Positions 1-64,000 of a DNA stretch of 64,000 nt are shown here, piece after piece (within the stretch, counting starts at the first letter, position 1; every line of letters starts with the position of its first letter). Made by a program: the position numbers and the translations under genes. Under the pieces are notes generated by a model. The model was given only the letters and a program-made list of their open reading frames with translations, did no database searches and was not told the origin of the DNA. The DNA lies in the IMG/VR virus record IMGVR_UViG_3300009151_000053, positions 1-64,000 of that record; one strand, given 5' to 3'. This DNA comes from a virus.

Positions 1-11
1 AAGGAAAGATT

Positions 12-611
12 ATGCCCTCTGTATTTTTGACATCTGATACACACTTCGGTCATGCTGGAGTGTGTCGCTTTCTTACCAACACTGGTGAGAAGTTGCGCCC
101 ATGGGACAATCCAGATGATATGGACGAAGATATGGTGAAGCGGTGGAATGAAACCGTGAAGCCAAACGATAAGGTCTATCATCTTGGTGATGTTGTGATC
201 AACCGCAAGGCTCTGGCTATTATGCATCGCCTTAACGGTGATAAGGTGCTGATCAAGGGCAACCATGACATCTTTAAGTTGGATGATTATACGCAACACT
301 TCCGTGAGATTCGTGCATACCAGGTTATGGACGGTATGATTCTAAGTCATATCCCTATCCATGAAGCAAGTCTTGGAAGATTTGGCACGAACATCCACGG
401 ACATCTGCATAGCAATCGTGTGATGAAGGCCAACGGCTTTGACAAGAAAACTGGTCAAGTGCTGTATGGAAATCAGATCGATCCAAGATACATTAGCGTT
501 TGTGTAGAAGCCACAGACTTTCGTCCTATTTTATTTGAAGAAGTGAGGCAACGTATCATCGACCAAGGTGGAACTGTCGGATTTAAGAACGGAAACGGTC
601 CCACTATGTAA
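12..611 (+). CDS. Calcineurin-like metallophosphoesterase
   Basis: Motifs SDTHFGH, HLGDV, KGNHD, LSHIP and IHGHLH. Confidence 0.9.
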
Positions 612-1164
612 GGGTTCTGCCTCGAGTCCAATCAGGTCCGGGGCAGTCTTTTACTACTTTGTTGATATAGCCATTAGTCCACCAAATGGCACCAATGCGT
701 TTTGTTCCAATAAGTTGTTTAGTAGATTCGGATAACTTTTGACCTGTTTTACTTTTGCTACCTTTGGCATTTTGATTGCCTGTGGCACGAATCGATCTCG
801 CTTTACACATATCTTCTGTATATACAGTATTTTTTGCAAGTTGATTTCCTAACAAACGAATAGACGACTGATGTCTATGTTTAATCGATGGAATCCACCC
901 GGACACACCATCTCCTCCATCAGTTTTGTTATACAATATTCCAGAACTTAAATCTTTTCGTCCATACCAACGGATATATCTACGCTCTAATGCACATGCA
1001 CCAATATCTGATAAGTTCGTTTCTAAGAATATGATCTTTGATTTGTCTTTGGGAACAGACACATTATGTTGTGGTGAATATGCTCTGTTGCCTTTTCCTT
1101 TACCAATATAGTAAGGCGTTCCATCAGATTTTCTGACATAGGCATAGACGTAATAAATAAACAT
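604..1164 (-). mobile_element. Free-standing GIY-YIG homing endonuclease (Seg-like)
   Basis: N-terminal YVYAY...PYYIGKG..RAY, catalytic-type ALERRYI and YNKTDGG; basic NUMOD-like C-terminus; antisense to its neighbours; AAGGAG RBS. Confidence 0.85.
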
Positions 1165-1233
1165 TGCTGATACTCCTTGAAAGTGTTAGAGTCTGTGGAT
1201 ATTGACGTATCGTGACAGACACTTCTATTTATA
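1165..1233 (-). promoter_or_regulatory. T4-type late promoter plus structured leader of GIY-YIG gene 1
   Basis: TATAAATA on the minus strand at 1233-1226, then a GTCTGT/ACAGAC stem and TCTAACACTTTCAAGGAGTATCAGCA before the ATG; second copy at 2700-2771. Confidence 0.75.
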
Positions 1234-1259
1234 TTTTTCAGGAAACTACTAAATAATGA

Positions 1260-1382
1260 TTGCCATTCGCTCGGTATCATAGTATATTGAGTGAGTAAGC
1301 CGATGCGCTGAGGCTTAGAAGCGCCGTGAAACGTAGAGAACGGAATGCACGAAAGACATTCGCTGGATTGCGTAACCAGCAC
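1260..1382 (+). ncRNA. Candidate structured non-coding RNA, family not recognised
   Basis: Non-coding; lies between ACTAAATA (1248-1255) and TATAAATA (1384-1391); five adjacent stems and a possible pseudoknot. Confidence 0.5.
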
Positions 1383-1383
1383 T

Positions 1384-1391
1384 TATAAATA
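1384..1391 (+). promoter_or_regulatory. T4-type late promoter
   Basis: Exact TATAAATA upstream of the cell wall hydrolase gene. Confidence 0.7.
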
Positions 1392-1520
1392 GTATCTTAA
1401 CCAGATCGTAAAACGCGGTCTTTATTGAAAACACCCTACACACTTTTGTACGGTGGTTCTTCGCTCCCTATCCTATCAGTTTAGAGAAGAGAATGTTCGA
1501 AGACAAATAAAGGAAGAATA

Positions 1521-2075
1521 ATGACGAATGGATTCAAGCAATCTAAAACCCTTCAAGACATCTTTGTTGGTATTGCAATATCTCTCGCACTAACACTGAC
1601 TGTCCAACAAGTGTTCCATAGACCATCGGAACCAATAGTTATTGAAAGACAAGTTATCGTTAAAGTCCCAGTCTACCTAAGTGTGCAAGATAAGAAGCAG
1701 ATCAAGTGTCTTGCTGATAATGCATACTTTGAGGCTGGTAATCAAACAACAAGAGGAAAGATTGCCGTCACTAATGTCGTAATGAATAGGACAAGTGACG
1801 ATAGTTTTCCAAGTACTCCATGTGGAGTTGTCAAACAAAAGAAGCAAGGTCGTTGCCAGTTCTCATGGGTCTGTGAGAAGAAAAAGGTAGTTGACGTTGA
1901 TGTTTACACAGAAAGCAAACGAGTTGCCGAACAAGTTTATATCCAAAACATTGGAGATGTAACTGCTGGAGCAACGTTCTACCATGCCAATTGGATGAAA
2001 ACTTATCCTTTTTGGTCAAAGGTATTTAAGCAAACGGTAAAAATAGAAGATCATATATTTTATTCAGAATCATAA
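1521..2075 (+). CDS. SleB-like cell wall hydrolase (Hydrolase_2 family) with N-terminal membrane anchor
   Basis: CLADNAYFEA, AVTNVVMNR, CQFSW, GATFYHA and HIFY motifs; hydrophobic N-terminal segment. Confidence 0.9.
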   Translation: MTNGFKQSKTLQDIFVGIAISLALTLTVQQVFHRPSEPIVIERQVIVKVPVYLSVQDKKQIKCLADNAYFEAGNQTTRGKIAVTNVVMNRTSDDSFPSTPCGVVKQKKQGRCQFSWVCEKKKVVDVDVYTESKRVAEQVYIQNIGDVTAGATFYHANWMKTYPFWSKVFKQTVKIEDHIFYSES

Positions 2076-2699
2076 AGAACATTTATTTGATGTGATGTGT
2101 TGTCTGTAGTTTCCTGGATTAAAACCTTTGCCACATTTAGCACACACATTTTTATTTTGTTTTTGAAAATCACTTATGGCTTTCTTATGAAAATCTGTTC
2201 TCGGCGGTATTGTCTGTAGTTTTCTTTTATCTTTTATTTTGTTCTTTGTTTCTTGTGACATAGGTCTTCGTGCTGATGGATTTGGCACTCCTGTTTTAGT
2301 TTTTTTCATTTTCTCAATAACATCTTTAGGCCTTGGTTTTCCTAAACGAGATTCTTTGAGTTTTTGTTTTGTTTTTTCAGAACAAGGATGACCTTTCAAC
2401 CCCGTCTTTCCTTTATTCCAAGGTGTTCTTCCGGCAGCAGTTTCTCCACCGTCTGTCATATTTCTTAATATTCCAGTGTTATTATCTTTTCTTCCATACC
2501 AACGAATATATCTTCTTTCTAACGCAAGAGCGCCAAGTTCTGAAAGATTTCTTTCCATTATTATGATTCGTTCTTTTTCAGAAGGAAGATTTACTCTATG
2601 CTCGTTTGAATATGCTCTTTTGTTTTTACCTTTACCGATATAATAAGGCGTGTTATCTTTTCTAAGATAAGCATACACATAATAGACATAAATACTCAT
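2070..2699 (-). mobile_element. Free-standing GIY-YIG homing endonuclease with NUMOD3-like repeats
   Basis: [53 protein letters not shown] and a C-terminal CxxC; start placed at ATG 2699 because AAGGAG precedes it; AT-rich. Confidence 0.85.
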
Positions 2700-2771
2700 T
2701 GCTGATACTCCTTGCAAGTGTTAGAGTAGATGGAGTTCTGGGGAGTCCTCGCGATCTACATTCTATTTATA
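2700..2771 (-). promoter_or_regulatory. T4-type late promoter plus structured leader of GIY-YIG gene 2
   Basis: TATAAATA on the minus strand at 2771-2764, a GTAGAT/ATCTAC stem, then TCTAACACTTGCAAGGAGTATCAGCA. Confidence 0.75.
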
Positions 2772-2819
2772 AAAACTTGAAACCAACACCACATCTTTTA
2801 TAGAGAAGGCTAATACATC

Positions 2820-3065
2820 ATGGAAGAAATCGTACTAGAAAAGGCTCTATCGAGTGAAAAGTTTACAGCCGATATTGAAAATCTGATTGCACAACATAAA
2901 CTTAACTATGTTGATGCGGTCATTCATTATTGCAACATCAACAACATTGAAGTCGAAAGCGCAGCCACAATAATCAAGCAAAATCTTAAGATGAAGGCTC
3001 AACTAGAGTCTGAGTATGAGAGTCTTAACTATTTGCCAAAGCGGGCTAAACTGAACTTCGGATGA
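2820..3065 (+). CDS. 33: Late promoter transcription co-activator, T4 gp33-like
   Basis: F..DIE...LNYVDAVIHYC..NNIEVE...LNYLPK pattern; 81 aa; synteny 33-59-32. Confidence 0.85.
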   Translation: MEEIVLEKALSSEKFTADIENLIAQHKLNYVDAVIHYCNINNIEVESAATIIKQNLKMKAQLESEYESLNYLPKRAKLNFG

Positions 3066-3655
3066 GAGTTGCTATGACTCCCTTTGAGACTTACAAGACA
3101 TTCGTTGCTCTTAAGGCACACTTTGAGACCAATTATGATTATATTAAAAATAATGGTAATACAAAAAATATCACACAAGATGTCTTTAAACAGAGAAGAG
3201 ATGCCAACTTCTTTTACAAAATAGCCAGACATAAAGACTCGAAAAACTTTATGCTGGCTAACTTTGTTGGCAATTCTATTTCTTATGCTGGTGATCTAGC
3301 AACTGATAAAGCGGATGTTGTATATTCAGACTGGCTTAAGCGGCAGCAGGCTATTACATATATCTTTACTGAAGACTGCAATAAACTATTGACAAACTTC
3401 AATGAAAACTTTATAGTAAAGAGTGGGCAGAGACCACATGCATTGAAGTTATACTTACAGAAACAGATCAGTATTGAAACACTGATCATTTTGAATGACA
3501 TATGCAAGTTCTTTCCACATTGGAACAAGACAATCACTGAAACGATTATCTGGCCATCAATATATAAGAAGTGCATTAAATATAAACCGTTCTTTCGTTA
3601 TGACACTGCAAAGTGTAAACAGATCATGAGAGACATATTTACAGGTGATGAATGA
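3062..3655 (+). CDS. 59: DNA helicase loader, T4 gp59-like
   Basis: MTPFETYKTFVALKAHF..NYDY, ISIETLIIL and KYKPF motifs; synteny. Confidence 0.85.
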   Translation: MRVAMTPFETYKTFVALKAHFETNYDYIKNNGNTKNITQDVFKQRRDANFFYKIARHKDSKNFMLANFVGNSISYAGDLATDKADVVYSDWLKRQQAITYIFTEDCNKLLTNFNENFIVKSGQRPHALKLYLQKQISIETLIILNDICKFFPHWNKTITETIIWPSIYKKCIKYKPFFRYDTAKCKQIMRDIFTGDE

Positions 3656-4554
3656 CTGATTACTTTCAATACAATGTAGGACTGCCATCCAACCCTTTCA
3701 TGGATGCTCCTGCTCCTTTGTTCTCTGATAAAGAGACAGCGGATAAGATGGCTCGTGCAAAGCAAATCAATGACGACACTTTCTGGGCTTCTATGCGTGA
3801 AGTCTTTGCTAAAGACCTGGAAACGCTTCCTATGGAACGCTTCAAGGTCTGGGCTTCCACTATGACTGTTCCTATCATGAGTCGCAATCGGTTAACTGCT
3901 TATATGAAGATTGCTTTGGATGCTCTTGAACTTAAGGCAGTCGATGGACCCACTCGTACTGAGATTGCATTAACCGAACCCATGATTGGTATAACTGAAA
4001 AAGATTATCCAATCTATGCAGTCTTTGATGACTTCAAGACAACCATGAATCGTATCCAAGCATTCGCACATCTTAAAATCAATCGTATCTCTGCTGCTGA
4101 CCTTGAGCGTATGGACACAATCGTTGAACTTGGCGGTGGTGTTGGTGATATGGCTGATGTTGTCTACAAGTTGGGATTCAAGGGTAAGTATATCATCTAT
4201 GACTTCCCTGAACTTGGTAAGATTCAAAAGTGGTATCACGATGAACTTGGGTTGACAAACGTGGTACATACTGATAATATTAATGATCTGGTAGACGCTG
4301 ATCTATGCATCGCTACTTGGTCATTGACCGAAATGCCTATGGATTTGAGAGATCAGATTGTAGACAAGATCGGGAATACGAAGAATTGGCTCATTGCCTA
4401 TTCTAATGAAATCTTCGGATTTGATAACGATAAATACATCCGTGAGAACTTGCTTCCACGGTTCAAAGTCGGCTATGATACAGAGTTTACCGATGTACCA
4501 TATATGGCTTGGGATGGTGGCACCAAGTATGTCACGATCAAACAAAACACATAA
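3652..4554 (+). CDS. Putative SAM-dependent sugar O-methyltransferase
   Basis: IVELGGGVG SAM-binding motif, YIIYDFPE and DLCIATWSLTEM. Confidence 0.65.
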   Translation: MTDYFQYNVGLPSNPFMDAPAPLFSDKETADKMARAKQINDDTFWASMREVFAKDLETLPMERFKVWASTMTVPIMSRNRLTAYMKIALDALELKAVDGPTRTEIALTEPMIGITEKDYPIYAVFDDFKTTMNRIQAFAHLKINRISAADLERMDTIVELGGGVGDMADVVYKLGFKGKYIIYDFPELGKIQKWYHDELGLTNVVHTDNINDLVDADLCIATWSLTEMPMDLRDQIVDKIGNTKNWLIAYSNEIFGFDNDKYIRENLLPRFKVGYDTEFTDVPYMAWDGGTKYVTIKQNT

Positions 4555-4589
4555 TCATACACTTAACATAAACATACAAGGAAATAAAA

Positions 4590-5489
4590 ATGTCATTTGC
4601 AGACCTAAAGCGTACTTCTTCCAGCAACTTTGAAAAGTTGAACCAAGAACTTTCAAAGATGAACACAAAGTCATACAATGATGACGACAAGGATAAGTAC
4701 TGGTACCCAGACACCGACAAGGTTGGTAACGGCTATGCTGTTATTCGGTTCTTGCCACCAGCAGAAGGCGAAGATATTCCATTCGTCCGCATCTGGGACC
4801 ACAGTTTCAAGAATCCAGATACTGGACAGTGGTATATCGAGAAGTCGCTATCGACTCTTGGTAAGGCTGATCCGCTCGGCGAGTATAACTCAAAGTTGTG
4901 GAACTCTGGTATTGACTCTGATAAGGAAATCGCTCGCCTTCAGAAGCGCCGTTTGACCTTTGTCTCTAACATCTATATCATCAAGGATGGTGCTAATCCT
5001 GAAAACGAAGGAAAGGTCAAACTCTTTAAGTATGGTAAGAAGGTGTTCGACAAGTTGAATGATGCAATGAACCCACAGTTTGATGATGAAAAGCCAATGA
5101 ACCCATTTGACTTCTGGGCTGGCGCGAACTTCAAGTTGAAGATTCGTCAAGTCGAAGGCTATCGTAACTACGATAAGTCCGAGTTTGATGCAGTTGGTGC
5201 ATTGTTTGAAGATGACTCTAAGTTGGAAACAATCTGGAAGCAAGAGCAATCTCTACAGGCTCTGATCGATCCTAAGGTCTTCAAGACCTACGAGCAACTT
5301 CAGGCTCGTCTCAATCTGGTGTTGGGTAAGACCAAGACTGTGGCTGAGACACGGAATAGTTTTGTCGAAGATGATTATGTAGCACCTGCGCCTGCGGCTA
5401 AGGCTGCTCCCGCAAAGGCTATTGCGTCAACTGATGACGATGATGACGACGGGCTAGAGTTCTTCAAGCGACTCGCTGAAGAGGACTAA
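4590..5489 (+). CDS. 32: Single-stranded DNA-binding protein, T4 gp32-like
   Basis: GNGYAVIRFLP, WYIEKS, YGKKVFDK, GANFKLKIR..EGYRNYDKSEF and an acidic C-terminal tail. Confidence 0.95.
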   Translation: MSFADLKRTSSSNFEKLNQELSKMNTKSYNDDDKDKYWYPDTDKVGNGYAVIRFLPPAEGEDIPFVRIWDHSFKNPDTGQWYIEKSLSTLGKADPLGEYNSKLWNSGIDSDKEIARLQKRRLTFVSNIYIIKDGANPENEGKVKLFKYGKKVFDKLNDAMNPQFDDEKPMNPFDFWAGANFKLKIRQVEGYRNYDKSEFDAVGALFEDDSKLETIWKQEQSLQALIDPKVFKTYEQLQARLNLVLGKTKTVAETRNSFVEDDYVAPAPAAKAAPAKAIASTDDDDDDGLEFFKRLAEED

Positions 5490-5495
5490 AACTAG

Positions 5496-5525
5496 AGGGG
5501 AGAGTTTCGGCTCTCCCCTTTTTTT
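5496..5525 (+). terminator. Intrinsic terminator between convergent genes
   Basis: AGGGGAGAG-TTTCGG-CTCTCCCCT stem with a UUCG-type loop, followed by a T-run directly after gene 32. Confidence 0.9.
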
Positions 5526-7032
5526 ATGCTGTGCCGAAATACATATGATATCCAGAAGAAGGATCATGATATGCTGGAGGCGGAACATTCTTTCCATTGC
5601 CTGCCATCATTCTTGGGCTTGATCCAGTTCCCGATTTTCCTGTGGCAGCGGTTTGAGTTGTCTGCTTCTTAACGATAGGCTTTTGTGTCTGAGACAGAGC
5701 AACATCATTAGATGCCATCGCTACTTTAGGAGTTTCAGCAGGAGATGGTTTTCCTTTAGGACCGTCATCAACAGCAAGAAGAACTTTGCGTTCTTCTTCA
5801 ACTCGTTTGGCAACACCCGCTCTAGTCTTATCATCACTACTCTTGAATCTTGTTGAAACAGTGCTGGATTTGTAATCTTGAATAGCATTGATTATTTCTT
5901 TATCAGACATAGATTTGGTATCTTTGCCTTTTAATGCTTTTTGTATGACACTTGTGTTCGCGCCATATTGATTGGCTGTACTGAAGATTGCTTCTTGCAC
6001 ACCAGCACCACGACCAGATAAATCTATGCCCGCTTTTTGTAATTTTGCAACTTGTGGATTATAATGAGTCTTAGCAGCATGTGCTTGTTGAGCGGCGCCA
6101 AACTCTTTAGTCTTTCCTAGTTCCTTCCACTTAGCATCAAACTCTTTTGACCCAACTTCCATACCAGCAAACTGTTTGGAATATCCACTTTCTTTTAGAA
6201 ACTTTTGAACATCGCCTGTTTTAGATGACAGTTGGAATTTGCCGTAACTTTTTCCACCAGCATCGCCTTTGCCAGTTGACACAGTTCCTGATTTACCGCC
6301 ACTCTCAAAGAATGCAGCAACTTTACCAAGACCTTCACCAACACCTTTGCCAATAGCAGTCGCGCCTTCACCAACTTTTTCAGCAGCCTGTTTACCAACA
6401 GCAACCGCACCTTCACCAACCTGTTTACCAACAGCAACCGCTTTCTTAGCGCCCTCTTTTACTTTGCCACCAAGGTGTCCAAAAAACTCTTTGATTGAAT
6501 CAATGATGTTCTGGAACTTTTCAGAAACAACAGCAAATCCATCTTTGATGTTTTGGATCGCAGTCTTTATGCTATTGACTATAGGACCTATAAGATGCAT
6601 TGCACCTAGTACGGCAAACTTGATGCCCTCTCTGATCGCTTTATCTAAGAAACCTTCTTTACCTTTTTCTTTTTTATCGCCTTCTTCGCCATCTTTGGGA
6701 ACTTTGTCTGCGTGTTTTTCTTGTGCATTCTCTGTTGCTAAACGATTTGCTTGTAACGATTGGTCTTTTTGAAGATTCATTGAATCTTGTAAAGTTGTAT
6801 CAATAGATTTGGCGCGACTTAAGATAGATTTGATCAGACCTGTGTTACTGGCTGATGGAGATGATATGCTTTGTTCCGATGATGTGTCAGAAATAGCAGA
6901 ATACGGAACAGTCTTACCAGCAGGAAGAGGCATAGGAACAGACATTTGAGCACGGATTTGCTCCATTGCTTTAGGAGAAAACCCTGCTGCCTCTAAAACT
7001 TCCGGCGATTTATATACTGTAGGTAGTCCCAT
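5524..7032 (-). CDS. Tape-measure-position (gp29-like) tail protein with lysozyme-like peptidoglycan hydrolase domain
   Basis: Follows gp26/gp51; helical Ala/Gly/Lys repeats; ESGG..GTVSTGKGDAGGKSYGKFQL motif resembling the VgrG3 C-terminal muramidase domain. Confidence 0.6.
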   Translation of the reverse strand: MGLPTVYKSPEVLEAAGFSPKAMEQIRAQMSVPMPLPAGKTVPYSAISDTSSEQSISSPSASNTGLIKSILSRAKSIDTTLQDSMNLQKDQSLQANRLATENAQEKHADKVPKDGEEGDKKEKGKEGFLDKAIREGIKFAVLGAMHLIGPIVNSIKTAIQNIKDGFAVVSEKFQNIIDSIKEFFGHLGGKVKEGAKKAVAVGKQVGEGAVAVGKQAAEKVGEGATAIGKGVGEGLGKVAAFFESGGKSGTVSTGKGDAGGKSYGKFQLSSKTGDVQKFLKESGYSKQFAGMEVGSKEFDAKWKELGKTKEFGAAQQAHAAKTHYNPQVAKLQKAGIDLSGRGAGVQEAIFSTANQYGANTSVIQKALKGKDTKSMSDKEIINAIQDYKSSTVSTRFKSSDDKTRAGVAKRVEEERKVLLAVDDGPKGKPSPAETPKVAMASNDVALSQTQKPIVKKQTTQTAATGKSGTGSSPRMMAGNGKNVPPPAYHDPSSGYHMYFGTA

Positions 7033-7158
7033 TTAGGTCTCTTCTATTATTTGTTTTTGTTTGTTTAAGAAGTCAAGAAGCATATCAACATATAGATCAC
7101 GTTCATAGGGCATGAGATTTTCTAAATCTGTTATTGAATATTTATGATGCTGAACCAT
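7033..7158 (-). CDS. 51: Baseplate hub assembly catalyst, gp51-like (absent from the ORF track; probably also made as a frameshift fusion)
   Basis: Hand translation MVQHHKYSITDLENLMPYERDLYVDMLLDFLNKQKQIIEET matches the gp51-like MQHHKYS..E.E...P.ER..YV pattern; the frame stays open upstream into gp26. Confidence 0.8.
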   Translation of the reverse strand: MVQHHKYSITDLENLMPYERDLYVDMLLDFLNKQKQIIEET

Positions 7159-7199
7159 TGAGAAAATCACGGTATAATAATTACTAAGACTAGTATGAC

Positions 7200-7913
7200 T
7201 CAGCCCAAGGTAAAAAAATCACGGAGCGTATCCAACACAATCTCTCTGTCATTATCAAGTGAGTTTTTATATTTGATCGTGTAGATAAGTTTTGGTGTGT
7301 TATCAATGAACTCTTTTACTTTCTCAAAACTTTTGGTATCGATGCTATCGATAAAGGTCTGGAGTTCTTCATCGGTATGTTCATATACAGGATAAACAGT
7401 TTCTTCATCATAAATCTCAACAATACATTTCTTAACAAAGAAATTCAAAACATCATCCAATCCATCTTCTAGATCGTCTGCTTCATCAAATACTGATGCT
7501 GTTGGATGCTTCATAATCATACCAATACCATTACCAAGTTGAATATTGTTATCGATGGCTTTTGGGCGAGTAACTTGGACTTCTTCTAGATCGATCTTAA
7601 ATGTATATTCTTTTTCATCTTCTCTATCTTTGTATTTGACTTCAATGATATTGTTGACCGACCGTGATCTTAGTTTTAAGAAGATGAATTCGATGTCCGT
7701 CATGGTAAGACTGTCAATATCCAAATCTTCTGAGATACAACAGTTATTGATTATCTGTTTAATAGACTTGAGAATATCTCTATTGCTATCCGATTGTTGG
7801 GCCATCAATAGAATCTTTTCCTCTTTGACAAGGAAAGGCCTAAACTCATAAGTCTTGTTGAATGAAGGAATTTCAATTTCAAATATTGGAGATTGGATTT
7901 TTGGTAAAGCCAT
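7200..7913 (-). CDS. 26: Baseplate hub subunit, T4 gp26-like
   Basis: MALPKI..P, FRPFLVKEEKILLMA, DIEFIFLKLRSRSV and a C-terminal DFF. Confidence 0.9.
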   Translation of the reverse strand: MALPKIQSPIFEIEIPSFNKTYEFRPFLVKEEKILLMAQQSDSNRDILKSIKQIINNCCISEDLDIDSLTMTDIEFIFLKLRSRSVNNIIEVKYKDREDEKEYTFKIDLEEVQVTRPKAIDNNIQLGNGIGMIMKHPTASVFDEADDLEDGLDDVLNFFVKKCIVEIYDEETVYPVYEHTDEELQTFIDSIDTKSFEKVKEFIDNTPKLIYTIKYKNSLDNDREIVLDTLRDFFTLG

Positions 7914-7915
7914 GA

Positions 7916-8779
7916 TTATTTTCCTTTGGTTGCAGTATCGTCCGCAGATGTTTCAATAGTGAGATATGTATATTTGATAGTTGTTGTGAACTTCATCATA
8001 TCTCCATTACCAGAATCTAAGTTAATAGGATTTGTGGATTCTGGGTATGCATCAAACAGTGTGACTTTGGTTTTTCTGTTGTTGTTGTAATCATACACAT
8101 ATATTTGCATTTGCTTACAGATGTAGTCATCTTTATATGTTAGTTCAAATGGCATATTGCCGCCTGCAGGTGCCATGCCTTTTGACACGTCATAGTTTAT
8201 GATGTGATTTGTCCATTTATTAAAATAGTCGATCACTTTGGTTTCTCTATCAACAACGAATGTCAATGCTATACTGTCAAACTTGACACCATATGGGCGT
8301 TGTTCTCTAACACCATATCCATATCTGAAGATATCCATGTTATTAAAAGACATTCCAGGCAAAACAACATTTTCACATCTCAATGTCAAAAACTCGTTTC
8401 TTAAATCAAAATACTGATTTGTCATAGGATCATTGGCAAAAATAAGTGGTCGAGGCATTACTACCAAAAATCTATTTGTTGGTAGAATGCCGTTCTCGTT
8501 TATTTCTGTTCTGAAGTTTTGTATATCAAAAGAAGTTTTTTGTGCAATATTAGGATTTGGAACAGATTTTAAATTCTGTATTTCTTGTTGTGTTGATATT
8601 GCTTTTTTGTTAATCGGATCATACGGCTTACCCGTTTGAGGATTAAGTCTTTGAGAATCGCTCATGTTATACTTAGAAGCGTCTTCTATTGATCGAGTTG
8701 CGAAATCTTTAGAAGCAGCAAGACGCGCTCTGTCCGCCGACAGTTCTTCATCTGATGAAATCAATCCAAATAATGCCAT
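7916..8779 (-). CDS. Tail-tube-fold protein (gp54/gp19-like tube initiator)
   Basis: NRFLV, LRCENVVLPG, YKDDY and LFDAYP motifs; position between gp2 and gp26. Confidence 0.7.
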   Translation of the reverse strand: MALFGLISSDEELSADRARLAASKDFATRSIEDASKYNMSDSQRLNPQTGKPYDPINKKAISTQQEIQNLKSVPNPNIAQKTSFDIQNFRTEINENGILPTNRFLVVMPRPLIFANDPMTNQYFDLRNEFLTLRCENVVLPGMSFNNMDIFRYGYGVREQRPYGVKFDSIALTFVVDRETKVIDYFNKWTNHIINYDVSKGMAPAGGNMPFELTYKDDYICKQMQIYVYDYNNNRKTKVTLFDAYPESTNPINLDSGNGDMMKFTTTIKYTYLTIETSADDTATKGK

Positions 8780-8842
8780 TACCCTCTAACCTTCTTCTTG
8801 TCTCTTAGTTGTTCTATTTTTGCTTCTAGAAAGTAGATTTAT

Positions 8843-8869
8843 TATAAATATCATCATACTCTATTTATA
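8843..8869. promoter_or_regulatory. Face-to-face pair of late promoters
   Basis: TATAAATA on + at 8843-8850 (towards the HNH gene) and on - at 8869-8862 (towards the tail-tube-like gene). Confidence 0.65.
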
Positions 8870-8881
8870 AAGGTTACTCCA

Positions 8882-9442
8882 ATGATTCATAAACATCATA
8901 TTATTCCCAAGCATATGGGCGGCACAGACGACACAGATAATCTTATTGAATTGAGTGTTGAAGAACATGCAGAAGCGCATAGAATGCTTTATGAACAACA
9001 TGAAAGAAAAGAAGATTATCTCGCTTGGAAAGGATTATCTGGACAAATTGATAAAGAAGAAATATTAAAAGAAATATATGTAAAAAATGGAAAAAAATTA
9101 GGTAAAAAAAATATAGGAAGAATTCCTTGGAATAAAGGATTAACAAAATCAGATCCAAGAATTAAAGCGAGTGCTGATAAAATGTGTAAACCAAAAACAG
9201 AAAAACATAAACAAGCACTGCGTAAACCAAAATCAGATAAAGGTAATATAGGAAAATACGAAAGAACGGATGAAACAAAACAAAAACTGAGAGAAGCGAA
9301 TGTTTTACGGTTTAATGAAGAAGGTCGCAAAAAACACTCGGAAATAATAAAAAACAATAGAAGAAAATGCAGTTATTGTGATATGGTATCAAATGTATCA
9401 AACATAACCAGACACGAAAAGAAATGTCCTAAATCTGTCTGA
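8882..9442 (+). mobile_element. Free-standing HNH homing endonuclease (Mob-like)
   Basis: HKHHIIPKHMGGTDD..NLIELSVEEHAEAH, PWNKG, NUMOD3-like repeats and a C-terminal Zn knuckle; very A-rich; antisense to the operon. Confidence 0.85.
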
Positions 9443-10025
9443 TTTTTTTCTTGCTATCAGCCCAAACCTGTGATGTGGTTGCTTTTTCAAACCTGGCTGT
9501 AGGAAGCATCAGGGCAATATCCCATTCAGATGGATACACATACATCATCTTTGATCTAACATGGCTTGTCAGGTAGTGCTTGATGCATGGAGAGAAATAT
9601 TTCAGAGTTGACACTTTAGATAGCAGTTCATAGTTCAGTTTCAGTTTGGTTGATTCATCATATCTGCTATTGTTTGCATATTCATACAGCCCATCCATCA
9701 ACTTCGCTCTGAGTTGTGGTGGCAGATAGTGCAGATTCAATCCTAGAAAGCCGCCTGGAATCTTCTTGAATGGAAAGATCAGTGGAAATCTGTCATAGAA
9801 TGGCAGTGTGTCTTTGTGCTTTGGATCGTAATAGAACATGTACATCTGTCCAGGCAACGGCTCTTTCTGGAGCCTGTCTTTATCAGAGTTCAACAATGAT
9901 CGTTCGTTGATGCTACTGATCTTGCCAGCAGTTGTACGAAACCAATCACGCGCCTCTTTAGTCCGCGCTGGAATCTGTCCAGAACGAACGCCTTTAGTGA
10001 TGATTGTATCAAATACATTTGCCAT
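9429..10025 (-). CDS. 2: DNA end protector protein, T4 gp2-like
   Basis: GQMYMFYYDPKHKDTLPFYDRFPL, GLNLHYLP, CIKHYL and VWADS. Confidence 0.92.
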   Translation of the reverse strand: MANVFDTIITKGVRSGQIPARTKEARDWFRTTAGKISSINERSLLNSDKDRLQKEPLPGQMYMFYYDPKHKDTLPFYDRFPLIFPFKKIPGGFLGLNLHYLPPQLRAKLMDGLYEYANNSRYDESTKLKLNYELLSKVSTLKYFSPCIKHYLTSHVRSKMMYVYPSEWDIALMLPTARFEKATTSQVWADSKKKIRQI

Positions 10026-10474
10026 TAACGAGCGATTCCTAGTTCTACTTCAGTTATAATCTCAAACTTCCATTTGCGTTCTTTGCAGTAGTTACTACAT
10101 GCAGCCCACTTAGCACTATTTATACCCCATGTTTGGACTTCTGTAATATATTTGCGAGTTGCTTTGGTCTGAACTTTAGGCGGTGCACACTGGACTTTAG
10201 GCTTAATCTCGACTACAGTAGTCTCAATCAATCCTTCAGGCGTTCTCTTCTTGATCACGAAATCTGGAAAGTATCTGTGAATCTTATTGTCTATTGGAGA
10301 CTTGTAAGGGATAGCCAACTCTTCACTTGACCACTTGATAACATTTGGATGACCGTCTAGATAACTCATGAACTTGAGTTCCCATCTTGATCTGTAGACA
10401 ATATTACTCGGATCGCCGAGATACTTCTCAGGATGAAATGGTTTAAACTTTCCTTTGTGTGTTTTGTAAGCCAT
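10025..10474 (-). CDS. 4: Head completion nuclease, T4 gp4-like (TnsA-like fold)
   Basis: KYLGDPSNIVYRSRWE, WSSEE..IPY.SP.D...HRYFPDF, EIKP and N.AKW.A. Confidence 0.92.
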   Translation of the reverse strand: MAYKTHKGKFKPFHPEKYLGDPSNIVYRSRWELKFMSYLDGHPNVIKWSSEELAIPYKSPIDNKIHRYFPDFVIKKRTPEGLIETTVVEIKPKVQCAPPKVQTKATRKYITEVQTWGINSAKWAACSNYCKERKWKFEIITEVELGIAR

Positions 10475-10478
10475 GGAT

Positions 10479-10492
10479 TATTTATATAAATA
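10479..10492. promoter_or_regulatory. Overlapping divergent late promoters
   Basis: TATTTATATAAATA gives TATAAATA on - (10486-10479) and on + (10485-10492), at the strand switch between gene 4 and gene 48. Confidence 0.8.
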
Positions 10493-10517
10493 AAAGAAAC
10501 TCTTGTTAAGGCATCAG

Positions 10518-11696
10518 ATGACCGATTTCTTCAAAAAAATTGTAATCAATCCATTAGAAAAAATGGTAAAAAACAATATCAGCGGATACATCAACAAAGC
10601 AGAGAATGCTTTGATCGATGCTGTTGGTGATAGTTTGGGCAGACTTGGATTAAGTTCAAATAGCAGAAACAAATATTTAGCGGCTCTTGGCGATTCTATT
10701 CTATCTGGTATTGCTAGTGAGTTCTTCGGCGCTTTTAATGGAGAACTCGACAGAATAACAAAAAAAGATATCATTAAAAATACAGGCTTTGCTGCCACTG
10801 ATTCTATTGGTGATACGCTTTCGCAGCCATCCACAATCAACAATCTTCATTATCCAGCAGACTTGAACAAGTATTACGTATCATTCGCATTCAAAGCATA
10901 TGAAAGACCAACACCATTTTACCCCGTACAAAAAATAGAAAAAGATTCTATCTCTCTGCCATTGCCAAGAGATTTGATTGAGAGTCATGAAGTTGATTAT
11001 AACAGTGGCACTACTGGAATGGCGGGGTCTGTTTTCAATGGTGTTCCTTCTGCTGCTGAAGGCTTGAGTGGAAACACAGTTGGCCAAGCAGGCATCGCCG
11101 CTGCTGCATATGGTGTAGAGACTGCTGCATCATTACTTGGTAACGATTTCTTAATGTCTCTTCAACAAGCGGCAGGCGCGGTTGCAAACCCAAATATCGC
11201 AACTGTGTTCAAGTCTCCTAAAATGCGGTCACATAAGTTCTCATGGACCTTTGCTCCTAATAACGAAAGTGAAAGCAGAACCATTCGAGATATTATCAAA
11301 AGATTTAAGCAGAGTGCATTACCAAAAGTATTCTCGGATACAACTGCTGCATTAGCATTTCCTGATATGTGCCAGGTAACATTGCACCCATGGGGAAATG
11401 GAAACTGGAATCCAAATACAGGATATGATGATTCTTACATGTATGTCTTTAAGACTTGCGTGATCGAATCTGTGAGTGTCAACTATGCGCCAGAACTGCC
11501 AGCATTCTTTGCATCTAAAGGTGCGGGACCGGCACCAGGGTTTATCACATTGTCAATCGCTTTATTAGAGGTCGAATACTTCACTGCAAACGATTATGGT
11601 GTGGCTAAACAAGGTGCGGGAGAAGTGGTATTAGGAAATCTGAAGACCACATTGAATACATTAACAGGTTCAACCACAACAGGAACTGGAGCATAA
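10518..11696 (+). CDS. 48: Baseplate tail tube cap, T4 gp48-like
   Basis: ISLPLP, NPN...FKSP..RSHKFSWTFAPNNESES..I..IIK.FK and CVIESVSVNYAP; ATG at 10518 chosen as start. Confidence 0.8.
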   Translation: MTDFFKKIVINPLEKMVKNNISGYINKAENALIDAVGDSLGRLGLSSNSRNKYLAALGDSILSGIASEFFGAFNGELDRITKKDIIKNTGFAATDSIGDTLSQPSTINNLHYPADLNKYYVSFAFKAYERPTPFYPVQKIEKDSISLPLPRDLIESHEVDYNSGTTGMAGSVFNGVPSAAEGLSGNTVGQAGIAAAAYGVETAASLLGNDFLMSLQQAAGAVANPNIATVFKSPKMRSHKFSWTFAPNNESESRTIRDIIKRFKQSALPKVFSDTTAALAFPDMCQVTLHPWGNGNWNPNTGYDDSYMYVFKTCVIESVSVNYAPELPAFFASKGAGPAPGFITLSIALLEVEYFTANDYGVAKQGAGEVVLGNLKTTLNTLTGSTTTGTGA

Positions 11697-12572
11697 ATGT
11701 CTAAGTATTTCGATAGATTTCCTGTTGTGATGTATAACGGCAGCCCTGTAAAGAATATCATGGCTCGAATAAAGTTCTCTGAAAATACCATGAATGATGC
11801 AACAAGTTTTGTTCCTCATAGAATAGAAGATTCGGTTCATAGAGCAGATCACATTGCAGATGCATATTACGGCGATTCTTATTATGACTGGATTTATCAC
11901 TTCAGTAATAGAACTGTTGATCCATATCATGATGTGTTCAAAAATTCTATCGCACTGAATGAATACATCAAGGGCAAGTATGGTACATTAGAAAAAGCCA
12001 GAGACACTGTTCTTTATTACAGAAACAATTGGGTCGATGAAGAAACTATTACTGTCTATGCATATGAAATGTTATCAGGTCCTTTGAAGAAATATTATAC
12101 GCCTATTATAGATTATGCAAATCAGATCATAGGGCATTCCAGAAAACAAATCGATTGGATTGCATCTACAAACTATATAAAGCAGTTGACTATTGGCGCT
12201 TTTGCATCTAATGCATTTGTTTCAGGCGATAAGATATATCAAGTCTATAATGGAAGCATTGTTGCCAAGGCTGAATTGATTTCATCTGATGTTGACACTG
12301 CCACTATCACTGTAAAGCATATTGAAGGCGCATTTATAACTACTGCTACTAATACTCTATACGGTAAATATGGGAGCGTAGGCACATATTCAGTCAATAC
12401 AGTCACTGATCTTGTTACTTGTATTCCAGCAAATGAGATGAAGTATTGGGCACCTGTAAACGTATATGACTTTGAAATAGAACATAACGAAGATAAAAGA
12501 AATATCTTTTTGTTAAGAAACAGCATTAAAGATGGCGTTGACAGACAACTTACACAACTATTGAGATCATAA
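11697..12572 (+). CDS. 53: Baseplate wedge subunit, T4 gp53-like
   Basis: MSKYF..FP, RADHIADAYYGDSYYDW, YIKGKYG and YDFE.E.NE.KR.I. Confidence 0.85.
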   Translation: MSKYFDRFPVVMYNGSPVKNIMARIKFSENTMNDATSFVPHRIEDSVHRADHIADAYYGDSYYDWIYHFSNRTVDPYHDVFKNSIALNEYIKGKYGTLEKARDTVLYYRNNWVDEETITVYAYEMLSGPLKKYYTPIIDYANQIIGHSRKQIDWIASTNYIKQLTIGAFASNAFVSGDKIYQVYNGSIVAKAELISSDVDTATITVKHIEGAFITTATNTLYGKYGSVGTYSVNTVTDLVTCIPANEMKYWAPVNVYDFEIEHNEDKRNIFLLRNSIKDGVDRQLTQLLRS

Positions 12573-13828
12573 TGACAACAAATTTAAATCCAGGCGAAGT
12601 AAATATTAAACGATTTGAGTTGATTCACACCAGTGGTAACAGAATCAATCTTATTCCATATGTAAAGCAAATCGATATTTTCGAAAGTATTATGTCACCT
12701 GCAATTTTTGGGACTATGCTCATGGTAGATACCATTGGGTTCAGTGACAATCTATTGCTTGGGTACAGTGATGTAGAAATTGATTTTCTTTCATATACTG
12801 GTAAAGGTGACTCGACTCCATCATCATTCAAGTTAAAGATATTATCTATTGCGAATGGCAAGTCAAACGAAGTGGATAAGTTTAAAACTTATACTGTGTC
12901 TCTAGCCAGTAAAGAATATATCAAATCTTCAAGTATGAACGTGACACAAAACTTTGTTGATATGTCACATGAACAAATGGTTGCCAACTTGTTTGCACGT
13001 TTAAAGAGCGACAAGAAGATTACTATTGAAGGAACAAAGAATGTTGACTTTGTGCCTATTTCCAAGTTGAACATATTTAAAGCGATTGATAAGGTAAGAA
13101 GAAGATCGGTATCAAAAAAAGGCAAGGCATCTCCATATTGTTTTTATGAAAATAGGCTTGGATACAACTTTCTGACTGTTGAGCAGATCATTGCTGAAGG
13201 AAAGAAACATCCATCAGTTGTTTCTGGTGATAGAAACTTTTTCTCTAATAGCGCGAATAAAAGAAACTTCTCTGATTCAGATTGGAGACAAGTTCTTGCT
13301 GTTGAACACGTCAAGATGGAAAATCTAATGGACACCGTTGGACGTGGTGGTTTAACTAACTCTACATGGTCATTCAATATCAACACAGGGCAATATGAAG
13401 AAGTCAAGTTTGATGCTCTTAAGGGTAGTGAGACCAGCACTTTGAATTCTGAGGCAACACACATCCAAAAAGTTATGGCAGACGATTTAGCAAACGATAA
13501 AGATTCTGCATCTGTCAATATGCTGGTGCCAGTTTCAAATGATAGTGATTATGATCGTATTACCAAGAACAGTTATCTAAGAGATTATGTGATGAAAATG
13601 TTAAGCAACATGATAAATATCCATATTCATGGTGATTCTGTTTTGGTTGCTGGGTCTGTAATAAATGTTGAATTTCCAAAAGTCGATGGCTTGACGAAGG
13701 CGAGCAAGAACCGACTTCTTTCGGGAAGTTATGTCATCACAAAACTCAGACACATTATCCATCCTTCAGGAAAACCAAAGTACTCACAATCTTGTGAAAT
13801 CGTAAGAACTGGATTTTTGGAAAGTTAA
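12572..13828 (+). CDS. Baseplate hub protein (gp27-like)
   Basis: IDIFESI, FYEN..GYNF, GDS.L.AG..I and SGSYVITKLRH; lies between gp53 and gp5. Confidence 0.65.
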   Translation: MTTNLNPGEVNIKRFELIHTSGNRINLIPYVKQIDIFESIMSPAIFGTMLMVDTIGFSDNLLLGYSDVEIDFLSYTGKGDSTPSSFKLKILSIANGKSNEVDKFKTYTVSLASKEYIKSSSMNVTQNFVDMSHEQMVANLFARLKSDKKITIEGTKNVDFVPISKLNIFKAIDKVRRRSVSKKGKASPYCFYENRLGYNFLTVEQIIAEGKKHPSVVSGDRNFFSNSANKRNFSDSDWRQVLAVEHVKMENLMDTVGRGGLTNSTWSFNINTGQYEEVKFDALKGSETSTLNSEATHIQKVMADDLANDKDSASVNMLVPVSNDSDYDRITKNSYLRDYVMKMLSNMINIHIHGDSVLVAGSVINVEFPKVDGLTKASKNRLLSGSYVITKLRHIIHPSGKPKYSQSCEIVRTGFLES

Positions 13829-13830
13829 TC

Positions 13831-14556
13831 ATGACAACACAAAATATGGGCGAAGAAGGATTCACTTGGTTTGTTGGTATCGTGGAAGATATCGTAGATC
13901 CACTAAAAAATGGAAGAGTTCGCGTTAGAATCTTAAACGAGCATTTCAATAAAATTGAGACTGCTGATCTTCCGTGGGCAATCGTGATGATGCCTATCAC
14001 ATCAGCGGCGTTTGATGGTGTTGGAATTTCACCCACTGGCGTTTTCAAAGGATCATACGTTGTTGGGTTTTATCTCGATGGTAAAGAGAAAGCCAAACCA
14101 TTAATCATGGGAACGTTCAATCTTTCTGCAAGAGGTGGCAACGAAAAGAATAATGACGTGTCCAAGATTGCTAGAGGGCTAGCGCCAGTCCAAAAAGATT
14201 ACTTAGACTATGAGCCGCAAACAAACTATAAAGCAGTCTACCCCTTCAACAAGACAATGACAACTGTTGCTGGGCATGTAATCGAAGTTGATGATACACC
14301 TAAGTCTGAAAGAATTCATGTATATCATACAAGCGGAAGTTACATCGAAATCAATCCAGATGGTACGGTTGTAGCAAAGGCTGTTAAAGACAATATTGAT
14401 ATTACAATCGGAGACAAGAACATTATTGTGGAATCTGGTGATATGTCTATTGTTGCGATAAATGGAAAGATTACTATACAAGCCAAAGGTGATGTTGAAA
14501 TTAGTTCTGGTGGAACTCTCAGTATTCTTGCACCATTGGTAAATATCAATGGTTAA
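13831..14556 (+). CDS. 5: Baseplate central spike, gp5-like (OB fold plus beta-helix, no lysozyme domain)
   Basis: WFVGIVED..DP...GRVRVR, LPWA, VVGFYLDG, YPFN and GHVIEVDDTP..ERIH.YH.SG. Confidence 0.9.
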   Translation: MTTQNMGEEGFTWFVGIVEDIVDPLKNGRVRVRILNEHFNKIETADLPWAIVMMPITSAAFDGVGISPTGVFKGSYVVGFYLDGKEKAKPLIMGTFNLSARGGNEKNNDVSKIARGLAPVQKDYLDYEPQTNYKAVYPFNKTMTTVAGHVIEVDDTPKSERIHVYHTSGSYIEINPDGTVVAKAVKDNIDITIGDKNIIVESGDMSIVAINGKITIQAKGDVEISSGGTLSILAPLVNING

Positions 14557-15790
14557 AAGAATCAAGTTATACGTCCCAAAGCCACTAGAGTTAGAATGTA
14601 CTCCAGATGGAAACATCGACTATAAGAGTTTGCATGATTATTTTCGTGTATTGGGAACTATTCCTGGACAGTTGAAAGCACAACTAAAAGCCCTAGCATA
14701 TGAAATGATTGATGAGGCAGTCGCTGATCTTTACAAACTAATCCAAGACATTGAAGACTTGATTAATGAAATCACTGGCTGGCTTCTGACTGATGTGTTC
14801 CAACGTATCAAGAACTTCGAACACGAGATGGAATACAAGATCCGCGAGTTCATGAAAGAGATTGATATTTACTTTCAAAAGAAGATTATTGAAGTCATCA
14901 CAAAACTGTTCAAGCAAGTTGTTGACATTATCAACTTTCCTATTCCATTTCTACCGCCTATTCGTATCTTTGACTTCTTTACAAAGGAGGGTAAGGTAAA
15001 GATCAAGGCTATGATCGCTGAGAATATCCACGACATTGTAGAAGCATTGAACAAGATTGATAAACGAATAGCACTGTTCTTTACAGGCAAGTTGACATTG
15101 AACATACCAGAATATTCTGCTGAAGAGATTTGGCAAAAACTTATTGCATACATTCAGAAGATCATTAATGACTGGTTGGCTGAAGTGATCGAGTTCATTC
15201 GTAATCTTCCTATTATCAAACAGATTCTTGGTGTGCTGAAGTTTCTTCAAGACCCTACCAAGGCTATTCAAGAGGCTATGGACAAAATATGGGATGATGT
15301 GCTACAGGCTATAGCAGATGCCAAGAAAGCCGCTATGGAAGCCATAGATGAACTGATCGATTCGATTCTAAACTTCCCTGTACCGATCTTCGGAACGCTC
15401 GGAGAAATGCTTGGTATTGATATCAAGGCTGAGGCTCGCAAGTTCAAGGTTCATATGAAAGAACTGTTACTTGCTCGTATCCATGATCTGTGGAATCAGT
15501 TGATGGAACGTATTCGCAAGTTCTTTGCTTATGGATGGTTAGAAGAACTTTACAATCTGTTAATGAAACTGGTGCAAAAGATTCTAGACAAGTTCCCAAT
15601 ACTTAAAGACATTATCGCTGCATTGAAGTTGATCATTGACATTCTTACAGGTAATGTAAAGGTCTGCGAGGTCATAAAGATAATATTACCCGTGATCTTT
15701 GATCTGTTTGGTTTGGTATATAAACTTATTCCTAGTGATGTGTTTGAAGTTATCTATACAGATTATGGCTATGAGCCAGCAACTAAATAA
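14549..15790 (+). CDS. Hypothetical all-alpha amphipathic protein
   Basis: 413 aa ORF translationally coupled to gp5; rich in I/L/K/E/D; no recognised motif. Confidence 0.6.
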   Translation: MVKRIKLYVPKPLELECTPDGNIDYKSLHDYFRVLGTIPGQLKAQLKALAYEMIDEAVADLYKLIQDIEDLINEITGWLLTDVFQRIKNFEHEMEYKIREFMKEIDIYFQKKIIEVITKLFKQVVDIINFPIPFLPPIRIFDFFTKEGKVKIKAMIAENIHDIVEALNKIDKRIALFFTGKLTLNIPEYSAEEIWQKLIAYIQKIINDWLAEVIEFIRNLPIIKQILGVLKFLQDPTKAIQEAMDKIWDDVLQAIADAKKAAMEAIDELIDSILNFPVPIFGTLGEMLGIDIKAEARKFKVHMKELLLARIHDLWNQLMERIRKFFAYGWLEELYNLLMKLVQKILDKFPILKDIIAALKLIIDILTGNVKVCEVIKIILPVIFDLFGLVYKLIPSDVFEVIYTDYGYEPATK

Positions 15791-15809
15791 CAGTTAAAAG
15801 AGAGAATAG

Positions 15810-16235
15810 ATGGCTATCGAAAGAGTAGATAAAAATACATCTGCAAATCGTCCAAAAGAAATCTACAGCGATTTCTTGACGAACTTTAATGCACACCCAA
15901 ATACTGGTGCGTTGCTTAAGCGTTCGGATGAAGATTCTGTTAAACGTGCCATGAGAAATCTATTGCTCACTGATATTGGTGAAAGAATGTTTCAGCCAAA
16001 TCTCGGTTCAAATGTTAATAAATATTTGTTTGAAGATGCAACAGAAGTTACCAAGAATAATCTTCAAGAGTCTATCACAAACACTCTTAAGAACTATGAG
16101 CCTCGTGCGAACATTCTTGATGTGGTTGTCAGACTAAGCGATGATCAATATTCCTATATGGTTGATATCTATTTTACTATCATAAATAATCCAACAGTAG
16201 TTGTCTTCAACGTCCAATTAGATAGAGTACGATAA
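15810..16235 (+). CDS. 25: Baseplate wedge subunit, T4 gp25-like
   Basis: YSDF, SVKRAMRNLLLT..GER.FQP.LGS and NYEPR; ACTAAATA at 15782-15789 upstream. Confidence 0.92.
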   Translation: MAIERVDKNTSANRPKEIYSDFLTNFNAHPNTGALLKRSDEDSVKRAMRNLLLTDIGERMFQPNLGSNVNKYLFEDATEVTKNNLQESITNTLKNYEPRANILDVVVRLSDDQYSYMVDIYFTIINNPTVVVFNVQLDRVR

Positions 16236-18023
16236 ATGGCAAATTCTAGCATTAGTCTGACCTCGTTGGACTTTGATAGTTACAAGAGTTCACTTAAGAC
16301 ATATCTTAAGCAGCAAGACAGATTCAAAGACTATGACTTTGAGGCTAGTAACATGAGTGTGTTGCTGGATGTATTGTCGTATAACACCTATCTAAATGCT
16401 TTCTATATGAACATGGTCGGCAACGAAATGTTTCTTGATAGCGCACAGTTGCGCGACAGTGTGGTATCACATGCCAAAGAACTTAACTATGTTCCATTCT
16501 CGTTCAAGTCCGCTGAAGCACAACTTGCATTGACAATCACTTCTGCTGATCCAACCAAGAAGAACATTACGATACCTAGAGGCACAATCTTTAGCACAAG
16601 AGTTGGTTCTAACAACTTCACGTTTACAACAGATGAAAGCGTTGTTACAACAAGTTCTAGTAATGTATTTACCACATCACTCCGTGTTTATGAGGGTGAT
16701 ACTCTTACCGACACCTATTCTGTCAACTACACAAATCCAACCAACTATGTTATCAATAATAAACTTGTTGACATTTCTAGTGTCAAAGTAACTGTTATTG
16801 AAAACAACGGCGCTAATCTGTATTCATATGCCAGAGCAACTTCGTTGTTTAATATTGAAGCAACATCGAAGGTATTCTTTGTTCAACCATATATTAATGA
16901 TACTTATGAAATCATCTTTGGTGATGGTATTGTTGGCGCAAAGCCTAAGAATAACTCAGTTGTTATCGTAGAATATCGTGTCTGTAACGGCGAACTTCCA
17001 AATGGTGCAAGAGTATTCAGAGCGGCGCAACTGATTGACGGTGAAGCAAATGTGTCTATTGTCACAACGTCTTCGGCTTCTGGTGGCGCAGTTTCAGAAT
17101 CTATCGAGTCGATCAAGTACAATGCACCAAGAGCATTCACAACTCAAGAACGTGCTATTACCTCTGAGGACTATGAGAATCTGTTGCGGCTTAACTACCC
17201 AGAAATCAATGCTGTTGCTGCATACGGCGGTGAAGACGCAACTCCTCCACAATATGGTCGTATTTTTGTTACAGTTGACCTTAAGGATGTTGATGGGCTT
17301 CCACAATCGAAAGAACTTGAATACAAAAGATTCCTGAAATCAAGAGCATCAGTTGCTATGGAACCAATCTTTATCTCTCCTGATTACATCTATCTTCAGA
17401 TTGTGTCTAATATCAAATACAACATTAACAAGACTGGATTGAATCCTGAAGATATTAGACTTCTTGCTGTATCAAGTATGCTTACCTATGCAACAACATA
17501 CCTAAACAACTTCAATAAAACGCTTCGGTATTCAGCATTCGTTAAAGCAATTGATGCGATTGAGGCTAGTATTGTGAGTAATGAAACAGATGTGTTCTTG
17601 ATCAAGTATGTAACACCAACATTGAATGTTGCTCAAAAGATTTATGCAGACTTCAAGACACCATTGATTCAATCAGTTCCATTATTATCAGATGAGCATC
17701 CTATTGTTGACGTTCATGCAATCTCATCAACTCCATTTACATATAATGGACAGGTAAATTGTATCTTAGAAGACAATGGTGATGGTATTGTTAGAGTTGT
17801 CGCGCCTGTTGGTTCTAATCACAAGAAACTTGCCGATGTAGGAACAGTTAACTATGACACAGGCGTTGTTAGCATCAACAACTTCAATATCTCAAACTTC
17901 TTTGGCACTTCAATGAAAATCTATGCTACACCAAGAACCAAAGATATCTCGTCGTCTAAAAATGTCATACTAAATATTCTTGAACCAGATATCAATATTG
18001 CCATCGAACAGATCAGAGAATAA
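16236..18023 (+). CDS. 6: Baseplate wedge subunit, T4 gp6-like
   Basis: LDFD..K.SLK.YL, DYDFE.S....LLDVLSYNTY, FGDG..G, ESIESIKYNAP and Q.RAIT.EDY. Confidence 0.95.
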   Translation: MANSSISLTSLDFDSYKSSLKTYLKQQDRFKDYDFEASNMSVLLDVLSYNTYLNAFYMNMVGNEMFLDSAQLRDSVVSHAKELNYVPFSFKSAEAQLALTITSADPTKKNITIPRGTIFSTRVGSNNFTFTTDESVVTTSSSNVFTTSLRVYEGDTLTDTYSVNYTNPTNYVINNKLVDISSVKVTVIENNGANLYSYARATSLFNIEATSKVFFVQPYINDTYEIIFGDGIVGAKPKNNSVVIVEYRVCNGELPNGARVFRAAQLIDGEANVSIVTTSSASGGAVSESIESIKYNAPRAFTTQERAITSEDYENLLRLNYPEINAVAAYGGEDATPPQYGRIFVTVDLKDVDGLPQSKELEYKRFLKSRASVAMEPIFISPDYIYLQIVSNIKYNINKTGLNPEDIRLLAVSSMLTYATTYLNNFNKTLRYSAFVKAIDAIEASIVSNETDVFLIKYVTPTLNVAQKIYADFKTPLIQSVPLLSDEHPIVDVHAISSTPFTYNGQVNCILEDNGDGIVRVVAPVGSNHKKLADVGTVNYDTGVVSINNFNISNFFGTSMKIYATPRTKDISSSKNVILNILEPDINIAIEQIRE

Positions 18024-21000
18024 TGAGAAACATAGAAAAACTAATTTCTCCGCTAGTTGCCAGCCAATTCCCAGCATTCTATCAAGAAGAGGGAGATCAA
18101 TTCATTGCGTTCGTTAAAGCGTATTATGAATGGATGGAACAGTCTGGTAATGTACTGAATCAAGTTCGCAGTCTTGGTGATTATAGAGATATTGATACGA
18201 CTCCTGATGAGTTCATTGTTTATTTTAAAGAGAAATATCTAAAAAACATTCAGTTTGATACGGCTAGTAATAAAACTTTGCTGGTAAAGAACTCTCTTGA
18301 CTTGTATAGATCAAAGGGAACAGAACGTTCTATCGATCTATTCTTCAAACTTGTCTACGGTACAAATGCAGATGTTCGCTATCCTGCTGAAAATATCTTT
18401 AGATTATCAGATGGCATCTATGAACTCCCACTTTACTTAGAAGTTTCGTATTCAAAATACAATATCGACTACGTTGGCAAGCAAGTTATTGGCGCGTTAA
18501 CTGGTGCAACAGGATTTGTTGAAAGATATATTCGTAGAAGAACAGATCGTGGCTATGTAAATCTTCTTTACATTACGAATATTAATGGAGCATTCCGTAA
18601 CGGAGAAGTTATCGGTCTTAACATAAACAACACACCAGTCTTTGATTCGACAAAACGCGCAAAAATGATTGGCTCTGTTAATAGAGTAGAAATCATTGAC
18701 AAGGGCGTGGAGTTTGCTGTTGGTGATATCGTTTCATTTAGCGGATCAGAGCGCGGCAATGGTGGTTTGGCTAGAGTATCTAGCGTTGGTTCTGCTACAG
18801 GCATCATCGATTTCATTTTCGTTGATGGTGGTTATGGTTATACGCTTGATGCAGAATCTCTTATCTCTGAGAAGGTTGTGTCTCTGTCTAATGTTGTGGC
18901 TGGTGCAAACAGTTATCAATATTTCAGGCTGTTTGAACAAATGGTCGAGCCTATCATCAACGTCGCATTCACAAGCGCAACAGCAAATCTTGCTGTAGGT
19001 GATACTATCTATCGTTACAACAGCGGAACACAAGTTGCGGCGGGCAAGATTCTCGATCTAGATCAGACCACAGCAAATGGCACGATTACCATTTCACATG
19101 TTAATGGCTCATTCACTAATACAGCAACATATTACACCACAGGAAATGCTATATCCTTCTATGCGAACACAATAGAAGATAGAACTATTGGTGGTAAAGT
19201 CATGGGTATTCCTGAGATATACAATATCTCTATTTCTAATCCGAGCGAAACCTTGACTGTTGGTGCTAATGTCTACCAAAAGAATACAGCAACAGGTGTT
19301 ATCTATGCTCGTGGAACAATCACTGATGTTGTAGACAATACCAATATTACTGTTGTAAATGCTCGTGGTGCATTTAAGAATAGTGTAACCAGTACAGACT
19401 TAATGTATGTTGAGGGAAGTAACTCTGAAATATATGCAAATGTTGGGCTGATCGATCTTACCGTTGGTCTTTACAATATTAGAAAATATGTTAATACCGT
19501 TAAATATTCTACGGCTAACAACAACAAAATATTGGATACTCCATACATCTATCAATATAATAGCAGTGGAAATGTTTCAGCAAAAGGTGTTGTGCTGACA
19601 TCTTCATTTACTTCTAACACAGGTAATGTCACTTTTATTCCAGTGTCTGGGTATTTCTTGAGTACAAAGAAAGTCTACACGCAAGGTAATACTGCTGAGG
19701 CTTATGTTGTTTCTTATGCAACTTCCAACTCTGGTGGAGATTATATTTCTTCTGCTAATGCAAGAATGATAACACAAACAACAAACACCTCTTCTATTCC
19801 ATACAGTATTGGTTATGGTTCTGGTGCAAGTTTTAAAGTTTCAACTATTGGTGATACAGAAGTTATCTTTATTGGTACTGATCTTATCGGCGCAAATAAT
19901 GTTGGAACACTTGATTATGATAGAAAGATTTTAACAGTTGGGGCTAATACAGGATTTGCTATTGGTGATCCTGTTTATCAAACTGTAAATAAAATAGCGT
20001 TTAATAGCAATACCTCTGTTAATGCTACAACTGGATTTATTACGATTCCTAGCGCAAACTCAAAGTTTACTGTTGGGGACAACATTAAATATGAAGTTGC
20101 GGCTGGTAATACCGCATTAAACATGATGGTTTCGAATAACTATTATCATGTTAGATTTGCCAATACCACGGGATTGATACTTTCCAATCCATATCGCAAG
20201 ACAGATTATCTCAACATAACAAACTACCCAGCAACAAACATGCCAGTGTCTCCTTATACGGAACTTTCTCCTGGATTTGCGAATGGTGCTGTTTCAGAAA
20301 CAGGTCATTATCTGTATAAGCAAATCTATGGCACTGTCTTTGAAACAGATTCAACACATGTGAAAATTCAAGATCGTGTTAACTATTTTTCAGTCACTGG
20401 AGGCACGACATCCACAACAACATCAGCCAACAGCAATCTGATCAAGTACGGCGCGACAACAACAAACACGGCTATCTCGGCTGTTGGTGTTTATCCAACA
20501 ATCGTTCAAGCCAATCAAGCATATGCGTCTCTGTCTATTCGTGCTCCTGCTTACGGATTTCCAAAAAATCCACAAGGTGATCTGGCTGATATCATCTACA
20601 GTTGCTTGACATTCGGTCGCTTTGAGATTGGTGTTATTGGAGCATTGAAGGGTATTGACCCTGGATCAGAATATAACGTTGATCCATATGTTCTTGCTTA
20701 CCAGCCATACATCTCTGCGTTTGATCGTAATGACTTCTTGATTACGATTGATACTCCAACCAGCACATTCGTTGTTGGCGAAAAGATCAATCAAGTTCAA
20801 GCAAATCTAATCTTCTATGATCTACAGGTTCCAAGCGGCGTGTATTCAAATGTGTATAGCGAAGTAACACGCTCAATCGATTCACAGATGGATGTCAATG
20901 GAACAACAGAGTTTATTCTAATTCCATCAAACACTGTTACAATCAACTCTGGAACAGATGTTTCTAGTGCGGCTGACACTATCTCTATTGCTGGCAACCC

Positions 21001-22738
21001 ATATGCTGCTAATGATTACATTCGTTATTATACAGCAACTGGAAATACTGTTATTAGTGGTCTTGCTAACAATACATTATACTATGTTTCATTTGCTAAC
21101 ACAAGCACAATTGCCCTTTCTTCTACATTAGGAGGCGCAAATCTTAATATTACTGCTGCTGTTACTGGTGAATCTGGGCACTTCCTTAAGAACTATGCAA
21201 ATCCATATGCCAATAATGATAGAGTTATTTACAGCACATTAGCAAGTAACACAGTTATCGGCGGTCTTGCAAACAATACACCTTATTATGTTGTGTATGC
21301 AAATGCGGTCGGTATGGCTTTGGCTTCAACAGTTGGTGGCGCTAATATCAACATCACTGCAAATAGCACAGGCGGCGAGCAACAGTATTTTGCTACCATT
21401 CCTGGATATCTGCCAAATGATAAGGTGTATCAAGGATCATCAAATGCAACTGTCCAGTCTGTCTATATCACAAGCGGCAATCAGTTCGTTAGAGTGTCTG
21501 GCAATACTGGACCATTAGCCACAAACCAAATCCTGTATTCATATTCTAATCCATATGTCAACTCTACAGTTTCGGCAGTGACATTTGTGTCGTTGACTTC
21601 TACGGCTAAAGGCATCATCAAAGCAGGAAGCAACACTTCTGTTCTCAAAGTTAAGCGTCTTTCTTTTGAAAATACATTTAAAGAAGGCGTGAATGTAATC
21701 GGTGATGTTTCTGGTGCCACTGCAAATGTTATGGGGATTGCTCCAGACTTCAACGAACTTTATCCTATTGGGTTGAATGCTGATATTCAGGCTAACGTTG
21801 TGACTGCTAATGGTCAAGTAACATCGCTTCAAGTTGTCGATTCTGGCTTCGGTTACGTCAACTCTGAAATCATTCAATTCAACTCTGCTGATCTTACTCG
21901 CTCTGGTTCGATCAAGGTTATTCTTGATGGGCACGGTAAAGGTAAAGGATACTACAAGAGTTCTAAGGGCTTCATCTCAGAAGATATGTACATTCATGAT
22001 GGTGATTACTATCAAGAGTATTCTTATGAGATTCTCTCTAAGATGTCGTTTGACAAATATGCTGATATGTTCAAGAAGGTCATGCACGTTGCTGGTACGA
22101 AGTTCTTTGGTTCGGCTCAAGTTGAAGAAGAAGGCAACCTTCCGCTTTCAGTGATCGAGTTTGCTAATGGTCCTGAAGTTGCATTTGATGCACATGATGA
22201 TGTGGACTCTGCTTCTGATCGAATCAAGATGAACATTGAGAAGAGTTATAGAGCATTCGATCCATTAGCAAATGTCAATCAAGAAATCGAGTTTATTACG
22301 ATTACGGCTAATCCATTCTCTAACAATGATCTAGTTCTTTATTATACAGACAGCGGTAACACAGTTTTACAGGGGCTATCAAACAACTCTCTGTATTATG
22401 TTGTTCAAGCCAATTCAACTGGTGTTAAGTTATCAGTAACTCGTGGTGGAACTCCAGTTGATGCAAATAATGCTTCATCTGTTTCTGAAAGAGGGCATTG
22501 GTTGAGAAGTTATGTGAATCCATTTGCAAATGGTGATTATGTTTATTACACCACGGCAACAGGCAACACAGCCGTTACTGGACTTGCAAATGGCGCACAT
22601 TATTTTGTGACAAACACAAATCCATTATCATTACAACTGTCTTCAAGTGCCACTGGATTGCCTATTATAAATATAACTGCATCAGGAAGTTCGCAAGTTG
22701 GGCACTTCTTATCTAAGACTATTGAGGAAAATAATTAA
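18023..22738 (+). CDS. Baseplate wedge initiator, gp7-like, with inserted repeats
   Basis: QFPAFY.E....F..F.KAYYEW, LYRSKGT..S..LFF and D.DYYQEYSYEI...HVAG.K.FG; follows gp6. Confidence 0.75.
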   Translation: MRNIEKLISPLVASQFPAFYQEEGDQFIAFVKAYYEWMEQSGNVLNQVRSLGDYRDIDTTPDEFIVYFKEKYLKNIQFDTASNKTLLVKNSLDLYRSKGTERSIDLFFKLVYGTNADVRYPAENIFRLSDGIYELPLYLEVSYSKYNIDYVGKQVIGALTGATGFVERYIRRRTDRGYVNLLYITNINGAFRNGEVIGLNINNTPVFDSTKRAKMIGSVNRVEIIDKGVEFAVGDIVSFSGSERGNGGLARVSSVGSATGIIDFIFVDGGYGYTLDAESLISEKVVSLSNVVAGANSYQYFRLFEQMVEPIINVAFTSATANLAVGDTIYRYNSGTQVAAGKILDLDQTTANGTITISHVNGSFTNTATYYTTGNAISFYANTIEDRTIGGKVMGIPEIYNISISNPSETLTVGANVYQKNTATGVIYARGTITDVVDNTNITVVNARGAFKNSVTSTDLMYVEGSNSEIYANVGLIDLTVGLYNIRKYVNTVKYSTANNNKILDTPYIYQYNSSGNVSAKGVVLTSSFTSNTGNVTFIPVSGYFLSTKKVYTQGNTAEAYVVSYATSNSGGDYISSANARMITQTTNTSSIPYSIGYGSGASFKVSTIGDTEVIFIGTDLIGANNVGTLDYDRKILTVGANTGFAIGDPVYQTVNKIAFNSNTSVNATTGFITIPSANSKFTVGDNIKYEVAAGNTALNMMVSNNYYHVRFANTTGLILSNPYRKTDYLNITNYPATNMPVSPYTELSPGFANGAVSETGHYLYKQIYGTVFETDSTHVKIQDRVNYFSVTGGTTSTTTSANSNLIKYGATTTNTAISAVGVYPTIVQANQAYASLSIRAPAYGFPKNPQGDLADIIYSCLTFGRFEIGVIGALKGIDPGSEYNVDPYVLAYQPYISAFDRNDFLITIDTPTSTFVVGEKINQVQANLIFYDLQVPSGVYSNVYSEVTRSIDSQMDVNGTTEFILIPSNTVTINSGTDVSSAADTISIAGNPYAANDYIRYYTATGNTVISGLANNTLYYVSFANTSTIALSSTLGGANLNITAAVTGESGHFLKNYANPYANNDRVIYSTLASNTVIGGLANNTPYYVVYANAVGMALASTVGGANINITANSTGGEQQYFATIPGYLPNDKVYQGSSNATVQSVYITSGNQFVRVSGNTGPLATNQILYSYSNPYVNSTVSAVTFVSLTSTAKGIIKAGSNTSVLKVKRLSFENTFKEGVNVIGDVSGATANVMGIAPDFNELYPIGLNADIQANVVTANGQVTSLQVVDSGFGYVNSEIIQFNSADLTRSGSIKVILDGHGKGKGYYKSSKGFISEDMYIHDGDYYQEYSYEILSKMSFDKYADMFKKVMHVAGTKFFGSAQVEEEGNLPLSVIEFANGPEVAFDAHDDVDSASDRIKMNIEKSYRAFDPLANVNQEIEFITITANPFSNNDLVLYYTDSGNTVLQGLSNNSLYYVVQANSTGVKLSVTRGGTPVDANNASSVSERGHWLRSYVNPFANGDYVYYTTATGNTAVTGLANGAHYFVTNTNPLSLQLSSSATGLPIINITASGSSQVGHFLSKTIEENN

Positions 22739-25140
22739 TGGCTGTAACTCAAAACTTTGTTACATCAAACTTTAATGTACATAGCGCAAAACAGTTTGTT
22801 GAATCTTTTTCGGAAGCAAACGGGTCTCAATATTTTGTCTATGCTGGTAAGCATACTCCATATGTAAACAGTGATGCGGCAATCACAACACCAGATAATA
22901 GTGTACAGAAGACTCACTTTGACGCATATAATGATATGTTGTTTGCCAAAAGAGTTACTTCTGGCGATGTGGTCCATGTTATTCCAAAACATACTTGGGT
23001 AGCAAACACGGTTTATTCAGAATATTCTCACTTAGATGGCGCTTTATTAGATAAGTCTTTCTATGTAATGGTCGATGATACATATGAATACAACGTTTAT
23101 AAATGTTTATTCAATAACAACGGTGCAAACTCAACCGTTGCTCCTTCTCGTGTTGGCAGTGCTGCTGACTTAAAGCCAATGGTAACTGGTGATGATTATA
23201 CTTGGAAGTATATGTACACTATTACCAAGACCAATTACGATAAGTTTTCAACGTCTAACTATATTCCAGTTACAGCGAATACAGATGTTATTGCTGGCGC
23301 AACACCTGGTACTATTGAAGTAATCAAGATTCTTGATGGTGGTTCTGGGTACGCAAACTATATTGCTGATGCGACATTTAAGACTGGTGATATTAATATC
23401 GGCGGTGTTAATACTATTTATGGCGCTCCTGAAGATTTGCCAGATATTGATGACTATTACCAAGGCTGCGTTCTAAAGATTACATCTGGTCCCGGTATTG
23501 ATCAATATAGACGTATTGTTAACTACGAAGGCGTAGGCGCACAAAAGAAGTTTATCCTTGATTCTGGTTTCTCTGTGACGCCAGAAGTTGGCAATCACTT
23601 TGAAGTGTATCCATACATTTATGTTTGGGGCGACGGTAACGAATCAACTGTTGCTGATGCAAGAGCGATCATTGATCCAGCATCGGCTAATGCGATTTCG
23701 TCTGTTGAAATGTTAAGCGTAGGCAAGAACTACCGCTATGCAGTAGGAGTTGCTGGAGCAACACCATCAACCGTTCCCATTACCATCAACAGTATTTACA
23801 TTCAACTTCCAGAAGTTATTACTCAAGATGTGCATTTCCAGCAAGCATCACTTGAACCAATCCTCTCCCCAAAAGACGGGCATGGTTCTGATCCTTTGAA
23901 CGAGTTAGGCGCAAGGCGTGTATGTGTCAGTACAAAGTTCAATCAAAGCGAATCTGGCACAATTCCAACTCAGAACGATTTCCGTCAGATTGGTTTGATC
24001 AAAGACCCATTGTATACCAATGTTGACTTACTGCTCAAGACGGCTAACACGGTAGGATCTTTCTCTATCGGAGAAACTGTGTATCAATATAAGCACGTCA
24101 AACTTGCTGGTAATGTGGTTGTGTCTACAGCCAATAAGGCTCTGGTCAAAGTCGATCAAGGTAAGATTTCCAGCACAATCACTATTCTGAATGCTGGTAC
24201 TGGATACAACAACACATCAAACAATCAACTTGTAGCCAACAACACAGGCACAGGTGGAACAGGTGCTGCTGCTACATTCTCAAATAACGGAAGCGGTGTG
24301 ATCACTTCTGTTACTGTAACAAATCAAGGCTCTGGATATCTGTCTGCTCCAGTATTCACTGTGAATCCAACAGCCGCTACTGGTGGTAGTAATGCAGTCT
24401 TCACTTCTGTATTAGCAAATCCTCTTGTGACATTCTACAAAGACGCATTTGACGTTGGAGATTATGCTCTGGTCAATAATGGAACAACAAACTATCTGAC
24501 TAAGGTTGATGGCGTTCCTTATGATTATCAGATCACAACATCAACAAATGGTGCATATTCTTCTACCTCTTCACAACTGTCATCTGTTAAACTTCAAGCA
24601 TCTGGAACAGTGACTTCGATCAGTGTTGGTCAAATCACTCTCTCTAATGTAAGCGGAACATTTGCCACAGAAAGCAGAGTTATTGGTACTACATCTGGTG
24701 CAACTTCTATTATTGATACTGGTGGTATTCAGATCAACGACAAAGCGGCTGGTGCGTTCACTTCGGCTGTACAGTTAACTCGCCTTGTTGGCAACTTTAC
24801 AACTGGTAGTTCGCCATTTATTGAAGACGAATATATAAGTCAGAACAGTCTTATTTCTTATGCAAAGCCACATGGGCAGTTGCATCATGCAGAGATTGTT
24901 GGCGGTATTAATGATGATACTCTTTATATCAGTAATAAGTTTGGTATTTACAATCTTGATCCAGGCGGAGTTAGAACAATCGTAGGGAATACAAGCGGCG
25001 CAACGCTTGATACTTTGCTGTCTAAATATCCAGGTGACTTCGTTGTAGGCAGTGGCGAAGTTCTATATTATGAAAACTTAGATGCGATTACAAGAAGTGA
25101 TAATAAATCAGAGATAATCAAAATCATATTGGAGTTTTAA
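22738..25140 (+). CDS. Baseplate wedge subunit, gp8-like
   Basis: FYV......NVYKCL.NN, D.Y.WKYMYTI, GHGSDP..ELG, NDFRQIGLIKDP and a terminal E.IKIILEF. Confidence 0.8.
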   Translation: MAVTQNFVTSNFNVHSAKQFVESFSEANGSQYFVYAGKHTPYVNSDAAITTPDNSVQKTHFDAYNDMLFAKRVTSGDVVHVIPKHTWVANTVYSEYSHLDGALLDKSFYVMVDDTYEYNVYKCLFNNNGANSTVAPSRVGSAADLKPMVTGDDYTWKYMYTITKTNYDKFSTSNYIPVTANTDVIAGATPGTIEVIKILDGGSGYANYIADATFKTGDINIGGVNTIYGAPEDLPDIDDYYQGCVLKITSGPGIDQYRRIVNYEGVGAQKKFILDSGFSVTPEVGNHFEVYPYIYVWGDGNESTVADARAIIDPASANAISSVEMLSVGKNYRYAVGVAGATPSTVPITINSIYIQLPEVITQDVHFQQASLEPILSPKDGHGSDPLNELGARRVCVSTKFNQSESGTIPTQNDFRQIGLIKDPLYTNVDLLLKTANTVGSFSIGETVYQYKHVKLAGNVVVSTANKALVKVDQGKISSTITILNAGTGYNNTSNNQLVANNTGTGGTGAAATFSNNGSGVITSVTVTNQGSGYLSAPVFTVNPTAATGGSNAVFTSVLANPLVTFYKDAFDVGDYALVNNGTTNYLTKVDGVPYDYQITTSTNGAYSSTSSQLSSVKLQASGTVTSISVGQITLSNVSGTFATESRVIGTTSGATSIIDTGGIQINDKAAGAFTSAVQLTRLVGNFTTGSSPFIEDEYISQNSLISYAKPHGQLHHAEIVGGINDDTLYISNKFGIYNLDPGGVRTIVGNTSGATLDTLLSKYPGDFVVGSGEVLYYENLDAITRSDNKSEIIKIILEF

Positions 25141-25145
25141 CGTAG

Positions 25146-28100
25146 ATGGCTCTACAAACCGACTTAAACGTATCACCATATTACGACGACTTCGATCCTG
25201 CGAAGAGTTATCATCGTATTCTGTTTCAGCCAGGTGTGGCTGTACAGGCGCGTGAGTTAAATCAACTCCAGTCAATCCTTCAAAATCAAATCGAGAAGTT
25301 TGGGGATAACATCTTCAAGCGTGGTACGATCATTGAAGGCTGTAATATTGTTCTTCATAACAATCTTCCATATATCAAGATTAAAGATGTTGAAACTGAT
25401 GGAACTCCTGTAAACATTACTCAGTACAATAACCTATACGTCAAGAATGCTGCTAATGTGAGCGCGTTTATTGTTAAGACTGCGGTTGGTTATGAGTCGC
25501 GTTCACCAAATCTTAATACACTTTTTGTTAAATATAATGGTACTGGTATTACAAGCAACGCTTCGTTGTTTGCAGCAGATGATACTTTGACTGTTTTTGA
25601 TCCATCTTATCCTATCTTCCATATGAGAGTTAATGACGGATCAACAGGATTCTCTAACTCTGATACTATTGCGGTTATTTCGGCTATTGCTGTTCAGAAC
25701 TCAACAGGCGGATCAGCCTTTGCTGGTGGTGCGTTTAACGTTAATGACGTTATTCAGAATGGTGTTGCTAATGCTACGATCATTGAAGCCAACAATACAG
25801 CCAATGCTTCTGCACTCATTCTTAAGATCAAGCCACTTGCTATTGACCTTCAAACGGCTAACACAGTCAAGTGGAGATTTACGGCTGGCGAAACAATCAG
25901 AAATGCAACAACTTCTGTAAGCGCGAATGTCGTCTCTACTATCGGTGCTGGTGCGACTGGTTCTTTGACCACAGATTCTCTCGGTAAGATTGTTTCGATT
26001 GCTGTAACAAATATGGGTGCCGGATATTACATTCAGCCACATGTCACAACTTCTATTACAAGCAATGGCGCAACAACCACATCTGCAATCACACAACTGA
26101 ATATCACTGGTCAAAACTATCTGACTAACATCACTGTGGCAAACTCTGCACAGTTGTCAATCGGCTTTGGTTATGGCATGAGCGTCAACGAAGGCACGAT
26201 CTATCAGAAAGGTTTCTTCTCTAGAGTTGATCCACAGTTAACAATCGTTAACAAATATTCTAATACAGGCTTTACCAAGTCTGTTGGATTCTACACAAGC
26301 GAATCAATCATTAACAGCAATCAAGACGCAACTCTGTTAGATAATGCAACTGGCTCATTCAACTATGCGGCTCCTGGCGCTGATCGTTTGAAGTTGTCTC
26401 CTGTTCTTACGGTTCTTGATAAGGTTGATGCCGACGCTAATACAGACTTCTTGCCAATCGTAGAATTTGCCGATGGTTCTGCTTATAAGCAAACTAAGCA
26501 AACCGTTTACAACGTTCTTGGCGATGAGATGGCTAAGAGAACATATGAAGAGTCTGGCAACTATGTGCTTGACCAATTCAATCTTACCACAAAAGATTCT
26601 ACCGTATTTACAGAAACTCCATCTGTATTCAAAATCTATATCGATCCAGGTCTAGCATACATCAATGGCTATAGAGTTGAAACTGTTTCTAACTATACGG
26701 CCAACATTGCCAAAGGAGTTGATACAGTAAGCAACGTTGAAACTTCTATCAAGGTTGGATATGGAAACTTCATCCGCGTTAAAGAACTTGCTGGCGTGTT
26801 TGAATTCAACTATGGCGCACAAATCGATCTTTATGATACAGCAAAAGGCTTCTTGACATCAACGCCAACTGGCTCAATCGCGCCAACTGGAAATAAGATT
26901 GGTGTTGCAAGAATTCGTTCGTTAGTTCATGACAGCGGTGAGCCAGGCGCGCCAGGTGCTGTTTATAGAATGTATCTGTTCGATATCGTAATGTCAACTG
27001 GTAAGAACTTTGCAGACGTTCGTTCAGTGTATTACTCAGGAAGCACAAAGGGTATTGCTGATATTCTTCTAAATGCTGGTGGACTAACAACAGTTCTTAA
27101 TGACAGTGCTGATAGCAGTCTTTTGTTTAAGACAGTAAATGCCACTAAGTATGCAAATAACATTACCTATACTTACAGAACAATGAACCAAACAGAACAG
27201 GCTAACACCACAGGTTATATTGATCTAAATGTTGGTGCTGGTGAATACTTCCCATATAACGCTGGTGGTGTTTTGAATGACACACAAGAGCGTGATATTA
27301 TTGTAATACCAAGATCAGATTATCAAGCACAAGCAAATGCTGCTGGTAACGTTTCAACATCTTCTGCTAGTGCAACAGTTACGGGTATTATTGGGACAAA
27401 TTTTGTTGCTTCGTTTAAGACAGGCGACTATATCAAGATTGCAAACTCTACAGCATCTGTAGTAAAACAAGTTTGGCAAGTAATCAATGCTACAAGCATG
27501 AACATGTATTCAAGTGTAGGCACAACTTTTGCTTATGCTAACGTTGTTCTTTACTTCCCTAATAATGTTCCTATCTCATTTGGTAGAAGAAGCGAAAGGA
27601 CAGTTACAGTAGCGGCTAATGGACAACAGTTGACTATCAATCTGGCTAATAATATTGCCAACTCTATCGGTAGCCCTTCTTCAGCCAACGTCACTGTTCT
27701 TTATAACGTTACAGCCAACAACACATCAACTGGCGCAAAAGTATCACACAGAGACATCTACACCAGAATTCGTGCTGCTAATAATGCTGCCACAACAACT
27801 GGTCCATGGGTATTGGGTGTTGCTGATGCATTCCGCTTGAAAAAAGTGTATCAAGCAAATGGCGCTTCTGTTGCCAAGACATTCAATGCAAACACTGGTG
27901 TCGTAGCAAGTTTTGTTTCTATTCCAAACAATCCATTTGCTAACGGTGATTCTTTGGTCTATACAACTGGAACAGACGGAACAATCTTAACGGGTTTGGC
28001 TAACAATACAACCTATTATGCGGTTCTTGCCAACTCATCAGGATCAAAGTTTGCTTCCACTCGTAATGGATCGGCGTTGTCTATTACCGCATCATCTATC

Positions 28101-30533
28101 AGTGAGACACATACATTCACAGGTGCACCACTTTACTTTGCCGCTGATACATACGGTGTTGCTGATATCACTAACGACTTCTATATTGATAACAATCAAA
28201 CAGAAGATTATTTGGATATCTCTTATCTGTACAAGAAGCCAAAGAGACTTGCCACTTCTGTAAACGATGTTTATCTGATTAAGTACGATGCATTTACTTC
28301 AGGTACTGGTGTAAAGACTGTAAGTTCTTATAATGTAAATGATGCTGCTAATCTAGCCACATTGTCCACTGGTTCTGAAATCCACACAATGGAAATCCCA
28401 GAAGCAACAGGCATCAGTGGCAAGTATTACGACTTGAGAGATCAGTTTGACTTCCGTCCAGTATCTTCAAATACCATTCCGCTTACCTCAGAACTGAGCA
28501 ATACGTCTATTGTTAACCCAACAGAACCATCAGATGCAAATCGTTTTAGTGCTGTTGAACAAAAGTTCCCATTGCCAAACTCCGATTTGACCGCAAACAT
28601 TAGTTATTATGTTGGGCGTAATGATCGTGTTGTTCTTGATAAGAATGGTAGATTTACAACACTCAAGGGTGTTCCCGGTGCATTGAATGCATTCCCAGAC
28701 GAACCAAGAGACAGCATCACTATTCAATATCTAACTATTCCTCCATATCCATCTCTTCCTGCTTCACTTTCAGCAGAGATGGTAGATATTGTTGATACTC
28801 GTGTTGCTAATGAGAAGTATGGCAGAAGAAAAAGCAACTTTAGAGTTACAACTCCTCTGGATAAAAATCAACAGGCTCGTATTCAAATCAAGAACTATCA
28901 GATGAATGATATCGCTTCTCTTGAAAAGCGTATTAAAGATTTGGAATATTATGTTTCGTTTACTCTAGTTGAAGCAATCACAAATGCCAAGTTCATTCCT
29001 AGTTCTGCTAGCAATGCTATTGACCGCTTCAAGTTTGGTTTCTTTGTTGATCCATTTACTGATTTAAGTTTTGCTGATACAAACAGCCCAGAGTTTAAAG
29101 CCACTGTGACTGATAATACACTAGGCACTCAGAAGTTTGAACATATTTTCCAACTTGTGCCAGATTCTGGTACATCAGAATCTATCCTGACTATGCCTTA
29201 TGTTGAATACAATCTTATCTCTCAGAATGATGCTACAGATGGTATTATTGAAATTGTGGGACCAACGACAGCTAACACAACTGCTAATACGACATCTAAC
29301 ACAACTGCTAATACAACAGTCGCTAATACAGATATTACGGTTCCAGTTATATCACAAACAACAGCCGAAGTTACAGAGCAACAAAAGACATTTGCAAATG
29401 TTCCTGAAGACGGTTCTGTTTATGAAGACTTCTTCTATGTGTTTAGTTCATTGTCTGGTCCAGCCGAACTCTATGCAATCTATCGCGATAACTATATGGC
29501 GTTTGAGATTTCACAAGGAACAGCGGCTAGCGGTCCATATACAACTACGATCACTTCAGCATCTGCTCAAGCGATTGGACAAGCCGCTTATGCATCAAAG
29601 GGCATCACAGGGCTTAATGCACAATACAGCGGTGGTGTTGCAGAAAGTATCGATATCTTGAATATAAAGAGCGTCTATGCGGCTGGCATTCCTTACATTG
29701 AAGATAGTCAAAAGATTCTTTGGACACATGATCCAAGTCTTGGAATATATGTGCGTGTTCGAGTTTACAAGGGCGGTCGCCATGGTAAATCACAAGGCAA
29801 GGCTGGTTCTTATGGATTTAAGATGTTCTATCCATCTGATACAGTAACAACAAGAACGGTAACAACAACAACACCAACTAACTTCCAATATTTGGGAACA
29901 GTGTTTGATGTCAATCCAAAAACATTCACTCTGATAACAACATTTGCCAATTTCGATCTTTATTCAAATAATGCAGATGTTTATGTTGCGGATGCTCAAA
30001 GATTTGTGATTTCTGTAACAGGTCTTAAGCCATCTACATACCATCAGTTTATTTTTGATAATGTTGATAAGACTGGCAAATGTGTTCAAAAGGTAACGTC
30101 TGGTACAAACTCAGGAACAGGTCTGTTGTCAGATGCTTACGGAACGTTGACGTTTGATTTCTATTATGATGCTGGTATCACAGAAGCAACGAGCGATCTA
30201 ATGCAACAGAACAAACTTGCTGCGGCGATTGCTGGACCAAAATCGTTCACTATTCAAAGTTATGGCGATGGAAACTCTAAGGCTGCTGGTAGTATTGAAA
30301 TGAAATATTACTCTGGTCTTACGGATGCTCTTACTGGATCATATGACACGCTTAATGTAACTCAAACAACCACTGTTGGAGATACAAAAGTTAATGATTA
30401 TAACTATAATACAGGAACACTTCCAGATTATACCACAAATACAAAGACGGACACCAATGTTCAGACAGTTGATTTTGTTGGCGCTGGTAATATTTACGGG
30501 GATAGACAAGACTTTAGACTCAATAATAAGTAA
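25146..30533 (+). CDS. Large virion structural protein, DUF4815/VrlC-like
   Basis: LNVSPYYDDF, LFQPG.AVQARELNQLQSILQ.Q, APGADRLK, KRTYEESGNY and RFKFGFFVD.F. Confidence 0.8.
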   Translation: MALQTDLNVSPYYDDFDPAKSYHRILFQPGVAVQARELNQLQSILQNQIEKFGDNIFKRGTIIEGCNIVLHNNLPYIKIKDVETDGTPVNITQYNNLYVKNAANVSAFIVKTAVGYESRSPNLNTLFVKYNGTGITSNASLFAADDTLTVFDPSYPIFHMRVNDGSTGFSNSDTIAVISAIAVQNSTGGSAFAGGAFNVNDVIQNGVANATIIEANNTANASALILKIKPLAIDLQTANTVKWRFTAGETIRNATTSVSANVVSTIGAGATGSLTTDSLGKIVSIAVTNMGAGYYIQPHVTTSITSNGATTTSAITQLNITGQNYLTNITVANSAQLSIGFGYGMSVNEGTIYQKGFFSRVDPQLTIVNKYSNTGFTKSVGFYTSESIINSNQDATLLDNATGSFNYAAPGADRLKLSPVLTVLDKVDADANTDFLPIVEFADGSAYKQTKQTVYNVLGDEMAKRTYEESGNYVLDQFNLTTKDSTVFTETPSVFKIYIDPGLAYINGYRVETVSNYTANIAKGVDTVSNVETSIKVGYGNFIRVKELAGVFEFNYGAQIDLYDTAKGFLTSTPTGSIAPTGNKIGVARIRSLVHDSGEPGAPGAVYRMYLFDIVMSTGKNFADVRSVYYSGSTKGIADILLNAGGLTTVLNDSADSSLLFKTVNATKYANNITYTYRTMNQTEQANTTGYIDLNVGAGEYFPYNAGGVLNDTQERDIIVIPRSDYQAQANAAGNVSTSSASATVTGIIGTNFVASFKTGDYIKIANSTASVVKQVWQVINATSMNMYSSVGTTFAYANVVLYFPNNVPISFGRRSERTVTVAANGQQLTINLANNIANSIGSPSSANVTVLYNVTANNTSTGAKVSHRDIYTRIRAANNAATTTGPWVLGVADAFRLKKVYQANGASVAKTFNANTGVVASFVSIPNNPFANGDSLVYTTGTDGTILTGLANNTTYYAVLANSSGSKFASTRNGSALSITASSISETHTFTGAPLYFAADTYGVADITNDFYIDNNQTEDYLDISYLYKKPKRLATSVNDVYLIKYDAFTSGTGVKTVSSYNVNDAANLATLSTGSEIHTMEIPEATGISGKYYDLRDQFDFRPVSSNTIPLTSELSNTSIVNPTEPSDANRFSAVEQKFPLPNSDLTANISYYVGRNDRVVLDKNGRFTTLKGVPGALNAFPDEPRDSITIQYLTIPPYPSLPASLSAEMVDIVDTRVANEKYGRRKSNFRVTTPLDKNQQARIQIKNYQMNDIASLEKRIKDLEYYVSFTLVEAITNAKFIPSSASNAIDRFKFGFFVDPFTDLSFADTNSPEFKATVTDNTLGTQKFEHIFQLVPDSGTSESILTMPYVEYNLISQNDATDGIIEIVGPTTANTTANTTSNTTANTTVANTDITVPVISQTTAEVTEQQKTFANVPEDGSVYEDFFYVFSSLSGPAELYAIYRDNYMAFEISQGTAASGPYTTTITSASAQAIGQAAYASKGITGLNAQYSGGVAESIDILNIKSVYAAGIPYIEDSQKILWTHDPSLGIYVRVRVYKGGRHGKSQGKAGSYGFKMFYPSDTVTTRTVTTTTPTNFQYLGTVFDVNPKTFTLITTFANFDLYSNNADVYVADAQRFVISVTGLKPSTYHQFIFDNVDKTGKCVQKVTSGTNSGTGLLSDAYGTLTFDFYYDAGITEATSDLMQQNKLAAAIAGPKSFTIQSYGDGNSKAAGSIEMKYYSGLTDALTGSYDTLNVTQTTTVGDTKVNDYNYNTGTLPDYTTNTKTDTNVQTVDFVGAGNIYGDRQDFRLNNK

Positions 30534-30571
30534 TCCAACAGCATAAATAATATTTAAAACAAGAGGAATGA

Positions 30572-32662
30572 ATGTCCGCATTTTTTGACTATATCCAAAC
30601 GTTCTATGTAAATCCTGATGCAGTCAATAATGCAGAAGAGATTATGATTACGTCTGTTGAACTCTATTTTAAGGGCAAGCCTTCTCTTGCTTCCAACATT
30701 AGCAACCTTGCTGGTCCAAGTATTTCTGCTTGGATTTGTGAGGTCACTAATGATCAGCCAAGCCCAGAAAGAGTTATGAATAACTCGATCACGACTGTTC
30801 CTTATGATAGAATCAATACATCAACGAATGCAATGACCGCAACAACTGTTTCGTTCAAGGCTCCAGTTATTGTCAAGACTGGTAAATCATATGGCATCGT
30901 TGTTAAATATGATGATCCAGCATTTGAGATTTGGTACAATAAACAGAATGATGCCCTTGTAGCAACAACTGGTAAAACCATAACAGCATCACAGGGTTCT
31001 CAAGGCAGATTCATTGGTATGATGTATAAGGCTACAAGTGCAACAGATAAGACTGCTTACACAGACAGAGATTTAAAGTTTAAAGTTAATATTGCCAAGT
31101 TTACCGTCAATAACACAAACTTTTCTTTTGTAAACAAAAACTACGAGTTCTTTTCTATTGAAAGCACAAGCGGTTCATTCTTAGGTGGCGAGACTGTATA
31201 TCAAGATGTTGCAAACGCAACTGGCACAGTTACGGTATCAAGTTCGAGTTCGACTGTTACAGGTTCTGGAACAACATTCACAAATCATGCGGCAGGACAA
31301 TATATTCTTGTGGCTAATGCGACATTCAAAACTCTTGTACAGATTGCTGGTATTACAAACACAACAAGCATGACACTTGTTACAGTTCCATCATTCTCTG
31401 GAACTGGTTTCAACTATAAAGTTCCACCAATCGGTAAAGTTGATTATACAGATTATACAAACAGTTCAAATACGAAACTATTTCTCGTAGATTCAAATGC
31501 TGCTAATGCAACTTTTAAGTTTGTTACAGGCACAAGATTGATCGGTGAACGATCTGGTGCTAGTGCAAACCTCAAGTCTATGTGGGCATATTCGGCTGAT
31601 AACGTAACTCCTAAGTTGCACCTCAAGACTTCTTCACAATCAAGTTATACCATTTCTTATAAGACTGTTAATGAAACGTACAACTTGGTTGATACAACAA
31701 GTAGTCTATTAAACCTTTACAACAATGAAGCGCAAACAAACTGGGATGCCTATATTCTTTCGAGATCACAAGAAGTTGATACTGGACTCGGCTTGACGCT
31801 TTATGGCACAAATAGAAAATCAATGGTTGTGAATGTTGCTATCTCAACAACAACAACTGGAACAACAAGTTTCTCTGTTCCTTATATCAACGCAGATGAA
31901 CTTGACATCTTTGTGTATCAAAATAAAGTGTCAACAACCACAAAAGATGGCACAGGATTTGATACTGAAACGGCTAAGAATGGTCTTTCAGAAAGCAAAT
32001 ATATCTCTAAGAAGATCACGTTTGCTGAAAACAAGTTTGCCGAAGATACGCTTGTCTATCTAACTGGATATCGTCCAGCAGGAACTTCCATTCAGGTTTA
32101 TGCTAAGATTCACAACTCTTCTGATAAAGAATCGTTTGATGATAAGTCTTGGACGCCATTAGAAATTATGAATAATCTTGAAAAATATAGTGCAGACGAA
32201 AAAGATTATATTGAATATACTTATGGGCTTCCACAATATCCTGAAACTCTTACTGTTTTACCAGGAACTTTCACTGTTCAAAATCCAGCAAATGCTGTTA
32301 TTCTCACTTCGGCAGATCAATCTGGTACTGTTGGTACTGGTGATCTTGTAAGAGTTTATGATCCATTATTGCCGAATAACCATGAAGTGTTTATTGCGTT
32401 AAGTTCGAATAGCACTTCTATCACTGTCAATAAGAAAATCACAAATATCAACATCATCGGCAACATGGCTGTTGATAAGTTAAGATATAAAACCATTGCA
32501 TGGAACAATATTGCTAATGCAAATGTGGCTAGATATGTCAGCACTTCACTTGTTGAATATGATACCTACAACTCTATGCAGTTAAAGATTGTTCTTTTGG
32601 CTGATAAGACATATGTAACACCAAAAGTTGGTCAGATTCAAGTGATCGGAGTTTCTGCATAA
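30572..32662 (+). CDS. Virion structural protein resembling the C-terminal part of DUF4815-type proteins
   Basis: QTFYV, ITSVELYFK.K, DLKFK....KF, KYISK.ITF and QLKIVL; CATAAATA at 30542-30549 upstream. Confidence 0.6.
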   Translation: MSAFFDYIQTFYVNPDAVNNAEEIMITSVELYFKGKPSLASNISNLAGPSISAWICEVTNDQPSPERVMNNSITTVPYDRINTSTNAMTATTVSFKAPVIVKTGKSYGIVVKYDDPAFEIWYNKQNDALVATTGKTITASQGSQGRFIGMMYKATSATDKTAYTDRDLKFKVNIAKFTVNNTNFSFVNKNYEFFSIESTSGSFLGGETVYQDVANATGTVTVSSSSSTVTGSGTTFTNHAAGQYILVANATFKTLVQIAGITNTTSMTLVTVPSFSGTGFNYKVPPIGKVDYTDYTNSSNTKLFLVDSNAANATFKFVTGTRLIGERSGASANLKSMWAYSADNVTPKLHLKTSSQSSYTISYKTVNETYNLVDTTSSLLNLYNNEAQTNWDAYILSRSQEVDTGLGLTLYGTNRKSMVVNVAISTTTTGTTSFSVPYINADELDIFVYQNKVSTTTKDGTGFDTETAKNGLSESKYISKKITFAENKFAEDTLVYLTGYRPAGTSIQVYAKIHNSSDKESFDDKSWTPLEIMNNLEKYSADEKDYIEYTYGLPQYPETLTVLPGTFTVQNPANAVILTSADQSGTVGTGDLVRVYDPLLPNNHEVFIALSSNSTSITVNKKITNINIIGNMAVDKLRYKTIAWNNIANANVARYVSTSLVEYDTYNSMQLKIVLLADKTYVTPKVGQIQVIGVSA

Positions 32663-32889
32663 TGCTTGTGGAAACTAATGTTCCTGGTTTTAAAAAAAAT
32701 ATCGACACTGGAGTAATCATAAATACATCTGATGAAGGCTACAAACGTATATTAGCGATGCGAGCGGAAGCCAAAAAGAATGCCGAGTTGCAACAGAAAA
32801 TGCAATCATTAGAGAATGAGATAACCGAGATTAAAAATCTGCTAGTTCAATTAATAGACGGAAACCGAAATGTCAAGACAAGTATCTAA
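32662..32889 (+). CDS. Small coiled-coil hypothetical protein
   Basis: TGVIINT...Y...LENEITEIKNLL; coupled to neighbours on both sides. Confidence 0.65.
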   Translation: MLVETNVPGFKKNIDTGVIINTSDEGYKRILAMRAEAKKNAELQQKMQSLENEITEIKNLLVQLIDGNRNVKTSI

Positions 32890-35038
32890 TGTCGATATCA
32901 TTACAGACAGTTTTGAAATTTGGTTGCTAGAAACCAATGAACTTCTTAATGCGTTGTCTACAGAAATCCTTACTGCAAATGTAACCTATGCTAATACAGG
33001 AAACTCTACTGTTAGCAGAACGGCTCAACTGTGGGGTCAGTTTGGTGCAAATAATCTAGTTGTAAGCAACTGGCTCAAGGGCGGTAACGTCAACGGTCAA
33101 TATGCTAATCTGATGATCAGCACGAATACGATGGTCTCTAATAACAATGCTGCTAATCTTAACTCAATGGTTATTAACAGTTCATCATTCAGTTATATGA
33201 CACCTATTGGTGGATATTTCGGTAATACTTCTGCTAATAGTCTTATTAACTCAATTTCTATTATAACCCAATCTGGATTACAAGTCAATACAAATATTAG
33301 CCCTATTTTAATCCAGATCGCAAACACTACATCAACTGCCAACGTAACGCCAACAAGTTTCAAAACTGGTATCTTCACAGGTAATACGATAGCAATGTCA
33401 GTAGGCGCAAATGTTATTGCGAATGCGACAACATATTTTGTAAATGGTGCATATTCATATTCGTTAACAGATGCAACACAATTCACAACCTATTCAGCCA
33501 ACGCCACATCTAATGGTCAAGTTATCATTAATGTGCAAAGCAATAGCACAGGTTCTATTGAAATTGGAGGAACTGTTGGCGGTCTTATTGACTTTAAGGC
33601 TCCACTTGCTGATGATTACGATTACAGATTCTTATCAAATACTAGTGGACTCTTTATCATTGGTGGTTCTTCGACAAGCACTGCCAATATTATCTATATT
33701 AATTCTGCGAATCTTAATGTTGATAGTGGCACATTGTTTGTCGATCAAATTAATAACAGAGTAGGCGTTGGAACAACTACCCCAATACAAGCATTTGACG
33801 TTGTGGGAAATGCAGTTCTTTCTGGACAAAGCACTGCTGATCAGTATTTCAGAATTGGTGAAGCACGGTCTGGAAATGGTAACAGTTACATTGACCTTCA
33901 GGGCGATGCGACATACACAGGTGGATTGAGACTCATTCGCGCTGATACTGGCGCAAATGCCAACAGTTCAATGATCCATCGCGGTACTGGTGCTCTCACT
34001 ATTCAATCCACTGAAGCCGCTCCTATCGTAGTGCTAACCACATCACTTGAACGTGTTCGTGTTTTGGCAACTGGCGAAGTCGGTATTGGTACAGCAACTC
34101 CAACAAACAAGTTGTCTGTTGCTGGTAACTTAGGATTACAAACTTCTGGTTATATCGCTTTCTCTGCAACTGTTGCTAGTGCTACAAACTATTCATTATT
34201 TGGAAGCACAACTACAACAACGCTCAATGGTCCATCTGCGGGAACGATTACTTTTAATATTAATGATGCCGAAAAGATGCGCCTTGACACAAACGGTAAT
34301 CTTGGAATAGGCACAACTACTCCAACAAGAAGACTTTCTGTAACTGCGAATACCAATGGTAATGAAGGATTGATCGTTACCAACTCGAACACTGGTGCTT
34401 CAGCACAGACAACCATTTCAATGAACGCTCAAGGATGGACAGGGCTTCAACTTGTTCAAAATCAAGCAACAGGGCTTGTGACGCTTTATAATGGCGATAA
34501 CACCTCGATGGTGCTTTCAACGAATGCGCTAGAGCGTATGCGTATTGATGCTGGTGGCAATACAGGCATCGGTAACACCACACCCGATGCTAAGTTAGCA
34601 GTTACTGGTACAGCAAACGTTTCTGGTGCTTCTCGTTTTGCAAACACATTTGCGGTTATCGGTACATCTTCTTTTGCAAACACAATAACAATTCAAAATG
34701 AAAATGTTATTGATGTGTCATCGAACGCAAATATAGGCACATTTATTGGTCTTATTCCTATCTATAGTTTCCCTAAAGCAACTTATTCTTCTGGTAAATT
34801 TACTGTTCAAGTTAAAAATACAGGCAATACACAGATCGCAGATATGCTTATTGCACATGATAATACCACTGCTTATGTGACAGTATTTGGTACAGTGGCA
34901 TCTCCTAATGCCGCAAACGGAAGTGTGTCTCCTCTTGGAAATTTTGTTGCTAACGTAAACGGTTCAAATATTGATCTTCTAATTAATCAAACAATAGCAA
35001 GTTCGGCTGTTAAAATTATAGCAAATCTAATAAAGTAA
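32870..35038 (+). CDS. Tail fibre protein
   Basis: DSFEIW...TN N-terminus; repeated ER(M/V)R....G.(V/L)GIGT.TP...L.V fibre modules. Confidence 0.7.
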
Positions 35039-35045
35039 GAGAAAC

Positions 35046-36974
35046 ATGGCAAACAATAGATTTAAAGTTGATAATGGTCTTGTTACTGGTCCTACTGGTA
35101 ATAGTGAATTTTACACAATAGCAACTTTTTATGCGAATACGGCTGTTGCTTCTGGCGCAGAGTTGCAACTTCCTAGCGGGGCGGGGCTAAGAGCGAGCGG
35201 CTCTCTAGGCACTCCTGGATATTCTCTTGTCACTGATGGGACTTCTATCTCTTGGGCACCAAATGCTGGATATACAGGCTCTCGTGGATATACAGGCTCT
35301 CTTGGATATTCAGGATCACAAGGTGTTGGGTACACTGGATCATCTGGAGCATCTGCTTCACAAGGTTATACAGGTTCACAGGGACCACAAGGTATTCAGG
35401 GCATTCAAGGTAGCCAAGGCAATCAAGGTATTCAAGGTCTCACTGGCTCGACTGGTCCTGCGGGTGCTGGCTTAACGGGATCAACTGGAGGCACAGGATT
35501 AACTGGTTCTAAAGGTGATACTGGATTAACAGGATTAACTGGCTCTCAAGGTATTCAAGGGCTTGTAGGATCAACTGGCTCTATAGGATTAACTGGTTCT
35601 ACAGGATTAACTGGTTCAACTGGCTCGGGTTTAACTGGCTCTTCTGGTGCTGCTGCAACAATTTCTGTCAATAGTACAACGACAACCGATCCTGCTGTTA
35701 CTCCTGCCGCTAGTGTTACCAATGGAGGCACGTCGAGCGCGGCTTCTCTTAATTTCAGTATACCCAGAGGATACACTGGTTCTAAAGGTGATACTGGATT
35801 ACAAGGTTTAACTGGCTCTTCTGGTGCTGCTGCAACAATTTCTGTCAATAGTACAACGACAACTGATCCTGCTGTTACTCCTGCTGCCAGCGTTACCAAC
35901 GGAGGCACGTCTTCTGCTGTTGTTCTTAATTTCAGTATACCTAGAGGATACACTGGTTCTAAGGGTGATACTGGATTAACAGGATTAACTGGACCTGCTA
36001 GTACTGTTGCTGGTCCTGCTGCAACAATTTCTGTCAATAGTACAACGACAACTGATCCTGCTGTTACTCCTGCCGCCAGCGTTACCAACGGAGGCACGTC
36101 GAGCGCGGCTTCTCTTAATTTCAGTATACCCAGAGGATACACTGGTTCTAAAGGTGATACTGGCTCTCAAGGTATTCAAGGGCTTGTAGGATCAACTGGC
36201 TCTATAGGATTAACTGGTTCTAAAGGTGATACTGGCTCTCAAGGTATTCAAGGGCTTGTAGGATCAACTGGCTCTATAGGATTAACTGGTTCTAAAGGTG
36301 ATACTGGTTCAACTGGAACTTTCACTTCTGGCGCTGCTGTAACTCTTGGAAACATCACAGGCAATGGTTTTGCAAATATAGCCGGAGAGTTTCAAGCGCC
36401 ATATATGCTATTCAATAGTACCAATAAGCATCTTATATATGATGGTGGGACTGATATTATCGCTTTCCGAATAAACTCAGGAAGCACTGGCGATGCATAT
36501 ATGAATTTAAAAGCCGTAAGCGGAGAACCAACGCTTGACGGAAGCGGGGGCGCGATAAGACTGTCTTCAGCAGGAACAACCAAATTGAGAGTTGATGCTT
36601 CTGGTGCTGCTGTAACTGGAACACTAACTGCGACTGGCGATATCACTGCATATTCATCTTCTGATAGATCACTCAAGAAGAACATTGTCTCTATCGCAAA
36701 TGCTATCGAAGGCGTTAAGGCAATCAGAGGTATTCGATATGATTGGACAGAAGAATATCTGGCGTCAAAAGGCGGCGTTGATGGTTACTTTGTTAGAGCA
36801 AATGATGTCGGTGTTATTGCTCAAGAACTTCAAGAAGTGTTGCCAGAAGCGGTTGGCGAAAGAGAAGATGGAATTCTTGCAGTTAAATATGAACGCATTG
36901 TTCCGTTGCTGATTGAAGCAATCAAAGAACAACAAATCCAAATCGATAAACTTACTAAAATGATTGAGGGTTAA
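35046..36974 (+). CDS. Collagen-like tail fibre with C-terminal intramolecular chaperone (peptidase S74-like)
   Basis: Long Gly-X-Y tract; [22 protein letters not shown] and [13 protein letters not shown]. Confidence 0.85.
35652..36163 (+). repeat. Three near-identical ~145 nt direct repeats within the fibre gene
   Basis: GCTGCAACAATTTCTGTCAATAGTACAACGACAAC...GGTGATACTGG starts at 35652, 35829 and 36018. Confidence 0.9.
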
Positions 36975-36976
36975 TT

Positions 36977-37291
36977 ATGACTTACACATATCACTGGGAC
37001 ATAAAGTCTTTTCAAGTTGCACCATCTTCTGATGGTTTAACAGAAGTTATTAAACAAGTTGAGTGGGATTATCATTGTTCAGATGACAATGATTCTTCTT
37101 TATATTCTGGTTACACCAATCTTTCTGCACCAAATTCTGCTGAGTTTATTTCTTATGAAGAGTTAACAAAAGATGTTTTGATTTCATGGATAAAGAGCCA
37201 TGTAAATGAAGATGAATTGAAAGTTGTTGTGCGAGATCAACTAGAACGTGCTAAAGTTCCTGTTGTGGAAACAAGAATACCGAACTTTTAA
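36977..37291 (+). CDS. Hypothetical fibre-associated protein
   Basis: TY.W.I, V.W.Y and FISYEELT...I.W pattern often seen next to fibre genes. Confidence 0.6.
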   Translation: MTYTYHWDIKSFQVAPSSDGLTEVIKQVEWDYHCSDDNDSSLYSGYTNLSAPNSAEFISYEELTKDVLISWIKSHVNEDELKVVVRDQLERAKVPVVETRIPNF

Positions 37292-37302
37292 TAGGAAAAT
37301 AA

Positions 37303-37887
37303 ATGACTTTACAGACATCTGGCGCTATTAGTTTAGGGAACATTCAAACCGAGTTTGGCGGTTCGAATCCTATATCTATGTCTGAGTATGTAAAAGGTGG
37401 CAGTTATGTTCCGTCTACAGCCACAAACACTAATATTCCATCAACTACATCAAACATGAGTTTCAGTAAGTTTTATGGTGGTTCTGTTGTTAGTTACTTA
37501 GACACACAAACAGTTACAGTTGGCTCTCGTGTTGTTGGCGGTGGTCCAGGCGGCATAAACACTGTATATTCCGGGTTTTCTGGTTTCCTTTCTACAGGTT
37601 CTATAACGGATGGAACGAGCAATTTATACAGTGGCGCTAGTATTTTAGAGTTGAACTATAATACAAACACAGGAACAGGGAATTATATCAGTTTCTCTGT
37701 AGAAGGATTGGTTAGTAATAGTGGGTGGACAAATATTATCATTGGAGGTGTGTCATTTGCAAGAGCAGACGCAATATATACACTTAGTGGTGGATCAACT
37801 CCGCAGTATACCACTTGGAATATCGCAACATCTGCAACAAATCCTTTTGGTGGTGCAGGTTCTGTAGTAACTGTAAACTGGAACTAA
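37303..37887 (+). CDS. Putative tail fibre tip or adhesin-like protein
   Basis: MTLQTSGAISLGNIQTEFGGSNPISMSEY...SFSKFYG N-terminus; AGGA RBS. Confidence 0.55.
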   Translation: MTLQTSGAISLGNIQTEFGGSNPISMSEYVKGGSYVPSTATNTNIPSTTSNMSFSKFYGGSVVSYLDTQTVTVGSRVVGGGPGGINTVYSGFSGFLSTGSITDGTSNLYSGASILELNYNTNTGTGNYISFSVEGLVSNSGWTNIIIGGVSFARADAIYTLSGGSTPQYTTWNIATSATNPFGGAGSVVTVNWN

Positions 37888-37896
37888 GGAACACCA

Positions 37897-38229
37897 ATGT
37901 CTATCAAAGCAAATATTGTAATCGATCAAGGTGCCGACTACGAAGTCACTATTGATATCACAGACGACAATGGAGACATTGTAGTTCTAACGGGCTATAC
38001 TGGTGCTGCACAGATGCGTAAGCACTATACATCAACAACTGCTTATAACTTTGGTGTTAATATCTCACCATTAGTTGGAACTGTTACTCTATCAATGCCA
38101 GCAGCAACTTCTGCTAATATTGCATCGGGTAGATATGTTTGGGATTGTGAACTGACAAGTTCTGCTAATGTTGTCACAAGAATCGTTGAAGGCATTGTTA
38201 CAGTAACACCACAAGTAACGAGGGTATAA
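37897..38229 (+). CDS. Virion structural protein, Ig-like/BppU-like
   Basis: NIVIDQGAD, LTGYTGAAQMRKHY, GRYVWD.E and RIVEGIVTVTP.VT. Confidence 0.65.
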   Translation: MSIKANIVIDQGADYEVTIDITDDNGDIVVLTGYTGAAQMRKHYTSTTAYNFGVNISPLVGTVTLSMPAATSANIASGRYVWDCELTSSANVVTRIVEGIVTVTPQVTRV

Positions 38230-38477
38230 TGGTTCTTAATGCTAAACTGAGAACAGTAAACAACATCACAGCCAGAGTCAATACGACTAGTGGAATCATT
38301 ACTCCTGTTCCACCTATTGTAATCAGAAATCAAATCCAAGAACAAATCTTTAACAGCATTCAAGATTTACCAGATGTTGCGGAGATAAGCGTTACGGACG
38401 GCGCAACTCTAGTGTACAACGCCAATAACGATCTTTACGAAGTCAAGCAACTTGTGATTGATGGTGGCGAGTTTTAA
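38229..38477 (+). CDS. Small structural protein ending in a DGG motif
   Basis: DLPDV.....DGATLVYN and a terminal IDGGEF; TAATG coupling. Confidence 0.6.
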   Translation: MVLNAKLRTVNNITARVNTTSGIITPVPPIVIRNQIQEQIFNSIQDLPDVAEISVTDGATLVYNANNDLYEVKQLVIDGGEF

Positions 38478-41400
38478 TTCGCTCTAGTAAAGTGATAGTC
38501 GCCGTCCATAAATCCACCACAAAACATTCCGCCAACTTTTACAAAGCCAATAGAGATTAAATAATCTGTAATCTCTTGGACTTTTGGTGCGCCAATGTTG
38601 TAATCAACTGTTTGCATCTCTAGAATAATGTCTTTACAGTTCTTAAGAACTTCAGTAGCACCTCTTAATATGTCAAGTTCTGCACCTTGAACATCCATCT
38701 TAATCAGATCAGGCAGAGGCAATCTTTTGTTTTTAACAACAGTATCTAATGTCATCGCGATCTTTTGAACTTTTGCAGATGGCGGAAACAGTTCTGCTGC
38801 CCGTGGGCTTAACTCTACATTTTCATCATAATAAGAGTTGCCACCAGGATGTTCTGTGTTTTGATTAAAGTCTACAACTTTAAAGTTTGTGTCTGATAGA
38901 ACACCCAATGAATATTTGTGACCATAATCGTCATACAGAAACTTAACAGCATCCATCGCCTCAAATAACACATACTCGGAATCTGGCCAAACTGGTTTTG
39001 CAGCATTTGTCCAATGAAGTACACATGCGCCAATGTCATAGATTACTTTTGGATTGATACCGCTTTCTTTCATCTTGAAAAGATAATCTATATGTTGTTT
39101 TGGTATCAAATCCATTTTGCCTAGTTCTCTAAGTCTGGTCTGTTCTGGAGTTTCCCCAAAGCATTCCGCTACCGCTTCTTTAAAACCGCTCATATCTGCT
39201 ATAGGTTTGCCGTTGTAAAGATTTGTGTTTTGCGATTCCACTCGAAACACACGTTCGCCAATATGACCACAAACGATAGAAGTATCAACCCAAATACCAT
39301 AACCTTTTGCATTTGCTTTTTTACAGAAGTCCAAATCTTCGCTAAATGTGTTAGCAAAATCCAAAGTTTGGTGATAGACAAACTGAGGATAACCAACGCT
39401 TGCTAAAACTTCTTTTTTAACAAGGACGCAACCGAAACCGCAACCACCAATCTCAATGAGACCCCCGTGTTCAAGAGATTCAAAAGGAACATTTCGGAAG
39501 TTCTTATCATAAATTTCGATAACTTGGGGTTCAAGGCGTTGACGATATATACCACTAACAACGTGCTTATCATGTGAGAGCATCTTCTTTAAAGTATCAG
39601 GAGTGAAAATAACATCATGGTCCACTGCGAAAAGATAATCATAACTGTTAACAACCCAACTAGCAATAAGGTTGCGGACTTGATCAACGGCATAGCCATA
39701 AAAATATTGGAAATCTACCTCATAGCCATCAGGCACTTCAAGATCATAGATTGACTTAAAGGTTTGCACTTCAATATATTTGGCTGTTGGGATTGCAATC
39801 AGAATCTTCTTCTTTGGTCCACTCACTTCATTTTTTCCTATCACTTTATTTGCATTTTTTGTTTGCTCTTCACCATTGACTTTGTAATCGTTCAATGGGT
39901 TGGCGTCATTGTAGTTATATAGCACGTCTGGAATACAAACAACTTTGTCTGGATTAGCCAGTTCAAGCATCGTATAGAATACAGCAGTATCACCACCAGC
40001 CTTTAGCCAGTTACCATTCTCATCTTTGAACGCAGACGTATCTTCAAGTCGCTTAACCAGACTAGAACTAAATGTTCTGAGGTGAGTGTAAGGCATGTTC
40101 CATGCAAATCGGTAATCACGATATGACTTATTCTGTTTTACTTCAGGTGGATATGGTTGAGCAATAAGAGGAATGTTGTCTACAACAGACCAGCAACTTC
40201 CGTAAGTAAATTCCGCACCTTCTTGGTATAAATTATTAATCTTGTGGAAGATATTAGGATCGTTTATTAGCCAATCATCACCATCAACAAGCATAATTAT
40301 AGACTCGCCATAATGCATACTTACGCTTTCTAACATCGTTTCGATTTGGTTACAAACAGCACCTTTATTTTCTTCATTTTTACGAAGAAAGAAATCTATC
40401 TCAGTATTATAATACATTTGAATTGCTTTATTAGCAACTTCGTATGTGTTATCTGTTGAACAATCATCGATTACCCAAATGGTATAATGTGAATAATCTT
40501 GTGCAGCGATTGACTTGATACATCTCTCGATATATTTCTCAGCATTATAAACCGGAACGATCACATCAATATGCATGGACCGACGATATCTTGGCTCTTG
40601 CAACTCTTCTGGATTAGTGAAGCGGCGACCAAATACCTTATGCACATCATGATTGATCTTCGAGACTTTGCGATATTCTGAAACAGGAAGATAATCGCCT
40701 AATGCTTTATAGAAGTGCTGCTTCCACTGAAGAGCAACCGTATCCCATGTGCAGATATCCTTGATCTGATTGCAAGCATACATCTTCTGCTGGTGAAGGT
40801 ACTTGTCGTTATACGCTCGTTCGAGCATATCAACAAACCGCTCTACTTGAAAATCGGTATTAATATTTGGAAACAAACTGTTCGGCACAATCGGATATGG
40901 AACCTTGTAACAAGCCATATCAATAGCAGTCTCTTCCAATGCACCGAAGTTGCAAGTGACAAGAGGCGTATTATAAAAAAGAGACTCTAGCGTAGAGATG
41001 CCAAATGTTTCAGGAAACGCGGTAGGGTAGACCATATAAGATGCTTTAGCAAGAATCTCTGCGATTTCTTTTTGAGGAATGATTCCAGTGAAGTCGATTT
41101 TATCGCCATACTTTGCAACTAACTCGTGGTATTTTTCCTCTAACTCATCTGGTGGTGAATCATCACGAAACTTGTAATATCCACCAATAACCTTAAGTTT
41201 CGCATGTGGAACTCGTTCAAGAAATTTTGGCCACACTCTTTCGATAAGAGGAATCATACCCTTTGACACTGATGCATTATAGACAAACAAATCAGGGTCT
41301 TTGTCGCGCACATCAACCCAATCAATATGCTTCTTCATTCCGTTGCGTGTCTGGAAGATATACTTCTTCATGGTCTCAAACATACGCTTGCCGCCATGAT

Positions 41401-41872
41401 CACAATTACTAGTATATGAAGTGTGGAAGTCTGACAGAGTAAATACTTTATCAATTCTACCAGCAACCAAGAAAGGCTCAATTAATTGATCGCCATCACA
41501 GAAAGTATCGTGCATCCACAGTACTTTGTAATTGGCTTTAAAATTATCAAAGTTTGGAAGATTTACAAACGACTTAAACGATTGTTTAAGTTCTGGAGGA
41601 GAGAATACTGCAACTGACCTTGAAGCAATAATAATATCATATTCTAATGTTTTTCCCTCGATATATGATAAAGGTCTGTAAAGAACTCCATCATATTCTC
41701 CAGGAACAGAATTATCACTGCTACAGTCATTGTAAACGGTAACATCAAATCCTACTTTGACAAGTTCTTTTGCCATAAGAATAACAGCAGACTCAGAGCC
41801 ACCAAGCCCACGTTTTTCTAAAGTGCTTCCATCATATGAAAGTCCCAACACATCAACAATCGCAATCTTCAT
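38474..41872 (-). CDS. Four-domain fusion: GT4-like + GT2 + second GT-A-like glycosyltransferase + FkbM methyltransferase
   Basis: GLGGSE...ETFGISTLE (GT-B); VIVPVYNAEKYI..DDCSTD..VDGDDWL (GT2); FAVDHD..GFGCVLVK..SEDLDFC; YDIGA..IKMDVQGAE (FkbM); GGAG RBS before ATG 41872. Confidence 0.88.
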   Translation of the reverse strand: MKIAIVDVLGLSYDGSTLEKRGLGGSESAVILMAKELVKVGFDVTVYNDCSSDNSVPGEYDGVLYRPLSYIEGKTLEYDIIIASRSVAVFSPPELKQSFKSFVNLPNFDNFKANYKVLWMHDTFCDGDQLIEPFLVAGRIDKVFTLSDFHTSYTSNCDHGGKRMFETMKKYIFQTRNGMKKHIDWVDVRDKDPDLFVYNASVSKGMIPLIERVWPKFLERVPHAKLKVIGGYYKFRDDSPPDELEEKYHELVAKYGDKIDFTGIIPQKEIAEILAKASYMVYPTAFPETFGISTLESLFYNTPLVTCNFGALEETAIDMACYKVPYPIVPNSLFPNINTDFQVERFVDMLERAYNDKYLHQQKMYACNQIKDICTWDTVALQWKQHFYKALGDYLPVSEYRKVSKINHDVHKVFGRRFTNPEELQEPRYRRSMHIDVIVPVYNAEKYIERCIKSIAAQDYSHYTIWVIDDCSTDNTYEVANKAIQMYYNTEIDFFLRKNEENKGAVCNQIETMLESVSMHYGESIIMLVDGDDWLINDPNIFHKINNLYQEGAEFTYGSCWSVVDNIPLIAQPYPPEVKQNKSYRDYRFAWNMPYTHLRTFSSSLVKRLEDTSAFKDENGNWLKAGGDTAVFYTMLELANPDKVVCIPDVLYNYNDANPLNDYKVNGEEQTKNANKVIGKNEVSGPKKKILIAIPTAKYIEVQTFKSIYDLEVPDGYEVDFQYFYGYAVDQVRNLIASWVVNSYDYLFAVDHDVIFTPDTLKKMLSHDKHVVSGIYRQRLEPQVIEIYDKNFRNVPFESLEHGGLIEIGGCGFGCVLVKKEVLASVGYPQFVYHQTLDFANTFSEDLDFCKKANAKGYGIWVDTSIVCGHIGERVFRVESQNTNLYNGKPIADMSGFKEAVAECFGETPEQTRLRELGKMDLIPKQHIDYLFKMKESGINPKVIYDIGACVLHWTNAAKPVWPDSEYVLFEAMDAVKFLYDDYGHKYSLGVLSDTNFKVVDFNQNTEHPGGNSYYDENVELSPRAAELFPPSAKVQKIAMTLDTVVKNKRLPLPDLIKMDVQGAELDILRGATEVLKNCKDIILEMQTVDYNIGAPKVQEITDYLISIGFVKVGGMFCGGFMDGDYHFTRAN

Positions 41873-41895
41873 TTCACACTCCAATAAATCATTCT

Positions 41896-41903
41896 TATAA
41901 ATA
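41896..41903 (+). promoter_or_regulatory. T4-type late promoter
   Basis: Exact TATAAATA upstream of the collagen-like gene cluster. Confidence 0.65.
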
Positions 41904-41978
41904 AGTCTACTATAGATTCTGTAGTAAGTCAACTATATAGTTGTCTTCATAAAGATACATATCGACTAGGAGAGCCAT

Positions 41979-42791
41979 ATGGCTGCTATTAAAGATGTCA
42001 AGTTTAAGAGAACGTCTGTTCCTGGAAAGGTGCCGACGCTTGCCGACATTAGTGTTGGTGAACTTGCAATCAATCTGGTCGATAAGAAACTTTATACAGC
42101 AAACACAACAGCAGTTTTTGAACTAGGCGGAAATCTCACAAACTTAAACGTGAGCAACACCGCAACGATCAATACGGCTAGTATCTTCACACTTAGCGCA
42201 AATGGCGCAGTTGGTCTTCCTGGACAAGGATTGACTTCTAACGGCACGTCTATCTATTGGTCTAATAATCCAGGTTATACAGGATCACAGGGTGTTATTG
42301 GTTATACTGGCTCTTTTGGATTTACAGGATATACAGGATCGTTTGGATACACTGGCTCGCAGGGTGTTATCGGTTATACAGGATCATTCGGCTACACAGG
42401 TTCATTCGGCTACACGGGTTCGTTTGGCTATACTGGCTCTAAAGGTGTTGATGGTACGATTGGCGTAGACGGCTACACAGGTTCTCAAGGTGTTATAGGT
42501 TACACTGGTTCGAAGGGTGCTGATGGGATTATTGGTTATAATGGTTCAATTGGCTATACTGGTTCTCAAGGTGTTATCGGTTACACAGGTTCCAGAGGAA
42601 CTGATGGGATAATCGGGTATAATGGTTCTAATGGCTACACAGGTTCTCAGGGCGCGACTGGCTACGTTGGATCACAAGGCATCGGTTACACAGGTTCTGC
42701 TGGCATCACGACATCATATGTATTTGATGGTGGTAGCCCAACAGCAGATTATTCATTAGGTCCAGCATTTGATTGCGGAGGAGTTTATTAA
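41979..42791 (+). CDS. Collagen-like (GYTGS repeat) fibre protein
   Basis: KFKRTSVPGKVP....GELAIN..DKKLY N-terminus, Gly-X-Y tract and DGG/DCGG C-terminus; AGGAG RBS. Confidence 0.75.
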   Translation: MAAIKDVKFKRTSVPGKVPTLADISVGELAINLVDKKLYTANTTAVFELGGNLTNLNVSNTATINTASIFTLSANGAVGLPGQGLTSNGTSIYWSNNPGYTGSQGVIGYTGSFGFTGYTGSFGYTGSQGVIGYTGSFGYTGSFGYTGSFGYTGSKGVDGTIGVDGYTGSQGVIGYTGSKGADGIIGYNGSIGYTGSQGVIGYTGSRGTDGIIGYNGSNGYTGSQGATGYVGSQGIGYTGSAGITTSYVFDGGSPTADYSLGPAFDCGGVY

Positions 42792-44926
42792 TGGCTAACA
42801 TTCAATTCCAACTTAGAAGAGGCACTGCTGCACAGTGGACAGCCGCTAACACAACTCTTGCTGCTGGTGAAATCGGTATTGAAACTGATACACAACTGTT
42901 CAAGATCGGCAACGGCTCTACATCATGGAACATTTTGTCATATGGTGGTTTGCGCGGTTATGTTGGTTCTCAGGGAACAACTGGATATACTGGCTCGCAA
43001 GGCGCGACAGGCTATACCGGATCGATGGGCTATACTGGCTCAATCGGTTATACAGGGTCTCAAGGCGTAACAGGTTATACTGGATCATTGGGTTATACTG
43101 GATCATTGGGTTATACTGGATCATTGGGTTATACTGGATCACTAGGATATACAGGTTCTAAGGGTGATATTGGTTACAGTGGATCATTTGGTTACACCGG
43201 ATCGCTAGGATATACTGGTTCGTTTGGTTATACTGGCTCGCAAGGTGTTATTGGTTATACAGGTTCTAAGGGTGATGTTGGTGCTCAAGGACCTCAAGGT
43301 CAGTTTGGTGGTGCTGCATTTGAATACAACTACAGCAATAATACAGCAAACACCGATCCAACTGCTGGTTATTTAAAGTTTAATAGCACAAATCTTGCTA
43401 CAGCAACATCAATGTATATTGATTATCTTGATATCACTTCTACAAGTGCATATAACTATTTGCAAACGATTGACGATTCTACATCTGCTATTAAAGGAAC
43501 ATTTAGACTTGAAGAAAAAGCAAATAATGCAAACTTTGCTTATTTCTCTATTACGGGTAATCACACAGAATCTGGTCCTGGTGGATATTTTACAGTTCCT
43601 ATCGCATGGTTAAATGGCGTAACTTCATTCACTAATGGATTAGATTCTATTATTACATTCGTTAGAACTGGTGATAAAGGTGACACAGGTTATACTGGAT
43701 CGCAAGGAATTATTGGTTATACAGGCTCGTTCGGTTATACTGGATCACTAGGATATACAGGCTCACTCGGCTATACAGGTTCTAAGGGTGATATTGGTTA
43801 CAGTGGATCATTTGGTTACACCGGATCGCTAGGATATACTGGTTCGTTTGGCTATACAGGTTCACTTGGCTACACTGGATCGCTAGGATATACTGGTTCG
43901 TTTGGTTATACTGGCTCGCAAGGTGATATTGGTTACAGTGGATCATTTGGTTACACCGGATCGCTAGGATATGTTGGTTCTCAAGGACCAACTCCAGTAT
44001 CAACCATATACACTGCACAATCACTCAATCTAACTGGTGGTGTGTATGTTTCTGGTTCTTTATCAAGTGTTCAAACATTCAACGATGGAAACAGTTATAC
44101 GATCACTGATGGTACAGGAACAGGTCCAGCATGGTATATTGATTTCGGATTTACTGGTGTTACATCTTTTAACCAAGTTGATTTAAATATTCAATACACA
44201 GTAAGTTCTGGTCATACAATCTATGTTCAGTTATACAACTATGCTATTGCTGGTTGGGACAACGTTGCGCAATATAGTGGTCTAACTGGATATACACAGT
44301 TTCAGTTAGGTGTTATTTCTAGTACAAACTATATTAATGCTGGTGCGGCAACTGTAAGACTTTACCATAGTAACACTGGTACTGCTGGTCACACAACAAA
44401 TATTGAATATGTATCTATCGTAGATTCTATTGCTGGTGGTCAAGGTCCTAGAGGATTTACTGGATACACAGGTTCTATTGGTTATACTGGTTCTCAAGGC
44501 GTTATTGGATATACTGGTTCTCAAGGTATTATTGGTTATACTGGTTCTCAAGGCGTTATTGGATATACTGGTTCTCAAGGTATTATTGGTTATACTGGAT
44601 CGCTTGGTTACACAGGTTCACAAGGTGTAATCGGTTATACAGGTTCTACGGCAGCATTAGCAATATTTACATCGCCCACAAGTCTTACAATGTCTTCGAC
44701 CTATGGTGCATACTTTGCTAACCACACAACAGGAACAATCACTTTTACATTACCCGATGCTACATTAAATACAGGTATCTTGTTGCACATTAAAAACATA
44801 AATACAGGCATATTAAACATAGCAGGAACGCAAAATATCGATTCTAGCGCAACACCACTAATAATGCAGTATAGAAACTCATCTGTTAGACTTATAAGCG
44901 ATGGAACAAGTTGGAAAATCTTTTAA
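42791..44926 (+). CDS. Collagen-like (GYTGS repeat) fibre protein with Mtd-N-like domain
   Basis: IQFQLRRGTAAQW....LAAGEIGIETDT..FKIG.G...W..L.Y; three Gly-X-Y tracts separated by globular domains; TAATG coupling at 42789-42793. Confidence 0.8.
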   Translation: MANIQFQLRRGTAAQWTAANTTLAAGEIGIETDTQLFKIGNGSTSWNILSYGGLRGYVGSQGTTGYTGSQGATGYTGSMGYTGSIGYTGSQGVTGYTGSLGYTGSLGYTGSLGYTGSLGYTGSKGDIGYSGSFGYTGSLGYTGSFGYTGSQGVIGYTGSKGDVGAQGPQGQFGGAAFEYNYSNNTANTDPTAGYLKFNSTNLATATSMYIDYLDITSTSAYNYLQTIDDSTSAIKGTFRLEEKANNANFAYFSITGNHTESGPGGYFTVPIAWLNGVTSFTNGLDSIITFVRTGDKGDTGYTGSQGIIGYTGSFGYTGSLGYTGSLGYTGSKGDIGYSGSFGYTGSLGYTGSFGYTGSLGYTGSLGYTGSFGYTGSQGDIGYSGSFGYTGSLGYVGSQGPTPVSTIYTAQSLNLTGGVYVSGSLSSVQTFNDGNSYTITDGTGTGPAWYIDFGFTGVTSFNQVDLNIQYTVSSGHTIYVQLYNYAIAGWDNVAQYSGLTGYTQFQLGVISSTNYINAGAATVRLYHSNTGTAGHTTNIEYVSIVDSIAGGQGPRGFTGYTGSIGYTGSQGVIGYTGSQGIIGYTGSQGVIGYTGSQGIIGYTGSLGYTGSQGVIGYTGSTAALAIFTSPTSLTMSSTYGAYFANHTTGTITFTLPDATLNTGILLHIKNINTGILNIAGTQNIDSSATPLIMQYRNSSVRLISDGTSWKIF

Positions 44927-44937
44927 GGAAATAAAGA

Positions 44938-46467
44938 ATGGCATATTTCGAAGTCTCAAACTTAGCCGATTCCAGTCTTTTATCGTCCACAACGATTGGC
45001 TCGGCTTATACCAACGTCACACTTACTAACGGTAGTGCTACGATCAGCGGTCTTAGCGGGCTAAACAGCACTTATCTTGGCGATTATATTAACAGCACTG
45101 CTGGTTTTCCTATCGGCACATTTATTGTTTCTATTACAAATGCCACAACGGCGGTGTTGTCAGCACCATATACTGGTGTAACAACTTCTACTGCTACGCT
45201 CGCTCTATATCCTTTAACTGGTCCTTCTATTGATACAACTGGTTATCCATCTATCGTGCTTCAGTTGGGTGGTGTTTTTGTTGGTCAGATGTATATCGAA
45301 GGATCAAATGACAACACTAACTGGGATAAACTTTATGTTCTTCCGTTGAATGATGTTGTTTTGACTGATGACATTACGTCTATGGGTAACTATCATTTAA
45401 AGACATCAACAAGATATATTCGCTACAACTTCCAGCAAATATTCAATGGTACACCAACATTAACGATTTATGGAAGATCAGGTACTGGTCCTTCTGCTGC
45501 TGATGGTCTGTCTCTTGCGTTATCACAAGAACAGAATATTCCACTTAACGTCAACTTGTCATCAGGTATAAAGAAAGATTCTACCAACGCTCTGTTTATT
45601 TCTGATGCTCCTACGCTTGTTCAGTTAGTTGCGGCAGTCGGTCAAATAACTGTTATCGATATGCAGGGTTATAATACGATTCACTTAACGACTAATGCAT
45701 ATGCAGCATCTGGTGGTTTCCAAATATCAAACTCAAATGACGGTACAGCAACATCATTTGCTACCAACCAGGCTGCTCTTTCATCTGCAACCGGTGGTAC
45801 TATGTCTACTGCTATTGTTGCTTCTACAACATATGCATTTACTCCGAATGCTCGTTATGTGCGTATTGTTTGCACAACCGCAGGTATGTTATCATATTTC
45901 TTACGCAACACACCAAACAGTGGCATCGTAGCACAAAACTTAACAGCAATCGGTGGTGCTGCTGTATCTTCTACTGCCGCACAACTTGGCGTTAACGTTG
46001 TACAGTTTGCTGGTTCGTTTGTCAACGGCGGTGTTGCTGGTTCTATAAGCGTCGGCGGCGCATCAGCCGTAGGTGTTGCACCAACTTATAACTATCTTGG
46101 CGCAAGCGGCATCGATACTTCTGGTTTGGCTAGACGTATTCTTTCTGATACAACAGGCCGTTTGCAGATAGCAGGATTCAACGCAATCTCTGCACAGTTT
46201 GCAAACACTTCTACAACAAACCCATTAACCGCAGTTGGTGCAATCACTGGCACAAACCAGGCAACGGCTGCATTAAACGTTCAAGACACTGCTCAATTTG
46301 AAGGACAATCTCTTGTTGAATTGCTTGCCTTGATGTTACTAGAATTGCGTATTGCTAATCAACAGCGATATGAAATGGTATACCTGCTAAATAATGGTAT
46401 ACAAAACGCAATGGACCCACCTGAAAACTTCAGAAACGATTCATCATCTCTCTTCTTCGTACAATAA
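44938..46467 (+). CDS. Hypothetical beta-rich virion protein
   Basis: Rich in S/T/A/G; EGSND..NW and RYIR motifs; C-terminal LLELRIAN helix resembling 57353-57787. Confidence 0.6.
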   Translation: MAYFEVSNLADSSLLSSTTIGSAYTNVTLTNGSATISGLSGLNSTYLGDYINSTAGFPIGTFIVSITNATTAVLSAPYTGVTTSTATLALYPLTGPSIDTTGYPSIVLQLGGVFVGQMYIEGSNDNTNWDKLYVLPLNDVVLTDDITSMGNYHLKTSTRYIRYNFQQIFNGTPTLTIYGRSGTGPSAADGLSLALSQEQNIPLNVNLSSGIKKDSTNALFISDAPTLVQLVAAVGQITVIDMQGYNTIHLTTNAYAASGGFQISNSNDGTATSFATNQAALSSATGGTMSTAIVASTTYAFTPNARYVRIVCTTAGMLSYFLRNTPNSGIVAQNLTAIGGAAVSSTAAQLGVNVVQFAGSFVNGGVAGSISVGGASAVGVAPTYNYLGASGIDTSGLARRILSDTTGRLQIAGFNAISAQFANTSTTNPLTAVGAITGTNQATAALNVQDTAQFEGQSLVELLALMLLELRIANQQRYEMVYLLNNGIQNAMDPPENFRNDSSSLFFVQ

Positions 46468-46490
46468 ACAAACTCTAAAGGAGACATTAT

Positions 46491-47144
46491 ATGTTAGTAC
46501 AAAAACAAGTAGGACCAGTGACTACAACTTCATCTTTGGCTGCTGGTGCCGCAATCAACGGTCGTCTTGGAAACATGGGTGAGGATATCGTATCCGAACT
46601 GCACGGTCGTTATTATGAAACAACTTATCGTCGTGCAATGTTCACTGGTGCTACTCAGGCTGTCATCGCAACTGCTACTGTTGCAGGTCCAACTGCTTCA
46701 ACGACTGGCGTTCCTGTGTTGTATAATCCAATCGGTAACGTCAACAACGTGATTATTACAAAGGTAGGCGTAGGCTTTGTTCTAACCCCAGCCGCTCCTC
46801 TTGTATATGGTATTGCTACCGGTTACAATGGTGCCACTGCCGTTTCTGGTACTTTAACTTCTGTAACCCCTAAGAACCGTTTCATCGGTCTTGGTGCCGC
46901 TCCAACTGCCGCGATGTATTTCTCGGCTGCTATCACTCTTCCAACTGCACCAACTGCTGATATTATCTTGGGCGTTGTTGATCAAGGTGCTGTCACAGTC
47001 TCTTCAGTTGGACCAGCCTCGATGGTCGATCTTGAAGGAAGCATCATTCTTCCTCCAGGTGCGTATGCGACTATTTACACTTCAGCCGTAATGGTTGCTT
47101 CTTCGTTGCTCGCTTCGTTCCAGTGGGAAGAAGTTCCTATCTAA
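46491..47144 (+). CDS. Hypothetical virion protein, paralog of 57799-58425
   Basis: Shared VSELHGRYYET.YR, DLEGSII.PPG and WEEVP; AAGGAG RBS. Confidence 0.7.
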   Translation: MLVQKQVGPVTTTSSLAAGAAINGRLGNMGEDIVSELHGRYYETTYRRAMFTGATQAVIATATVAGPTASTTGVPVLYNPIGNVNNVIITKVGVGFVLTPAAPLVYGIATGYNGATAVSGTLTSVTPKNRFIGLGAAPTAAMYFSAAITLPTAPTADIILGVVDQGAVTVSSVGPASMVDLEGSIILPPGAYATIYTSAVMVASSLLASFQWEEVPI

Positions 47145-47156
47145 GTATTGCTTAAG

Positions 47157-47186
47157 ATATGGGGGATTTATTCCCCCATATTTTTT
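47157..47186 (+). terminator. Intrinsic terminator
   Basis: ATATGGGGGA-TTTAT-TCCCCCATAT followed by a T-run; ACTAAATA at 47204-47211 follows. Confidence 0.85.
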
Positions 47187-47235
47187 ATCTCTGTACAATC
47201 ATAACTAAATAATAGTTGCAACAGAGAAAGTTAAA

Positions 47236-48468
47236 ATGAACACGAGTATTATATACGTTTCATCCAATACAGACCCTCAGTCAATAGATTCTATATCTTT
47301 GGCTGAGGTTCACTCTGTCCAGTACACAATACAAGCATCCACAAATACTGGTATCAGTGTTTCTAAATGCCAAGTTACTCATGATGGTGTTACGATTGGT
47401 GATATTCAAAGAGGATATACACTTAACAATGGTGCACCTCTAGAATATTCAACTGACATTACCAACTATTCTGGTAGATTAATGGTAACTCCATCTGCTA
47501 ACGTCACTACATTTAAGATTCAAAAAGAAACTATTGAATGTAACGTCTATTCAGAGAACACACAAAGCGGAAGAATGATCAAGGCTACTGAAGGCTTTGC
47601 TGTTGATTATGTTTCATCTCTAAACAATGCTACAGTTAGACAAATCAACAACAATCAATATGTATCACCAACAACATTTGTTACAGCAGGAACTCTTGGT
47701 CCTATTGCAACTAAGAATGAACTGTTTCTGAATACAACATTTGCTGATAACTCTGCATGGATTCCTTACAATGATAGTGTTCTGGTTGTTGATAATGGTT
47801 ACGGATCAATAACTAGTTATAACAATATTAACAACTTCTACTATCAAGCAATAGATGTTGTTCCTGGTAGAAACTACAGAGTCTCTGGTACTGGCTACAC
47901 GACTAATGATGGGACTGTTCGTATTGGTTCTTCATTGGAGTTAGATGATTATGCTATATACTCGTTAACAAGAACTGATGCTACATTTGATATTCTGTTC
48001 TCACCTAAAGTCAATAGAATATATGTTTCTGTTGGTCATGGATCAGAAGGAACAACTACAACTGTTAGCAATATGTCTTTTAAGGAATCTGTACCGTTTC
48101 ATACATACAATCAGACTCAAGGAACGTTTTATCTAAAGTTTAACTCTATAACTGCTGGAACAACATTAGCAACGTTTACTGCTACTGATACTCTAACAAG
48201 AACTATTAGTATATCATTAGGGAACAATCTCATTATAACCGAAGATCAAACGGATGTCAATAGCGGAACCCAACTTTCTGTAAATAAACTTGCTTTTTCT
48301 TATTCAGAAGCAGGGATCATTTCTTCGTTGAATGGTGCTCCTGTTGTTCAGGCTGATGCATCAATCGTTGACAATATGAAGACGCTGTATTTTGCCACTC
48401 TTCCATTAGAGTTTGCTTATGTGTCTGATGTTCTGGCTAACTCACAACTGATAGCGATGACGACGTAA
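47236..48468 (+). CDS. Hypothetical virion protein with possible carbohydrate-binding beta-sandwich
   Basis: N.TF.....W, YQAIDVVPGRNYRVS and VSNMSFKE resemble CBM4/9-like domains. Confidence 0.5.
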   Translation: MNTSIIYVSSNTDPQSIDSISLAEVHSVQYTIQASTNTGISVSKCQVTHDGVTIGDIQRGYTLNNGAPLEYSTDITNYSGRLMVTPSANVTTFKIQKETIECNVYSENTQSGRMIKATEGFAVDYVSSLNNATVRQINNNQYVSPTTFVTAGTLGPIATKNELFLNTTFADNSAWIPYNDSVLVVDNGYGSITSYNNINNFYYQAIDVVPGRNYRVSGTGYTTNDGTVRIGSSLELDDYAIYSLTRTDATFDILFSPKVNRIYVSVGHGSEGTTTTVSNMSFKESVPFHTYNQTQGTFYLKFNSITAGTTLATFTATDTLTRTISISLGNNLIITEDQTDVNSGTQLSVNKLAFSYSEAGIISSLNGAPVVQADASIVDNMKTLYFATLPLEFAYVSDVLANSQLIAMTT

Positions 48469-49802
48469 TGACCAAGAGAACAGAGTTCTTTTTAAATAAT
48501 ATTTCTGTTAAAGGCATTATGGCTAATGGTTATATCGGCTCTGCTGGTCAAGCGTTGTTGTCTAATGGTACATCAACCTATTGGGGTGCTGGTGGTGGTT
48601 ATGCCGGATCACAAGGATATACTGGCTCTTCTGGTGCTTATGCAGGGCTTGGCTATACTGGTTCTCAAGGTTATACCGGATCATTTGGTTATACAGGCTC
48701 TCAAGGTGATATAGGTTATACAGGCTCGCGTGGCTATACTGGTTCTCAAGGTTATACCGGATCATTTGGTTATACCGGATCATTCGGTTACACTGGATCA
48801 TTTGGCTACACTGGTTCTTTTGGTTACACTGGATCATTTGGCTATACAGGTTCTTTTGGTTATACCGGATCATTCGGTTACACTGGTTCTTTTGGTTACA
48901 CTGGTTCTTTTGGTTACACTGGATCAAGAGGAATAACATATACAGGAATAACTCCACCTGCATCTGCTATTAATGGTGATACTTGGTGGAATCCAGCCAC
49001 AGGCAATAGATATGTTTATTATCAAGATATTGATACCGCTCAATGGGTACAAGATTCTGCTGTAGGTCCTGCTGGTATTACAGGCTATACAGGTTCATTT
49101 GGATATACAGGCTCGCGTGGCTACACTGGTTCTCAAGGTTATACTGGTTCTTCTGGTGCATATGCTGCACTAGGATATACAGGATCGTTAGGATATACTG
49201 GGTCGCTAGGATATACAGGTTCAATCGGCTATACTGGTTCTCAAGGTGTTATTGGTTATACAGGTTCATTTGGTTACACGGGCTCAATCGGCTATACTGG
49301 CTCTCAAGGTGTTATTGGTTATACAGGTTCATTTGGTTACACGGGCTCGTTTGGTTACACAGGATCGTTTGGTTACACAGGTTCAATCGGCTATACTGGC
49401 TCTCAAGGTGTTATTGGTTATACGGGATCGTTTGGCTACACAGGTTCGTCTGGCGCATATGCTGCTATTGGATATACTGGTTCTGGTGGCAATTCTCCAG
49501 CACAGTTTAAATCTTCTGCATACACGCTTGCTTTCGGTGACGTGATCGCTGCAAATACCTATACAGCCGCATTTTCTCTAAGTCTTCCTGCTTCACCGAC
49601 AACTGGACAACCACCAATAACTATTTTTGATGGTGGTGCTAATGCAACTTTTGCTGGATTTGCCACAAACAACTTGACGGTACTTCGTAATGGAAGCGTT
49701 ACGATTAATGGTGTGGCTGATGATGTCTTTTTTGCAGAAAGTGGAATGTCTGTGAAACTTGAATATATGACTGGTGGATGGAGAATGCGAAATGGCGGTT
49801 AA
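48468..49802 (+). CDS. Collagen-like (GYTGS repeat) fibre protein
   Basis: Two Gly-X-Y tracts, a GDTWW...RYVYY...QWVQ module, and a C-terminal domain paralogous to 51636-53198. Confidence 0.8.
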   Translation: MTKRTEFFLNNISVKGIMANGYIGSAGQALLSNGTSTYWGAGGGYAGSQGYTGSSGAYAGLGYTGSQGYTGSFGYTGSQGDIGYTGSRGYTGSQGYTGSFGYTGSFGYTGSFGYTGSFGYTGSFGYTGSFGYTGSFGYTGSFGYTGSFGYTGSRGITYTGITPPASAINGDTWWNPATGNRYVYYQDIDTAQWVQDSAVGPAGITGYTGSFGYTGSRGYTGSQGYTGSSGAYAALGYTGSLGYTGSLGYTGSIGYTGSQGVIGYTGSFGYTGSIGYTGSQGVIGYTGSFGYTGSFGYTGSFGYTGSIGYTGSQGVIGYTGSFGYTGSSGAYAAIGYTGSGGNSPAQFKSSAYTLAFGDVIAANTYTAAFSLSLPASPTTGQPPITIFDGGANATFAGFATNNLTVLRNGSVTINGVADDVFFAESGMSVKLEYMTGGWRMRNGG

Positions 49803-50481
49803 TGCATCAACTTTATTATTTACTGGTAAAGGCACTGCTCGTTTATTAGATAGACAAGTTTTTACATCTTCTGGCACTTGGACCAAACCTGCTAATGGCG
49901 CTGGCAATATTGCTGCTGGAGTAGGAAAGATTGTTAAGGTTTGGTTGATTGGTGGGGGTGGCGCTGGTTCTTATTATTACCAAAACGTTGCTACTGGTGG
50001 CGGCGGTGGTGGATTGACTGAAAAATATATAGATGTAATTGAATGTGCAGCAACTGTGACAGTTACGATTGGCGCTGGTGGGGCTTCTAGTCTTCTAAAT
50101 GGCGGAGACACTACATTTGGAACTTTAGGTCGTGCTGGTGGTGGTAGAGGCGGTCAAAGTCATTATACAGGCGGTCCTGGTGGTGGCGGTACTTATCCAG
50201 GAGGAGAAGGTGGTTCGTGGTTTTATGATCCGATAACGACATCTTATATTTCTGCTAGTGGTCAATCTGGAGGTGGTGCAGGTGGTGGCGCGGGCGGCGG
50301 AGTTAACACTGCAAAAGGCGGCGATGGCGCTGGAATATATGGTGTTGATTATGGTCCAGGTGCTGGAGGCGATAATGGCGCTACTGGTAAACTTTATGGC
50401 GGTGGTGGAAGTGTTAATATGTCAACGCTTAATGGAAACGTCGGCGCTGCTGGTGTAGCAGTTATTGAAGTTTGGGGATAA
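49792..50481 (+). CDS. Glycine-rich adhesin-like protein (paralog 1)
   Basis: FTSSGTWTKP, V.LIGGGG.G, VTVTIGAGG, GG.TTFG and a terminal GVAVIEVWG. Confidence 0.7.
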   Translation: MAVNASTLLFTGKGTARLLDRQVFTSSGTWTKPANGAGNIAAGVGKIVKVWLIGGGGAGSYYYQNVATGGGGGGLTEKYIDVIECAATVTVTIGAGGASSLLNGGDTTFGTLGRAGGGRGGQSHYTGGPGGGGTYPGGEGGSWFYDPITTSYISASGQSGGGAGGGAGGGVNTAKGGDGAGIYGVDYGPGAGGDNGATGKLYGGGGSVNMSTLNGNVGAAGVAVIEVWG

Positions 50482-50487
50482 ATAATA

Positions 50488-51204
50488 ATGTCAACTAATG
50501 CATCAATTTTATTAACTGCTGGCGCTGGTGGGGGCGTTGCTCGTCTATTGGATAGACAAATATTTACTACAAACGGCACTTGGACAAAGCCAGCAAACAA
50601 TGCAGGTAATATTGCTTCTGGTGTTGGTAAACTTGTAAAGATTTGGTTAATAGGCGCAGGTGGATCGGGATCAGTAGTTGGGACTGCTGGCGCTACATCT
50701 GCTGGTGGCGGTGGCGGCGGGTTAACACAAAAGTTTATAGATATCAGTGAATGTGGCGCTACAGTCTCTGTTACAATTGGTGCTGGTGGAACTGCATCAG
50801 GTAATAATGGTGGAGACACTACATTTGGAACTTTAGGTCGTGCTGGTGGCGGTAAGGGTGCAATAAGCACAAAAGAAGGTGGTCCTGGAGGCGGAGGTAC
50901 GTTTCCTGGCGGTGCTGGTGGATCGTGGTTTTTAAATCCTATAAATTCAATTTATAATGGAATGAATGGTAAATCTGGTGGTGGTGCTGGTGGGGGTTCT
51001 GGCATGGGACAAAATGTTGGCAAAGGCGGAGATAGTTCTGGGATTGTCGGGTCTGATTATGGTCCCGGCGCTGGTGGTGGCACTTCTGGCGCTGGTAATA
51101 ATGGAAATCTTTATGGCGGTGGTGGTTCTGGTGGCACTTCTGCTAATAGTAATAATGGATTTACTGGTGCTGCTGGTGTAGCAGTTATTGAAGTTTGGGG
51201 ATAA
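50488..51204 (+). CDS. Glycine-rich adhesin-like protein (paralog 2)
   Basis: Same framework as 49792-50481 with different inter-glycine loops. Confidence 0.7.
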   Translation: MSTNASILLTAGAGGGVARLLDRQIFTTNGTWTKPANNAGNIASGVGKLVKIWLIGAGGSGSVVGTAGATSAGGGGGGLTQKFIDISECGATVSVTIGAGGTASGNNGGDTTFGTLGRAGGGKGAISTKEGGPGGGGTFPGGAGGSWFLNPINSIYNGMNGKSGGGAGGGSGMGQNVGKGGDSSGIVGSDYGPGAGGGTSGAGNNGNLYGGGGSGGTSANSNNGFTGAAGVAVIEVWG

Positions 51205-51215
51205 GGAGAAATCAA

Positions 51216-51632
51216 ATGAGACACGCGATTATAAAAGACAGTATTGTTATAAATGTAGCATTATGGGATGGAGAGACTGAATGGACATCTCCTGAAGGCA
51301 CTACAGTTGTGTCTTGTCCAGATGATGCTGGTCCAAATTGGTTATATGATGGTGTTAACTTTACTGCACCACCACATCTAGAAAATATTATTACAGAAGC
51401 GCCTTTACAAAAGATAGATTTTTTAAGATTATTCACACAGGAAGAAAGAATTGCAATCAAAGAAGCAGCAAAAACAAATGCTGTTGTTGAAGATTATCAG
51501 TATATGCTTGACAACTCTACAATTGTTTTATTAAGCGATCCAGATATTCAAACGGGCATTCCTATGTTAGAATCAGCAGGATTGATCGGCATAGGACGTG
51601 CTGCACAGATTCTTTCGGGGGTTAAACCTTAA
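51216..51632 (+). CDS. Fibre-associated (chaperone-like) protein, paralog of 53988-54407
   Basis: MRHAII....VINVALWDG, W.YDG.NFTAP and FLRLFT..ER.AI; TAAGGAG RBS. Confidence 0.7.
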   Translation: MRHAIIKDSIVINVALWDGETEWTSPEGTTVVSCPDDAGPNWLYDGVNFTAPPHLENIITEAPLQKIDFLRLFTQEERIAIKEAAKTNAVVEDYQYMLDNSTIVLLSDPDIQTGIPMLESAGLIGIGRAAQILSGVKP

Positions 51633-51635
51633 TAA

Positions 51636-53198
51636 ATGGCTTTATTAGACTTTCCTGCTAGCCCAACAAACGGACAGACATATGAATCAGGTGGTACCAC
51701 TTGGGCATATGACTCTTCTATAGGTGTATGGTCTATTACATCATCTGGTTATTCTGGTTATACAGGATCACTTGGATATACTGGCTCTATTGGATATACA
51801 GGATCGTTTGGTTACACTGGCTCTCAAGGTGTTATTGGCTATACGGGATCGTTTGGTTATACAGGATCGCAGGGCGTTATTGGCTATACAGGCTCTCAAG
51901 GTGTTATTGGCTATACAGGTTCATTCGGATACACTGGCTCATTAGGCTATACAGGTTCGTTCGGATATACTGGCTCTCAAGGTGTTATTGGGTATACAGG
52001 TTCATTTGGATATACTGGCTCATTAGGTTATACAGGTTCATTCGGATATACTGGCTCTCAGGGTGTCATTGGTTATACAGGATCGTTTGGTTATACCGGA
52101 TCACTTGGCTATACAGGTTCTCAAGGTGTTATTGGCTACACTGGCTCTCAAGGTGTTATTGGCTATACCGGATCACTTGGTTATACAGGTTCTCAAGGTG
52201 ATTTTGGCTATACAGGTTCACTTGGTTACACTGGCTCTCAAGGTGTTATTGGTTATACCGGATCACTTGGTTATACAGGTTCTCAAGGCGATTTTGGCTA
52301 TACAGGTTCACTTGGATATTCCGGTTCTCAAGGCTACACAGGTTCTTCTGGTGCATATGCTGGTATGGGCTATACTGGTTCTGGAGGATATACAGGATCA
52401 AGAGGAACTGATGGTGTTATCGGTTATAATGGATCGACTGGATACACTGGTTCTGCTGGTGCTGGTTATACTGGTTCTAGAGGCTACACCTATACGGGTT
52501 CAACTCCTCCAGTGTCTGCTATTTCTGGTGACACTTGGTGGGACACTGAAACTGGTAATAGATATGTTTATTATGTTGACATTGATACAAGCCAATGGGT
52601 TCAAGATTCTGCTGTAGGTCCTGCTGGTATTATCGGTTACACAGGCTCATCTGGTGCATATGCTGCTATAGGCTATACAGGGTCTCAAGGACTATTAGGA
52701 TATTCTGGACCAATTGGTTACACAGGCTCTGCATCAACTGTTATCGGTTACACAGGCTCGTTTGGTTACACTGGTTCTATTGGCTATACTGGATCACTTG
52801 GTTACACTGGCTCTGCATCAACAGTTATCGGATATACAGGCTCTATCGGTTATACAGGATCATTAGGATATGCTGGATCAGCAGGAAGAACTCCAGCACA
52901 ACTTAAGACTTCAGCATACACAGCGGTAGCAGGTGATGTACTTGCTGCGAATACATATACAGCAGCATTTAACATAAGTCTTCCTGCATCACCAACAGTT
53001 GGACAAGTTCCAATAGTGATTTTTGATGGTGGTGCTAATAGCACATTTAATGGGTTTGCTACGAACAACTTAACAGTTCTTCGCAATAGTGGTGCTACGA
53101 TTAATGGTGTTGCTGATGATGTGTATATGGCATTGAAGGGACAATCAGCGATATTTGAATATATGGCAAGCGGATGGAGAGTAAGAAATGGCGGTTAA
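51636..53198 (+). CDS. Collagen-like (GYTGS repeat) fibre protein
   Basis: MALLDFPASPTNGQ N-terminus, long Gly-X-Y tracts, WWD module and C-terminal domain shared with 48468-49802. Confidence 0.8.
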   Translation: MALLDFPASPTNGQTYESGGTTWAYDSSIGVWSITSSGYSGYTGSLGYTGSIGYTGSFGYTGSQGVIGYTGSFGYTGSQGVIGYTGSQGVIGYTGSFGYTGSLGYTGSFGYTGSQGVIGYTGSFGYTGSLGYTGSFGYTGSQGVIGYTGSFGYTGSLGYTGSQGVIGYTGSQGVIGYTGSLGYTGSQGDFGYTGSLGYTGSQGVIGYTGSLGYTGSQGDFGYTGSLGYSGSQGYTGSSGAYAGMGYTGSGGYTGSRGTDGVIGYNGSTGYTGSAGAGYTGSRGYTYTGSTPPVSAISGDTWWDTETGNRYVYYVDIDTSQWVQDSAVGPAGIIGYTGSSGAYAAIGYTGSQGLLGYSGPIGYTGSASTVIGYTGSFGYTGSIGYTGSLGYTGSASTVIGYTGSIGYTGSLGYAGSAGRTPAQLKTSAYTAVAGDVLAANTYTAAFNISLPASPTVGQVPIVIFDGGANSTFNGFATNNLTVLRNSGATINGVADDVYMALKGQSAIFEYMASGWRVRNGG

Positions 53199-53976
53199 TC
53201 TAGCCACATTAGTAAATTTTGGGTCTGTTGCGGGGTTGCGATTGCTCGACCGTCAAACTCTTACTTCGTCGGGAACATGGACTAAACCAGCCGATAACGC
53301 CGGAAATGTTCTTGCTGGGATTAATAAAATATTAGTGGCAAAGGTTGTTGGCGGGGGCGGAGGCGGAAGCGGATACAATGGCGGCGGAGGAGGAGGGTAT
53401 AGCGAAGAAGTTTGGGATATTTCTCAAATAGCCGCTACAGTAAGTTACACAGTGGGCGCGGCTGGTGCAGCAGGTGGCATTGGAGGCAACAGTAATTTTG
53501 GAATATATGCTTTTGCTGGAGGGGGCTTGCCTGGATATAATAGTTACGATATTGGAACAATAGCGACAACTACAGGACAAAACGCATACTTATATGCTTT
53601 TGCTTCCGCTTTTGCCACCAATTTTCAAAGCACTCAAGGTGGTAGTGGTAGGTATAAAGGTGGTGCTGGTGCTATGTTTTTGTCGCCATATTTCAGTGGC
53701 ACTGGATCGTATGCTGGTCTGATATCTATGCCAGCTACTAATAATGGTGGCGCGGGCGGTGGCGGGGCGTTCAACAATCTTTCAGGGTCTGGACAGATCG
53801 CTTCGAGTGCAGGACTTACTGCCGCTGCTAATAATGCTTCTAGCGTATATGGTCCTGGGGGCGGCGGTGACAACGGGTATGCTGGAAAATTATATGGCGG
53901 CGGTGGCGGGACCAATTCTGGAGCATCAGGTCTTGCGGGTGCTCAAGGTGTTGTTGTAGTTGAAGTTTGGGGATAA
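53188..53976 (+). CDS. Glycine-rich adhesin-like protein (paralog 3, more divergent)
   Basis: RLLDRQ..TSSGTWTKPA and a terminal GVVVVEVWG; extra aromatic-rich insertions. Confidence 0.7.
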   Translation: MAVNLATLVNFGSVAGLRLLDRQTLTSSGTWTKPADNAGNVLAGINKILVAKVVGGGGGGSGYNGGGGGGYSEEVWDISQIAATVSYTVGAAGAAGGIGGNSNFGIYAFAGGGLPGYNSYDIGTIATTTGQNAYLYAFASAFATNFQSTQGGSGRYKGGAGAMFLSPYFSGTGSYAGLISMPATNNGGAGGGGAFNNLSGSGQIASSAGLTAAANNASSVYGPGGGGDNGYAGKLYGGGGGTNSGASGLAGAQGVVVVEVWG

Positions 53977-53987
53977 GGAGAAACCAA

Positions 53988-54407
53988 ATGAGACACGCAA
54001 TTATAGAAAACAATACAGTTATAAATGTGGCATTATGGGATGGAGAGACTGAATGGACTCCCCCGGAGAATACTATCGTGGTAAGTTGTGCTGATGATGT
54101 GGGCCCAGATTGGCTATATGACGGTGTTAACTTTACTGCGCCAACGTTAAATCAAGAAAATATTATTACGGAAGTGCCATATCAAAAAATTGATTTTCTG
54201 AGACTATTTACTCAAGCGGAACGAATGGCAATCAAAGAAGCGGCCAAGACCAATCCCGTTGTAGAAGATTATCAATACATGCTCGATAATTCATCAACTA
54301 TACTATTAAGCGATCCAGATATTCAAGATGGCGTTCCTCTCTTAGAATCGGCAGGATTAATAGGAGAAGGTCGTGCTGCACAAATTCTTTCGGGGGTTAA
54401 ACCATAA
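53988..54407 (+). CDS. Fibre-associated protein, paralog of 51216-51632
   Basis: Highly similar sequence ending GRAAQILSGVKP; TAAGGAG RBS. Confidence 0.7.
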   Translation: MRHAIIENNTVINVALWDGETEWTPPENTIVVSCADDVGPDWLYDGVNFTAPTLNQENIITEVPYQKIDFLRLFTQAERMAIKEAAKTNPVVEDYQYMLDNSSTILLSDPDIQDGVPLLESAGLIGEGRAAQILSGVKP

Positions 54408-54410
54408 ACC

Positions 54411-54635
54411 ATGGCAGATTTAAACTTTCCAGGCAGTCCAACAAATGGACAAACTTATGTATCGGGCGCGACAACTTGGGTTTATAACTCCACAAAAGGG
54501 ATATGGTCAATATCATCTTCTGGATATTCTGGTTATACAGGCTCTAAGGGTCTTGATGCATCATTCAATATTGATGGCGGGTTTCCAAATTCTACATATG
54601 GTGGAATAACATCTATTGATGCGGGCGGTGTATAA
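54411..54635 (+). CDS. Small adaptor-like protein (FP.SPTNGQ head, DGG tail)
   Basis: MADLNFPGSPTNGQ, a single GYTGS and IDGG...IDAGGV. Confidence 0.65.
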   Translation: MADLNFPGSPTNGQTYVSGATTWVYNSTKGIWSISSSGYSGYTGSKGLDASFNIDGGFPNSTYGGITSIDAGGV

Positions 54636-54663
54636 ATATGACTATAAACATTAGGGCTGATCA

Positions 54664-55200
54664 ATGACTGTACAAATTCAACTTAGAAGAGGCACGGCTG
54701 CACAATGGACTAGCAGCAATCCTACGCTCGCGCTTGCTGAAATGGGAATTGAGACTGATACCGCTCTATTCAAGTTAGGCGATGGTGCGACTTCTTGGGT
54801 CTCATTGCCATATGGCGGTATTCAAGGCTATATGGGTTCTAGAGGATATACTGGCTCTAAAGGTATTGCGTCTTTAGGAACAACACCTCCTGCTTCTCCT
54901 ATGAATGGTGATCTTTGGTGGGACACTGAGACAGGAAATCGATTCATTTATTATAACGACGGCAACTCTTCGCAATGGGTTCAAGATACAGCATTAGGTC
55001 CTGCTGGTGTTATTGGATATACAGGTTCTCAAGGACCTATTGGCTATACAGGTTCAATTGGTTACACAGGTTCTGCATCAACTGTTATTGGTTATACAGG
55101 ATCGATTGGTTATACGGGATCAATAGGTATAGGTTATACCGGTTCATCGGTTTCAGACGCGCAACTAGGATTCTTAATCGCATTAACAGTAGCACTTTAA
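54664..55200 (+). CDS. Short collagen-like protein with Mtd-N-like domain
   Basis: QIQLRRGTAAQW, WWDTETG module and GYTGS tract; TATAAATA at 54631-54638. Confidence 0.72.
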   Translation: MTVQIQLRRGTAAQWTSSNPTLALAEMGIETDTALFKLGDGATSWVSLPYGGIQGYMGSRGYTGSKGIASLGTTPPASPMNGDLWWDTETGNRFIYYNDGNSSQWVQDTALGPAGVIGYTGSQGPIGYTGSIGYTGSASTVIGYTGSIGYTGSIGIGYTGSSVSDAQLGFLIALTVAL

Positions 55201-55212
55201 GGAGATAACTAA

Positions 55213-55623
55213 ATGGCTGTTACGCCAAATTCAATCATTACACCACAAACGCCTATCGGCGCAACTGCTGTTGTCACGACTGGTAACGCGACTTATACAG
55301 ATTCGCCTACCAACACAGTTCAACTATTAGCATCACAAACTAATGGCGCTCGTATTCAAAAGATCACTGCATTAGCAAGAGCGACTCCGTCGGCTACAGA
55401 ATTGCAGTTGTTTGTTTCTTCTGATGCTGGTACAACAAAGCGTTTTATCAAGTCGGTTGTTATGCCAGCATATACTGTTGCACAGACTACTGGTCAAACT
55501 GCTATTGATTTTGGTTATTCTGATTCTTTTCCATTGATTCTTTCAAATACAGAAAGTCTTTGGGTTGGTATTGGTGTGACTAACACGGGTATTGTTTTCC
55601 GTGCAGAAGGGTATGCATACTAA
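55213..55623 (+). CDS. Hypothetical virion protein
   Basis: 136 aa beta-rich ORF with AAGGAG RBS. Confidence 0.6.
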   Translation: MAVTPNSIITPQTPIGATAVVTTGNATYTDSPTNTVQLLASQTNGARIQKITALARATPSATELQLFVSSDAGTTKRFIKSVVMPAYTVAQTTGQTAIDFGYSDSFPLILSNTESLWVGIGVTNTGIVFRAEGYAY

Positions 55624-55626
55624 ATC

Positions 55627-56637
55627 ATGCAAGGCGCTAGACCACCAAGTTATCAAAGAATGATGTCTAGCCAATACATGCGCCAGCATAATAATATGCC
55701 GCATCAAAATATGTCTGGTAATCCTAGATCGCAAAAGATTCTTCGCGATGAAATATATTCGTTTTCAACGGCAACGTTTACTCCAGGAGGGGCGGTTTTT
55801 GCTACTGGTCCTACTCTCTCTCAAGTAAAATCTGGATTAATATTTGATGGCGATAGATCATGGACAGATGATACGACAAATCTTAGCACTACAGGCACAA
55901 ACGGCGGTATTATATTGTGGAAAGTTCCATCAACGGGAACCTATACGCTTGATTTATATGGAGCACAAGGCGGAACAGATGGCAATTATCTTGTTCCTGG
56001 AGCTTTAGGTGCTAGAATCAAAGGTGATTTTTTATTAACAAAAGGTCAAATATTGGCTTTGGTTGTGGGACAAAAAGGACAAGACGATAGACCAAACTTT
56101 AACAATGCATGGGGTGGCGGAGGCGGTGGAGGCTCTTTTGTGTGGGTTAATGGAACAACGTCCGCACCCTTAATTGCTGCTGGTGGAGGTGGGTCGGGTG
56201 GACAAAACCCTACTGGCGATATTTTGAGTAAGGCTGGAGGACAAATTGGAACTTCAGGAGCACAGTTTGCATCGGGCGGCGCTGGAGGTACTGGAGGAGT
56301 TGCGGGTGCTGGAGGCGGATGTGGTGGAGGTGGTGGACAAGGATGGTTTGGCGGAACATCTGGACACTGCGGCGGCGGCTTTACTTGGGCAGCAACATAT
56401 ACTGATCCGACTGGATTGACTGCATATGCATCCAGTGCAAGAGGCGGCTTTGGTGGCGGAGGGGGTTCTTATGGTGGTGGCGGTGGTGGCGGCGGATATT
56501 CTGGTGGTGGTGGTGCCGCGTGGTCTTATTCATATTATGGTGGCGGTGGAGGCTCTTATAACGTCGGCACTAATCAAACTTTAGTGGGCGCTACAAATTC
56601 AGATAACGGCAAAATAATCATTACGAAGGTAATATAA
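55627..56637 (+). CDS. Glycine-rich protein (ALK/LTK-type glycine-rich domain)
   Basis: W.VP.TGTY....GAQGG, G.GARIKG.F.L..GQ.L...VGQ.G, PLIAAGGGG and polyglycine runs. Confidence 0.7.
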   Translation: MQGARPPSYQRMMSSQYMRQHNNMPHQNMSGNPRSQKILRDEIYSFSTATFTPGGAVFATGPTLSQVKSGLIFDGDRSWTDDTTNLSTTGTNGGIILWKVPSTGTYTLDLYGAQGGTDGNYLVPGALGARIKGDFLLTKGQILALVVGQKGQDDRPNFNNAWGGGGGGGSFVWVNGTTSAPLIAAGGGGSGGQNPTGDILSKAGGQIGTSGAQFASGGAGGTGGVAGAGGGCGGGGGQGWFGGTSGHCGGGFTWAATYTDPTGLTAYASSARGGFGGGGGSYGGGGGGGGYSGGGGAAWSYSYYGGGGGSYNVGTNQTLVGATNSDNGKIIITKVI

Positions 56638-56828
56638 TGAATTTAAGAATACCAGGAATAGAAGCAGAAGATATCGTAATAAAAAAGTTGGATATATGCA
56701 AATCGTGTGATCAGTTTCAAGATGCCTTTATATCCACATGTAAAGTGTGTAACTGTATGCTTGAAGCAAAAGCAAGGATTATCAAATCTTGGTGTCCTCT
56801 TGGAAAATGGGACCACCTTATAACATAA
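56637..56828 (+). CDS. Small Cys-rich protein
   Basis: C..C, C..C.C and CPLGKW motifs. Confidence 0.65.
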   Translation: MNLRIPGIEAEDIVIKKLDICKSCDQFQDAFISTCKVCNCMLEAKARIIKSWCPLGKWDHLIT

Positions 56829-56854
56829 ATAGAAGACGTTAACAGGAAAAAATC

Positions 56855-57343
56855 ATGGCTGCGTTAGACTTTCCATCTAGCCCTACAAATGGGCAAGTAT
56901 ATACATCAGGAACAACTTCGTGGTCTTACAGCACTGCGAAGACTGCATGGATTGTACTTGGTACTGGATTCTCCGGCTACACAGGTTCTCTTGGTTACAC
57001 TGGTTCAATCGGATATACTGGCTCACTTGGATATGTCGGCTCTAAAGGAACAACACAAACTGGAATAACACCTCCAGTATCGCCGCTTTCTGGCGATCAA
57101 TGGTGGGATAGTGAAACAGGCAATCTGTATGTCTATTATAACGACGGAAACTCTTCACAATGGGTACAGCAATCTCTAGGCGCTTCTGTTGCTGGAGGTA
57201 ACACAAATATTCAGTTCAATGATAGCGGTGTTGCTGCTGGTACATCTGCATTAACATTTGACAAAACAACAAACATTATGAAGATAAATAATGTTGCCGT
57301 GCCAGATATGATAACCATGATGACATTTAATCTGGCGCTATAA
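56855..57343 (+). CDS. Short collagen-like adaptor protein
   Basis: MAALDFPSSPTNGQ, GYTGS tract, WWDSETG module and IQFND; CATAAATA at 56824-56831. Confidence 0.7.
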   Translation: MAALDFPSSPTNGQVYTSGTTSWSYSTAKTAWIVLGTGFSGYTGSLGYTGSIGYTGSLGYVGSKGTTQTGITPPVSPLSGDQWWDSETGNLYVYYNDGNSSQWVQQSLGASVAGGNTNIQFNDSGVAAGTSALTFDKTTNIMKINNVAVPDMITMMTFNLAL

Positions 57344-57352
57344 GGACAGACA

Positions 57353-57787
57353 ATGAAACAGTTACTTTCTTTTACTCCACTATTTGATCCTGTTGCTAAG
57401 ACATTAGATTTTGGCGGCATGAATGGATCATTCGCTATTGATAAACTGTATGCGGTTATTAATGTAACTCGCAACACTCCTTTGTATATTCCTGGCGCTG
57501 CTGGTTATGGTATTACAGCGATCAAAGGAACAAAGATCACATTAACATTTGATACTAGCACACACAGTAGTTCTGATCTGATTAATGTGTTTTATGATAC
57601 GGCTGGAACTATTGATGCCAATGCTGCATTAGAAAATGGCGGACAGTTACAGGTACTCCAAGAAACAATGACGCTTGTATTAGCAGAACTTAGAGTTACC
57701 AATATGCTCTTATCACAAGGACTAAATATAGATTATAACGATGCGGTGAATATCCGTAACGATTTAACAACAACAAACAACAACTAA
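57353..57787 (+). CDS. Hypothetical virion protein
   Basis: 144 aa ORF with AAGGA RBS; LAELRVTN helix like that of 44938-46467. Confidence 0.6.
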   Translation: MKQLLSFTPLFDPVAKTLDFGGMNGSFAIDKLYAVINVTRNTPLYIPGAAGYGITAIKGTKITLTFDTSTHSSSDLINVFYDTAGTIDANAALENGGQLQVLQETMTLVLAELRVTNMLLSQGLNIDYNDAVNIRNDLTTTNNN

Positions 57788-57798
57788 AGGGAAAACTA

Positions 57799-58425
57799 AT
57801 GCTTATTCAAGGACAAGTTGGTGCACCTGGTGCTCAATCTTTAACTCCAGGCACACAGCCAACTGTTCGTGCTGGACAATTGGGAGACGTTATCGTCTCT
57901 GAACTTCATGGTCGTTATTACGAAACGTCTTATCGTAAGGCTCTGTTCGGTGGCGGCAACCAAGCGGGTGTCACTACTACGGCTGCTTTCGCAACGACTT
58001 ATACAGGTCTTGTGCTAGCCAATCCAAACGGCTCTGCTGTTAACTTGGTTCTTAACAAGGTCGGTGTAACGCAGATTCTTGCACAGACAACTGTTTCTGC
58101 TGTTGGTATCATGGTTGGCTTCTCGCCAACTAACCTTTCTGGTACAACTGCTGTAACTGTTAAGAGCAAGTTCTTGGGTGCTCCTCAAGGTGTTGGGCAA
58201 CTTTATAATGCTGCTACGCTTCCTGTTGCTCCTACGCTTGATACAGTGTTTGGCGCTCTTTATACGGCTGCTACAACATCGATTCCAGTTGTTCCTGCAT
58301 TCTTGCTCGATCTTGAAGGCAGCATCATTATTCCTCCAGGTGGTTATGCCGCTCTTTATACGACAACTACTACAACCTCATCGAGCCTTATTGCAACGAT
58401 GTCATGGGAAGAAGTTCCAGTCTAA
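57799..58425 (+). CDS. Hypothetical virion protein, paralog of 46491-47144
   Basis: VSELHGRYYETSYR, DLEGSIIIPPGG and WEEVP. Confidence 0.7.
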   Translation: MLIQGQVGAPGAQSLTPGTQPTVRAGQLGDVIVSELHGRYYETSYRKALFGGGNQAGVTTTAAFATTYTGLVLANPNGSAVNLVLNKVGVTQILAQTTVSAVGIMVGFSPTNLSGTTAVTVKSKFLGAPQGVGQLYNAATLPVAPTLDTVFGALYTAATTSIPVVPAFLLDLEGSIIIPPGGYAALYTTTTTTSSSLIATMSWEEVPV

Positions 58426-58428
58426 TAA

Positions 58429-59268
58429 ATGGCAGCACTTGATTTTCCATCAAGTCCAACTAATGGACAGGCTTTTGTTTCAGGCACTACGACGTGGACT
58501 TATAGTTCTGCGAAGGGTGTCTGGAACATCACGTCTAATGGTCCATTAGGAGTCACTGGATACACTGGTTCTCAAGGCGTAATAGGTTACACTGGTTCAT
58601 TAGGCTACACTGGCTCTCAAGGCGTTGGTTATACAGGTTCTTCTGGTGCTTATGCTGCTATTGGCTATACAGGTTCTGGTGGCTATACAGGATCGGCAGG
58701 AACAAATGGTTACACAGGCTCTCTAGGATACTCTGGTTCTCAAGGAGTTGGCTACACAGGTTCTGCTGGTGCTGGTGTAGGTGCTTCAACAAACACACAG
58801 ATTCTTTTCAACGATTCTGCTGCTGCGAACGGCTCATCCAACTTTGTATATAATAAAGCAACAAACGTTATAACTGCATCTGCTAATATAGCAATGGCTA
58901 ATGCGTATCTATCTGCGTTGGTGTTAAAAGCGTATGCTGAAGACAAAACGGTCAACGCGGCGGCTACTGGTACAGTGACGCTCGATCTGTCTACGACAAA
59001 CGTATTTGATCTGACACTGACTGGTAACGTGACGTTTGCTTTTAGCAATCCAGCGCCCAGTAGCAGAGTCCAGACCTTTACGATCATTGCTAAACAAGAT
59101 GTTACAGGTGGTAGAACAGTAACATGGCCAGCAACGATTTCTAAGTATGCGGGCGGTAACGTTCCACCTGCTACGACAACTGCTAGTGCTATCGATATTT
59201 GGACGATTACTACATATGATGGCGGAACAACCTATGTTATATCGTTGTCGGTGAAGGATGTTAAGTAA
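58429..59268 (+). CDS. Collagen-like fibre protein with C-terminal beta domain
   Basis: MAALDFPSSPTNGQ, GYTGS tract, LDLS..NVF..TLTGNVT, QD.TGGRTVTWP and T.DGGTT. Confidence 0.72.
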   Translation: MAALDFPSSPTNGQAFVSGTTTWTYSSAKGVWNITSNGPLGVTGYTGSQGVIGYTGSLGYTGSQGVGYTGSSGAYAAIGYTGSGGYTGSAGTNGYTGSLGYSGSQGVGYTGSAGAGVGASTNTQILFNDSAAANGSSNFVYNKATNVITASANIAMANAYLSALVLKAYAEDKTVNAAATGTVTLDLSTTNVFDLTLTGNVTFAFSNPAPSSRVQTFTIIAKQDVTGGRTVTWPATISKYAGGNVPPATTTASAIDIWTITTYDGGTTYVISLSVKDVK

Positions 59269-59915
59269 TGCCTATTGGTGGTGGAAAGTTTACATTAGAA
59301 AAAACATGGCACTCGGCTGCACCTAGCACAACTACACTAAATGCATCTGGTAACTTTACTGTTCCATATGGTAAATATGATATTCAAATCTATGGTTATG
59401 GTGGTGCTCCTATTCCAGGAAACGTTTCTGGATATAATGATTACTATAACTATGTTTACGTTCCTGCATCTTACAATTCTAACATGATTTATTACGTCAC
59501 CCAAACATTTTATCAACCAGTTAACTTATATACCGGTGCTCCTACTCCAGGATATGGTGGTTCATCTACATCAGGTCCCTACACCACTTACAGTTGTCCA
59601 ACACCAAATTCTTACATTGCTTATGGTCCTTATGGTTCCGCTTCTACATATTATAACTATTCATGTTCGCCTGGACCGCCCACTCTTGTTCCTGCATATT
59701 CTTATGGCAATCTTGTTCCTGGAAACCCTAACTATAACCCAAGCAATGTTGCCAATCCAGCAACTCTGATGGGTGCTACGATTCCAGGTGGCTCTACGAA
59801 CTATTCGGCAAATGCTGTTAAAGTTAACTATCAAAACTTTCCAGGCGCTCCTGCTGGAACAGCATATCCAGCAACACTTGCAACTGGAGCACAAATGGTG
59901 ATTGTTTACAGATGA
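59268..59915 (+). CDS. Tyr/Pro/Gly/Asn-rich hypothetical protein (possible fibre tip)
   Basis: SGNFTVPYG..I.IYGYGG framework with a low-complexity Y/P/N/G core; TAATG coupling. Confidence 0.55.
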   Translation: MPIGGGKFTLEKTWHSAAPSTTTLNASGNFTVPYGKYDIQIYGYGGAPIPGNVSGYNDYYNYVYVPASYNSNMIYYVTQTFYQPVNLYTGAPTPGYGGSSTSGPYTTYSCPTPNSYIAYGPYGSASTYYNYSCSPGPPTLVPAYSYGNLVPGNPNYNPSNVANPATLMGATIPGGSTNYSANAVKVNYQNFPGAPAGTAYPATLATGAQMVIVYR

Positions 59916-60655
59916 GTTTAGAACAAGTTAGACATCAAATATTTACATGTTCGGGATCAGAGGATCATGTCCATGAAATAAAGTTTATTGTCGTTGAGAA
60001 TTCAGATACCATTATATTTGAGCCAAATCGATTTATTAAAGATAGATGGAACAGTTATATCTGCTTACAAGGTGCTATAGATATCAGATACACCAATACT
60101 GACACCGAACCGCGTCTTGAAGAAATAGATGATATTTTATCTGCTATAGATGCTGATACGAGTGGGCATTTATCTTACACAGTTATAGATGACAAAAACT
60201 TTACAATAAGACTTCATTCTGATTGGTATCCAAAGAACGAATTGGTTGAATATCAACATCCTATATGGCTATCAAATATGTTTGAAAGTAGAATCTTTCA
60301 AGTAGAAGGGTATGATGTTATTATGAAAAGAACTTTTGTTTCTCAGAAACATTTTAGGTTTCTTGATGATAACGTTTCAGAGTTGCGTAAAAAGATCGGA
60401 CTCGATATTGTAGCGGAAACTGCCGCAAATCATTATAGATTCTCATACTGTATATTAGAAGCAGGACATTCAATCAATATAAATCCGACCGATGAAAATG
60501 CTGAAGTCAGTTTTATAGGAGATGATTATACTGTTAATGGAAAATATATGGAATTTCAAGAGACCATAAGTGGTTCAACGCCACTGACTGTAGAAGTCGC
60601 GTCTGGTATCTGTTACATAACAATGGTAGAAAAATATGATTTGCTCACAGTCTAA
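59912..60655 (+). CDS. Hypothetical protein
   Basis: 247 aa ORF with ATGA coupling; no recognised motif. Confidence 0.55.
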   Translation: MSLEQVRHQIFTCSGSEDHVHEIKFIVVENSDTIIFEPNRFIKDRWNSYICLQGAIDIRYTNTDTEPRLEEIDDILSAIDADTSGHLSYTVIDDKNFTIRLHSDWYPKNELVEYQHPIWLSNMFESRIFQVEGYDVIMKRTFVSQKHFRFLDDNVSELRKKIGLDIVAETAANHYRFSYCILEAGHSININPTDENAEVSFIGDDYTVNGKYMEFQETISGSTPLTVEVASGICYITMVEKYDLLTV

Positions 60656-61343
60656 AAAAATCTGCATTATGCTTCCACCTAAAAATGGTTGTATGACTCT
60701 GGAAAGCATCTTTAACAAAGTGCATGATATCGATCACATCGCAATTGATACTAAACAACATTACACACTCGAAAGTTTTGCTACAAAATATCCTGACTAC
60801 GATCTGTCAGGATTCACATTCTATGGTTTTTACAGAAATCCAATCGATAGATTCTTATCAGCATACGAACATGCTAAATGGCATCCAGAATTGGCATATA
60901 TTCAAACCATCTTATATAAACAGATCACGTCAACACCGTTAACGACGGTGCAAAAACTAAAAGGCGGTCCTGCACTTTTTAAATCTGATTTGAAATCTCT
61001 CACTGTTGCTCAATATTTTGATTGTCTTCCTAAAATCGAATATGTACAAGCCAATAGTTATACACCACGATTGGACACCTTTACGCCACAAAAGAGTTAT
61101 CTTGACATTCCAAACATAACTTTATTAGACTTCAATAACTTTAATCAAGAGGTTATAAATCTGTTGACAAACTTTGAATATGGGTTTACAATTGATGTTA
61201 ATAGTGTACCTAAAAAGAATGCGGCTGAAGATCGGATTATAACTAAAGATACATTAACACAGATTGAGATCGATCTAATCAAGAATAAATATAGTGAAGA
61301 TTACGAGTTCTTCGCATCGAAGGGCATAACATTTATTGATTGA
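60636..61343 (+). CDS. Sulfotransferase family 2-like protein
   Basis: PPKNGCMT (5'-PSB-like), RNPIDRFLSAY (3'-PB-like), F.PQ..Y and Y.EDYEFF. Confidence 0.7.
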   Translation: MICSQSKKICIMLPPKNGCMTLESIFNKVHDIDHIAIDTKQHYTLESFATKYPDYDLSGFTFYGFYRNPIDRFLSAYEHAKWHPELAYIQTILYKQITSTPLTTVQKLKGGPALFKSDLKSLTVAQYFDCLPKIEYVQANSYTPRLDTFTPQKSYLDIPNITLLDFNNFNQEVINLLTNFEYGFTIDVNSVPKKNAAEDRIITKDTLTQIEIDLIKNKYSEDYEFFASKGITFID

Positions 61344-61356
61344 GAGAGGATATATA

Positions 61357-61947
61357 ATGGGGTTTCCTGTAAACAAGTATAACTTGATGTTGCCAAAATT
61401 TGGCGTTATGAAAGAAATCTTTACACCAGACGAAATTGAAAACATCATCTTTCTTGAAAAGTTGATGGATTTTACAGCCGCTAAAACTGGCTTAGTTCAT
61501 AATGCGATGTGTGATCCAAATCTTAGAGATACACAAGTATGTTTCTTTCCGCCAGATGAAAATTCTCGTTGGCTATATGATAGAATTTCTGCCATTTCTT
61601 CTAAAGCAAACTATGATTTGTTTATGGAAGATATTGAGTTTATGGAAGATATTCAGTATTCGGTGTATGATGTGGGTTGTCATTATGATTGGCATTTTGA
61701 CGCATATGACGAATATCGAGTATGGCAAAGAAAAATTAGCGGCGTTGTTTTCTTAACCGATCCTGAAGAATATGAGGGTGGTGAGTTAGAAATCATCACA
61801 ACTGGTAGCCCTGATAAGTCTCAAAAGTTAAAGCCAGTTAAAGGCGATGTTGCGTTCTTTTCTTCTGTACATCCACATAAAGTTCATCCTGTAACAAAAG
61901 GCGTTCGAAGGACCTTAGTGTTTTGGGTAATGGGAAAGACGCAATAA
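61357..61947 (+). CDS. 2OG-Fe(II) oxygenase (prolyl-hydroxylase/PKHD-like)
   Basis: HYDWHFD (HxD), RKIS, YEGGEL and HKVHPVTKGVRRTLVFW; GAGGA RBS before ATG 61357. Confidence 0.9.
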   Translation: MGFPVNKYNLMLPKFGVMKEIFTPDEIENIIFLEKLMDFTAAKTGLVHNAMCDPNLRDTQVCFFPPDENSRWLYDRISAISSKANYDLFMEDIEFMEDIQYSVYDVGCHYDWHFDAYDEYRVWQRKISGVVFLTDPEEYEGGELEIITTGSPDKSQKLKPVKGDVAFFSSVHPHKVHPVTKGVRRTLVFWVMGKTQ

Positions 61948-61948
61948 T

Positions 61949-62674
61949 ATGAATTTAAAATTGTTATTTAAGAATGAAGTGATCGAGTTCTATTGCCATC
62001 CAAATCAATATGGTGTTATTCCAGAACCAATTCCAGCAAATAAATGTATTGCGGATTGGTGGAAGAAAGTTCCTCCTAATATCGAAAATCGTAGAGACGC
62101 TCTTGGTGATCGTGCCATGACAGCCAAGAAGTGTATGCCCATGCTCGACGTTATGTCATTAGGGTATGTGATTCCGCTTCAAGCCGATTTACAGGTTATC
62201 ACCAACTCTGATTGTTCTATCATCAAACTGCACACACCACCAGAACTAAAGATTGCGGAGTTTCATGACATAGCACAGATCGGCGGCAAGAACATTTCAC
62301 CATCCAAGGGCGATGCTATCAAGTTTATCAATCACTGGGTTATCAAGACCGCTCCTGGATGGTCAACAATGTTCATACCGCCTTTGAACCACTTCAATCC
62401 AAACTTTACATGCTTTAGCGGATTGGTTGATACCGATAAATATGCAAAAGAAGTTAACTTCCCTGCTGTATGGCATATGCCTAACTTTGACGATAAGTTG
62501 CCAGCAGGAACCCCCCTCGTTACGGTCATTCCTGTGAAACGAGATTCGTTTCCTAAGAAGCCTAAAGTGAGAAAGATGAGTGATGCTGAGTTTAAAGAGA
62601 TTGATAGGATTTCAAGAACACAACAATCAAGAGCACATTATTATACAAATGAATTGAGAGAGTCTAGAAAATGA
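61949..62674 (+). CDS. Hypothetical protein, paralog of 62671-63393 (possible dUTPase-like fold)
   Basis: K.CMP..D....GY.IP, W.IKT.PGWS, GLVDTD and PAGTPLV.VIP. Confidence 0.6.
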   Translation: MNLKLLFKNEVIEFYCHPNQYGVIPEPIPANKCIADWWKKVPPNIENRRDALGDRAMTAKKCMPMLDVMSLGYVIPLQADLQVITNSDCSIIKLHTPPELKIAEFHDIAQIGGKNISPSKGDAIKFINHWVIKTAPGWSTMFIPPLNHFNPNFTCFSGLVDTDKYAKEVNFPAVWHMPNFDDKLPAGTPLVTVIPVKRDSFPKKPKVRKMSDAEFKEIDRISRTQQSRAHYYTNELRESRK

Positions 62675-63393
62675 TGTTTTGGAAAAAACCAGAGTTACCC
62701 GATATCCAGTTTCTTGACATAAAACGTGTTTCATACCAAGCACATCCTATTGTGCCAGCCAAAGAAGTGCCGACTTATTTTCAAGAAACACAAATCAAGA
62801 ATCAAGGTAGATTTAGATGGGCAGATTGTCCTGGAATGATCGACTATAAAAACTTCGGTTATATCGTTCCTGCATGGGATGATATTCATATCATTGCAAA
62901 TCGTGCTGGTGTAAAAGTTGTTGTTGGTGGTAAACGCGGTAATGTATTTGATTCGCCCAAAATGATGGATGCAACCATATGTGAATCGATTGTTACGCCA
63001 GAAGATAATGTTCCATTGACAACAGTAAATTGTCATAGCCCTTGGGTAGCAATGGTCAACAATAAGAAACTATCAGCAGCGGTGCTTCCTGCTACATACC
63101 ATTCACCGTTTCTAGATGATCTTTACGTTTATCCAGGTTTAGTAGATTATAATGGAAACTTTTCTTCGCTCAATTTTATCTTTTCCCCAAAGAGAGAATG
63201 TAAGTTGACGATTCCAGCAGGAACTCCACTGCTACAAGTTTTACCTTTTGAAGTTAGACATATCAAAGCAGGATATGGTCCCGCTGATGATTATCAAAGG
63301 GATAAATCGCAATCTATGATTTCCACAGTGGCACAATTTTATCGTAAGCATTATCAACAAAGAAAGCCTACGACAATATCGCTCAATCCTTAA
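62671..63393 (+). CDS. Hypothetical protein, paralog of 61949-62674
   Basis: CPGM.DY...GYIVPAW, PGLVD and IPAGTPLLQVLPF. Confidence 0.6.
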   Translation: MMFWKKPELPDIQFLDIKRVSYQAHPIVPAKEVPTYFQETQIKNQGRFRWADCPGMIDYKNFGYIVPAWDDIHIIANRAGVKVVVGGKRGNVFDSPKMMDATICESIVTPEDNVPLTTVNCHSPWVAMVNNKKLSAAVLPATYHSPFLDDLYVYPGLVDYNGNFSSLNFIFSPKRECKLTIPAGTPLLQVLPFEVRHIKAGYGPADDYQRDKSQSMISTVAQFYRKHYQQRKPTTISLNP

Positions 63394-64000
63394 TACCTTC
63401 AAGAAAATAAAATGCATTTTCTAAATCGATAGGAAGATCAAAGATATAATCCACAGTTCCTGTATTACCCAACACCCAATGTTCATATGTGTATCTAGAA
63501 GTCATTCCTCTAGCATACTCAGAAATGTTCATTGGGTGTTTTAGTTTTCTGATATGTTCTGACTTTGACCACCAAAAATTACCGCTTGTGAAACTGTCTA
63601 TCTTGAATCTGCCATTCTTTATACTTGGATCACTTACACCGACTACATCACAATGCTCAAGCCGCTCTACACATTCTTTCCATTTTGTAATACAGAAATG
63701 GTTTAGAACCTGTTTCCAGTTGAATGAATACATATTGAAGTTGGCTGATCCTTTGCTATGAAAGTAAAGAACGTCTATGTCTCTATCCATACAAGCATCA
63801 TACAGATAACTTAGAGTGTGCCCCTCATAGATATTTTCCATTGTGGTATCTCTTACATTAAGAATATTAGCAAAGGGGTATTTCAAAGCAATGTAACTCT
63901 TGACATCTGAATACAGATTGTCTCTAAATATAGGCATAGTGATTGCTATATTGATCTTGGCGTGTTCATGAAGATTTGATTGTTTGATTGCGGATAGTTG
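63383..64000 (-). CDS. Putative glycan-biosynthesis (glycosyltransferase-like) protein, 5' end outside the window
   Basis: The frame stays open to the window edge (QLSAIKQSNLHEHAKINIAIT precedes the listed Met); YEGHTL, VLYFHSKG, SGNFWW and RY.YEHW motifs. Confidence 0.5.
   Translation of the reverse strand, partial: QLSAIKQSNLHEHAKINIAITMPIFRDNLYSDVKSYIALKYPFANILNVRDTTMENIYEGHTLSYLYDACMDRDIDVLYFHSKGSANFNMYSFNWKQVLNHFCITKWKECVERLEHCDVVGVSDPSIKNGRFKIDSFTSGNFWWSKSEHIRKLKHPMNISEYARGMTSRYTYEHWVLGNTGTVDYIFDLPIDLENAFYFLEGIKD

Follow-up and report, generated by a model that had tools for sequence, protein, structure and literature searches.

By analogy of layout, the closest precedent for the arrangement described here appears to be the mobile ORFs (mORFs) of fungal mitochondria, which carry an inserted C-terminus and leave a remnant, C*, of the native one. 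Foreign C-termini of this kind have been described for Allomyces macrogynus atp6, for atp6, atp9, cox2 and nad3 of Glomus sp., for Rhizopus atp9 and for Mortierella cox2 (PMC3630166). As in our phage locus, the gene body is followed by the foreign C-terminus, an endonuclease ORF and the native C* remnant; the remnant matches close relatives, the inserted terminus, itself divergent, travels together with the endonuclease, and the gene remains intact without intron or intein. The fungal setting is an organelle and not a dsDNA phage, however, and the fungal endonucleases, mostly LAGLIDADG, are same-sense and commonly lie downstream of the gene or in its frame, whereas the phage nucleases are GIY-YIG or HNH, antisense, have a private late promoter, and contribute their 3' codons, via the opposite strand, to the new end of the resident gene. 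We found no literature description of a tail-replacing endonuclease layout in phages, the layout being known from fungal mitochondria.

The Seg and Mob enzymes of T4 mediate intronless homing with co-conversion (PMC2988022). Like the genes studied here, those for SegF, SegG, SegB and MobE are free-standing GIY-YIG or HNH genes between conserved genes (PMC2988022, PMC2790892, PMC2330249), with presence/absence polymorphism in relatives, co-converting flanking markers, middle or late promoters with regulatory hairpins, and NUMOD3 and zinc-finger DNA-binding tails; they differ in being intergenic, or in overlapping an upstream ORF with their own 5' end, and no displaced orphan tail of a resident gene has been described for them. 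T4 homing endonuclease genes share the orientation of their neighbours except for segD, for which no dedicated promoter is recognisable (PMC2988022). The GIY-YIG gene segD likewise runs against its flanking late genes (23 and 24), but it is truly intergenic, separated by 50 nt from the end of gene 23 and by 90 nt from the start of gene 24, and has neither an overlap nor a recoded terminus.

In T4, the gene 60 bypass element reportedly accompanies mobA, and in Aeh1 the mobE gene is said to split nrdA, leaving 'genes in pieces'. As here, these insertions lie within a coding region and the altered resident sequence keeps its function, the alterations being thought to guard against self-cleavage; the outcome there is two expressed pieces or a bypass, whereas here only the 3'-terminal stretch of the gene is exchanged, and the piece that it displaces no longer codes. 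The Aeh1 case is also mentioned in PMC2988022. In this work we describe, in a freshwater T4-like phage, what are very probably three free-standing homing-endonuclease cassettes lying backwards at resident 3' boundaries, two of them with substitute endings and stranded native tails.

Three cassettes and their empty alleles

The window analysed comprises 64,000 nt of an 82 kb IMG/VR record, an uncultured contig with an estimated completeness of 48%. The relevant features are:

12-611 (+): resident metallophosphoesterase gene (Pfam Metallophos_2, PHROG phosphoesterase)
604-1164 (-): Seg#1 GIY-YIG-like ORF; last codon and stop (609-604) in resident DNA
610-~1257 (-): Seg#1 cassette, ~648 nt, interrupting the phosphoesterase stop codon behind its first base
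1165-1225 (-): Seg#1 structured leader
1226-1233 (-): exact TATAAATA late promoter upstream of Seg#1
1258-1520 (+): resident intergenic region outside any cassette, ~95% identical in the cassette-free X4 contig
1384-1391 (+): hydrolase late promoter TATAAATA
1521-1989 (+): native body of the cell-wall hydrolase (Hydrolase_2 / SleB-CwlJ type; Pfam PF07486, E=4.9e-22)
1990-2075 (+): replacement (foreign) hydrolase 3' end, ~28 codons, HIFYSES*, with the Seg#2 cassette
2070-2787 (-): Seg#2 cassette (ORF, leader, promoter, spacer to orphan), absent from X4
2070-2699 (-): Seg#2 GIY-YIG-like ORF; true start ATG 2699, not TTG 2717
2700-2763 (-): Seg#2 structured leader
2764-2771 (-): exact TATAAATA late promoter upstream of Seg#2
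2788-2813 (+): orphan native hydrolase tail (H)HIFYREG* (HIFYREG* at 2790-2813), also Shine-Dalgarno of gp33
7916-8779 (-): tail-tube-like gene (gp19.2-like; Pfam Phage_TTP_2 and T4_gp19), downstream partner of gp2
8779-8799 (-): orphan native gp2 tail KKKVRG*, containing the Shine-Dalgarno of the tail-tube-like gene
8795-9447 (+): HNH cassette, 653 nt
8843-8850 (+): exact TATAAATA late promoter upstream of the HNH gene
8862-8869 (-): outward late promoter inside the HNH cassette, facing the tail-tube-like gene
8882-9442 (+): HNH ORF (Pfam HNH, PHROG homing endonuclease)
9429-9447 (-): present gp2 terminus (K)KIRQI*, on the strand opposite the final HNH codons (C-P-K-S-V-stop)
9448-10025 (-): gp2 native body (DNA end protector), 57% aa identity to phiM12 gp2

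The three nucleases, their overlaps with resident 3' ends and their late promoters, all recognised in a preliminary description of this DNA, were confirmed. Seg#1 overlaps the phosphoesterase by 8 nt (604-611), Seg#2 overlaps the hydrolase (1521-2075) by 6 nt (2070-2075) and the HNH ORF overlaps gp2 (9429-10025) by 14 nt (9429-9442); TATAAATA occurs 11 times in the window against 5.2 expected. Each nuclease gene is antisense to both neighbouring genes. The generalisation that all free-standing endonucleases are antisense holds within the window but fails for the whole record, in which a fourth nuclease gene, of GIY-YIG/NUMOD3 type (~65637-66374, beyond the window), is sense-oriented. Of 19 related-nuclease loci in other contigs where a nuclease ORF was found, 13 are likewise sense-oriented; backward orientation is no general trait of the nuclease family.

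Seg#1 and Seg#2 are paralogous GIY-YIG (Seg-like) genes that have a repeated sequence in common. Their Pfam GIY-YIG scores lie under the gathering threshold; GIY-YIG motifs are invariant across 11 homologues, a profile matched a GIY-YIG PDB entry (E=0.0055), and in a structural comparison of Seg#2 the top ten matches were all GIY-YIG (Z 5.7-7.5; PD-T4-3, UvrC and I-TevI folds). The HNH domain scored 25.5 bits against a Pfam cut-off of 21.4 in a six-frame search, and the PHROG label of all three nucleases is homing endonuclease (E=7e-16 for the HNH gene).

Comparison with cassette-free relatives, as the preliminary description had proposed, defined empty sites for all three cassettes. Their principal source was run X4, an independent freshwater metagenome represented by Logan contigs, with flanks 94-97% identical to ours. 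X4 record 25 reads 189-609, 19 nt, 1277-1989, 54 nt and 2788-3126, with neither Seg#1 nor Seg#2, and in record 26 the segment 9448-10570 runs straight into 8794-8669, with no HNH cassette; these contigs provide a near-isogenic empty allele for each site. Identity to X4 is 86% in the phosphoesterase and 95% in the right flank, one of the sharp mosaic breaks that coincide with the cassettes.

Resident gene ends at the three sites

The recoding of gp2 stands as originally proposed. Since the empty allele joins 9448 to 8794, the HNH cassette was inserted five codons before the native gp2 stop; homology to empty alleles stops at 9448, and the present ending, KKKIRQI*, has its (K)IRQI* wholly from the antisense of the HNH end and stop. 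The cassette is absent without replacement letters from X4 record 26, L023 and L005, the last two of which end VWADSKKKVRG* with AGAGGNTAATG. The native KKKVRG* and its TAATG stop/start overlap are kept at 8799-8777, directly before the tail-tube-like gene, with 24/24 nt identical to the L005 empty site and 23/24 to that of L023. Relative to L023, gp2 is 96% identical in amino acids and 88-95% in nucleotides, against 31-56% for the tail-tube-like gene, with the break at the cassette. The order gp4-gp2-gp19.2-gp26 is common to phiM12, C48C1 and 30 IMG/VR loci, and gp2 aligns colinearly to its final residue with cassette-free phiM12 and C48C1. KIRQI resembles the old KVRG; it might derive from the gp2 tail of a donor and have diverged, instead of being 'free' antisense coding. 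Because a search for a second full-length copy of the HNH gene found none, presence/absence is the sole evidence for its mobility.

At the hydrolase, the proposal stood as regards an insertion within the ORF, a stranded native tail and an intact gene, but the ending proved mostly foreign: of its ~28 codons only the last two overlap the Seg#2 ORF. The native body and the X4 empty allele have 95% identity, whereas the replacement end is unalignable to that allele at >=85%, and 1990-2787 (cassette plus foreign end) stands for 54 nt of X4. Identity to P0002-P0004 falls from 91-93% aa (residues 1-156) to 61-67% (residues 167-184). The orphan tail, contiguous with the hydrolase ORF in X4, ends 6 nt before the gp33 ATG (2820). 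P0003, P0004 and P0006 end in an identical ...HIFYREG*, P0003 and P0004 being the closest homologues (86-88%), and HIFYR(G)* lies 3-12 nt before gp33 in 26 cassette-free IMG/VR relatives. Both orphan C-termini noted previously, HIFYREG* and KKKVRG*, are therefore real, matching the termini of cassette-free relatives.

A second occupied phage, L205, has the same hydrolase/Seg/orphan/gp33 layout with the orphan AHIFYRG*. Its nuclease is 74% aa identical to Seg#2, against 39-57% for the flanking genes; the high-identity block is limited to 1953 to ~2780, nucleotide identity rising from ~0.55 to 0.72-0.77 in the replacement hydrolase end. A derived FK..IE..YSxS is common to both replacement tails although the hydrolase bodies are 47% identical, and by comparison with the family consensus the replacement tail is the derived state. 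X2, Logan contigs from a third study, holds the occupied allele at 99.5% beside a hydrolase body 94% identical. Cassettes so much more conserved than their flanks indicate recent lateral movement.

The phosphoesterase terminus, which had also been thought rewritten, was not. In X4, 609 is joined to 1277 via 19 nt, 13 of which align with 1258-1276; insertion changed the stop from TGA to TAA, kept the native ...GNGPTM and altered no residue. The 80 relatives align over 1-199, most ending GNGPTM*, and about 50 of these 80 cassette-free sequences, with the near-isogenic empty allele, carry the present terminus, the very finding that the preliminary description had named as contrary to recoding. 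It is the resident gene that supplies the final codon and stop of Seg#1, not vice versa, and there is no orphan phosphoesterase tail at this site. The proposed interpretation thus holds for the most part at two of the three sites, and since the phosphoesterase terminus is unrewritten, no single mechanism accounts in detail for all three.

Alternative explanations

Chimeric metagenome assembly could be suspected in an uncultured, incomplete contig with sequence repeated between Seg#1 and Seg#2, but the probable source run, assembled independently in Logan (records 1 and 6), covers 1-2508 and 2484-10600, spanning all three cassettes with 0 mismatches, and the occupied junctions recur in X2 and the layout in L205; mis-assembly is therefore effectively ruled out. 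It is very improbable that the occupied state is ancestral and that relatives deleted the cassettes between short repeated tails, with no insertion. Repeats that could mediate deletion do flank two cassettes (6 nt, CAAGAA, at both HNH edges; at least 12 nt, CAYATHTTTTAY), but dozens of diverse cassette-free relatives have native tails (phiM12, C48C1, 30 gp2 loci, ~80 hydrolase loci), the replacement hydrolase tail is derived, and cassette conservation in L205 and X2 far exceeds that of the flanks. The genes might instead be decayed or domesticated (regulators or defence), placed by one illegitimate recombination and passively inherited. The subthreshold Pfam scores, the want of a close HNH homologue elsewhere and the splitting of the L119 phosphoesterase-site nuclease into two ORFs point that way, but we consider it unlikely: none of the three ORFs is disrupted and their catalytic motif residues are invariant, covariation accompanies the conservation of leader and promoter, the cassettes are present in some and absent from other genomes whose flanks are 94-97% identical, and the flanks have co-conversion-like identity gradients.

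A possible, if doubtful, reading is that the layout is an incidental by-product of ordinary free-standing homing endonuclease genes and not a strategy: insertions would fall in ORF ends only for want of intergenic space, survivors having happened on a nearby stop, orphans would be kept only for the downstream ribosome-binding site, and the antisense overlap would have no selected function. The last 3-4 residues of gp2 vary freely among relatives, so that almost any short tail would presumably do; both orphans overlap with the AGAGG motif that is the next gene's Shine-Dalgarno; the phosphoesterase needed no recoding; and related nucleases elsewhere are mostly sense-oriented. Against this, the hydrolase replacement tail and its cassette are conserved together even between phages with just 47% identity in the hydrolase body, all three nuclease ORFs stop 2-6 residues past the last zinc-finger cysteine, exactly at the resident stop, and an outward promoter is part of the HNH cassette.

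Proposed insertion mechanism

In the explanation that we favour, insertion of backward endonuclease cassettes at resident 3' boundaries, each cassette is a unit of ~650-710 nt with its own T4-type late promoter. Tight coupling to the next gene (TAATG for gp2/tail-tube-like, 6 nt for hydrolase/gp33) leaves no intergenic space, which would explain the position of the cassette within the reading frame. In the coupled pairs it would enter ahead of the ribosome-binding site that serves the next gene, the displaced native tail becoming a non-coding orphan that still gives Shine-Dalgarno and start context to the downstream gene. A substitute ending moving with the cassette would close the resident gene, in gp2 with five codons antisense to the nuclease's own last codons, and in the hydrolase with a foreign 3' end of ~28 codons, the final two overlapping the nuclease ORF; the third cassette, Seg#1, would have entered the phosphoesterase stop codon.

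The comparative signatures suggest that double-strand-break repair, as intronless homing with co-conversion of flanks, moves the cassettes between genomes, the orphan and the downstream gene presumably serving as right homology arm, and that occupied genomes would be protected by an altered or split target. Backward orientation and a private late promoter would confine nuclease expression to late infection, and the outward promoter of the HNH cassette may restore transcription of the downstream tail genes.

Source, gene order and identity of the nuclease genes

The record is an 82-kb uncultured contig originating from freshwater metagenomes, and all junctions described here are spanned, with 0 mismatches, by an independent Logan assembly of its probable source run. 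A megablast search of positions 1-10500 gave no DNA-level match among GenBank phages, and the closest annotated relatives are distant: Sinorhizobium phage phiM12 and its kin (gp2 57% identical), phage C48C1 and Stenotrophomonas phage DLP_6. As the preliminary description held, three nuclease ORFs run antisense to their operon, overlap the resident genes by 8, 6 and 14 nt, and are each preceded by an exact TATAAATA promoter sequence. Two overlapping, divergent exact TATAAATA boxes also occur at 10479-10492, between gp4 and a baseplate gene starting at 10503.

Features of the first 10.5 kb of the window
12-611, plus strand, phosphoesterase
604-1164, minus strand, nuclease ORF Seg#1
1165-1233 and 2700-2771, minus strand, conserved leader (also L119:5175-5275, L166:1747-1847 and L205:2410-2503 on other contigs)
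1521-2075, plus strand, cell-wall hydrolase, SleB/CwlJ-type
2070-2699, minus strand, nuclease ORF Seg#2
after Seg#2, in this order, all plus strand: gp33, gp59, methyltransferase-like gene, gp32
after gp32, minus strand: lysozyme-like protein, gp51, gp26, tail-tube-like gene (7916-8779)
8882-9442, plus strand, HNH ORF
9429-10025, minus strand, gp2, with gp4 next

All three nucleases carry the PHROG label homing endonuclease. The N-terminal domain of Seg#1 and Seg#2 has the motifs of the GIY-YIG superfamily (GIY...YIG hairpin, Arg, catalytic Glu and Asn), with YVY...PYYIGKG, R28, E61 and N80 unchanged across 11 homologues. Both proteins score below the gathering threshold of Pfam PF01541 (best E=0.013-0.026; 15.3 bits vs a cut-off of 22.6), while a profile of the Seg family matched a GIY-YIG protein among PDB sequences (E=0.0055); a phmmer search of the same sequences with Seg#2 returned only a C2H2 zinc-finger match, rejected as spurious. 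The AlphaFold model (pLDDT 74-91 over residues 1-70) shows the beta-beta-alpha-beta-alpha fold, and its ten best PDB alignments are all to GIY-YIG domains (PD-T4-3, UvrC, I-TevI), with Z of 5.7-7.5 and rmsd of ~2.8 A over 70-73 residues, at weak Foldseek E-values of 0.16-1. The HNH ORF matches PHROG 655 'homing endonuclease' at E=6.9e-16; on its own it reaches 20.6 bits against PF01844 (cut-off 21.4), and it passes the cut-off solely in a six-frame search that takes in 4 codons upstream of the ATG (25.5 bits); the match extends over only profile positions 9-34 of 47. A CxxC...H...C finger lies at the C-terminus of Seg#2, of the HNH protein and of the nucleases of L119, L166 and L205.

Between the late promoter and an AAGGAG ribosome-binding site lies the conserved leader, common to GIY-YIG cassettes of two subfamilies and to one HNH cassette on unrelated contigs. 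Its 6-bp stem covaries (GTAGAT/ATCTAC, GTAGTT/AACTAC, GTCTGT/ACAGAC), and RNAalifold finds compensatory changes in 5 of 12 pairs. The leader resembles a portable module for expressing nuclease genes.

Insertion points and displaced gene ends

Alignment with cassette-free relatives, which the preliminary description had recommended for defining the empty sites, succeeded for all three cassettes (each a nuclease ORF with its own late promoter) through two contigs of an independent metagenome run, X4 records 25 and 26. Contig joints with a side under 30 were left out as unreliable. Empty alleles with 94-97% identical flanks thus exist for every cassette, and L023 and L005, two related IMG/VR loci, are further empty alleles of the HNH site.

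At gp2, the relatives phiM12 and C48C1 have no gap between the gp2 stop and the tail-tube-like start, and the gp2 of the window aligns colinearly with theirs up to the final residue. The HNH gene is absent from all 34 fetched IMG/VR relatives, the closest of which are L023 (amino-acid identity 96% across residues 83-196 of gp2) and L005 (81%); in both, gp2 ends ...VWADSKKKVRG* with AGAGGNTAATG, its stop overlapping the next ATG. The window agrees with them as far as GATAGCAAGAA and thereafter reads AAAAATCAGACAGATTTAG (KKIRQI*). Past the HNH gene, GACAAGAAGAAGGTTAGAGGGTAATGGCATTA on the minus strand reproduces the empty-site junction, with 24 nt identical to L005, which confirms that an orphan gp2 C-terminus, a stranded copy of the native end, lies beyond the cassette. 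In X4 record 26, from an unrelated freshwater study, positions 10570-9448 (94%) run straight into 8794-8669 (97%) with zero extra letters, so the HNH cassette comprises 8795-9447 (653 nt); CAAGAA is present at both of its edges. The HNH stop codon coincides with the first non-native gp2 codon, and the gp2 stop falls just past the codon for the final cysteine in the HNH zinc finger; gp2 therefore gains five codons that are the antisense of the dispensable HNH tail (P-K-S-V-stop). At gp2, then, the boundaries bear out the proposed insertion a few codons before a stop, with a new terminus supplied by the antisense strand of the cassette. Two facing late promoters lie within it, at 8843-8850 (plus) for the HNH gene and at 8862-8869 (minus) toward the tail-tube-like gene. 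A second occupied gp2 allele was not found as a readable locus: none of the HNH relatives in IMG/VR and JGI metagenomes adjoins gp2, and they share only the N-terminal 60-70 residues.

The order hydrolase-gp33-gp59-gp32 is kept in ~80 IMG/VR loci, and in 26 of 26 closer cassette-free loci the hydrolase terminates in ...HIFYR(G), 3-12 nt upstream of the gp33 ATG. The window hydrolase ends ...EDHIFYSES, and past Seg#2 and its promoter positions 2788-2813 read CAC CAC ATC TTT TAT AGA GAA GGC TAA, with gp33 6 nt on. The hydrolase homologues P0003 (88%) and P0004 (86%) end ...KIGDHIFYREG*, an exact match to this orphan. In X4 record 25, a near-isogenic empty allele, 54 nt separate window 1277-1989 (95%) from window 2788-3126 (95%). 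The empty allele hence has these 54 nt where the window has 1990-2787, made up of an 86-nt stand-in hydrolase end and the cassette, and the native hydrolase ORF runs on into the orphan. The replaced tract is defined by the joint at 1989/1990. Identity of the window hydrolase to P0002-P0004 is 91-93% over residues 1-156 and 61-67% over the last 18 residues. A WMKTYP motif considered as cassette-specific was dropped, being also present in P0002 and P0003 with native REG/RES tails.

L205, a related phage locus, is a second occupied allele with the same layout: its hydrolase ends ...ESHIFYSDS*, its nuclease overlaps by 16 nt, and its orphan, GCA CAC ATT TTT TAC AGA GGC TAA (AHIFYRG*), lies 5 nt upstream of gp33. 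Identity to the window is 74% for the nuclease (against Seg#2) and only 49, 44, 39 and 57% for the L205 hydrolase, gp33, gp59 and methyltransferase; at the nucleotide level identity is 0.70-0.95 from 1953 to ~2780 and 0.40-0.60 elsewhere. The derived tail residues FK, IE and YSxS are common to the window and L205 and absent from all cassette-free homologues. In X2, an occupied Seg#2 allele from a different study, contigs over 1900-2602 match the window at 99.5% identity and a contig over 1531-1921 at 94%. Together, L205 and X2 indicate that the substitute hydrolase 3' end moves with the Seg#2 cassette. The proposal that this terminus was recoded on the antisense strand holds for the last two codons, the only ones that overlap the Seg#2 ORF; a foreign C-terminus carried along with the cassette fits it better. 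A 1-nt indel makes the Seg#2 C-terminus shorter than that of its L205 homologue (...KCSL* vs ...KCFYESE*; window 2070-2110 vs L205:3100-3140), lowering the antisense overlap to 6 nt from the 16 nt in L205.

At the phosphoesterase, a rewritten terminus had been proposed as well, and here the proposal fails. Eighty relatives (70-82% identity) align full-length and ~50 of the 80 share the present terminus of the window. X4 record 25 passes from position 609, the T of the stop codon, through 19 letters to 1277, and these letters match window 1258-1276 at 13 of 19 positions; the Seg#1 cassette therefore spans 610 to ~1257 and lies within the phosphoesterase stop codon. The stop is TGA in the empty allele and TAA in the window, with zero residues changed, and no orphan phosphoesterase tail was found in 1165-1520. 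Roles are reversed at this site, in that resident DNA supplies the last codon and stop of the nuclease. Positions 1258-1520 are ~260 nt of non-coding resident DNA in the phosphoesterase-hydrolase gap, ~95% identical in the cassette-free X4 relative; window 1-11000, which includes them, has no Rfam match. L119, a 333-kb viral contig whose phosphoesterase is 82% identical, carries at this very position (L119:4593-5232) another GIY-YIG gene, also antisense and also overlapping by 8 nt, from a different subfamily; it is split into two ORFs (4593-4913, 5002-5232) and is probably a decaying nuclease.

Signs of mobility, and orientation of the cassettes

Insertion points, displaced tails, substitute tails, presence or absence among near-identical genomes, and better conservation of cassettes than of flanks are established. 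For Seg#2, conservation above the flanks is accompanied by co-conversion (74% vs 39-57% in L205; 99.5% vs 94% in X2); for HNH and Seg#1 the sequence comparisons are suggestive only. T4 homing proceeds with double-strand-break repair and co-conversion (PMC2988022), and by analogy the cassettes would spread in this manner. On the T4 model, immunity would come from an altered or split target, and the nucleases would be expressed late only. The downstream gene has its AGAGG Shine-Dalgarno sequence and start context within the orphan, which offers a simple explanation of why the orphans are kept and why insertion took place upstream of the ribosome-binding site of a coupled gene. Scans for terminators and sigma-70 promoters round the junctions gave nothing above shuffles, and a DNA-level search of the gene ends found no repeats, a result that is uninformative given that the duplicated pieces are only 6-26 nt long or diverged.

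Sharp breaks in identity fall at the cassettes. In comparison with L023, identity is 88-95% for gp2 and 31-56% for the tail-tube-like gene; in comparison with X4, it is 97% for the first 126 nt of the latter gene (8669-8794) and <85% for the rest (7916-8668), and 86% for the phosphoesterase (189-609) as against 95% to the right of Seg#1 (1277-1989).

Antisense orientation of such nucleases is not general. A fourth nuclease gene of the record, outside the window at ~65637-66374 (L223:1120-1857), is sense-oriented, and among 20 related-nuclease loci checked, 13 of the 19 in which the ORF was found have both called neighbours on the nuclease strand. The fourth gene is a free-standing GIY-YIG plus NUMOD3 gene between two structural genes, its stop overlapping the next start (ATGA). 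A convergent overlap in L209 between a Seg relative and a desaturase-like gene proved to be a plain strand switch. Inserts at hydrolase/gp33, gp33/gp59 and gp59/gp32 in relatives were likewise rejected: they are methyltransferase-like genes or genes of unknown kind, all in sense orientation and with the native tails kept, and none is a nuclease. Insertion is frequent in the hydrolase-gp33-gp59-gp32 stretch, a hot spot that differs between relatives in the sense-oriented genes it has taken up (window 3652-4554; L054, L058, L060, L078).

Relation to known systems and significance

Free-standing homing endonucleases are usually described from intergenic DNA. With the exception of segD, the homing endonuclease genes of T4 are oriented like their neighbours, whereas all three in the window are antisense; segD has no promoter of its own (PMC2988022) and sits in true intergenic DNA. 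Architecturally, the nearest precedent is the mORF of fungal mitochondria, which has an inserted C-terminus, an endonuclease ORF and a native C* remnant (PMC3630166). Hydrolase/Seg#2 and gp2/HNH have this layout, with a remnant matching relatives; phosphoesterase/Seg#1 does not. The mORF endonuclease is, however, same-sense and often shares the reading frame of its host gene, whereas all three ORFs here are antisense and convergent. Full-text searches of the phage literature found no description of an antisense tail-swap layout.

It is possible, though less likely than not, that antisense tail-swap cassettes are a selected, recurrent route by which phage homing endonucleases enter operons whose genes are translationally coupled and leave no intergenic space to land in. 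On this reading, the dispensable last codons of the nuclease may be dual-coding and close the resident gene, while the swapped tail may split or mutate the recognition site and so give immunity. The stranded native tail may double as the ribosome-binding site and as the right homology arm, late promoters that face outward and inward may re-wire transcription, and the portable structured leader may be common to GIY-YIG and HNH cassettes. Predicted cut sites are the native junction GATAGCAAGAA|GAAGGTTAGAGG in gp2 and the HIFYREG region in the hydrolase.

The layout leaves an annotation signature, a backward nuclease gene, a promoter and then a short out-of-context copy of the last codons of the neighbour, which is searchable across phage genomes and would reveal gene ends whose chimeric make-up distorts phylogenies. 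It has been proposed that nuclease genes indicate where genetic exchange between phages begins and ends (PMC10448857), and cassettes situated at sharp identity breaks offer a clean natural example. Base-pair-resolved empty and occupied alleles show entry into gene pairs without intergenic DNA, intron or intein; in phages it corresponds to the mitochondrial C-terminal swap, and it fills in a missing step of phage mobile-DNA biology.

Follow-up and report, generated by a model that had tools for sequence, protein, structure and literature searches.

A conserved, covarying two-hairpin module between facing late-promoter cores at the edge of phage homing endonuclease cassettes, with a candidate antisense RNA

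Two homing endonuclease genes in the window (the whole stretch of 64,000 nucleotides analysed here, from the IMG/VR virus record IMGVR_UViG_3300009151_000053, an uncultured T4-like phage from a lake) are each headed by a copy of a structured module of about 85 bp, found at the 5' edge of homing endonuclease cassettes of uncultured T4-like phages. Selection on its fold acts on the strand complementary to the nuclease gene, between two facing late-promoter cores, which points to an antisense RNA rather than to a plain mRNA leader. We give an even chance to the reading of the module as a cis-antisense RNA, which may also be the leader of the next host gene.

On the gene's strand, a late promoter is followed after about 5 nt by hairpin 1 and then by TCTA, hairpin 2 with the Shine-Dalgarno sequence (SD), CAGC, ATG and NNT-ATT-TAT. 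Re-reading of the positions in the window places both copies on the minus strand, where the original prediction had put them as leaders. In copy 1, the T4-type late promoter TATAAATA of the nuclease gene is at 1226-1233 (minus strand), followed by hairpin 1 at 1191-1220, whose fold (hairpin 1') is assigned to the plus strand from covariation, wobble pattern and predicted folding. Hairpin 1' consists of an outer stem of 6 bp, an R-Y pair between two bulged G, which are C on the minus strand, an inner stem of 4 bp and a loop of 6 nt, and is followed on the plus strand by the U-rich stretch UAUUUAUA, the complement of TATAAATA. TCTA (1187-1190), CAGC (1166-1169) and the ATG (1162-1164) follow on the minus strand. 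On the plus strand, GCUG, hairpin 2' and one unpaired A are placed at 1166-1190 by the predicted fold and the covariation of hairpin 2; hairpin 2' itself (1167-1189) has 8 bp including CUG/UAG, and its 7-nt loop CCUUGAA is complementary to the nuclease SD. The late promoter-like AATAAATA is on the plus strand at 1152-1159, in codons 2-4 of the nuclease gene (TTT ATT TAT T). Copy 2 repeats this arrangement, with the late promoter TATAAATA at 2764-2771 (minus), hairpin 1' at 2726-2759 (plus; outer stem and bulge plan as in copy 1, apical part longer), GCUG with hairpin 2' (2702-2724) and one unpaired A in the predicted fold at 2701-2725 (plus), CAGC at 2701-2704 (minus) and the late promoter-like CATAAATA at 2687-2694 (plus), within codons 2-4 (AGT ATT TAT G). 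The start of its gene is the ATG at 2697-2699 (minus), not the TTG at 2717 of the open reading frame list. Three compensated pairs separate the outer stem of copy 1 (GTCTGT/ACAGAC) from that of copy 2 (GTAGAT/ATCTAC), as first described. At the 3' end the copies share a block of 29 nt, within which they differ by a single base; both the window and the 82-kb record contain this block exactly two times, with 0 occurrences expected by chance.

The gene behind copy 1 (604-1164, minus) codes for a GIY-YIG (Seg-like) free-standing homing endonuclease of 186 aa, and the one behind copy 2 (2070-2699, minus) for a GIY-YIG homing endonuclease of 209 aa with NUMOD3-like repeats and a zinc-finger-like motif at its C-terminus. 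Homing endonuclease PHROGs match the window proteins (15526 and 314 for the copy 1 nuclease), and the tblastn matches of the latter are phage genes annotated as Seg-like or intron endonucleases. The family profile matches a solved GIY-YIG protein (E 9e-4), and Y..Y, YIGKG, R27 and E60 are invariant across 19 sequences; the Pfam GIY-YIG score of the window proteins is below the Pfam cut-off. Judged by sequence, both proteins are members of the GIY-YIG nuclease superfamily. Their similarity is confined to approximately the first 92 residues, the C-terminal halves being unlike, as was noted at the outset.

The module was found in 188 distinct copies in viral contigs. It heads several GIY-YIG types as well as HNH and other nuclease ORFs, which, though unrelated, all start with M-x-I-Y; the module thus travels with nuclease genes, as had been proposed, without being specific to one nuclease family. 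It matches no named motif: Rfam 15 gave no hit in the window at the gathering score, and nothing at the element up to E 10 in the window region and 8 related loci. Searches of cultured phages by megablast and blastn returned no match, and only a remote version was seen, in Pseudoalteromonas phage vB_Psh_XG4 (R1, 33.6 bits). The borders of the two mobile cassettes can be read from a related phage contig that lacks both (roughly 87-94% identity over the aligned pieces). The copy 1 cassette extends over 610-1276 (joint 609 to 1277, DNA run X4) and is replaced by 19 other bases, and that of copy 2 over 1990-2787 (joint 1989 to 2788, DNA run X4), with 54 other bases in its place. This nuclease-free relative bears out the suggested position at an element end, with the module at the very edge of the cassette; for copy 2 this edge is at most 16 nt beyond TATAAATA.

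Covariation of the hairpins across relatives is strong, in agreement with the structured, covarying element first proposed. Among 55 relatives selected by protein and aligned in the sense orientation, 96% of cells are paired and 170 are compensatory, and all 11 pairs change on both sides, which none of 500 shuffles reached. For 80 distinct copies aligned in the antisense orientation, 98.6% of cells are paired with 362 compensatory, and 16 of 16 pairs have changed on both sides (again 0/500 shuffles). Folding of the window copies as single sequences was not significant (z -0.2 to -1.7), so the support for the fold comes from the comparison with relatives. The minimum-energy fold of the antisense strand is exactly two 5'-end hairpins in 177 of the 188 copies, and it is more stable than the sense fold in 68 of 73. 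Three other structures were dropped. The first is the alternative pairing of ACTC with GAGT, put forward as a switch: it is present in both window copies and is not conserved, the base after GGAG being C in 40, T in 38 and A in 21 of 100 copies while ACTC is fixed, and is thus without comparative support. The other two, a tRNA-like three-way junction and a CUGAU core resembling that of the hammerhead, lack the remaining core motifs, and Rfam is silent on them.

The exceptions to Watson-Crick pairing indicate on which strand the fold acts. Read on the gene's strand, the outer stem in the 188 copies has 1087 Watson-Crick, 41 A.C and no G.U pairs, the first three inner pairs 560, 4 and 0, respectively, and the R-Y pair is GC in 158 copies, AU in 12, A.C in 18 and G.U in none, which amounts to 63 A.C against 0 G.U for hairpin 1. 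The same holds for hairpin 2, where C.A is the commonest combination on the sense strand at pair 1-15 (C.A 47, C-G 24, U-A 23) and where the wobbles are U.G solely in the plus strand reading. An A.C on the sense strand is a G.U on the antisense strand, and it is only when the strand complementary to the nuclease gene is read that all helices follow Watson-Crick plus G.U pairing; the fold is therefore selected on that strand (plus in the window), contrary to the initial view of a fold acting in the nuclease mRNA. The conserved, covarying element of the proposed mRNA leader switch stands, while its selected fold is on the other strand. The A.C-only pattern is also seen in cassettes oriented like their neighbours (15 vs 0).

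The sense promoter 8-mer is present in 177 of the 188 copies, and in 115 of them its distance to hairpin 1's first G is 5 nt. NNTAA[AG]TA is found on the opposite strand within codons 2-4, likewise in 177 of 188, and 145 of these have 5 nt to GCTG (6 nt, not 5, in both window copies). The spacing and the variants of this antisense 8-mer mirror those of the sense promoter, and each of the facing promoters has a conserved G about 5 nt downstream. Codons 2-4 carry constraint at the nucleotide level: the amino acid of codon 2 varies while its third base is T, and the isoleucine codon of M-x-I-Y is ATT, with ATC and ATA absent, where the background share of ATT is 44%. On the opposite strand, NNT ATT TAT is predicted to be a T4-type late promoter core facing the gene's TATAAATA. 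The geometry of T4 late promoters would place the start at GCUG. Since the 7-mers of the promoter and of codons 2-4 are mutually complementary, the second promoter could instead be the 3' arm of a closing helix. The promoter/terminator scan called neither a sigma-70-like site nor a terminator at the element. A sigma-70 or MotA-type promoter on the plus strand (TTGCTG, 17 nt, TAGAGT) was considered and dropped, because its last -10 base covaries as a stem position and because the scan made no call.

In the proposed mechanism, the late RNA polymerase would start at or next to the invariant GCUG and make an outward RNA, the first ~55 nt of which would form two adjacent hairpins followed by the U-rich ACUUUAUUUAU. 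This RNA would be perfectly complementary to the 5' UTR of the nuclease mRNA including the SD, and could pair with it via loop-loop contacts, as RNA-OUT does with RNA-IN in IS10, so that translation of the nuclease would be held down. In transcripts reading through the U-rich stretch, the fold would become the 5' leader of the host gene that comes next. Further points in favour are that a metatranscriptome contig extends from the leader past the sense promoter and into gp33, that gp33, the late co-activator, is encoded beside copy 2 (start at 2820, Pfam), and that the HNH cassette of the window also has two facing TATAAATA. The RNA contigs (runs X2 and X23) carry no information on strand, ends or levels and may contain DNA, and nothing can be read from their uncovered parts. 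For hairpin 1', the mean energy is -10.2 kcal/mol, and the 12 nt behind it contain 6-8 U; its stem is bulged and AU-rich at the base, it ends 2-3 nt before the U run and the scan passed over it, and the reading as an intrinsic terminator is weak. The conserved bulges and the invariant UAGA are unaccounted for by simple antisense pairing. It is possible, if less likely than not, that the copies form a class, so far without a name, of late antisense RNA genes that are compact (~55-70 nt) and lie within the first codons and 5' UTR of nuclease genes of uncultured T4-like phages; this class would be a universal, exchangeable governor of nuclease dose, would feed the neighbouring host gene and may act via specific contact of a protein or the polymerase at the bulged-G motif. 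Binding of the module by the nuclease itself is unlikely, since nucleases without relation to each other are headed by it.

There are precedents for a selfish gene opposed by a promoter in its own 5' region: in IS10/Tn10 (RNA-OUT/RNA-IN, PMC5006887) and IS200 (art200, PMC4513863), a short folded antisense RNA pairs with the initiation region and blocks ribosome binding. The module resembles IS10 in the stable fold under selection on the antisense strand, and would do so in its candidate opposite-strand promoter, inside the 5' part of the gene and facing the gene's own. It differs from both systems in that the antisense transcript is predicted from sequence, the promoters are of the phage late type, the fold has two hairpins, the RNA may run on into a host gene and the predicted overlap (~55 nt) ends just before the AUG. 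Another setting is that of cyanophage S-PM2, a T4-like phage in which the antisense RNA CfrI (about 225 nt) is opposite a homing endonuclease gene and links it with psbA (Millard et al. 2010, cited in PMC2984593); by its description, CfrI is set apart from the module, not being a conserved, portable two-hairpin unit.

The possibility of an effect on the host gene alone raises the question of whether the outward promoter and leader simply restore late expression of a host gene that an antisense insertion has cut from its operon, with the two hairpins as a 5'-terminal stabiliser or translation aid and no control of the nuclease. At the cassette edge the module directly adjoins the host gene, cassettes are mostly antisense to both neighbours, and 146 of 181 copies have an outward ORF whose start is no more than 350 nt away (median 65 nt from the hairpin base). 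Beside copy 2 this gene is gp33, and in one relative the ATG of gp33 comes immediately after TATTTATA. The distance from the predicted 5' end to the start of the hairpin is 1 nt, the facing late promoters of the window's HNH cassette are without an overlapping RNA, and invading endonucleases are known to bring promoters for their neighbours in T4 (PMC2988022). Three remnants without a nuclease (L164, L211 and L197) keep the hairpins between host genes; however, two of the three have lost the antisense promoter while keeping the fold. Cassettes oriented like their neighbours lack an outward gene, and 31 of 35 of them keep the antisense promoter, against 88 of 99 others (crude orientation calls); the antisense fold is kept equally well. 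This suggests a self-contained unit, with promoter and fold pattern independent of neighbour orientation, although the result for like-oriented cassettes may be inherited, since cassettes move between contexts. Invariant bulges and a complete overlap with the SD of the nuclease would also be superfluous in a generic stabiliser, and we regard this restoration of host expression, without nuclease control, as possible and rather unlikely.

The known control of homing endonuclease genes in T-even phages and Aeh1 (I-TevI, I-TevII, I-TevIII, segB and mobE) combines a late promoter with a hairpin that sequesters the ribosome binding site (PMC2988022). The module is similar to these in having TATAAATA directly upstream of the endonuclease gene, RNA hairpins around the SD and expression confined to late infection (predicted here from the promoter). 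It differs in being one sequence family common to ~190 distinct cassettes of unrelated nucleases, with two defined hairpins and invariant bulges, a second, facing promoter core in codons 2-4, an SD in a loop and 3' arm rather than buried in a long stem, and a fold selected on the opposite strand instead of the sense strand. Similar hairpins were described by Dassa et al. 2009 for 'fractured genes' of marine metagenomes, in 15 of 16 UTRs upstream of endonuclease ORFs, with TATAAATA in 10 hairpins, two conserved complementary motifs and one locus that retained the hairpin after loss of the endonuclease (PMC2677866). By description, these loci are like ours in being uncultured and phage-like, with hairpins before GIY-YIG and other endonuclease ORFs; they were read as translational hairpins of the mRNA from single-sequence folds, and the paper reports no test of covariation or of the strand, no second promoter and no model of a family (PMC2677866). 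Applied to the module, such a mask would have AUAAAUA of a read-through transcript pair with UAUUUAU of codons 2-4, with hairpins 1 and 2 as the scaffold of a three-way junction hiding the start region, and late transcripts would escape it since they start after the promoter. The 7-mers are fully complementary (7/7) in 39 of 73 copies, two copies combine ATAAGTA with TACTTAT, and the closing helix is present in the whole-element minimum-energy fold. Against this, the variable end pair does not covary (A/G 21, C/A 21, C/G 7, G/G 1), at the A/G position the two 7-mers are only weakly associated (Fisher p 0.04), and the closing helix, when tested as an RNA helix, had no real covariation. Few sense read-through transcripts are expected, because most cassettes face away from their neighbours, and the antisense-only wobble pattern is left unexplained, which makes a mask of this type improbable.

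We consider the fold to have an equally poor chance of acting in the nuclease mRNA, where the original prediction had it; there it might stabilise the 5' end, bind a protein or switch the SD. The first base of hairpin 1 would be the start of a sense transcript, sense pairing is still at 96% and hairpin 2 contains the SD; the A.C exceptions in both hairpins speak against it, spacers of 3-4 nt put the sense start inside the stem in 53 of 177 copies, and the occurrence of the module on unrelated nucleases argues against autoregulatory binding. A strand-specific structure of single-stranded DNA, for instance in replication or recombination-dependent repair at the cassette edge, is very improbable: the strand bias would fit DNA as well, where no mismatch is milder than G.T, hairpin 1 has rather few G.U (about 4%) and the element is at the edge of a DNA element spreading by break repair, whereas one pair of hairpin 2 is G.U in about 40-50% of copies, as is typical of RNA, the promoter geometry fits RNA, and the cassettes share no protein known to act on DNA hairpins.

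Homing endonuclease genes must stay quiet and spare the operons they invade, and in T4 the nucleases are quieted gene by gene, with ad hoc hairpins. To our knowledge, control by antisense RNA is barely documented in T4-like phages. Here one exchangeable module serves many unrelated nucleases, and its evolution points to an antisense RNA; if the antisense reading is true, it provides a testable model for the domestication of a selfish gene. The RNA family, absent from Rfam, would then be new for annotation, a marker by which viral metagenomes can be screened for free-standing nuclease cassettes and where these end, and a source of a compact bidirectional late-promoter part (predicted) for phage engineering. 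The PeSL elements of T4-type phages, a terminator stem-loop with an early sigma-70-type promoter, are similarly small composites of promoter and stem-loop at gene borders and modular exchange points (PMC2839356, PMC4122927), and are distinguished from the module by its late-promoter cores of the TATAAATA type on both strands and by its heading nuclease genes only. It was also observed that contig ends break at the hairpin borders.

The two free-standing GIY-YIG (Seg-like) genes of this uncultured T4-like freshwater phage, whose window lies within an 82-kb IMG/VR contig, are found on the minus strand at 604-1164 (copy 1) and 2070-2699 (copy 2), both flanked by plus-strand genes; gp33, gp59 and gp32 occupy 2820-5489 (+). 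Their leaders lie exactly where the original prediction had placed them, and the window and the whole record each contain two occurrences of the 29-nt block upstream of their ATGs (expected 0). As had also been proposed, the three pairs differing between the two outer stems are all compensated, and the similarity of the two proteins is confined to the N-terminal ~92 residues. Since neither copy 1 nor copy 2 folds significantly better than its shuffled versions, the case for structure depends on comparing them to relatives.

Scanning viral contigs with the protein gave at least 574 relatives; 80 of them were taken, and about 65 of these 80 have the same leader. Hairpin 1 is 96% paired in a set of 55 distinct leaders that were picked via the protein only; each of its 11 pairs varies on both sides (170 compensatory cells), a result that none of 500 shuffles reached. 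Adding a covariance-model search and two scans by DNA pattern enlarged the set to 188 distinct copies. The module (promoter, two hairpins, Shine-Dalgarno (SD) sequence and first codons) is a large family rather than a two-copy curiosity. It had been thought to travel with one nuclease family, which does not hold, as the downstream ORFs of the 188 copies are of several families (84 window-type GIY-YIG, at least 27 other GIY-YIG types, at least 25 HNH, plus others), all starting with M-x-I-Y. The motif does remain unnamed: Rfam 15 gave no match to it in the window or in eight related loci, with either curated or permissive cut-offs. On the nuclease strand the module reads (N)ATAAATA, 3-5 nt, hairpin 1, (T)CTA, hairpin 2, CAGC, 0-2 nt, ATG and NNT ATT TAT. 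Hairpin 1 consists of a 6-bp outer stem, C-R-C, a 3-4-bp inner stem, a 6-7-nt loop and a Y pairing with the R. Hairpin 2 is usually 17 nt long, and its loop has the AGG of the SD as its last bases. Across the family, the hairpin 1 loop begins and ends with C..A (17 copies) or U..G (8), never with a Watson-Crick pair, which looks like a wobble-geometry position with the same reading on either strand.

The mismatches indicate which strand carries the fold. Read on the nuclease strand, the outer stems of the 188 copies contain 1087 Watson-Crick pairs, 41 A.C and 0 G.U, and inner pairs 1-3 contain 560, 4 and 0, respectively; the R-Y pair is G-C in 158 copies, A-U in 12, A.C in 18 and G.U in none. 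Because at least 20 different stems carry A.C, it does not stem from one inherited event. In hairpin 2 (100 copies), the second pair is C.A in 47, C-G in 24 and U-A in 23, and the first is A-U in 75 and A.C in 19. An A.C on one strand is a G.U on its complement. When 80 distinct copies are read as the complement, pairing reaches 98.6%, 362 cells are compensatory and G.U pairs show an ordinary spread; of 73 copies folded both ways, 68 give the better fold on the complement (mean -19.6 vs -15.2 kcal/mol). The proposed structured leader thus stands as a covarying fold, but not as a fold of the nuclease mRNA strand, since A.C without G.U puts it on the complement: the module's fold belongs to the strand opposite the nuclease gene. 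On the window plus strand, hairpin 2' (the counterpart of hairpin 2) has 8 bp, being lengthened by pairing of an invariant CUG with an invariant UAG, and is separated from hairpin 1' by one unpaired base. From GCUG on, these two hairpins make up the whole minimum-energy fold in 177 of 188 copies; this core measures 55 nt, and 6-8 of the 12 bases after it are U. The invariant bulged G's and UAGA hint at a protein or polymerase contact.

The complement of codons 2-4 reads NNTAA[A/G]TA in 177 of 188 copies, most commonly as AATAAATA, GATAAATA or TATAAATA, and shares the minor variants GTAAATA and ATAAGTA with the nuclease's own promoter. In 145 copies, 5 nt separate this 8-mer from GCTG; the sense promoter has the same spacing to the first G of hairpin 1 in 115. 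The T4 late promoter motif occupies about -13 to -6, a geometry that would place a G at +1 for both facing promoters. Among 161 of the 188 copies, a set already selected for the promoter motif, codon 2 specifies at least nine amino acids through twelve different codons but ends in T, and the Ile codon is ATT, never ATC or ATA, compared to 44% ATT elsewhere in these genes. Judged by codon choice, the constraint on codons 2-4 is on nucleotides rather than on protein. The two promoter 7-mers are mutually complementary and could form a closing helix; we read them as two predicted facing promoters because compensation is absent at the variable end position and the link at the A/G position is weak. 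The third nuclease gene in the window (HNH, 8882-9442, +), antisense to its minus-strand neighbours, is preceded by TATAAATA at 8843-8850 (+) and 8862-8869 (-), facing each other with 11 nt and no hairpins between them. Late promoters that face each other thus appear to be a general feature of these cassettes. The predicted starts of the HNH pair almost coincide.

In run X4, a related phage is represented by a DNA contig (roughly 87-94% identical to the window over the aligned pieces) that has neither cassette and joins 609 to 1277 and 1989 to 2788. This makes the module a component of the mobile unit, placed at its outermost edge and adjoining the following plus-strand gene. Both neighbours are oriented opposite to the cassette at 36 of 56 loci, and 146 of 181 copies have the start of an outward ORF no more than 350 nt away (median 65 nt from the hairpin base). 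That the second promoter serves only this next host gene is less likely: such a promoter would decay in cassettes oriented like their neighbours, yet it is kept in 31 of 35 of these, against 88 of 99 outward-facing ones, and they also retain the pattern of A.C without G.U (15 against 0). Retention of both without outward orientation favours a self-contained antisense RNA unit, predicted to be complementary to the nuclease SD; a role as host-gene leader may coexist with it. The proposed action on the SD region resembles that of IS10 RNA-OUT on RNA-IN (PMC5006887), and CfrI is a phage precedent for antisense RNA opposite a nuclease gene (PMC2984593). In a metatranscriptome (run X2), contigs cover 59% of the stretch, with a depth of 21.7 at gp32 vs 2-5 elsewhere, and one (2672-2875) spans the first nuclease codons, the leader and its promoter and extends into gp33. 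This fits plus-strand RNA across the leader, although the contigs carry neither strand nor ends and may reflect DNA carry-over.

Other X4 contig ends fall on the hairpin 1 and hairpin 2 borders, and in one the gp33 ATG immediately follows TATTTATA. Related contigs with loose ends at 2716 and 2760 match the window only between the hairpin 1 borders and continue into other nuclease starts or other host flanks, which suggests recombination at these internal borders. Three copies (L164 2928-2990; L211 and L197, minus) have lost the nuclease gene and kept the hairpins among opposite-strand host genes; in two of them the antisense promoter is gone and the hairpins are intact.

In T4, late promoters with RBS-hiding hairpins are known from single endonuclease genes (PMC2988022), and Dassa et al. 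(2009) described hairpins with TATAAATA ahead of endonuclease ORFs in marine metagenomes (PMC2677866). That study included no strand or covariation analysis. New here are the nuclease-free allele fixing the cassette edges, the RNA contig spanning the promoter, the comparison of with- and against-neighbour orientation, the codon test and the nuclease-free remnants. The sole cultured phage with a recognisable, if divergent, module is Pseudoalteromonas phage vB_Psh_XG4 (PP712099.1, an unannotated record; L224 1426-1503), where hairpin 1 keeps CGC...C, TGTAG replaces TCTAA and CCACC precedes the ATG. Synechococcus phage S-SRM01 (L223 1420-1505) has a homologous GIY-YIG gene that follows the classical design: a single long hairpin (TGTGTCAGGGGTGAT...ATCATTACCCCTGACACA) runs up to the ATG and carries TATAAATA in its loop. 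At L132 (minus strand), an intact leader at ~7105 in reversed coordinates precedes an M-N-I-Y mini-ORF of 11 codons and, after it, a 189-aa ORF in another frame. Judged by eye, our guess is that the latter is PD-(D/E)XK- or resolvase-like, and the module may have captured another nuclease type. In the window, a 287-nt non-coding stretch (1234-1520) separates cassette 1 from a cell-wall hydrolase gene. It contains a sigma-70-like site (1260-1288, +) with its -35 within cassette 1 and its -10 outside, the span initially proposed to be an ncRNA (1248-1391) and an extra TATAAATA (1384-1391, +), and its end is overlapped by an RNA contig spanning 1362-1775.

Follow-up and report, generated by a model that had tools for sequence, protein, structure and literature searches.

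The DNA analysed here, referred to as the window, is a stretch of 64,000 nucleotides that corresponds to the initial 64 kb of a virus record of 82 kb in IMG/VR, and the phage is of the T4 type, with gp33 (2820-3065) and gp59 (3062-3655) encoded in the window and with the structural genes preceded by exact TATAAATA late promoters. The leftmost gene encodes a metallophosphoesterase (12-611, plus strand); in relatives, this gene is found within a tRNA cluster. It is followed by a GIY-YIG seg-like gene (604-1164, minus strand), by an intergenic gap of 356 nt (1165-1520) which holds the RNA locus discussed here, by the gene of a SleB-like cell-wall hydrolase (1521-2075, plus strand; Pfam Hydrolase_2, E = 4.9e-22), which is the downstream neighbour of the RNA, and by a second GIY-YIG gene (2070-2699, minus strand). 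The G+C content of 1260-1383 is 49%, when compared with 36-39% in the flanks and 40% in the window, which agrees with the GC excess pointed out in an earlier note on this DNA. No open reading frame of at least 30 amino acids with a start codon is present on the plus strand over the RNA stretch. The statement of the same note that this is not a tRNA is also borne out, as ARAGORN finds 0 tRNA or tmRNA genes in the window, and the tRNA and tmRNA models of Rfam have no match at the motif.

The earlier note had described the stretch as a compact, pseudoknotted, non-coding RNA and had listed six stems, all of which are present in the sequence: TTCGCTCGG at 1266 with TTGAGTGAG at 1287, TAAGCC at 1296 with GGCTTA at 1312, GCGCT at 1305 with AGCGC at 1320, CCGT at 1324 with ACGG at 1340, GAATG at 1343 with CATTC at 1357 and GCTGG at 1362 with CCAGC at 1376. 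Thermodynamics gives no support for a fold on either strand. The minimum free energy is -34.6 kcal/mol, when compared with -31.9 +/- 3.9 kcal/mol in shuffled sequences (z = -0.69, with 47 of 200 shuffles being as good), and folding of the minus strand gives z = -0.91. The folding energy is therefore indistinguishable from that of shuffled controls, an outcome that the earlier note itself had named as speaking against its proposal, and it is the comparative evidence described below that overturns this result and backs the description as a compact, pseudoknotted and non-coding RNA. Four of the six helices (both stems of the H-type pseudoknot, GAATG/CATTC and GCTGG/CCAGC) are supported by this comparison, and for the first hairpin the support is modest. 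The CCGT/ACGG stem is kept in no relative, and its 3' arm is taken up by a 3-bp pseudoknot helix, PK2 (1340-1342 with 1371-1373), which had been overlooked.

When the intergenic region of the window and three other members of the family are compared by blastn with 50,697 GenBank phages, no match is found, and the pseudoknot of the earlier note, written as an exact degenerate pattern, has 0 matches in IMG/VR, because the arm sequences are lineage-specific. The best identity of the SleB-like protein is just 62% (IMG/VR, metagenomes), and the sole close relative, L083 (86% nucleotide identity), begins within the SleB gene and is therefore without upstream sequence for comparison. In 160 loci fetched via the neighbouring proteins, the only part that recurs is the seg leader with its promoter, which make up the initial 74 nt of the gap, always beside seg-like genes. 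Homologs had been expected upstream of SleB-like genes, and such a setting is indeed seen for a weak nhmmer match (E of about 0.05) of window positions 1338-1469 with L003 and L023; when these two loci are read, two adjoining hairpins are recognized, having identical loops and compensating stem changes. In the first degenerate pattern, the fixed positions were limited to bases conserved in the loops and at the junction and to most of hairpin D, and the arms of hairpin C could vary freely. This pattern and two looser ones match 5, 28 and 61 IMG/VR loci, respectively, being about 64 distinct loci together. The middle pattern has 28 viral loci versus 3 matches in 596 Gb of prokaryote genomes, and one of these 3, a copy in Paracoccus niistensis, scores well (33.6 bits). 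By eye, the Paracoccus niistensis copy adjoins an apparent tRNA 3' fragment and a transposase ORF.

A covariance model of the 3' half (R1, 49 nt) finds 48 places (47 searched sources, E < 1e-5) on independent contigs, and the window itself scores 63.3 bits. In the 45 distinct sequences, 97.1% of the cells are paired, versus 76% in column shuffles and at most 47% when the partner is slid sideways; fitting the alignment to the model biases it towards pairing, but PK2 lies outside the model and the arms of hairpin C lie outside the retrieval patterns. Changes on both sides are observed for 9 of the 14 pairs (143 cells), and the covariation score is matched by 0 of 500 shuffles. Structural conservation in relatives is in this way established by covariation. 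The comparison shows a fold that is under selection and a sequence that is virus-specific, and on this basis, window positions 1266-1380 (core 1296-1380) encode one plus-strand copy of an uncatalogued phage RNA family, which is found on at least 60 uncultured-phage contigs. The strand is fixed as plus by pair 2:35 of R1, which is G-U in 28 sequences and would be A-C on the other strand.

The family is absent from the RNA catalogue that was searched. Scanning the whole window with the 4227 models of Rfam 15, which include riboswitches, ribozymes, tRNA, tmRNA, Y RNA, GOLLD and ROOL, gives 0 matches, so that the check proposed in the earlier note returns nothing; for region 1150-1540, only two noise matches of 12.7-14.8 bits are obtained at E <= 10. 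At the homolog loci, the Rfam matches are only to tRNA, tmRNA and a group I intron elsewhere, and the motif is without a match. The locus was also considered as a remnant of a tRNA, tmRNA or GOLLD RNA, which are present at the locus in relatives, and this was rejected, as there is no model match at E <= 10. In the literature, searched by words and by sequence strings, no description of the RNA family was found. There is one copy of the motif in the genome record of the window and there are two in L306, whereas the motif is absent from five jumbo relatives (220-365 kb; four of these 92-100% complete), and it is therefore not universal in the clade.

The 3' domain consists of two hairpins and PK2, the latter pairing the A, C and G of its 5' strand (1340-1342) with 1371-1373 in the loop of hairpin D. 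In the 45 sequences, PK2 pair 4:33 is GC in 20, AU in 13, UA in 11 and CG in 1, and it is unpaired in none, pair 3:34 is CG in 45 of 45, and pair 2:35, discussed above for its G-U pairs, is AU in 12. Hairpin C (1343-1361) is the GAATG/CATTC stem of the earlier note: 1343-1347 are paired with 1357-1361 and 1348 with 1355, A1356 is bulged, and the hexaloop is ACGAAA (1349-1354). All six of its pairs change on both sides, and 95.2% of its cells are paired. Hairpin D (1362-1380) is the GCTGG/CCAGC stem, formed by 1362-1366 and 1376-1380 around the 9-nt loop ATTGCGTAA. All cells of hairpin D are paired, two of its pairs change on both sides, and the GTAA of its loop is near-invariant; its consensus is GCYGG-A-NNNN-GUAA-CCRGC. 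The comparative support thus extends to both of these proposed hairpins. The near-invariant unpaired bases of the family are ACGAAA, GUAA and CGU.

The 5' domain begins with the P0 hairpin (1266-1295), an extended version of the first stem of the earlier note, with arms 1266-1277 and 1284-1295 and the loop CATAGT. For the window, an equally good hairpin is present in 1 of 200 shuffles, and equivalently placed counterparts of unrelated sequence abut PK1 in L260, L180, L244/L254, L169 and L258, P0 being an optional, variable element immediately before the knot. P0 is overlapped by a sigma-70-like match (1260-1288), which does not exceed shuffles. PK1 is an H-type pseudoknot (1296-1324), in which stem S1 is formed by TAAGCC (1296-1301) and GGCTTA (1312-1317) and stem S2 by GCGCT (1305-1309) and AGCGC (1320-1324). 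The H-type pseudoknot proposed earlier corresponds to the position of the 5' pseudoknot of the family: an anchored H-type knot, of which the last strand ends 5 nt 5' of the conserved CGU, can be placed in 22 of 30 members, versus 10.6% of shuffles. PK1 is followed by the CGU anchor (1325-1327) and the linker, which together span 1325-1339. In most homologs, a hairpin B is found between both knots, and it is absent in the window, L014 and L027.

The H-type order S1, S2, S1', S2' is kept in relatives, and the arm sequences differ between classes, with AGCR/UGCU, CGUA/UACG, UGGUG/CACCA and UAAGCC/GGCUUA observed for S1 and CCAAC/GUUGG, CUGGC/GCCAG, CCGGA/UCCGG and GCGCU/AGCGC for S2. When S1 is written in square brackets and S2 in braces, PK1 of class 1 reads [AGCR]g{CCAAC}[UGCU]auagu{GUUGG}CGU, that of class 2 reads [UGGUG]a{CUGGC}[CACCA]uaagau{GCCAG}CGU and that of the window reads [UAAGCC]gau{GCGCU}ga[GGCUUA]ga{AGCGC}CGU; S1 of L266 is [CGUA]...[UACG] and S2 of L267 is {CCGGA}/{UCCGG}. 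The knot of L260, [CAGUU]{AGAGGA}c[AACUG]aagu{UCCUCU}, is not anchored by CGU and comes from an unanchored search. The loops of the window PK1 are unusual (L1, L2 and L3 being 3, 2 and 2 nt), with L3 spanning the 6-bp S1. A different 5' domain is present in eight members, L245/L248 and L246 among them, and also in class 3, which lies outside the 30-member anchored test.

The left border of the RNA locus is a GIY-YIG (seg-like) homing-endonuclease cassette (604-1250, minus strand), which comprises the gene, its structured leader and a late promoter of its own (reverse complement TATAAATAG, at about 1225-1233, minus strand). The seg leader (1165-1238) is the only intergenic part that is conserved beside the seg-like genes of L131, L084 and L154, and in L131, a GOLLD RNA lies about 475 nt downstream of the seg-leader homolog. 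The second GIY-YIG cassette of the window is missing from the closest relative, L083. The possibility of a C-terminus of the phosphoesterase gene stranded past the cassette was discarded, as there is no such reading frame.

The RNA had been placed between two late promoters, with octamers at 1248 and 1384, and this description is not supported. ACTAAATA (1248-1255, plus strand) differs from TATAAATA at positions 1-2, and all clear late promoters of this genome match TATAAATA exactly. The exact octamer TATAAATA (1384-1391, plus strand) falls 3' of the core, 129 nt before the SleB-like start codon, a distance far larger than at the late genes of this genome; it is unchanged in a strain variant, and no homolog has the octamer there. 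With ACTAAATA being deviant and TATAAATA lying after the core, an intact T4-type late promoter is not found upstream of the RNA. The strain variant is a DNA contig of a different metagenome (run X3), which aligns with 1251-1554 and shows 13 substitutions and 4 gaps overall. The differences listed for it are all at 1391 or further downstream, with 9 substitutions and 3 indels in 1391-1482, and none is listed for about 1281-1390, which includes the whole core; by a rough estimate, the chance that 12 of 12 differences fall downstream, if evenly spread, is roughly 1e-3.

The first 128 nt of the variant contig are unlike the window, such that the two strains diverge at 1250/1251. This junction splits ACT from AAATA within the ACTAAATA octamer, and, as judged by eye, the resemblance between the two GIY-YIG cassettes of the window ends there as well. 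Because the breakpoint lies inside ACTAAATA, this looks like a promoter that is cut at the edge of a GIY-YIG cassette. In L247, L244 and L254, TATAAAT(A/G) and then GATGCC are found at the equivalent distance upstream of P0, where the window reads ACTAAATAATGATTGCC, the equivalence of ACTAAATA with these promoters being judged by eye. ACTAAATA is therefore regarded as the probable remnant of the RNA's own late promoter, of which the first three bases have been replaced at the cassette junction, and the insertion of the cassette just upstream has probably clipped this promoter. On the 3' side, RNAfold predicts a weak terminator-like hairpin of 7 bp (1403-1426, plus strand), in which AGATCGT (1403-1409) is paired with GCGGTCT (1415-1421), followed by TTATT. 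The hairpin 1403-1421 fails a simple terminator scan, and the variant change A1403>G preserves its pair. Clear terminators after the motif are found in L117, L245/L248, L165/L169 and L271.

Wherever it occurs in other phages, the motif shares the strand of its neighbours and lies between genes, and it is often found in or beside tRNA clusters, on the tRNA strand, as in L260, L291, class 3, L246 and L117, whereas the window itself is without a tRNA gene. In L260, the space between tRNA-His and tRNA-Tyr is taken up by the motif, which stops 9 nt short of tRNA-Tyr, in L291, a tRNA-Trp-like sequence (recognized by eye) begins about 10 nt after the motif, and in class 3, several copies have a tRNA at a distance of 65-150 nt, the arrays comprising up to 24 tRNAs. 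In L003, L006, L027, L180 and L266, a permuted tmRNA is found upstream of the motif, either immediately adjacent or at distances of up to about 1 kb. At 11 loci at least, the motif ends 12-27 nt before the start codon of gp44 (the clamp loader), with a Shine-Dalgarno sequence close behind; these loci mostly have gp45 (the sliding clamp) before the motif, and L270 has a redoxin gene instead. At seven loci, the motif directly follows the gene of a DUF2828/DUF7788 vWA protein, and in L245 and L248, a gene identified by eye as regA-like and a small ORF precede it. The protein genes that flank the motif are not related to one another (SleB-like, gp44, hsp20-like by eye, vWA and DUF2828), and most homologs have no endonuclease gene nearby.

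The DUF2828/DUF7788 protein, for which no relative is found in the PDB by sequence, was considered as an obligatory partner and rejected, as DUF7788 is missing in the record of the window and in five other motif-bearing records, one of these a 100%-complete 400-kb phage. A ribonucleoprotein of the Ro60/Y-RNA type was likewise discarded, as the RNA and DUF7788 genes do not co-occur. Metatranscriptome contigs of low depth (about 5x, with possible DNA carry-over) cover 1362-1775 and not 1198-1361, and neither the covered nor the uncovered part counts as evidence on expression. The start of one of these contigs coincides exactly with 1362, where hairpins C and D meet, a single observation that is too weak to define a cleavage site.

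As several members sit like tRNA genes in tRNA arrays, without an mRNA to regulate, the common denominator of these settings is a self-contained folded RNA. The favoured reading, which is given about an even chance on the strength of these comparisons, is that of a stable, self-folding small RNA that would act through its shape and be freed from longer transcripts. It would be transcribed together with its neighbours and, in some lineages, from its own late promoter, it would then be released from the longer transcript, in tRNA arrays by the tRNA-processing nucleases, and it would persist as a stable small RNA with a shape-based action, such as through contact with a protein or with some component of the translation apparatus. 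The points counted against such a stable RNA are the gp44-proximal loci, the lack of a partner protein among those considered and the window without a tRNA gene, together with the unusual loops of PK1 and the shuffle-level folding energy.

It is also conceivable, yet rather doubtful, that the motif acts in cis as an element of the transcript, the knot being a kind of polycistronic 'punctuation' that would block exonucleases or direct processing and would set the stability or translation of the flanking genes, as xrRNAs and intercistronic stabilisers do. This would be in agreement with the motif being always sense and intergenic, with its beginning, at many loci, about 10-20 nt past the upstream stop codon (of the gp45 or DUF2828 gene), with the short distance of 12-27 nt between its end and the start codon of gp44 in class 2 and L284, and with the terminator or strong hairpin that is often present 3' of it. 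In T4, the clamp (gp45) and the clamp loader (gp44) are required in different amounts, and this dosage difference is also taken as favouring a cis-acting element. However, the copies of L260, L291 and class 3 lie among tRNA genes, where there is no mRNA to regulate, the neighbouring genes are unrelated, and in the window, 140 nt that include a promoter-like octamer separate the copy from the gene that follows. Control of a neighbouring gene by a riboswitch-like sensor, in which an aptamer would act on a downstream terminator or ribosome-binding site, is highly improbable. A conserved pseudoknotted core is indeed combined with a variable 3' part (a terminator hairpin in the window, L117, L245, L165 and L271), the class 2 core is followed immediately by a Shine-Dalgarno sequence and start codon, and TAACCAG (1371-1377) has a second copy (1398-1404) within the 5' arm of the hairpin that follows, so that GCTGG could pair with either copy. 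Against this, the downstream genes share no function, several copies precede tRNA genes, no alternative pairing is conserved across the members and no known riboswitch family of Rfam matches; the combination of one aptamer with related genes and an expression platform is not found here.

A bolder interpretation, considered unlikely on the basis of the same comparisons, is that of a new functional RNA class of large water phages, which would be either a self-cleaving ribozyme that processes tRNA-array transcripts or a knotted decoy or mimic of a tRNA or translation factor. In the latter version, the target could be a tRNA-targeting defence nuclease or a processing enzyme, for example, being a host or phage factor, and either version would explain why the motif travels with tRNA and tmRNA genes. 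The more specific proposal of a new class of self-cleaving ribozyme, which would cut tRNA-array or polycistronic transcripts, is improbable by itself. The compact double-pseudoknot fold with its near-invariant unpaired ACGAAA, GUAA and CGU would suit a ribozyme, as would its occurrence once per genome, in many unrelated contexts and beside tRNAs, which is also how the known phage ribozymes (hammerhead and HDV-like 'theta') occur, being present once per genome, in varied contexts and near tRNAs. The start of the metatranscriptome contig at 1362, a single low-depth observation, also points in this direction, but a contig end at about 5x depth is no evidence of a cleavage site, no ribozyme model of Rfam matches, even at E <= 10, and by inspection, the helix order is unlike that of HDV, twister, pistol and hatchet. 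The hammerhead, group II domain 5, HDV, twister and pistol topologies were each tried by eye, and none fits. The view that there is no RNA here and that the stems are due to chance or belong to a DNA-level signal (a homing site, an origin or a protein-binding site) would account for the folding energy being equal to that of shuffles and for the position of the motif at the edge of a mobile endonuclease cassette. This is hardly credible, however, when considering the compensatory double changes in 9 of the 14 pairs, the G-U pairs that are sensible on one strand only and the covarying pseudoknot pair, and most homologs have no endonuclease gene near them.

With a stable small RNA acting through its shape as the preferred reading, the family described here is about 85-130 nt long, has two pseudoknots and is present in at least 60 uncultured phages, some of them with complete genomes as large as 400 kb; Rfam does not contain it, and there is only one plausible copy in the prokaryote genomes that were scanned. 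The tight fold with its near-invariant unpaired bases makes it a good candidate for structural, ribozyme, ligand and protein-binding studies, and in the window, a homing-endonuclease cassette has landed beside the RNA gene, apparently clipping its promoter. The family may be among the 8,495 unnamed 'DNAVirus_X' structured-RNA candidates, with covariation evidence, of a bulk IMG/VR catalogue (PMC10690425). In this catalogue, motifs are also described immediately 5' of T4-type genes, gp20 and gp32 among them, and its main text does not mention clamp genes (PMC10690425).

Among known systems, the pseudoknot of the gene 32 operator of T-even phages, which lies immediately 5' of gene 32 and serves as a binding site for gp32 (PMC10690425), resembles the RNA of the window in being of the H type with short loops and in belonging to a T4-type phage, and PK1 has the same crossing topology. 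It differs in that the window RNA is not beside gene 32, has a second knot and two more hairpins, and belongs to a family that also occurs in tRNA arrays. The likeness to GOLLD and ROOL is that these too are structured phage RNAs of no assigned function beside tRNA genes. GOLLD and ROOL are Rfam families of 400-800 nt, whereas members of the window family, at about 85-130 nt, match neither model. The self-cleaving ribozymes of phages (hammerhead, twister, pistol, hatchet and HDV-like 'theta') are small and scattered and sometimes lie beside tRNAs; the family shares with them the small size and the pseudoknots, and differs in the helix order and in having no Rfam model match.

A further parallel is with RNAs C and D of T4 (species 1 and 2 RNA; AF158101 70908-71171), which are small stable RNAs that have been known for fifty years. 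Homology was rejected, as there is no similarity in sequence or model: R1 has no match in the T4 locus (L249), blastn of T4 rnaC and rnaD against the family finds only chance words of 8-10 nt, and nhmmer with the family profile finds nothing at E <= 10. T4 rnaC also differs in having a tRNA-like T arm at its end (GGTTCGAATCC, recognized by eye), whereas the family has two pseudoknots and no T arm. By analogy, the genomic behaviour is nevertheless like that of RNAs C and D, both being small (about 120-140 nt) and non-coding, found in T4-type phages on the tRNA strand, in or beside the tRNA cluster and next to a GIY-YIG seg gene. The present analysis adds a covariation-supported, well-defined family to the puzzle of the small stable RNAs in phage tRNA clusters.

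The double-pseudoknot motif, whose copy in the window lies at 1296-1380 on the plus strand upstream of the SleB-like gene (1521-2075), is followed by further conserved non-coding sequence on its 3' side in the SleB-linked subgroup (L003, positions 2513-2850, together with L023, L028, L004 and L007). In these loci the motif is succeeded by a 16-bp hairpin and then by a conserved ACGACGGRGG...CCUCCAUUGACC element, and the gene-free stretch totals about 520 nt. Only a faint echo of this downstream sequence is seen in the window, as TTTTGTACGGTGG at 1443-1455. A metatranscriptome contig of low depth (run X2) starts exactly at window position 1362, the first base of the last hairpin of the motif (hairpin D, 1362-1380), and spans TATAAATA and the terminator-like hairpin (1403-1421), reaching into the SleB-like gene. 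The stretch 1198-1361 is not covered by any RNA contig, and because of the low depth the contig start and the adjacent gap are at most a hint.

More than one motif copy is seen solely in L306, where the two copies (6137-6185 and 6360-6408) are spaced by 223 nt. The motif is also present in a contig that is not T4-like, L246, which in addition bears a group I intron at 4595-4907 (Rfam Intron_gpI, 50.1 bits); this intron lies within or beside what, judged by eye, resembles a terminase-type gene. The only plausible motif in bacteria is the copy of Paracoccus niistensis (L272, 7140-7187, minus strand, 33.6 bits), in which the pair of the second pseudoknot, PK2, is retained as C-G. As read by eye, this copy is placed some 150 nt past a tRNA-like T-arm fragment and close to an IS3-type transposase ORF, surroundings which suggest a prophage or island border.

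Among the relatives, a tRNA with a CUA anticodon, called as tRNA-Pyl by ARAGORN, is found in L102, L103, L111, L120, L147, L149, L180, L253, L269 and L271, and L120 has an additional tRNA with a UUA anticodon. Such suppressor tRNAs hint that stop codons may be reassigned or read through in these phages.

On its minus strand the window carries two seg-like GIY-YIG cassettes (604-1250 and 2070-2789), whose leaders and late promoters are near-identical. The closest relative, L083, lacks the second cassette, and a strain variant, which has its breakpoint at 1250/1251, either lacks the first or has a different one. The same leader is also found beside the seg-like genes of L084, L131 and L154. In these last two relatives a structured RNA gene comes after the seg-type leader: according to Rfam, a permuted (two-piece) tmRNA (L154, 1638-1997) lies about 140 nt 3' of the leader, and a GOLLD RNA (L131, 3310-3771) about 475 nt 3' of it. 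The homing endonucleases of the window's clade adjoin RNA genes, as does segB in T4.

Follow-up and report, generated by a model that had tools for sequence, protein, structure and literature searches.

A stretch of about 800 nt (1988–2787) at the 3' end of a phage cell-wall hydrolase gene is very probably a mobile homing cassette, made up of a substitute 3' end for the hydrolase, a putative GIY-YIG-type endonuclease gene and a leader with a late promoter. Alignments with cassette-free relatives showed it to occupy the place of 54–55 nt of the native tail, and the last 26 native nt remain downstream. The window analysed was 64,000 nt long (positions 1 to 64,000 of IMG/VR record IMGVR_UViG_3300009151_000053, a metagenome-assembled viral contig), and the features of the locus are given in Table 1.

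Table 1. Features of the hydrolase–gp33 locus in the window
Feature	Position	Strand	Description
Chimeric cell-wall hydrolase gene	1521..2075	+	184 aa, SleB/CwlJ type, N-terminal membrane anchor
Native hydrolase part	1521..1987	+	ends with the conserved ...ATFYHA block (TTCTACCATGC)
Replacement tail, cassette-borne	1988..2075	+	88 nt, 28 codons and stop, NWMKTYPFWSKVFKQTVKIEDHIFYSES*
Putative GIY-YIG-type endonuclease gene	2070..2699	-	209 aa; convergent with hydrolase; ATG 2699, AAGGAG 8 nt upstream
Endonuclease leader and promoter, cassette right end (...AAACCAAC)	2700..2787	-	TATAAATA, hairpin, AAGGAG ribosome-binding site
Stranded native hydrolase 3' end, (D)HIFYREG*	2788..2813	+	26/26 identical to L083 gene end
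gp33 late-transcription coactivator gene	2820..3065	+	81 aa; PF16805, E 1.1e-14

The closest IMG/VR relative (L083) has an empty site and served as the cassette-free reference for the flanks, the tail and the remnant. A contig from another study (X3), about 95% identical to the window, represented an empty allele, and a very different phage assembled independently from another sample (L147) supplied a second occupied locus. A megablast of positions 1200–3100 against 50,697 GenBank phage records gave no match and the relatives found by tblastn were all below 60% identity, so that cultured phages offered no close comparison. The source of the hydrolase locus with the cassette was a lake phage; runs X4–X24 (small share) were left out as habitat evidence.

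The hydrolase matched Pfam Hydrolase_2 (PF07486; E = 4.9e-22, 78.9 bits, cut-off 27) over profile positions 2–100 of 100, reaching hydrolase residue 181, a full-length match above the gathering score, and it also matched PHROG 938 'endolysin' (3.2e-20). By alignment the gene is a native 5' part followed by a cassette-borne 3' end, with the reading frame complete. The ORF closes at 2052–2075 with CAT ATA TTT TAT TCA GAA TCA TAA (HIFYSES*), the final 6 nt of the tail being shared with the end of the endonuclease ORF. A second end, CAC ATC TTT TAT AGA GAA GGC TAA (HIFYREG*, the native final eight codons), was read at 2790–2813, and its stop is followed by 6 nt (TACATC) and then the gp33 ATG. The initial annotation had placed both ends there, with a GIY-YIG cassette and its promoter between them, and reading the window confirmed these coordinates, with the minus-strand endonuclease ORF and TATAAATA, the T4 late-promoter consensus (motif search; minus strand, 2771–2764), lying in between.

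A cassette-free locus had been predicted to read ...HIFYREG* directly followed by gene 33. This was exact in L083, where the hydrolase ends ...KIGDHIFYREG* and an ATG follows after 6 nt, and it agreed with X3, with a close relative's protein (P0002) that ends ...HIFYREG, and with more than 40 related phage loci in which ...HIFYR(E)G* is followed by the gp33 ATG after 3–15 nt. The HIFYR or HIFYK ends described as typical of the SleB family were seen in all phage relatives examined, and no relative without the endonuclease was found to end in HIFYSES. These loci show the ancestral state, a hydrolase ending ...(D/A)HIFYR(E)G*, a few nucleotides and then gp33.

Flank identity to L083 was 86% on both sides, up to 1987 and from 2788 on (86.3% over 1843–1987; 85.9% over the 313 nt of 2788–3100), and the right boundary relative to both L083 and X3 lay at 2787/2788. 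X3, about 95% identical to the window over 1400–1989, jumps from 1989 to 2788, lacking 798 nt (1990–2787) and carrying 54 other letters instead. The roughly 800 nt of the window, in the order of substitute tail, convergent endonuclease gene and leader with TATAAATA, stand for the 54–55 native nt lost between FYHA and the remnant. Across 30 cassette-free relatives two nucleotide blocks were conserved, FYHA and IG.HIFYRG, and the cassette boundaries adjoin both.

The genuine 3' end of the hydrolase gene in L083 is matched without a difference by the first 26 nt of 2788–3100 (ACCACATCTTTTATAGAGAAGGCTAA), and by this alignment the second HIFY... copy is not a chance one. The remnant is preceded in frame by a TGA at 2778–2780 and lacks a start codon, and it is untranslated. 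It contains the gp33 Shine–Dalgarno sequence GAAGG (2805–2809). No substitute gp33 promoter was found inside the cassette, and positions 2700–2819 held neither a plus-strand TATAAATA nor a sigma-70-like site.

Divergence values indicated that the 5' and 3' parts of the hydrolase gene have discordant histories. Compared to L083, the hydrolase body had 84% nucleotide identity with a dS of 0.56, and the replacement tail had 63% identity to the native L083 tail with a pS of 0.74 (synonymous sites saturated). Compared to L147, the tail had 76% nucleotide identity (dS 0.89) and the body 61% (dS 3.4, saturated; native part merely 61% nt and 46% aa). The description of the tail as AT-rich with ATA codons, like the cassette, held, with a GC content of 0.28 in the replacement tail (0.28 also over the last 30 codons), the gene body having 0.40 and the endonuclease gene 0.33, and with ATA making up two of two isoleucine codons in the tail, two of ten in the body and six of 12 in the endonuclease gene; the composition breakpoint expected in the gene's 3' part fell at about 1988. 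Of the initial annotation's proposal, the displacement of the native tail and the supply of a substitute stood, but its word 'recoded' did not, as the pS of 0.74 and the linkage in L147 indicate a tail that was not rewritten in place. The saturated synonymous sites, together with linkage to the same endonuclease in L147, suggest that the replacement tail is a diverged homologous tail belonging to the mobile unit.

The second occupied locus, L147, carries the same cassette (76–82% nt) at the same codon, between flanks of about 60% nucleotide identity (hydrolase body, gp33 and gp59 just 59–63% nt and 38–46% aa). In both phages the cassette ends ...CCAACA, immediately 5' of the codon preceding His. 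The L147 remnant reads AHIFYRG* (GCA CAC ATT TTT TAC AGA GGC TAA) and differs from that of the window; each remnant resembles its own lineage, the one in L147 being like the relatives L290 and L291. An L147-like cassette variant was present in the window's own sample (X1, loose end at 2760). In IMG/VR, the contig of L147 was the only match to a degenerate pattern for WMKTYP.W. A convergent gene whose tail had been left stranded was looked for at nine related endonuclease loci (L147 to L156) and seen solely in L147.

The endonuclease matched PHROG 314 'homing endonuclease' (1.6e-13), and the Y..Y (YVYAY) and YIGKG (PYYIGKG) motifs, R28, E61 and N80 were invariant across 10 homologues. The match to Pfam GIY-YIG (PF01541) was sub-threshold (15.3 bits, cut-off 22.6), a profile search of PDB sequences reached GIY-YIG proteins at E 0.006, and the top 11 Foldseek matches of the predicted structure (pLDDT 78–92 in the GIY-YIG domain) were all GIY-YIG domains, with probabilities of 0.72–0.92 but E-values of 0.06–0.5. 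Single-sequence Pfam and PDB searches with the nuclease gave no significant placement. These signals agree, each being weak alone (sub-threshold scores and conserved motifs), and tentatively point to a nuclease of the GIY-YIG type. Sub-threshold matches to NUMOD3 (PF07460, E 0.12) and zf-C2H2 (E 0.045) were also seen, and a C-terminal CxxC...H...C is common to the window and L147. The two endonucleases have 73% aa and 79% nt identity with intact ORFs in both, and an overall dN/dS of 0.21 that falls to 0.09 within the catalytic domain. The leaders share 82% nucleotide identity; hairpin energies were no better than for shuffled sequence (z about 0), and the sole support for the leader hairpin came from compensatory stem changes between the copies.

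In the proposed mechanism, which resembles that of the WHO elements of yeasts, the endonuclease would cut cassette-free hydrolase alleles during mixed infection, in or beside the tail's best-conserved nucleotide block (ATTGGnGnnCAYATYTTYTAYAGAGG) and near the (D/A)|H codon boundary. Seg- and I-TevI-type GIY-YIG enzymes are able to cut at a distance from their insertion point. Repair of the break would be templated by the cassette-bearing genome. The right broken end would pair with the donor's remnant, so that the recipient's own sequence is kept past the cut and, from the cut on, would become the new remnant. The left end would be resected through the poorly matching tail until homology is reached, at or before the FYHA block, so that the donor tail would be co-converted with the endonuclease gene. 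The carried tail would keep the hydrolase full length, and it is probably immune to cutting because 7 of the 26 positions of the presumed target block (ATTGGAGACCACATCTTTTATAGAGA) differ from the native tail. Two functions would preserve the remnant, which provides the ribosome-binding site of gp33 and would act as the right homology arm. That the right junctions coincide could reflect, in place of a cut-defined position, an inherited junction and later crossovers very near to it, only two occupied backgrounds being known.

Three other explanations were weighed against homing. The locus might have formed in place, by insertion of an endonuclease and local duplication of the tail with the upstream copy then diverging, through relaxed constraint or selection for escape from self-cutting, and with no foreign tail involved. 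The carried tail is indeed a protein-level homologue of tails of the same sub-clade (L084 and L083, WSK.F..TVKI.D.IFY). In P0002 the tail is a hybrid in which native DRTTKIGDHIFYREG comes after cassette-like SWMKTYPFWSNVF, a combination outside the prediction of the simple model; whether SWMKTYPFWSNVF is native there or part of a hybrid, its presence means that the tail may have originated in the window's clade. Nevertheless, we consider formation in place very unlikely: the tail's synonymous sites are saturated while the body and gp33 have a dS of 0.56–0.86 to L083 and the remnant is 26/26 identical, and in the very different background of L147 that tail again goes with that endonuclease gene. 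The X3 allele, with its 95% flank identity, still has the native 54 nt, which implies that the event was recent relative to the divergence of the tail. An origin in assembly-chimera junctions, or a chance match of the second HIFY... string, is scarcely credible, even if the window is a metagenome-assembled viral contig and endonuclease genes with shared leaders occur twice within 3 kb, a repeat (935–1192 and 2467–2727, 72%) that could mislead an assembler. The cassette-bearing left junction is bridged by contigs from an independent study (X2) with 1–2 differences, one of them covering 1900–2290 with 2, an independent assembly from another sample, that of L147, has this architecture too, two proteins on other contigs (P0001 and P0003) carry the replacement tail, and homology runs on for 313 nt from the start of the remnant; by these comparisons an artefact is already contradicted.

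The cassette might also be a relic that moved passively, by ordinary homologous recombination during co-infection, crossing over within the conserved blocks FYHA and HIFYR. Both boundaries do adjoin blocks able to support recombination without a cut, and phage nuclease genes often mark recombination boundaries (PMC10448857). These blocks are merely 11–20 nt long, however, native sequence continues up to one and the same junction nucleotide in two backgrounds with no more than about 60% identity, and the layout is shared with WHO6 (PMC7282813) and, as cited in PMC3630166, the Allomyces element, for both of which cutting of the host gene by the endonuclease was demonstrated; passive movement is accordingly judged unlikely. 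Such movement would go with an endonuclease that is inactive or does not target this locus, against which stand the ORFs intact in both lineages and the low dN/dS, lowest in the catalytic domain.

Homing with replacement of the host gene's 3' end, the reading preferred here, has its closest parallel in the WHO elements of Torulaspora and Lachancea yeasts (Coughlan et al., 2020, eLife, PMC7282813; Osborne et al., 2026, bioRxiv 10.64898/2026.08.13.744650), whose model predicts such a layout, including a recipient-derived fragment that begins at the cut (PMC7282813). As in the yeasts, the unit combines an endonuclease gene with an alternative 3' end for the host gene, replacement yields a chimeric, full-length and presumably resistant gene, the former 3' end of the recipient comes to lie downstream, unexpressed but available as a homology arm, the host gene's 5' and 3' parts have discordant histories, and empty and occupied alleles coexist. 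The features of a 3'-end-replacing homing element found in the phage were an endonuclease gene immediately downstream of a full-length host gene with an element-borne 3' end, a displaced lineage-native 3' fragment, empty alleles in close relatives and the discordant histories. The WHO nuclease, however, is a LAGLIDADG enzyme with a zinc finger, related to HO/VDE and without homology to the GIY-YIG-type enzyme here, and its host is a yeast nuclear gene in meiosis instead of a phage in mixed infection. It replaces about 140 codons compared to 28 in the phage, where the remnant measures just 26 nt and coincides in part with the ribosome-binding site of the next gene, and where the endonuclease gene is convergent with its own late promoter and no cluster of successive elements is seen. 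The locus falls outside the WHO family in the strict sense (HO/VDE-like LAGLIDADG with zinc finger, FBA1 host); with GIY-YIG motifs and fold matches and a phage hydrolase as host, the cassette would work like a WHO element without being a family member.

A second parallel is found in the mobile-ORF (mORF) 'gene hybrids' of fungal mitochondria, described for Allomyces macrogynus atp6, Glomus sp. atp6, atp9, cox2 and nad3, the atp9 gene of Rhizopus oryzae and cox2 of Mortierella verticillata (Beaudet et al., 2013, PMC3630166, and work cited there). In these a foreign C-terminal piece lies in frame with the host core and is followed by the endonuclease ORF and then the native C-terminus; identity to the closest relative is 64–81% for the inserted and 91–98% for the native C-terminus, compared to 63% and 86–100% in the phage, and in Glomus atp9 the product of the element is a GIY-YIG enzyme (PMC3630166). 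They differ in residing in a mitochondrial genome, in an mORF that shares the host gene's strand and is frequently in phase with it or fused to it, and in their longer remnants, which have no role in downstream translation start.

Among phages, the T4-type seg and mob genes (SegF, SegG, SegB and MobE; 'intronless homing', PMC2988022) share with the cassette a free-standing gene of GIY-YIG type (putatively so in the cassette), a late-class promoter, a T4-like genome, conserved target genes and co-conversion of flanking host sequence, and the gene order 33-59-32 of the window is the T4 neighbourhood that holds segG (PMC2988022). Those cases are described as intergenic, or as dividing a gene so that two polypeptides result (PMC2988022); the phage cassette, in contrast, lies inside coding sequence and would be made harmless by its carried tail. 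The word 'duplicat' is absent from the review PMC2988022, which describes no gene end carried as a replacement and no native end left stranded, and no published phage description of the tail-swapping layout was found in the literature searched, which is no proof of absence.

Phages may host a general third homing-endonuclease lifestyle inside essential coding sequence, beside self-splicing introns/inteins and intergenic insertion, a proposition that we regard as evenly balanced. If true, cassettes would carry ready-made, cut-resistant 3' ends, their targets would be junctions where the last codons double as the ribosome-binding site of the next gene, and every invasion would leave a lineage-native scar marking the cut site. 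Unrelated nucleases would share the trick within one genome, GIY-YIG at hydrolase/gp33 and HNH at gp2/next gene, and WHO-type homing would be old and widespread and no mere yeast curiosity. On the reading preferred here, the empty site, the two occupied ones and the scar together illustrate how a free-standing homing endonuclease gene can enter a phage gene without an intron or intein, by bringing a spare 3' end, and they link phage Seg-type elements, yeast WHO elements and fungal mitochondrial mobile ORFs as one convergent strategy. For annotation, short stranded gene ends beside endonuclease genes would be scars and not genes, and gene tails adjoining endonuclease genes may be xenologous. 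For phage evolution, tail swapping would yield mosaic gene ends, with endonuclease genes marking the boundaries of exchange. As the left end of the remnant predicts the position of the cut, an uncharacterised site-specific nuclease becomes directly testable.

Two further cassettes in the window were compared with this one. The first GIY-YIG cassette (604–1164) was rejected as a tail-swapper, the phosphoesterase tail next to it being normal in 18 relatives, and no stranded copy of that tail was found in 1165–1520. The HNH cassette showed the same 3'-end replacement, at gp2.

The window comes from a T4-like freshwater phage, makes up the opening 64 kb of an 82-kb viral contig in IMG/VR, and contains two ends of the hydrolase gene. 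The present 3' end reads CAT ATA TTT TAT TCA GAA TCA TAA (2052-2075), and a second copy, CAC ATC TTT TAT AGA GAA GGC TAA (2790-2813), stands 6 nt ahead of the gp33 start at 2820; direct reading of the window placed both exactly where the initial annotation had put them. The frame of the second copy has a TGA at 2778-2780 and no start codon, and it is therefore untranslated. GC content fell from 0.40 in the hydrolase body to 0.28 over the gene's final 30 codons, against 0.33 for the adjoining endonuclease gene; both Ile codons of the tail are ATA. This agrees with the annotation of an AT-rich, cassette-like tail.

No close cultured phage was found by megablast of 1200-3100 against 50,697 GenBank phage records or by tblastn. 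L083, the closest cassette-free relative in IMG/VR (gp33 90% identical), begins within the hydrolase gene and reads ...FYHATYVHPFWADIFDRTTKIGDHIFYREG (peptide ends are written up to the stop codon), then TATATC, then ATG. Identity between L083 and the window was 86.3% for 1843-1987 and 85.9% for 2788-3100, with no match between 1987 and 2788. One 5,254-nt contig of X3, a public sequencing run from another study, matched 1400-1989 (28 differences) and 2788-3126, the two parts being joined by 54 other letters, the length of the native L083 segment. The empty site that had been predicted, a hydrolase ending HIFYREG followed by gene 33, is present in L083, with a closer allele in the X3 contig. 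From these comparisons approximately 800 nt (1988-2787) therefore occupy the place of 54-55 native nt, with breakpoints located to within 2 nt. In a third study (X2), the occupied form is represented by contigs that cross its left junction with 1-2 differences. In more than 40 further relatives the hydrolase ended HIFYR, HIFYRG, HIFYKG, HIFYAG or similar, and gp33 started 3-15 nt later. Another relative, L089, is empty at this junction. Approximately 600 nt upstream of the hydrolase match, L089 carries an endonuclease-leader-like sequence (2269-2345; 76-78% over approximately 84 nt), suggesting that a cassette occupies the site equivalent to that of the first cassette in the window.

The insert begins with a carried tail, NWMKTYPFWSKVFKQTVKIEDHIFYSES, whose protein is homologous to the native tail. 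Compared with L083, its DNA was 63% identical vs 84% in the adjacent body, with another codon at 7 of 16 conserved residues and a saturated pS of 0.74; dS was 0.56 in the hydrolase body and 0.86 in gp33. The convergent gene encodes a 209-aa protein and overlaps the hydrolase gene by 6 nt, the reverse complement of the last hydrolase sense codon serving as its stop codon. The first 100 residues of this protein hold YVYAY...PYYIGKG, R28, E61 and N80, none of which varies among ten homologues. Pfam GIY-YIG scored 15.3 bits, below threshold, a profile search of PDB reached GIY-YIG proteins at E 0.006, the best eleven Foldseek matches were all GIY-YIG domains, and PHROG 314 'homing endonuclease' matched at 1.6e-13; these scores, each of them weak, agree and hint at a GIY-YIG type.

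Features of the window, with identity to L147, a distant phage bearing the same cassette (TATAAATA is the established T4 late-promoter consensus)
Feature	Position	Strand	Remark	nt	aa
Phosphoesterase	12-611	+	left end of window
First GIY-YIG-type endonuclease	604-1164	-	left end of window
SleB/CwlJ-type cell-wall hydrolase	1521-2075	+	N-terminal membrane anchor	61% (body)	46% (body)
Carried tail	1988-2075	+		76%	55%
Second GIY-YIG-type endonuclease	2070-2699	-	between hydrolase and gp33	79%	73%
Endonuclease leader	2700-2787	-	AAGGAG site, hairpin, TATAAATA at 2771-2764	82%	
gp33	2820-3065	+		63%	40%
gp59	3062-3655	+	then a 300-aa protein, then gp32	59%	38%
HNH endonuclease	8882-9442	+	convergent to gp2
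gp2	9429-10025	-	ends ...SKKKIRQI

The insert appears to be a mobile unit, judging from L147, a locus on a 35-kb contig of a different sample, found by searching with the endonuclease. Its order is that of the window: a hydrolase ending ...KWMKTYPMWSNKFKKTTRIESHIFYSDS, convergent endonuclease, leader, remnant (GCA CAC ATT TTT TAC AGA GGC TAA; AHIFYRG) and, 5 nt further, gp33. Within the cassette, synonymous divergence amounted to 0.67-0.89; in the flanks it had reached saturation. Endonuclease dN/dS was 0.21 (catalytic domain 0.09), and the gene has probably been maintained as a working gene in both lineages. Both cassettes end ...AAAC(C)CCAACA, with native sequence from the codon preceding His. 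The remnants are not identical, with several mismatched positions and a difference of one codon, and each resembles its own lineage (REG in L083, L084 and the related hydrolase P0002; RG or TG in the L147 relatives L290 and L291). An L147-like variant of the cassette was also found in X1, the window's own source sample; there a 2,956-nt contig aligns to 2484-2760 with 36 differences, shows the 6-nt gap (at 2682) and breaks off from the window at 2760 in a loose end, ATTATATTTAGAAAACAGAAAACCCCAACA. The two cassette-bearing phage types therefore meet.

Among 30 non-identical cassette-free relatives only two nucleotide blocks were strongly conserved from the last domain to gp33, TTYTAYCATGC (FYHA) and ATTGGnGnnCAYATYTTYTAYAGAGG (IG.HIFYRG). 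The cassette starts directly after the former and ends within the latter, whose AGAGG/GAAGG is, by direct reading of the sequence, the gp33 Shine-Dalgarno sequence. This double constraint would make the second block a stable target and is also why the last 26 nt must remain before gp33; the carried copy, released from Shine-Dalgarno duty, ends SES/SDS and not R(E)G.

Endonuclease elements that replace gene ends have precedents in the nuclei of yeasts and the mitochondria of fungi. The endonuclease of yeast WHO elements cuts a sensitive host allele, the occupied chromosome is the repair template and the donor's downstream fragment the right homology arm, so that the recipient acquires a resistant chimera of the host gene together with the endonuclease gene, and its former 3' end becomes a new downstream fragment (PMC7282813). 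The hydrolase cassette shares this layout, which also recurs in the mobile ORFs of fungal mitochondria (PMC3630166). By analogy we infer cutting, repair and co-conversion at hydrolase/gp33: the predicted cut would fall at or near the equivalent of 2787/2788, and the 54 nt to its left would be lost by co-conversion with the donor tail, because that tail is too diverged to pair before the FYHA block. Phages are not discussed in the WHO papers, and no phage report of this layout was found in the literature searched; free-standing T4 endonuclease genes, in the T4 literature examined, are described as intergenic or gene-splitting, with no carried gene end. At the hydrolase/gp33 locus the carried-gene-end layout is well documented.

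P0002, encoded on a 53-kb contig outside the window, is a 184-aa hydrolase whose body shares approximately 91% identity with that of the window's hydrolase. Its tail ends ...FYHASWMKTYPFWSNVFDRTTKIGDHIFYREG, the first half cassette-like (SWMKTYPFWSNVF) and the second native (DRTTKIGDHIFYREG), and is either the kind of allele that once supplied the cassette tail or a conversion product of a cassette encounter.

The HNH cassette does to gp2 what the second GIY-YIG cassette does to the hydrolase. Behind it, 8799-8779 (AAGAAGAAGGTTAGAGGGTAATG; AAG AAG AAG GTT AGA GGG TAA TG) reads KKKVRG, with TAATG overlapping the next gene's ATG, and in cassette-free L273 (same contig as L083) and L255 gp2 ends ...SKKKVRG with TAATG. 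No stranded tail was found at the first GIY-YIG cassette, nor this layout at eight other related endonuclease loci screened. The ORF of the first cassette overlaps the phosphoesterase gene by 8 nt and also traverses a GC-rich hairpin, CTGCC...GGCAG with a T-run after it (approximately 618-655), which resembles the phosphoesterase terminator.

The endonuclease leaders share TCTAACACTTnCAAGGAGTATCAGC (window 2700-2760 and 1165-1222, both minus strand; L147 2944-3003), preceded by a hairpin whose stem varies by compensatory changes (GUAGAU/AUCUAC vs GUCUGU/ACAGAC); the folding energy of the leader hairpin was no better than that of shuffled sequence. TATAAATA occurred 11 times in the 64 kb vs 5.2 expected, a count reached in 1 of 100 shuffles, and five copies adjoin the hydrolase gene or one of the three endonuclease cassettes. 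Two lie back to back by the HNH cassette (8843-8850, plus; 8869-8862, minus), one belongs to the first cassette (1233-1226, minus) and one lies upstream of the hydrolase (1384-1391, plus). Between the first cassette's promoter and this last copy, the non-coding, GC-richer stretch 1248-1391 is a candidate structured RNA.
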